A stretch of 12,618 bases of DNA. Source: Thermoproteota archaeon (lineage in GTDB: Archaea; Korarchaeota; Korarchaeia; Korarchaeales; Korarchaeaceae). The notes beneath the pieces were generated by a model. That model was not told the DNA's origin. It did no database searches and was given only the letters and a program-made list of their open reading frames with translations. This document shows positions 1 to 12,618 of the stretch, piece by piece. Every line of letters begins with the position of its first letter. The stretch's first letter is position 1. Both the position numbers and the translations under genes were made by a program. The stretch lies in NCBI GenBank assembly GCA_037917625.1, contig JAVCBY010000029.1, positions 1-12,618 on the forward strand, written 5' to 3'.

Positions 1-2
1 AT

Positions 3-92
3 CTTCATCTTATCGAAGTCCACATCGATGAGTAGCGACCTCAATCTCTCAGCCCTCTCCTTCAGCTTTTCAACTCTCTCGATAAGATGAAG
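3..92. repeat. Perfect 14-bp inverted repeat (3-16 CTTCATCTTATCGA / 79-92 TCGATAAGATGAAG) flanking a 62-bp segment (17-78) inverted relative to rad50
   Basis: Read directly. The arms are exact reverse complements and pairing fails at 2/93 and 17/78. The loop is pyrimidine-rich on + whereas the rest of rad50 is purine-rich on +. Confidence 0.9.
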
Positions 93-1013
93 CAAGAGAT
101 AAACTATTTAGAGGAGGAGATCAGCTCACTAACGAAGGAGCTAAATGTCGTGGACATCGAGGAGGAATACCAGAGATCAAAAAAAGCTTTTATAGAGTTT
201 GAGAGGCTTAATGGACTTCTTAGGGAGAGAGAAAGAATTTCAAGCATTTTAAATGGACTTTCGGAGGAAATATCTTTGGATAGTGAGAAGGCTAGGGAAC
301 TCTCAGAGAGGATAGCGTCCCTGGGCTTCGAAGAGGCTGCCCTATCTGAAGCTAGAAGAGAGCTTAATGAAGCAGAGGAAAGAATGAGAGAGATAATTAA
401 AGCTAGAGGAGAACTTGAAGGAGCTTTGAGTGAACTGAAGAAGAAGATCAATGAGTTAGCAACGAAATCGGAGAAGTTAAGGAAGCTTAGGGAGAGAAAA
501 GAGAAATATGAGAGCTTCAGATCGAAAATATTGAAGATAAGGGAGATATTCAGTAGAGATAAGGGTATACAAGCTTCTCTCAGGGAGAGAGCTAAGCCAA
601 TCATAGAGAGGGAGCTCAATGAGATCTTCAGCTCATTCGGATTCGATTACGACTCAATAGAGCTCGATGAGAACTTCACCCCCATCCTGAGGAGAGGAGG
701 GAGAGCTTATTCATTCGATATTCTAAGCGGTGGGGAGAGGATCTCCTTAGCTCTTGCTCTGAGATTAGCTATAGCTAGATATCTGGTTTCAACTAAGATA
801 GAGTGCTTCATCTTAGACGAGCCAACCATACATTTGGATGATGAGAGAATAGATTCTCTGCTCGAGGCCCTCTCATCGCTCCAGATACCTCAGATAATAG
901 TGGTGACTCACTCCCCTAGGTTCAGGGACATAGCGTCTAGATCCATACTCGTCGGTAAGGTGAATGGTATTTCAAATATTGAGATTTTAGAGGAGGTGAT
1001 GGTAAGCGATTAA
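87..1013 (+). CDS. rad50: DNA double-strand break repair ATPase Rad50 (SbcC/SMC-like), C-terminal part; 5' end lies outside the window or is disrupted by the inversion at 17-78
   Basis: Long E/K/R/L coiled coil followed by ABC signature LSGGE, Walker B/D-loop FILDEPTIHLD and H-loop IIVVTH. Walker A and the Zn-hook are absent, so ATG 87 is probably an internal Met. Confidence 0.88.
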   Translation: MKQEINYLEEEISSLTKELNVVDIEEEYQRSKKAFIEFERLNGLLRERERISSILNGLSEEISLDSEKARELSERIASLGFEEAALSEARRELNEAEERMREIIKARGELEGALSELKKKINELATKSEKLRKLRERKEKYESFRSKILKIREIFSRDKGIQASLRERAKPIIERELNEIFSSFGFDYDSIELDENFTPILRRGGRAYSFDILSGGERISLALALRLAIARYLVSTKIECFILDEPTIHLDDERIDSLLEALSSLQIPQIIVVTHSPRFRDIASRSILVGKVNGISNIEILEEVMVSD

Positions 1014-1034
1014 ATATGGGTTACGGGCGATAGC

Positions 1035-1478
1035 TTGGGGGGTTGGTTGAGAGATAAGAAGAAGACCCCTTATGATGACCCCTTCGATCGCTTCATAAGG
1101 GACGTGATGGAGCTACTTAGGAAGATGGATGAGGATCTATCTAGCTTCATCAACGGTGATATATCCTGGGATTACGCTAATGAGGGAGAGGGGGTCTATA
1201 TTCCCCCCGAGCCCGATACTTCATCAGAGGGGGGGAGGGATTTGGAGTTAGAGGAGCAACTCGTTGATGTTATAGATCTGGAGGATGAGATCCTCATAGT
1301 TGCTGAAGTTCCTGGCATAAATAAGGAGGATATCTCAGTCAGGCTGAAGGGGAGGGAGATAACCATAAAGGCAGGGGATCTCCTCAGGAGGATACAGCTA
1401 TCTATAGAGCCTGACTCCGAGAGGATAAGGGCTACTTACAGGAACGGGATTTTGGAGATAAGGATACCTAAAAGGTAG
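1035..1478 (+). CDS. Small heat shock protein (Hsp20/alpha-crystallin family)
   Basis: LVDVIDLEDEILIVAEVPGINKEDISV and ATYRNGILEIRIPK are alpha-crystallin-domain motifs, preceded by an N-terminal DPFD-type segment. The TTG start is uncertain (in-frame TTG at 1047 is an alternative). Confidence 0.92.
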   Translation: MGGWLRDKKKTPYDDPFDRFIRDVMELLRKMDEDLSSFINGDISWDYANEGEGVYIPPEPDTSSEGGRDLELEEQLVDVIDLEDEILIVAEVPGINKEDISVRLKGREITIKAGDLLRRIQLSIEPDSERIRATYRNGILEIRIPKR

Positions 1479-1483
1479 GCTAA

Positions 1484-4400
1484 TTGACGAGGATCTCATC
1501 CTCCGACATATTCAGGTCCTTAGGTTATGAGTTTGAGACTTATTCTGAGGATGGGGTAAGGCCGGAAACTGTTGATGTCAGTTTCGGAGATCTCTTCCCT
1601 GGACTATATATCGGTGAGGGGAAGAGTAGGGAGATAGCAGACAAGAAGCTTTATCTACATCAGATGGAGGCTCTAAATTCCCTTGAGGATGGTAAGAATG
1701 TTATATTGATTTCTGGAACGGGTAGCGGGAAGACAGAGGGCTGGTTCTTCTATACCGCGAAGGGGAAGAGGACTTTAGCCCTCTATCCAACTTTAGCACT
1801 CGCAAATGATCAGATCAGGAGGTTGGAGAATTACTCGAGGGCCTTAGGTATGAACCCGCAGATCTTGGATGCTAGGAGGAGGGAGCTGCTCTTATCTTCA
1901 CGCGGGGCTCATGGCATAAGGGAGCTGATCGCCTCATCTAACTTAGTTATAACGAATCCCGCATTCCTGCTGGTCGATCTGAAGAGGCTCTCCAAAGGAT
2001 ACCTGTTGAGCTTCCTCAGGAAATTGGAAATGCTCGTCATAGATGAGCTGGACTTCTATGGGCCGAGGGAGATCGCTCTTCTTCTATCGATGATCAGGAT
2101 AATCTCCCTGATTTCAGAGAGGAAGCCTCAGATAGCTGTGCTCACTGCGACGCTCGGGAATCCGGATGATCTGGCTTCTTTCCTCACCTCGACCAATGAA
2201 AGGGAGACCTCTATAATAAGGGGAGATCCCTTCAGGCCCGGGAACGATGTCTACCTCGTATTGGGGAAGAATCTGAGGAGTATCTGGGATTGCCTCAAGG
2301 CTCATGAGACTGAGATCCTTTCGAGCGATGTAGGTGAGGATGTCAAGAACTCCCTGAGGGATTATAAGTCATTCGAGAGGGAAGTGTATAAACTAGTGGA
2401 GATCGCGAGATCTCTAAGTATAGAGTGCCCCCAACCCTTCATGGATCCCGCTGAGATCATATCGAATTATGAGAGAGATGAGGGAGTGACTGTGGTATTC
2501 ACGAACAGTATAAGGAGCGCTGAGAATCTGAGGAAGAGGTTGATCAACGAGTTTGGTTTAACTAGAGTGGCCTCCCATCACCACTTAGTACCTAAGGATG
2601 AGAGGGAGAGGATAGAGGATGCGGCGAGATCTGGGGAGCTCAAGATATTGATAAGCCCCAAGACACTCTCCCAAGGGATAGATATAGGGAATATCATAAG
2701 GATCGTTCATCTGGGGCTCCCAGATAGCTTGAGGGAGTTCAAGCAGAGGGAGGGAAGGAAGGGTAGGAAGGACGTAGGATGGACCGAGACTGTGATATTC
2801 CCGTTGTACAGGTGGGATAGGGAGCTCCTCTCAAGAGGAGCTGATGCCATGACTGAATGGCTCAAACTACCGCTTGAGATAACCCTCGTGAACCCATCTA
2901 ATAAGTACTCCATGCTCTTTGAGGGCTTATTCAAGGTGATAAACCCTCAGATGAGGGATAATCTGAGGGAGGAGGAGATCAGATTACTCACAGAGTTGGG
3001 GCTCATATCACAGGGTAACTTAACGGAAAGGGGAAAGAGAGTATGGGAGATGATCAACTTCTACGAGTTCGGTCCTCCTTATGGCTTCAAGAGGATCCTC
3101 AAGGAGGATAGTGAGTTCAGGTACTTAGAGGATATAGGCCACTGCGACTTAGTAGAGAGGTTCCAGCCTGGCTGCATAGATTATGGGAATGACTCCATAG
3201 TCCTCGATTTCAGGAGGAAGGGTAGGATAATAACTGGAGTTATCGAGGGGCCCTTCAATTACGGGACTATCTACTCCTTCGACGCTCTAGCCTTCATGCT
3301 AGAGGAGTACGAGAGGATAAAGACGGAATGGGGGGAGAGGCCCGATATATTAGATGATTACTACAGGGGTAGGATCGGATCTGAGGTAGTTTGCGTGGTC
3401 GATCCACCCATAGATGGATTCGGTCTCAGGACTAAAGTGTCAAATAGGGTCTATTGGAAGCTCAGTTCCTCTAAGGTGAGGCCCGTGAACGTAGGGAAGA
3501 GCACTATATTGCTCAGGGAGAGCTGGTCCCTCCCCGTGATAGCACAAACGGGGGGAGTTTACAGGGATTATACATACGGTATATCGATGGAACTGGATCC
3601 AAAGGAGGATTTAGCTTGGCTCAGGATAGGATTGGCCACTCTCTTGCTCGTCTTGAGGCTCTCCCTCGGTATACACGTAGATTCCCTCTATTACGAGGTA
3701 GCTAGCTTAGGTGAGAAGAAAGTCATGATGCTCCATGAACCGGAATCTGCTGGTTTGATAGAGAGGTTGGACTGGCTCAAGGTCGCTAGGGAGATCGATC
3801 TCTTCAAGCCCGATGACCTCTCAGAGATAATGATGATGCTGATAGATGAGGAAGCTCACTATGAGTTCGTGATCGGGGGCCTCAACTGGGAACTAGCGAA
3901 GAGATTCGCTAGAAGGGCTGTGGATTACATCTTAGCTAAGCAGATGATCCCCTTCGTCCTAGAAGGGAAGAGTTTCATGATTCCAAGGCCCTCCAGAGCA
4001 AATAAAGTTCTCTCTCTAGACTTCATCGGAGTTAAATTATCGGATTCAATATCGATCGGATTCCTAGGGCTCTATGATGGGGAGAGTATCGAGACGCAAC
4101 TTGTAGTCAAGGAGTTCTTCGACTCTACAGGAGTGGATCTCTCGCCAATCGAGAGGTGTGTGAACGAGGGCTTCATCATGGTCAGCTGGGACTTCGATTC
4201 CCTATTGAAGGACCTCTTCTCGATGAATCAGAGGACTCTTTGTTACGTACTTCAGGGCCTGAGGGAGGAGGGAAAGTTCTTCGAGCTCAAACCTCTAGTC
4301 GAGGATTTCCTCGACATGAGCCCCGTATCCCTAGAGGAAGTAGCGAGGAGGATCTGGGGGATAAATAGTTCCATAAAGGACGTGATTATGGAAGCTAAAA

Positions 4401-4573
4401 GGTCCATTGGGGAGATAGAGGAGAAAAAAGGGGCAAACTGGGAGAGATATACGAAGTATCTCAGGGAAAAATCGAAAAATATTATTGAGGAGAGAGCTAA
4501 GGCTATCTGCCTAACTTTCCTCGCTTTAAGTCGAGGGACGGAAGTTAATAGACCGGGACCTCCCCATCTATGA
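1484..4573 (+). CDS. SF2 DEAD/DEAH-box helicase, Hrq1/MrfA (COG1205)-like, with C-terminal accessory domains
   Basis: Q motif LYLHQ, motif I GTGSGKT (1715-1735), Ia YPTLALANDQ, Ib ITNP, II DELD (2042-2053), III TAT, IV VVFTNS, V TLSQGIDIG, VI QREGRKGR. YPTxALAxDQ, TNP and ATLGNP are typical of the Hrq1/MrfA group. Confidence 0.88.
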   Translation: MTRISSSDIFRSLGYEFETYSEDGVRPETVDVSFGDLFPGLYIGEGKSREIADKKLYLHQMEALNSLEDGKNVILISGTGSGKTEGWFFYTAKGKRTLALYPTLALANDQIRRLENYSRALGMNPQILDARRRELLLSSRGAHGIRELIASSNLVITNPAFLLVDLKRLSKGYLLSFLRKLEMLVIDELDFYGPREIALLLSMIRIISLISERKPQIAVLTATLGNPDDLASFLTSTNERETSIIRGDPFRPGNDVYLVLGKNLRSIWDCLKAHETEILSSDVGEDVKNSLRDYKSFEREVYKLVEIARSLSIECPQPFMDPAEIISNYERDEGVTVVFTNSIRSAENLRKRLINEFGLTRVASHHHLVPKDERERIEDAARSGELKILISPKTLSQGIDIGNIIRIVHLGLPDSLREFKQREGRKGRKDVGWTETVIFPLYRWDRELLSRGADAMTEWLKLPLEITLVNPSNKYSMLFEGLFKVINPQMRDNLREEEIRLLTELGLISQGNLTERGKRVWEMINFYEFGPPYGFKRILKEDSEFRYLEDIGHCDLVERFQPGCIDYGNDSIVLDFRRKGRIITGVIEGPFNYGTIYSFDALAFMLEEYERIKTEWGERPDILDDYYRGRIGSEVVCVVDPPIDGFGLRTKVSNRVYWKLSSSKVRPVNVGKSTILLRESWSLPVIAQTGGVYRDYTYGISMELDPKEDLAWLRIGLATLLLVLRLSLGIHVDSLYYEVASLGEKKVMMLHEPESAGLIERLDWLKVAREIDLFKPDDLSEIMMMLIDEEAHYEFVIGGLNWELAKRFARRAVDYILAKQMIPFVLEGKSFMIPRPSRANKVLSLDFIGVKLSDSISIGFLGLYDGESIETQLVVKEFFDSTGVDLSPIERCVNEGFIMVSWDFDSLLKDLFSMNQRTLCYVLQGLREEGKFFELKPLVEDFLDMSPVSLEEVARRIWGINSSIKDVIMEAKRSIGEIEEKKGANWERYTKYLREKSKNIIEERAKAICLTFLALSRGTEVNRPGPPHL

Positions 4574-5753
4574 GCTTCTCAACGAACCGATCTATCCTAG
4601 ATATCCCCCTCAGTAGCACCTCCTCCACTTGCTTCCTTATGTCCTCGAAGTTTGATTCCGTATGTACTTCGGCGGCTATTAAAGTTGGCTCATTTATGGG
4701 CCAACCTATCCTACTGAGGAGCCACACATAAGCCTCCTTTATCGATGGCACTTCCTCTATTATCTCTTTAGCCATTTCGTATGCGTAAGCGTTGTATATC
4801 TTCCCCACATGACTCACCGGATTCTTCCCAGCTGCGGCTTCTGAGCTCCTAGGCCTCATCAGGGATATCACTCCATTCACCCCATTCCCTCTTCCAACTT
4901 GACCGGAGTCGCCTCCTTCTGCTGAGGTACCTAAGACGGTCAGGTAAACCCCTCCAACCCCTCTACCCCTGACGTCCAGCGTGTTCAAGTGGACCTCTAT
5001 GGAATCGAAGGCATTGCCATACCTCTCCTTTAGGAAGGAATTTATCCTCTCTAAGACCTCCTCCTTCCTCTTGAAATACTCGTCTTCGCTCGATATGAAC
5101 CTATCTATGAATGCTAAAGCCATTGTGAGGTCCAATTTATTATCGTATCTACTCCCCATCACCTTAACGTCCTCTCCCGTCTCCTCGAAATCCCTCTTAA
5201 AATCCCTAGAATTCAGAAATCTTTCTACATCTAAAACGACCCTCTCAGTCCTGGAAAGAGGAGCATAACCCACGGCTGCTGATGTATCATTAGCCCCCAT
5301 TATCTTGCCCCCTCTCCTGAATATATCCGTCAGCTCAGCGCTTCCCTGCTTCATCTCCACTTGATACCTCACATGACGCTCCGGATCCACGAACCTCAGG
5401 TTCTCCCTTATCCAAGACTTTGCTGCTCTCTTCACTACCTCCTCAAGATCTATAGATTCCCCTTCGAATGAAGTAGTTGCTCTATCCCCGAAAACGATCA
5501 GCATGGGCTCTATTACCCTTCCTCCCCCGAAGGCTGGCTCCGTGACCCCAGCTGCTAGCAGAGATTTATCCGCATTGTAGTGAAGTAGACCTCCAAACCT
5601 CCTCAGGTACTCCCTATTCAGCTCTAGGGAAACTCTCTCCATTATCCCGTCCGCTATAGTATCCGGATGACCGATACCCTTTCTCTCAACTATCTCTATG
5701 GGTTGTTCGTCGACGGGAGGCCTGCGAGAGAGGGAAACCTTCAACGAGGTCAT
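4545..5753 (-). CDS. mat: S-adenosylmethionine synthetase, archaeal type (methionine adenosyltransferase)
   Basis: Family motifs EIVERKGIGHPD, GANDTS, GEDVKVMG, YLTVLGTSAEGGDSGQVGRGN and EAAAGKNPVSHVGKIYN; about 400 aa. The 3' end overlaps the convergent helicase by 29 bp. Confidence 0.97.
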   Translation of the reverse strand: MTSLKVSLSRRPPVDEQPIEIVERKGIGHPDTIADGIMERVSLELNREYLRRFGGLLHYNADKSLLAAGVTEPAFGGGRVIEPMLIVFGDRATTSFEGESIDLEEVVKRAAKSWIRENLRFVDPERHVRYQVEMKQGSAELTDIFRRGGKIMGANDTSAAVGYAPLSRTERVVLDVERFLNSRDFKRDFEETGEDVKVMGSRYDNKLDLTMALAFIDRFISSEDEYFKRKEEVLERINSFLKERYGNAFDSIEVHLNTLDVRGRGVGGVYLTVLGTSAEGGDSGQVGRGNGVNGVISLMRPRSSEAAAGKNPVSHVGKIYNAYAYEMAKEIIEEVPSIKEAYVWLLSRIGWPINEPTLIAAEVHTESNFEDIRKQVEEVLLRGISRIDRFVEKLIDGEVPVY

Positions 5754-5828
5754 ATGACATCAGACGGAAATCGATCATATGAAATAAATAAACATTCCAC
5801 TTAACCGATACCTCGAAGGTGGAACTAG
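5754..5828. promoter_or_regulatory. Divergent promoter region between mat and the radical SAM gene
   Basis: 75-bp intergenic region. TTTATTTATTT on - (5792-5782) lies upstream of mat. CTTAAC on + (5800-5805) lies at -29..-24 of TTG 5829, and GGTGGA just before that TTG could be an SD. Confidence 0.55.
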
Positions 5829-6893
5829 TTGATCCTAATAGTGACCACCACTGGGAGATGCAACTTGAAATGTTTGTACTGCGGTGGCAGCTTCGATCCG
5901 AAGCTCGTACCTTGGTCAGAGGAATGTAAATTGGAGGATCTCGTGGATTTGATAGTGAGGACTGGATGCGATGTGGTCTTCTACGGGGGAGAGCCTCTCC
6001 TCAACTCCAAACTAATAATGGATGTGATCGACTCATTGAAGTCAAGGGAGTGGGGAGGAAGGTTCATAATACAGACGAACGCTACCCTATTTGAGGATCT
6101 GCCTCTAAGCTATTGGCTATCCTTCGACTCCATACTCCTCTCGGTAGATGGGAGGCCTGAAGTGAATGATGAAGGTAGAGGGAGGGGAAATTATGAAAAA
6201 GTCATAAAAGTAGCGAAAATTTTGAGAAAATATGGATTCTCTGGAGATTTAATAGCTAGAATGACCGCTTGGGAGAGGACAGATATATATGAGGAAGTGG
6301 CTCATCTCCTGAGCTTGGGGCTATTCGACCACATACACTGGCAGCTCAACGTCATCTGGTCTGAGAGATGGAATTTCAGGGAGTGGACAGAACGCTCATA
6401 TCTACCTGGGCTTAGGAAATTAGCCTCCTTATGGTTGGAGGAGATGAGGAAAGGGAGGGTTTTGGGGATAGCCCCCTTCTTAGGTATAATGAGGGCCGAG
6501 CTATTCGGGGATCTGCCTTCCCCTCCCTGCGGGGCCGGTAGCGAGAGCTTCACCTTACTGCCTAACGGTAAGATCTTAGCTTGCCCTATAGCTGTTGACT
6601 CCAGTTGGGCGGTCGTCGGGGAGCTCGGTAGTGGTATCAGAAAAGTTGGGATAGGAGAGCCCTGCAAGAGCTGCGATTACTTCAAATACTGCGGAGGTAG
6701 GTGCCTTTACGCTTACATGGAACGTCTATGGGGAGAGGAGGGGTTCAGGGAGGTCTGTGATGTGACTAAGGAGACAATAAAGATAGTTTTAGAGAACGGA
6801 GGGGAGATAAGATCTCTGATCAGGGAGGGAGTGATATCCGCTGAGGACCTTTATTATCCCCGCTATAATAACACGATGGAGGTAATCCCTTAG
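5829..6893 (+). CDS. Radical SAM/SPASM domain protein, resembling the TIGR04084 (AF_0577) family
   Basis: CNLKCLYCGG (CX3CX2C), FYGGEPLL, IQTN, and a SPASM-type Cys set (PCGAG...ACP...CKSC-x5-CGGRC...C). The C-terminal EVIP resembles the end of this family (assignment from recall, not an HMM search). Confidence 0.88.
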   Translation: MILIVTTTGRCNLKCLYCGGSFDPKLVPWSEECKLEDLVDLIVRTGCDVVFYGGEPLLNSKLIMDVIDSLKSREWGGRFIIQTNATLFEDLPLSYWLSFDSILLSVDGRPEVNDEGRGRGNYEKVIKVAKILRKYGFSGDLIARMTAWERTDIYEEVAHLLSLGLFDHIHWQLNVIWSERWNFREWTERSYLPGLRKLASLWLEEMRKGRVLGIAPFLGIMRAELFGDLPSPPCGAGSESFTLLPNGKILACPIAVDSSWAVVGELGSGIRKVGIGEPCKSCDYFKYCGGRCLYAYMERLWGEEGFREVCDVTKETIKIVLENGGEIRSLIREGVISAEDLYYPRYNNTMEVIP

Positions 6894-7172
6894 GTGATCG
6901 AGTTGAATTGGGAGGATCTGCTCATAGAAGCTATGAAGAGCAAGACGAGGATCAGGATCCTAAAATACATCATGAAGGTGGGAGGAGCTAACATAAGCAG
7001 GATATCGAGAGAGTTGGGAATTTCTTACACGAGCGCTGAGAGGAACTTAGAGGCTTTGAGCAGAGCTGGTATACTGGAGGAAGTGAGACTGGGGAGGGTG
7101 AGGGTGTACAAGATAGGGGAAGGAGAGAACATTATTAAGTTAATAAAGTGCTTAACTGGAGTGATTGATTAA
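6894..7172 (+). CDS. ArsR-like winged helix-turn-helix transcriptional regulator
   Basis: SKTRIRILKYI...NISRISRELGISYTSAERNLEALSRAGILEEVRLGRVRVY is a wHTH pattern. It directly abuts the radical SAM stop. The true start may be TTG 6903, after GGTGAT. Confidence 0.85.
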   Translation: MIELNWEDLLIEAMKSKTRIRILKYIMKVGGANISRISRELGISYTSAERNLEALSRAGILEEVRLGRVRVYKIGEGENIIKLIKCLTGVID

Positions 7173-7174
7173 AA

Positions 7175-8716
7175 TTAATTCCAGGGGGATTTCTTCGGTC
7201 CTTTCCTCACGTAAGTCCTATAGTCCCTGTAGTACTTCCCGTGAGACCCCTGTCCTCTCCTATTCAGATCCTTCCTCACGACTACCTTCCTATTATTAGC
7301 TCTCTCAACGAAACCGTTTCTATCGGAATCTCTCACCGCTAGATAACTCGCGAAGATCACGATGAATGCACCTATCCCCGCGCTCATCCAGAGGTTATCC
7401 AGCCCTATCCAGGATAGGGAAGCCGAAGCTACCTCCGGCATCTTGACAGTTATCCTCTTGCTCACCCAGTTCGACCAAGCACCCTTATCATCCTTAACCC
7501 TGAAGCTCACGGTATAATTCCCGCTCTTTGAGTATGTATAGTTTAGATAGTCGTGAGGTATGGAGTTCCCCTTGAGCTCTCCACTGAATATCTTCCCATC
7601 TCCCATATTCCACTCGTAAGCCACCACGTTACCATCAGGATCTACGCCCATCCCCTGGAATAAGAACGTAACATTATCGAGTGTCTTTATAGATATGATG
7701 GAGGCCTGAGGCGGCCTATTGCCCTTTACAGAGACGCTGACAGTGTAATAGGAAGATTCAAGTCCCTTTGAATCGATAGCCTTCACCTTTACAGTATAAG
7801 CGCCCTCCTTTGAGTAAGCATACTTGATCTCAGCATCCCCCTTCCTCACAGTACCATCACCGAAATCCCAAGCGTATGTTATCGGATCGCCGTCAGGATC
7901 GTAGGCGGATGCCCTGAATGATATAGTAGCCCCGGGGTTCGGATCCTGTGGACTGAACGTCACTGAAGTTATGACAGGCGCTCTATTCGGGGGCTTCGTC
8001 TCAGTCATCTTAGACTTAATGTATATCTTGACGGATGTCTCATTCGAGATAGCCCCCTTGTCATCAGCGACCTTCACAGTAACGATGTAAGTGCCCTCCC
8101 TCGAGTAAGCGTGAGTGACCTTAGTTAGGTTAGCCCCCTGCTGCTTATTACCGTCACCGAAATCCCAATAAAAGGTAGTTACGCGGCCATCGGGATCTGA
8201 AGCTTCTGCCACGAACGTAACCTTTTCATTAGGTTGCGCTGGATTTGGATAAACATCCTTAAGCTCCACTACGGGCGGATAATTTGGTTTCTTGACAGTT
8301 ATTGTAACAGAATAGATGTTTGATTCCTTCAACCACGTATTCTTCACGCTTACCTTAACTGTATACTGCCTGTAATCCTTATAGGTATGGGATACATCCA
8401 CACCATAATAAGCTATTATAGAAGCCCCCTTTTGCGTCTCATTTATCTTATAACCGCCAGTTTCTTTGAGAGTCTGCCCATCACCGAAATCCCAAATCCA
8501 CTCCTTTGGCATGTTATCCTCAGTCGCGGTTTTATTGAAGGCTGCCACAGCGGTGAAGTAGACAGTAGTCCCCCTCACCGTATATGATACGCTGATTATC
8601 TTAGGTGGAGGGAGCGAAGATGCTACTGCTTCACATCCGGTATCTGCCGAAGCATTCATCGCCATGAGCAGAATTAACGCTAAGCCTGTGGAAACTAACA
8701 TCTTCGTTGCTCTCAT
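7175..8716 (-). CDS. Secreted, C-terminally membrane-anchored PKD-repeat cell-surface protein (4 PKD/Ig-like domains)
   Basis: Signal peptide ending ASA; WDFGDG x3 plus WNMGDG; DPDG motifs; Y-x-V-x-V-x-V-x-D strands; C-terminal TM (LWMSAGIGAFIVIFASYLAV); basic cytoplasmic tail; about 7 N-x-T sequons. Confidence 0.9.
   Translation of the reverse strand: MRATKMLVSTGLALILLMAMNASADTGCEAVASSLPPPKIISVSYTVRGTTVYFTAVAAFNKTATEDNMPKEWIWDFGDGQTLKETGGYKINETQKGASIIAYYGVDVSHTYKDYRQYTVKVSVKNTWLKESNIYSVTITVKKPNYPPVVELKDVYPNPAQPNEKVTFVAEASDPDGRVTTFYWDFGDGNKQQGANLTKVTHAYSREGTYIVTVKVADDKGAISNETSVKIYIKSKMTETKPPNRAPVITSVTFSPQDPNPGATISFRASAYDPDGDPITYAWDFGDGTVRKGDAEIKYAYSKEGAYTVKVKAIDSKGLESSYYTVSVSVKGNRPPQASIISIKTLDNVTFLFQGMGVDPDGNVVAYEWNMGDGKIFSGELKGNSIPHDYLNYTYSKSGNYTVSFRVKDDKGAWSNWVSKRITVKMPEVASASLSWIGLDNLWMSAGIGAFIVIFASYLAVRDSDRNGFVERANNRKVVVRKDLNRRGQGSHGKYYRDYRTYVRKGPKKSPWN
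7857..8495. repeat. Three exact 15-bp direct repeats TCACCGAAATCCCAA (7857-7871, 8154-8168, 8481-8495) encoding the PKD WDFGD cores
   Basis: Read directly. Spacings are 297 and 327 bp, in frame with the PKD domain period. Confidence 0.85.
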
Positions 8717-8981
8717 CGAAAGATAACTCCGGGATCACCTAAATAAACGTTACATGCTCTAATTCTTAACTTACTAATGCAACCGTTTCATATGCCATGA
8801 TTATCTGAGAATTCAGCAAATAGATAAAAAATTGAGGATAGATATGTTCATTGGATATTTTTATATCTAAAAAATGAAAACTTATTTTTCCTTAACGTAT
8901 CTTCATGTAATTTTCTTAACATTTCAAGATAAGATGATATATAAAAATGAATTTATAGATCTATGTCAGTTGAAGTAGCCG
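8717..8981 (-). promoter_or_regulatory. 265-bp AT-rich intergenic region containing a TATA-like box for the PKD gene and candidate operator sites
   Basis: TTTATTTA on - (8747-8740) lies at -31..-24 of ATG 8716. Hand count gives about 19% GC over 8821-8960. Several short palindromes and direct repeats are present. Confidence 0.6.
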
Positions 8982-9779
8982 CTATCCGATCTGAGCGATC
9001 ATATTATCAACTATTTTGCCGAATGCCTTAGCCACAGGGCTCTCGGGATCCTCTATCACTATGGGCTTACCCTCATCAGTTAGCTCAACCACTTTGGGGT
9101 CTATTGGGATCTCACCGAGGAAGGGGACTCCCTCCTCCTCCGCGAGCTTCCTGCCGCCGCCTTCCCCGAATATCTTGATCTTCTCACTCCTGCATATGAA
9201 GTAGCTCATGTTCTCGATTAGACCGAGGACCTTTATGTTCATTGCCTTAGCCATCCTTATCGCCCTCCTGACATCCATCAGGGCGATCTTCTGAGGAGTG
9301 GTCACTATAACGATACCATCCAGAGGGATGAGCTGCATCACGCTCAATGGTTCATCTCCTGTTCCAGGCGGGAGATCTACGACCAGAAAATCTAGGTCCC
9401 CCCATTTCGTACCTTCCACTAATTCCTGTATCGCTTTGGCCTTGAGAGGTCCTCTCCATATGACAGCGTCTTCATCTTCTATCATGAAGCCCAATGAGAT
9501 CGCCTTTATCCCTAAGGGGCCTTCGATAGGGATTAATTTATCCCCCTCGACATACACCCGGGAGCCCAGTAGGCCTAAGGCCCTAGGGACATTGGGCCCC
9601 GTGAGATCAGTATCCAATATGCCGACGGAATGACCCCTCCTAGCAAGCTCAGCAGCTATGTTCACGGAGACAGTAGTCTTACCGACTCCCCCCTTTCCGC
9701 TAATCACAGCTATCTTTCTCTTGACATATTTCAGATTCTCTAACTCTTTATGTTGTGGTTTCGAGCCCTCACTCTTCAT
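8982..9779 (-). CDS. mrp: Mrp/NBP35/ApbC family P-loop ATPase (Fe-S cluster carrier family)
   Basis: SGKGGVGKTT deviant Walker A, LDTDLTGP, WRGP, DLPPGTGD, VTTPQ, GLIENMS, IFGEGGG. Start placed at ATG 9779 (GGTGA 6 nt upstream) rather than GTG 9809 from the ORF track. Confidence 0.92.
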   Translation of the reverse strand: MKSEGSKPQHKELENLKYVKRKIAVISGKGGVGKTTVSVNIAAELARRGHSVGILDTDLTGPNVPRALGLLGSRVYVEGDKLIPIEGPLGIKAISLGFMIEDEDAVIWRGPLKAKAIQELVEGTKWGDLDFLVVDLPPGTGDEPLSVMQLIPLDGIVIVTTPQKIALMDVRRAIRMAKAMNIKVLGLIENMSYFICRSEKIKIFGEGGGRKLAEEEGVPFLGEIPIDPKVVELTDEGKPIVIEDPESPVAKAFGKIVDNMIAQIG

Positions 9780-9811
9780 CGAAGTCACCAACTCAGCGAC
9801 CCATATCACCG

Positions 9812-9823
9812 AAAAAACTTTTT
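9812..9823 (-). promoter_or_regulatory. AAAAAGTTTTTT element between the kinase and mrp: possible oligo-T terminator and/or BRE-TATA-like promoter for mrp
   Basis: Begins 6 nt after the kinase stop and ends about 33 nt upstream of ATG 9779. Function is ambiguous. Confidence 0.3.
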
Positions 9824-9829
9824 GGAGAT

Positions 9830-10930
9830 TTAGCGTGAGTAAAACCTACCTAACACATAAGGAAGGGCTATCCTCCCCTTGACTCTCAGCCCTATCGATA
9901 TCAGTTGACCGTGCTTGAGGGGACAATCCGTCACCCTCTTCCAACTAGCCCCCTCTTGAATCCAGACTCCTCCGGGCGCCCCCATATCGCTTATCCAGAA
10001 CTCCCCACCTACTCTGGATATCTCCACCCACCCGAGAGGGGGGCCTGGGGGTAAGAGCCTCCTGTTCCCTATCTCCTGGAGGCAGACATCAGCATTTCCA
10101 GTTCCTCCCTGTCTCTTTATCCTCCCTATCGTTACCTTTGAGGTCAAATTTATTACCTTACCTTGGATGACGAGCCTCGGCCCCTCCCCTTTGGGTAGCC
10201 TCCTCCCCATTAGGGCTAAGGACATCTCACTGGCGCTCCCGAATCTCCCCCATGGCTCCGGATCTAGGGACCTCTCCAAGACGTGCTTGAGGTTATCGGA
10301 AATATTGCTTGGGATCTTTATGGATGAGGGATCCTCGGGAGGATCTTTGCCTGTTAACATGAAGAGGAGGAGCGCTCCAATTGAATATATATCGGATTCC
10401 GGGGAAACCTCCCCCTTGAGGAATTCAGGGGCGCTCCATCCCAACGTAGCGGCTAGAGACTTGCTCCCGAACTTCCTAGCGACCCCCATATCTATTAGGA
10501 CAGGATGCAATGGCTTCGGGAGTATTATGTTATCCGGTTTGATATCGCCGTGAGCGATCCCCAATGAATGTATTCTTTCAAGAGCTGAGAGACATCCTAA
10601 AGCTACTCTAATAGCATCTCCCTGCGTTGCAATTCTCCCTGAGAATGCTTCCCTCAGTGTTGGGCCTGGAACGTATTCCTCAACTAGAGCTGGAGCATTG
10701 GGGATCCACTCTATGAATCTGACTATGTTTTCGTGAGGCGTTGGCCTTGAGACCTCCTCGAGTATCTCAGCCTCCTCAACTAGGAGGTACCTCGATAGTT
10801 CATCGTCCCTAGGGAGCTTCAATACCACGAGCTCCTTATCCCTCCTCGCTAGGAAAACTTTGGAGAATCCCCCTTCTCTCAACATCCTTACCAGTGTGTA
10901 CTTATCGATCCTCCCCAATCCTCTGCTCAT
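9830..10930 (-). CDS. Hanks-type (eukaryote-like) Ser/Thr protein kinase with C-terminal degenerate FHA-like domain
   Basis: EGGFSKV Gly-loop, VVLK, helix-C Glu, HENIV, HGDIKPDN catalytic loop, DMG, APE, SDIYSIG. C-terminal VTIGR...FWISDMG..GGVW...LKHGQLISIG follows the FHA strand pattern. Confidence 0.92.
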   Translation of the reverse strand: MSRGLGRIDKYTLVRMLREGGFSKVFLARRDKELVVLKLPRDDELSRYLLVEEAEILEEVSRPTPHENIVRFIEWIPNAPALVEEYVPGPTLREAFSGRIATQGDAIRVALGCLSALERIHSLGIAHGDIKPDNIILPKPLHPVLIDMGVARKFGSKSLAATLGWSAPEFLKGEVSPESDIYSIGALLLFMLTGKDPPEDPSSIKIPSNISDNLKHVLERSLDPEPWGRFGSASEMSLALMGRRLPKGEGPRLVIQGKVINLTSKVTIGRIKRQGGTGNADVCLQEIGNRRLLPPGPPLGWVEISRVGGEFWISDMGAPGGVWIQEGASWKRVTDCPLKHGQLISIGLRVKGRIALPYVLGRFYSR

Positions 10931-11991
10931 ATCTCAGGCACACCCAGGTCCTCCGATTCATATGAGAACCTGAGTCTAGCGACTTCAGCGACATCTATGA
11001 CTGCTCCATTGACGAGCTTAACGAATTCCCTTCCTATCCTATTCCCGTTAACCCAAGTCCCATTTAAACTCCCCAGATCCCTTATGAAGTACCCCTCCTT
11101 CGTCCCCTTGATCTCGAAGTGCCTCCTCGATATGTAATCTAGATCATCGTCGGGGACATAGCCCACGAAATCCCTCCTACCGAAAGCTCTGACACCGAGC
11201 TCAAGATCTATTGTCAATCCATTTGGCCCCAGCAATCTAGCTCTCTTCCCCTCAGCTCTTACTCGAATACCTTCGTATATCTCTTCCCTCCTGGGGGCTT
11301 CTACTGGCTTTCCTCTGGTTACCCCAAATGGCCTCTCTGGGATTTCCTCCAACCTCGAGACCTCCTCAGGCCCTCCCTCATACTCATGCGGAGCTTCCTC
11401 CTCAGTCTCTATAACTTCTATCTCAGCTCTTATGAGTCTAGTCAGGGAGAGCATGAGTATTAGCGAACCTACTATTCCCAATGCTGATCCTACGATCGCA
11501 CTAGTGTCATAACTAATTATAACTGCGAAGGGGGATGGTATTATCGTCACAGATCCTATCATCATGGATCTCGATCCTAATAGTGAGCTGAGCTTGATGA
11601 ATGAGTATGCCATCAAGATGAGGAGAATTATGAAAAATAACGCCGCTAAGAGTAGGGGTGGTCTTGACATCAGCCCTTCTATTCCAACGGGTCCTTCTAC
11701 CCCATAGAAAATTGAGATCGAAGTGAAGATCACGAGAGCGGGTGTTAAGTATTTGAAGAGCTTCCTCAACTTGCAGAAGACTCCCCCTAATGATCCGCAT
11801 ATGCTACTGAGTCCTATAGTGAAGATAGCTAGCGATACTATGCAGAGGAGAGCTGAAGCTATTAGGACTGGAATAGAATACTCACTCGGCACTATTTGGG
11901 GAAAGTAAGCTAAAGCTAGGGAGATTCCCGAGAGAAGCATTGGTATCGTTGAGAGCCTGAGCTTCCTCAGACCATGAGCGAGCTCACTCAT
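10927..11991 (-). CDS. Polytopic membrane protein (about 6 TM) with acidic linker and C-terminal FHA domain
   Basis: Six hydrophobic segments in the first ~190 aa, then an E/P-rich linker and a canonical FHA (FGR...ISRRH...DLGSLNGTWVNG). The stop overlaps the kinase ATG (ATGA 10930-10927). Start is ATG 11991 (preferred from promoter spacing) or 12006. Confidence 0.9.
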   Translation of the reverse strand: MSELAHGLRKLRLSTIPMLLSGISLALAYFPQIVPSEYSIPVLIASALLCIVSLAIFTIGLSSICGSLGGVFCKLRKLFKYLTPALVIFTSISIFYGVEGPVGIEGLMSRPPLLLAALFFIILLILMAYSFIKLSSLLGSRSMMIGSVTIIPSPFAVIISYDTSAIVGSALGIVGSLILMLSLTRLIRAEIEVIETEEEAPHEYEGGPEEVSRLEEIPERPFGVTRGKPVEAPRREEIYEGIRVRAEGKRARLLGPNGLTIDLELGVRAFGRRDFVGYVPDDDLDYISRRHFEIKGTKEGYFIRDLGSLNGTWVNGNRIGREFVKLVNGAVIDVAEVARLRFSYESEDLGVPEI

Positions 11992-12006
11992 ATCAGTCCC
12001 ACACAT

Positions 12007-12053
12007 GGGAAAGAGTTAAGTTAAATAAAATACCCTTGAACCAGGGGAGAAGC
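12007..12053. promoter_or_regulatory. Compact divergent promoter between the FHA-membrane gene and the B12 radical SAM gene
   Basis: GTTAAGTTAAATAAAA at 12015-12030. CTTAAC on - lies at -29..-24 of ATG 11991, and TTAAATA on + lies at -33..-27 of TTG 12054. Confidence 0.55.
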
Positions 12054-12618
12054 TTGAGGCTGGACGTCGCTCTCATACATCCTCCGAGCGTCTACGACTT
12101 CAGGAAGAGCCCATCTTACGCTAGTATGATCAGTGAGGTAATTCCTTCCATGTATGTCTTCGATATGATGCCATATGGATTCCTGACGCTAGCCACATAC
12201 CTCGAGAGGAACGGCCTCAATGTCGCTACATTCAACTTAGCCGCTAAGATGTTGAAGGACCGCTCCTTCGATGTCGAGAAGTACATCAAGAAAATAGAGG
12301 CTGATATCTTCGGAATAGACTTTCATTGGGCTGTCCATGCTCAAGGAGCGATGGAGATAGCTAGAATCATTAAGGAGATTCATCCGGAGAGTAAGGTAGT
12401 ACTGGGAGGCCTCTCATCCACTTACTTCAGGTATGAGGTGATAAGGTACCCCTTCATCGATGCTATATTAACGGGAGATAGCGCGGAGCTCCCACTCCTC
12501 AGATACGTAGAGGAGGGACCTGAGAAGGCGCCTAATATCATCTGGAAGGATGGAGGAAGGATAAGGGAGAACCCATTGAGATGGATCCCTGAATCCTTAG
12601 ATGACTTCGAGATAGACC
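12054..12618 (+). CDS. Cobalamin (B12)-binding domain radical SAM protein, resembling the TIGR04190 family; 3'-truncated by the window end
   Basis: Manually translated open frame: MRLDVALIHPPSVYDFRKSP...VFDMMPYGFLTLATYLERNG...IFGIDFHWAVHAQGAMEIARIIKEIHPESKVVLGGLSSTYF...ILTGDSAE..., a B12-binding Rossmann pattern. The CX3CX2C motif would lie beyond the window. In-frame TTG 12036 is an alternative start. Confidence 0.85.
   Translation, partial: MRLDVALIHPPSVYDFRKSPSYASMISEVIPSMYVFDMMPYGFLTLATYLERNGLNVATFNLAAKMLKDRSFDVEKYIKKIEADIFGIDFHWAVHAQGAMEIARIIKEIHPESKVVLGGLSSTYFRYEVIRYPFIDAILTGDSAELPLLRYVEEGPEKAPNIIWKDGGRIRENPLRWIPESLDDFEID

Follow-up and report, generated by a model that had tools for sequence, protein, structure and literature searches.

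How might a soluble Ser/Thr kinase be connected to the membrane in an archaeon? The question is raised by two overlapping genes in a 12,618-nt stretch of korarchaeal DNA (hereafter, the window), one encoding a membrane protein with a C-terminal FHA domain and the other encoding a kinase. Most of what is known about Ser/Thr phospho-signaling in Archaea comes from the archaellum network of Sulfolobus, and to our knowledge the connection between kinases and the membrane in Archaea is poorly understood. A first-pass annotation had proposed that the pair forms a split receptor-kinase. In our analysis, the pair emerges as a compact candidate for such a link, one shared across the Korarchaeia lineage. 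The reading that we prefer, with a probability of about one half, is a membrane-tethered Ser/Thr phospho-signaling unit in which the membrane protein would act as a phospho-dependent tether for the cytosolic kinase.

Two overlapping genes are kept together across Korarchaeia

Related loci were searched for in 185,579 species genomes, and 13 of these loci (L001 to L013, with the kinase of L003 cut by a contig end) were compared with the window. All 13 are Korarchaeia-type, one record being labeled Deltaproteobacteria, and all carry the pair with a 4-nt overlap of identical sequence, ATGA. Since the overlap is kept despite membrane proteins with as little as 34% identity, its retention reflects more than chance; the lowest identity of the kinase is 60%. 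Protein searches gave 34 related clusters for the membrane FHA family, in which every given source name is Korarchaeum or Korarchaeota, and 19 orthologous clusters for the kinase family, all of 365 to 369 aa. Both families were found solely in Korarchaeia-type records and in a single architecture, and no fusions appeared in these searches. A Korarchaeia-specific, translationally coupled two-gene operon is part of our best explanation of the locus, and both the ATGA overlap and the coupled signaling pair described by the first-pass annotation were borne out in 13/13 loci.

The membrane FHA gene probably starts at position 11991, where the pair had previously been delimited, giving a protein of 354 aa; the corresponding residue, Met6 of the ORF, never varies and opens the protein in most orthologues. 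A promoter-like A/T element is present upstream of this gene in 14/14 sequences (the window and the 13 loci). In the related loci it lies equally far upstream and reads CTTTTTTACTTAA or TTTATTTA[A]CTTAAC, and it may act as a promoter. A similar element, (C)TTTTT(T)AC, directly follows the kinase stop codon in 10/12 related loci; L001 carries AAAAAGTTTTTCC at this point, as does the window, and L002 is without the element. The T6 tract of the window is likely to mark the end of the two-gene transcript and/or to contribute to the promoter of the following gene. Scans for sigma-70 promoters and intrinsic terminators gave nothing useful, these models being inapplicable to archaea. At the junction of the two genes, the DNA encoding the tail of the membrane protein holds an invariant Shine-Dalgarno-like GGTG about 12 nt before the kinase ATG in the 13 loci, and the Gly codon of the tail is GGT in 14/14 sequences. 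This tail may serve as a docking motif and/or as a ribosome-binding site for the kinase gene.

Table 1. Coordinates of the features of the gene pair in the window
Feature	Position	Strand	Basis or remark
Membrane FHA protein gene	10927..12006	-	ORF, 359 aa
Soluble Ser/Thr kinase gene	9830..10930	-	ORF, 366 aa
ATGA stop/start overlap	10927..10930	-	Stop of FHA gene and start of kinase gene
TATA-like A/T-rich element TTTTATTTAA	12021..12030	-	About 30-35 nt upstream of the probable FHA-gene start codon
T6 tract	9812..9817	-	12 nt past the kinase stop codon
Six-helix membrane domain, DUF973-like, residues ~17-194	11425..11958	-	AF2 and hydropathy
Acidic disordered linker, residues 195-254, opening with the AEIEV-acidic run	11245..11424	-	AF2 pLDDT below 50
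Canonical FHA domain, residues ~255-347	10966..11244	-	Pfam FHA and invariant residues
Acidic C-terminal tail, S-x-E-x-E-D-L-G-V-P-x-I	10930..10965	-	Conserved in protein alignment
Hanks-type kinase domain, residues ~11-242	10205..10900	-	Pfam Pkinase and invariant motifs
Putative FHA-derived beta domain of the kinase, residues ~250-366	9833..10183	-	Weak concordant lines
Invariant Q274-G-G-T277-G loop, just past the retained Gly-Arg	10097..10111	-	Alignment

A canonical FHA domain on a predicted six-helix bundle

Residues 275-338 of the membrane protein score 52.1 bits against Pfam FHA (PF00498; cut-off 20.7, E 9.3e-14), and the same family was matched in 23/23 relatives. G276-R277, S293-R-R-H296, S313, N315, and T317 are invariant in 23/23 rows; G276, R277, S293, H296, S313, N315, and T317 are what we take to be the pThr-contact residues. 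In alignments with FHA domains of known structure, these residues line up with the SRRH and GSxNGT motifs. It is a canonical FHA domain with its predicted pThr-binding set intact, as first annotated. FHA domains read pThr, not pSer. AF2 modeled this part of the protein poorly (pLDDT 30-58). Its fold matches were GarA, FhaA, and the FHA domain of ArnA (the latter at rank 17).

The six transmembrane helices that had been estimated from the sequence were recovered from hydropathy as well as in the AF2 model, where the bundle reaches a pLDDT of about 90. An N-in/C-in topology fits the hydropathy and the K/R distribution, and the invariant C70, C78, and K85-Y86 fall within a basic loop (68-86) predicted to be cytoplasmic. 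As the external loops of the window protein span only 7-12 residues, the membrane domain resembles an anchor and not a ligand receptor, so the receptor role assigned to it at first is not sustained.

The window protein itself had no match to PF06157 (DUF973) at E <= 0.1, and its weak DUF6095 and DUF5518 matches were both below cut-off. PF06157 was matched by 7/23 relatives, with a best E of 1.6e-7, and a search with the family profile through 1.84 billion representatives returned 12 matches, including stand-alone DUF973 proteins; 5 of the 8 shorter matches also match PF06157, 3 of them above cut-off. The Atlas lead for the protein was DUF996/DUF973 at 0.86-0.87. The tentative DUF973 assignment of the first-pass annotation holds at the superfamily level, for what is predicted to be a divergent DUF973-type bundle. 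A PDB fold search with the whole model returned FHA domains only and left the bundle unmatched; the top EmbR matches, with TM-scores of 0.23-0.24 and an RMSD of 18-19 Å, are uninformative on it. In the literature, no activity was reported for DUF973, the mentions found being non-functional. The pair links this uncharacterized membrane family to an FHA reader.

Linker length among relatives ranges from 50 to 67 residues. The acidity noted at first (18 D/E in 60 aa; 18 D/E and 10 K/R over 193-254) and the IETEEE and GVTRG motifs, which hold two Thr, were all confirmed in the window. The idea of a functional linker Thr did not survive the alignment: Thr of any kind occurs in 15/23 rows and is absent from the other 8, including two 83%-identical relatives, and no conserved Ser/Thr column exists among the 23 rows. 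On this ground we rejected a GarA-type intramolecular switch through a linker pThr as a conserved feature.

The same counts bear on a reading in which the membrane FHA protein is a regulated output. By analogy with PknF and Rv1747, the kinase would phosphorylate it, and the DUF973-type domain, and with it a transport or membrane function, would be switched by FHA-pThr contacts inside one copy or from one copy to another. We regard this as possible, if on the unlikely side, given the Thr-less relatives, the preference of FHA domains for pThr over pSer, and a DUF973 family without known activity. What speaks for it is a layout identical to that of the Rv1747/PknF operon (PMC3138270; PMC3908365), together with a disordered linker that adjoins the FHA domain and carries two Thr in the window.

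A kinase without membrane segment carries a constrained, FHA-like C-terminus

Pfam Pkinase was matched at residues 11-227 of the kinase with an E of 8.5e-30 (104.5 bits against a cut-off of 31.7). G20-G21-F22, K38, E52/E53, H127-G-D129 (non-RD), N134, D147-x-G149, T162, and P168-E169 are invariant in 18/18 rows; the catalytic motif set is complete, so the protein is classed from its sequence as a Hanks-type Ser/Thr kinase. Mean column identity in the catalytic core is 74%. By sequence, the closest solved structure is PknG, a modest match of 68.8 bits in which the HGD non-RD motif and the short activation segment align, and the nearest fold of the kinase model is PknB (Foldseek E 1.3e-12). No hydrophobic segment was found in the kinase, the maximum 19-residue Kyte-Doolittle score being 1.13, and the protein is predicted to be soluble and cytosolic, in agreement with its first description. 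Domain searches detected neither TPR nor rubredoxin domains, only Pkinase families.

Four weak, mutually consistent lines support the earlier suggestion that the C-terminus of the kinase is a degenerate FHA domain. First, Pfam FHA is its sole family match, below threshold (E 0.042; 14.7-14.9 bits against 20.7), and 3/13 members have any Pfam FHA match at E <= 1. Second, hhalign aligned it with the FHA domain of the partner over 79 columns in register (E 0.0016, probability 16%). Third, the AF2 model is all-beta in this region, with about 10 strands in FHA-like order and a pLDDT of 50-90. Fourth, the three Atlas feature clusters closest to it are FHA without exception (0.88-0.89), at the level of a lead only. 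The whole kinase model used as a fold query returned kinase domains only, and the pseudo-FHA profile gave only chance-level ZapC matches against PDB sequences (E 0.6-0.8).

Of the pThr-contact set, the pseudo-FHA retains G269-R270 alone, the Ser and His positions being variable (N/D/G/S and L/I/A) and S-x-N being replaced by A/S/I-P-G; with only Gly-Arg left, it probably reads pThr no longer. It nevertheless keeps a mean column identity of 81%, which, like the 84% of the FHA domain of its partner, is far above the 55% of the membrane domain. Found only in the 19 orthologous kinases, it would be a clear example of an FHA-derived domain that remains under strong constraint after losing its reading residues. 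Its QGGTG loop is invariant in two alignments (18/18 and 13/13 rows). The only invariant Thr residues of the kinase are T277, in this loop, and T162, in the P+1 loop, which makes T277 the sole one outside the catalytic core and a candidate phospho-acceptor site.

The pair as a proposed phospho-dependent tether

In the reading that we prefer, the kinase would autophosphorylate on threonine, for which T277 is the best candidate, and the FHA domain of the membrane partner would read this pThr and keep the kinase at the membrane. The two polypeptides would together behave as one membrane-anchored kinase, with the membrane domain as an anchor or a sensor of membrane state and not as a ligand-binding receptor. 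Several points weigh against such a tether. The residue at T277+3 is Ala, not a classic FHA preference; the T277 loop could be structural or ligand-binding; the FHA domain could read another phosphoprotein; no phosphatase gene is present in the window; the FHA part is poor in the AF2 model of the membrane protein; and adjacency of two genes inside a syntenic block is weak evidence. Recruitment of the kinase through FHA-pThr binding is proposed because of established FHA biology and of the precedents of ST1565/ST0829 and ArnA/ArnB (PMC5007285) and of Rv1747/PknF (PMC3138270). A complex prediction with the full kinase and residues 195-359 of the FHA protein returned a score of 0.00, which is no answer and weighs neither way. 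If the tether holds, Archaea would share with bacteria the principle of pairing a soluble kinase with a membrane FHA partner.

A more specific version, which we consider unlikely, is that the pseudo-FHA was turned from phospho-reader into read partner: the QGGTG loop would have been inserted at the former phosphopeptide face, and autophosphorylated T277 would be docked by the membrane FHA domain. Such a pair would amount to a two-polypeptide transmembrane Ser/Thr kinase held by an FHA/pseudo-FHA pair on a DUF973 scaffold, an undescribed archaeal design that would give DUF973-type domains their first function.

Quite unlikely, in our view, is a pair that is co-expressed without the FHA domain binding the kinase. 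The FHA protein would then gather other phosphoproteins, of this or other kinases, at the membrane, and the pseudo-FHA would have a phospho-independent partner, for example the linker or tail encoded by the first gene. The pseudo-FHA is indeed conserved like the catalytic core and keeps a basic GR-x-K/R-R/W stretch, to which the conserved acidic run and invariant acidic tail of the FHA protein could correspond; however, conservation of the tail is partly due to the Shine-Dalgarno-like GGTG embedded in its coding DNA. For the proposed tether, the testable residues are R277 and S293 of the FHA domain and K38 and T277 of the kinase. As Korarchaeia are not genetically tractable, such tests would be biochemical or heterologous.

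Comparison with known FHA-plus-kinase systems

By analogy, the pair is best read as an archaeal variant of FHA-plus-kinase pairs already known from bacteria, functionally comparable to Rv1747/PknF and GlnX/PknG/GarA. PknF of Mycobacterium tuberculosis is membrane-anchored, whereas the window kinase is soluble with a pseudo-FHA tail, and the host is here an archaeon. Rv1747 and PknF form a two-gene operon of an FHA-bearing ABC transporter and its kinase (PMC3138270). The likeness to the window lies in a polytopic membrane protein whose cytoplasmic FHA domain sits beside a disordered linker, in an operon with a Hanks-type kinase, and FHA-pThr recognition is the regulatory principle there (PMC3138270; PMC3908365). 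Rv1747 differs in being an ABC exporter that carries two FHA domains and a defined linker phospho-Thr, where the window protein has a DUF973-like six-helix bundle, one C-terminal FHA domain, and no conserved linker Thr. An Rv1747/PknF-type transporter was rejected on this last point and on the absence of ABC domains from the pair.

In the actinobacterial GlnH-GlnX-PknG-OdhI/GarA system (PMC9769921), a membrane protein encoded next to a soluble kinase without transmembrane helices controls this kinase, which works through an FHA protein. The window kinase shares with PknG, its closest solved relative, the non-RD catalytic loop and short activation segment, and the window FHA domain matches NCBIfam OdhI below threshold. 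GlnX has four transmembrane helices, two periplasmic four-helix-bundle domains of about 150 residues, and a binding protein, GlnH, in contrast to the short loops of the window protein and the lack of a binding-protein gene. Moreover, the window FHA domain is fused to a membrane protein, unlike GarA/OdhI, which is a small soluble substrate. A GlnX/PknG sensing system was rejected on the short external loops and on a kinase without TPR or rubredoxin modules.

Archaeal FHA proteins that recognize phosphorylated partners, and are themselves substrates of Hanks-type kinases, are known from ArnA/ArnB of Sulfolobus, with the kinases ArnC/ArnD, and from ST1565/ST0829 of S. tokodaii (PMC5007285). The same paper describes ArnA as a soluble zinc finger and FHA protein, in line with the first-pass annotation, that is encoded in an operon with the vWA protein ArnB and represses archaellum genes. 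The window FHA protein instead sits in the membrane, and its gene partner is the kinase. An ArnA/ArnB archaellum module was rejected: no vWA or zinc-finger domain was found in the pair or its neighbors, archaellum genes are absent, and the FHA protein has six transmembrane helices.

Two further comparisons are looser. FhaB is small and has a single membrane anchor. The mycobacterial FhaB/FipA (Rv0019c) is, like the window protein, a membrane-tethered FHA protein, encoded near pknA/pknB, and FhaB is the best NCBIfam match of the window FHA region at 33.6 bits, far under the cut-off of 125; a primary paper on it (PMC2797604) is retracted. Eukaryotic Chk2/Rad53-type kinases and bacterial FHA-kinase fusions resemble the window kinase in holding a kinase and an FHA-type domain in one polypeptide, and bacterial kinases with PF00498 occur among its distant matches (P0081 and P0141), but the window FHA-like domain is C-terminal and degenerate with only Gly-Arg kept. 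The statement that no characterized system has this architecture was thus too strong, since Rv1747/PknF and GlnX/PknG/OdhI are known from bacteria (PMC3138270; PMC9769921); for the Korarchaeia pair itself, our literature search found no paper.

Gene neighborhood and proposed outputs

The pair lies in a syntenic block of the order B12-rSAM, pair, Mrp, (citrate synthase), PKD, HTH, rSAM, and MAT. Because the whole block is syntenic in the same genomes, adjacency is weak evidence, and only the 4-nt overlap is specific to the pair. In 12/12 loci, an Mrp-type gene follows 20-46 nt past the kinase on the same strand, and the PKD gene points the same way. Given the T-tract and promoter-like element past the kinase stop codon, an operon that takes in Mrp as a third gene is less likely.

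This arrangement, together with the atypical Mrp protein, had suggested a sensory receptor with the Mrp variant and the PKD surface protein as outputs, and an antiviral module had also been considered. Either is highly improbable. The neighbors form a general housekeeping block, in which L005-L013 have a citrate synthase gene between the Mrp and PKD genes and which continues with MAT, rSAM, and HTH genes; kinase and Mrp are separated by the T-tract and promoter-like element; and the short external loops offer little for sensing. PADLOC did score the kinase against its mad6 and PD-T4-6 kinase models, but as a generic domain only: the mad6 match spans profile positions 50-266 of 659, the kinase domain alone, the NCBIfam MAD6 score of 91 bits falls short of the cut-off of 460, and PADLOC gave no match for the FHA protein. 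A defense role was rejected on these scores and on the housekeeping neighbors. Downstream targets of the proposed tethered kinase are not indicated by the gene neighborhood.

As a separate observation, the neighboring Mrp protein lacks the second Cys of its CXXC motif in 13/13 sequences.

Conservation and organization of the gene pair

A genome scan covering one genome per species recovered 13 loci that encode full-length relatives of the membrane FHA protein, and 66 further loci that match in the FHA domain only. The kinase gene directly follows the membrane gene in all 13 (the kinase of locus L003 is cut by the contig end), and the ATGA overlap that the first-pass annotation had read between the two minus-strand genes of the window is kept at every one of them. 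The pairing of a transmembrane FHA gene with an adjoining kinase gene is conserved among these loci. For both genes, the best protein matches carry the names Candidatus Korarchaeum or Korarchaeota. Since the whole surrounding block is conserved too (divergent B12-radical-SAM gene, the pair, Mrp-type ATPase, PKD protein, HTH protein, radical SAM/SPASM enzyme, and MAT), adjacency alone is ordinary synteny, and the pair-specific evidence lies in the retention of the 4-nt overlap.

Coordinates of the gene pair, its flanking element and the neighboring genes
Feature	Position	Strand	Remark
Membrane FHA protein ORF (gene 1)	10927..12006	-	359 aa
Kinase ORF (gene 2)	9830..10930	-	366 aa
ATGA overlap	10927..10930	-	stop of gene 1 and start of gene 2
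A/T-rich element TTTTATTTAA	12021..12030		~30-35 nt upstream of gene 1 start; counterpart in 13/13 loci
Mrp/NBP35/ApbC-type P-loop ATPase	8982..9809	-	just downstream of kinase
PKD surface protein	7175..8716	-	four PKD domains
Rad50/SMC-type partial ORF	87..1013 (within 1..1013)	+	
Hsp20-family gene, then DEAD/Helicase_C protein	1035..4573	+	1029-aa DEAD/Helicase_C protein begins 5 nt later
TIGR04084 radical SAM/SPASM enzyme, then ArsR-type HTH protein	5829..7172	+	92-aa HTH protein follows immediately
TIGR04190 B12-binding radical SAM gene	12036..12617	+	

Because Met6 of the longer membrane-protein ORF is invariant and is the first residue in most orthologues of the alignment, the gene more likely extends over 10927..11991, position 11991 (the upper limit first assigned) being that of Met6. 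Directly 3′ of the kinase stop, and ~35-45 nt ahead of the Mrp start, the window and 11 of 12 loci carry a T-tract or similar element. These flanking elements suggest a bicistronic unit, followed by an Mrp gene with its own promoter. Given the conserved synteny block and this separate element, the earlier proposal that the Mrp variant and the PKD protein are outputs of the pair found no support, and neither did an antiviral role in the PADLOC analysis.

An intact FHA domain on a variable membrane domain

Residues 275-338 of the membrane protein (numbered on the 359-aa ORF) match Pfam FHA (E = 9.3e-14; 52.1 bits against a cut-off of 20.7). G276-R277, S293-R-R-H296, S313, N315, and T317, which line up with the SRRH and GSxNGT motifs in FHA domains of known structure, are kept in 23/23 aligned relatives, confirming that the domain is intact. 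Its fold matches were GarA, FhaA, OdhI, and Ki67, with the FHA of Sulfolobus ArnA at rank 17. The C-terminal tail (last 12 residues, …E-D-L-G-V-P-x-I) is nearly invariant among relatives, and its DNA holds an invariant GGTG ~12 nt upstream of the kinase ATG that may serve as the ribosome-binding site of the kinase gene.

The N-terminal 200 residues are modelled by AF2 as a helical bundle (pLDDT ~90) and contain six membrane segments by hydropathy, the number initially estimated. Lys/Arg counts (2 at the N-terminus, 4 in loop 68-86, 2 in loop 138-148, and 0-1 in the remaining loops) are consistent with an N-in/C-in orientation, leaving presumed external loops of only 9, 12, and 7 residues. In the basic loop 68-86, C70, C78, and K85-Y86 are invariant among relatives. 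The suggested DUF973-type N-terminus finds some support among relatives: DUF973 (PF06157) is matched by 7 of the 23 relatives (best E = 1.6e-7), whereas the window's own membrane domain reaches no Pfam membrane family. The family profile, run against 1.84 billion representatives, returned only 12 proteins: four FHA-bearing family members and eight shorter ones, five of which match DUF973, three above the cut-off. A fold search with the predicted model gave no PDB match for the membrane domain, and DUF973 is itself uncharacterised, the literature mentions found giving no function.

Residues 195-254 form an acidic linker, modelled as disordered (AF2) and 50-67 residues long across relatives. Its threonines (IETEEE, GVTRG), previously singled out as a feature, are unconserved: a linker Thr occurs in 15/23 rows and is missing from the two 83%-identical relatives, and the 23 rows share no conserved Ser/Thr column. 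This bears on the main rival interpretation, in which the membrane protein would be the regulated output, as in Rv1747/PknF, where a kinase gene and the gene of an FHA-bearing membrane transporter make up a two-gene operon (PMC3138270, PMC3908365). The operon layout is similar, but the unconserved linker Thr argues against this logic, which we consider unlikely.

A soluble non-RD kinase with a degenerate FHA-like domain

Kinase residues 11-227 match Pfam Pkinase (E = 8.5e-30), and G20-G21-F22, K38, E52/E53, H127-G-D129, N134, D147-x-G149, T162, and P168-E169 are invariant in 18/18 orthologues. The catalytic loop is HGD rather than HRD, making this a non-RD kinase, and T162 of the P+1 loop is the sole conserved Ser/Thr of its short activation segment. 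By sequence, the nearest solved kinase is PknG (68.8 bits), and their alignment shows the non-RD loop and the short activation segment in both; by fold, it is PknB. Hydropathy revealed no hydrophobic segment anywhere in the protein, in agreement with its initial description as soluble.

Residues ~250-366 form an all-beta domain (AF2), hereafter the pseudo-FHA, with a mean column identity of 81%, on par with the catalytic core. The FHA origin first proposed is favored by four results, each weak but all in agreement. FHA was its sole Pfam match, sub-threshold and in 3/13 members; profile-profile comparison with the partner's FHA gave E = 0.0016 at a probability of 16% over 79 columns, pairing GR with GR and W-I-S-D-x-G with F-I-R-D-L-G; FHA accounts for all three of the closest Atlas clusters (0.88-0.89, lead level only); and one source names the orthologue in cluster P0047 an FHA domain-containing kinase. 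Gly-Arg alone remains of the pThr-contact residues. The insertion following it bears the invariant motifs QGGTG (274-278) and PPGPP, and outside the catalytic core T277 is the sole invariant Thr. Among longer proteins, a pseudo-FHA profile search returned only the 19 orthologous kinases (all 365-369 aa) and no fused forms. The pseudo-FHA might instead bind the acidic linker or the tail independently of phosphorylation while the partner's FHA gathers other phosphoproteins, an arrangement we regard as improbable.

A candidate phospho-dependent membrane tether

The pair thus places a canonical FHA with pThr-reader residues on a membrane-anchor domain, translationally coupled to a soluble kinase with complete catalytic motifs. 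Constraint is strong on the FHA, kinase, and pseudo-FHA and weak on the membrane domain and linker; across related loci, identity falls to 34% for the membrane protein and 60% for the kinase. We favor, with a probability of roughly 0.5, a phospho-dependent tether: the kinase would autophosphorylate on Thr, with T277 as candidate site, and the partner's FHA would bind this pThr and hold the kinase at the membrane. The membrane part would act as an anchor for the complex or as a sensor of membrane state, not of an external ligand. Of the split receptor-kinase originally envisaged, the two-gene module finds support, but the receptor role, linker threonines, and proposed outputs do not.

Related principles are known. 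In GlnH-GlnX-PknG-OdhI (PMC9769921), a cytoplasmic kinase encoded beside its controlling membrane protein acts on an FHA protein, and GlnX combines four TM helices with a pair of ~150-residue periplasmic domains. Archaeal cases are ArnA (soluble, zinc finger plus FHA) with ArnB (vWA), ST1565/ST0829 (PMC5007285, PMC4858521), and haloarchaeal FHA-CdvA-like proteins in ESCRT loci (PMC11188069). Rv1747/PknF, GlnX/PknG, and the archaeal cases compared have no FHA fused to a DUF973-type membrane domain and no kinase that ends in a pseudo-FHA. The Korarchaeal pair lacks the defining features of Rv1747/PknF, GlnX/PknG, and ArnA/ArnB, and would be alike in principle but a member of none. Searches combining FHA with Korarchaeota/Korarchaeum, or archaeal transmembrane FHA with kinase, found no paper on the pair in a coverage mostly outside subscription journals; it may be described elsewhere in print. 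The pair is a lineage-specific, uncharacterised candidate for tethering a kinase to the membrane in archaea; its pseudo-FHA is well constrained, but the underlying FHA-kinase theme is already familiar.

Neighboring genes

The Mrp-type ATPase falls below NCBIfam equivalog cut-offs, and of the two Cys in the CXXC Fe-S-ligand motif it retains the first alone, in the window and 12/12 orthologues (F-I-C-R-S-E-K in the window, C-P-G-G-E-K in most relatives, C-x-x-C in solved relatives); it may not carry Fe-S clusters. Its translation probably begins at the ATG at 9779, not the GTG at 9809. The PKD protein has a signal-like hydrophobic stretch at the N-terminus and, at the C-terminus, a further hydrophobic stretch that leads into a very basic tail; its gene position is conserved in 10/13 related loci, the others being cut by contig ends. 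A citrate synthase gene (Pfam E = 3.3e-148) lies between the Mrp-type and PKD genes in the more distant loci L005-L013 (e.g., L010:11050-12216) and is absent from the window, L001 and L002, whose Mrp-type and PKD genes lie just ~260 nt apart. Locus L013 (JAGGTC010000197.1), labelled Deltaproteobacteria like kinase cluster P0052, bears the complete Korarchaeia-type block, with protein identities of 60-68% (kinase, Mrp, rSAM), 34% (membrane FHA protein), and 50% (PKD), and probably represents archaeal sequence that was mis-binned. The TIGR04190 gene diverges from the FHA gene with only ~44 nt between start codons.

At the other end of the window, the match of ORF 87..1013 to Rad50/SMC-type ATPases is confined to their C-terminal third (positions 558-868 of 872 in NCBIfam Rad50_Sulf), and all three + frames contain stops within bases 1-86, so the gene is split, truncated, or frameshifted there. 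PADLOC gave domain-level matches of this ORF to mad3 and LmuB, and of the DEAD/Helicase_C protein to BrxHI and SngC. The latter protein carries a ~600-residue C-terminal extension without a family match, and at its 3′ end its gene shares 29 nt (4545..4573) with the convergent methionine adenosyltransferase gene.
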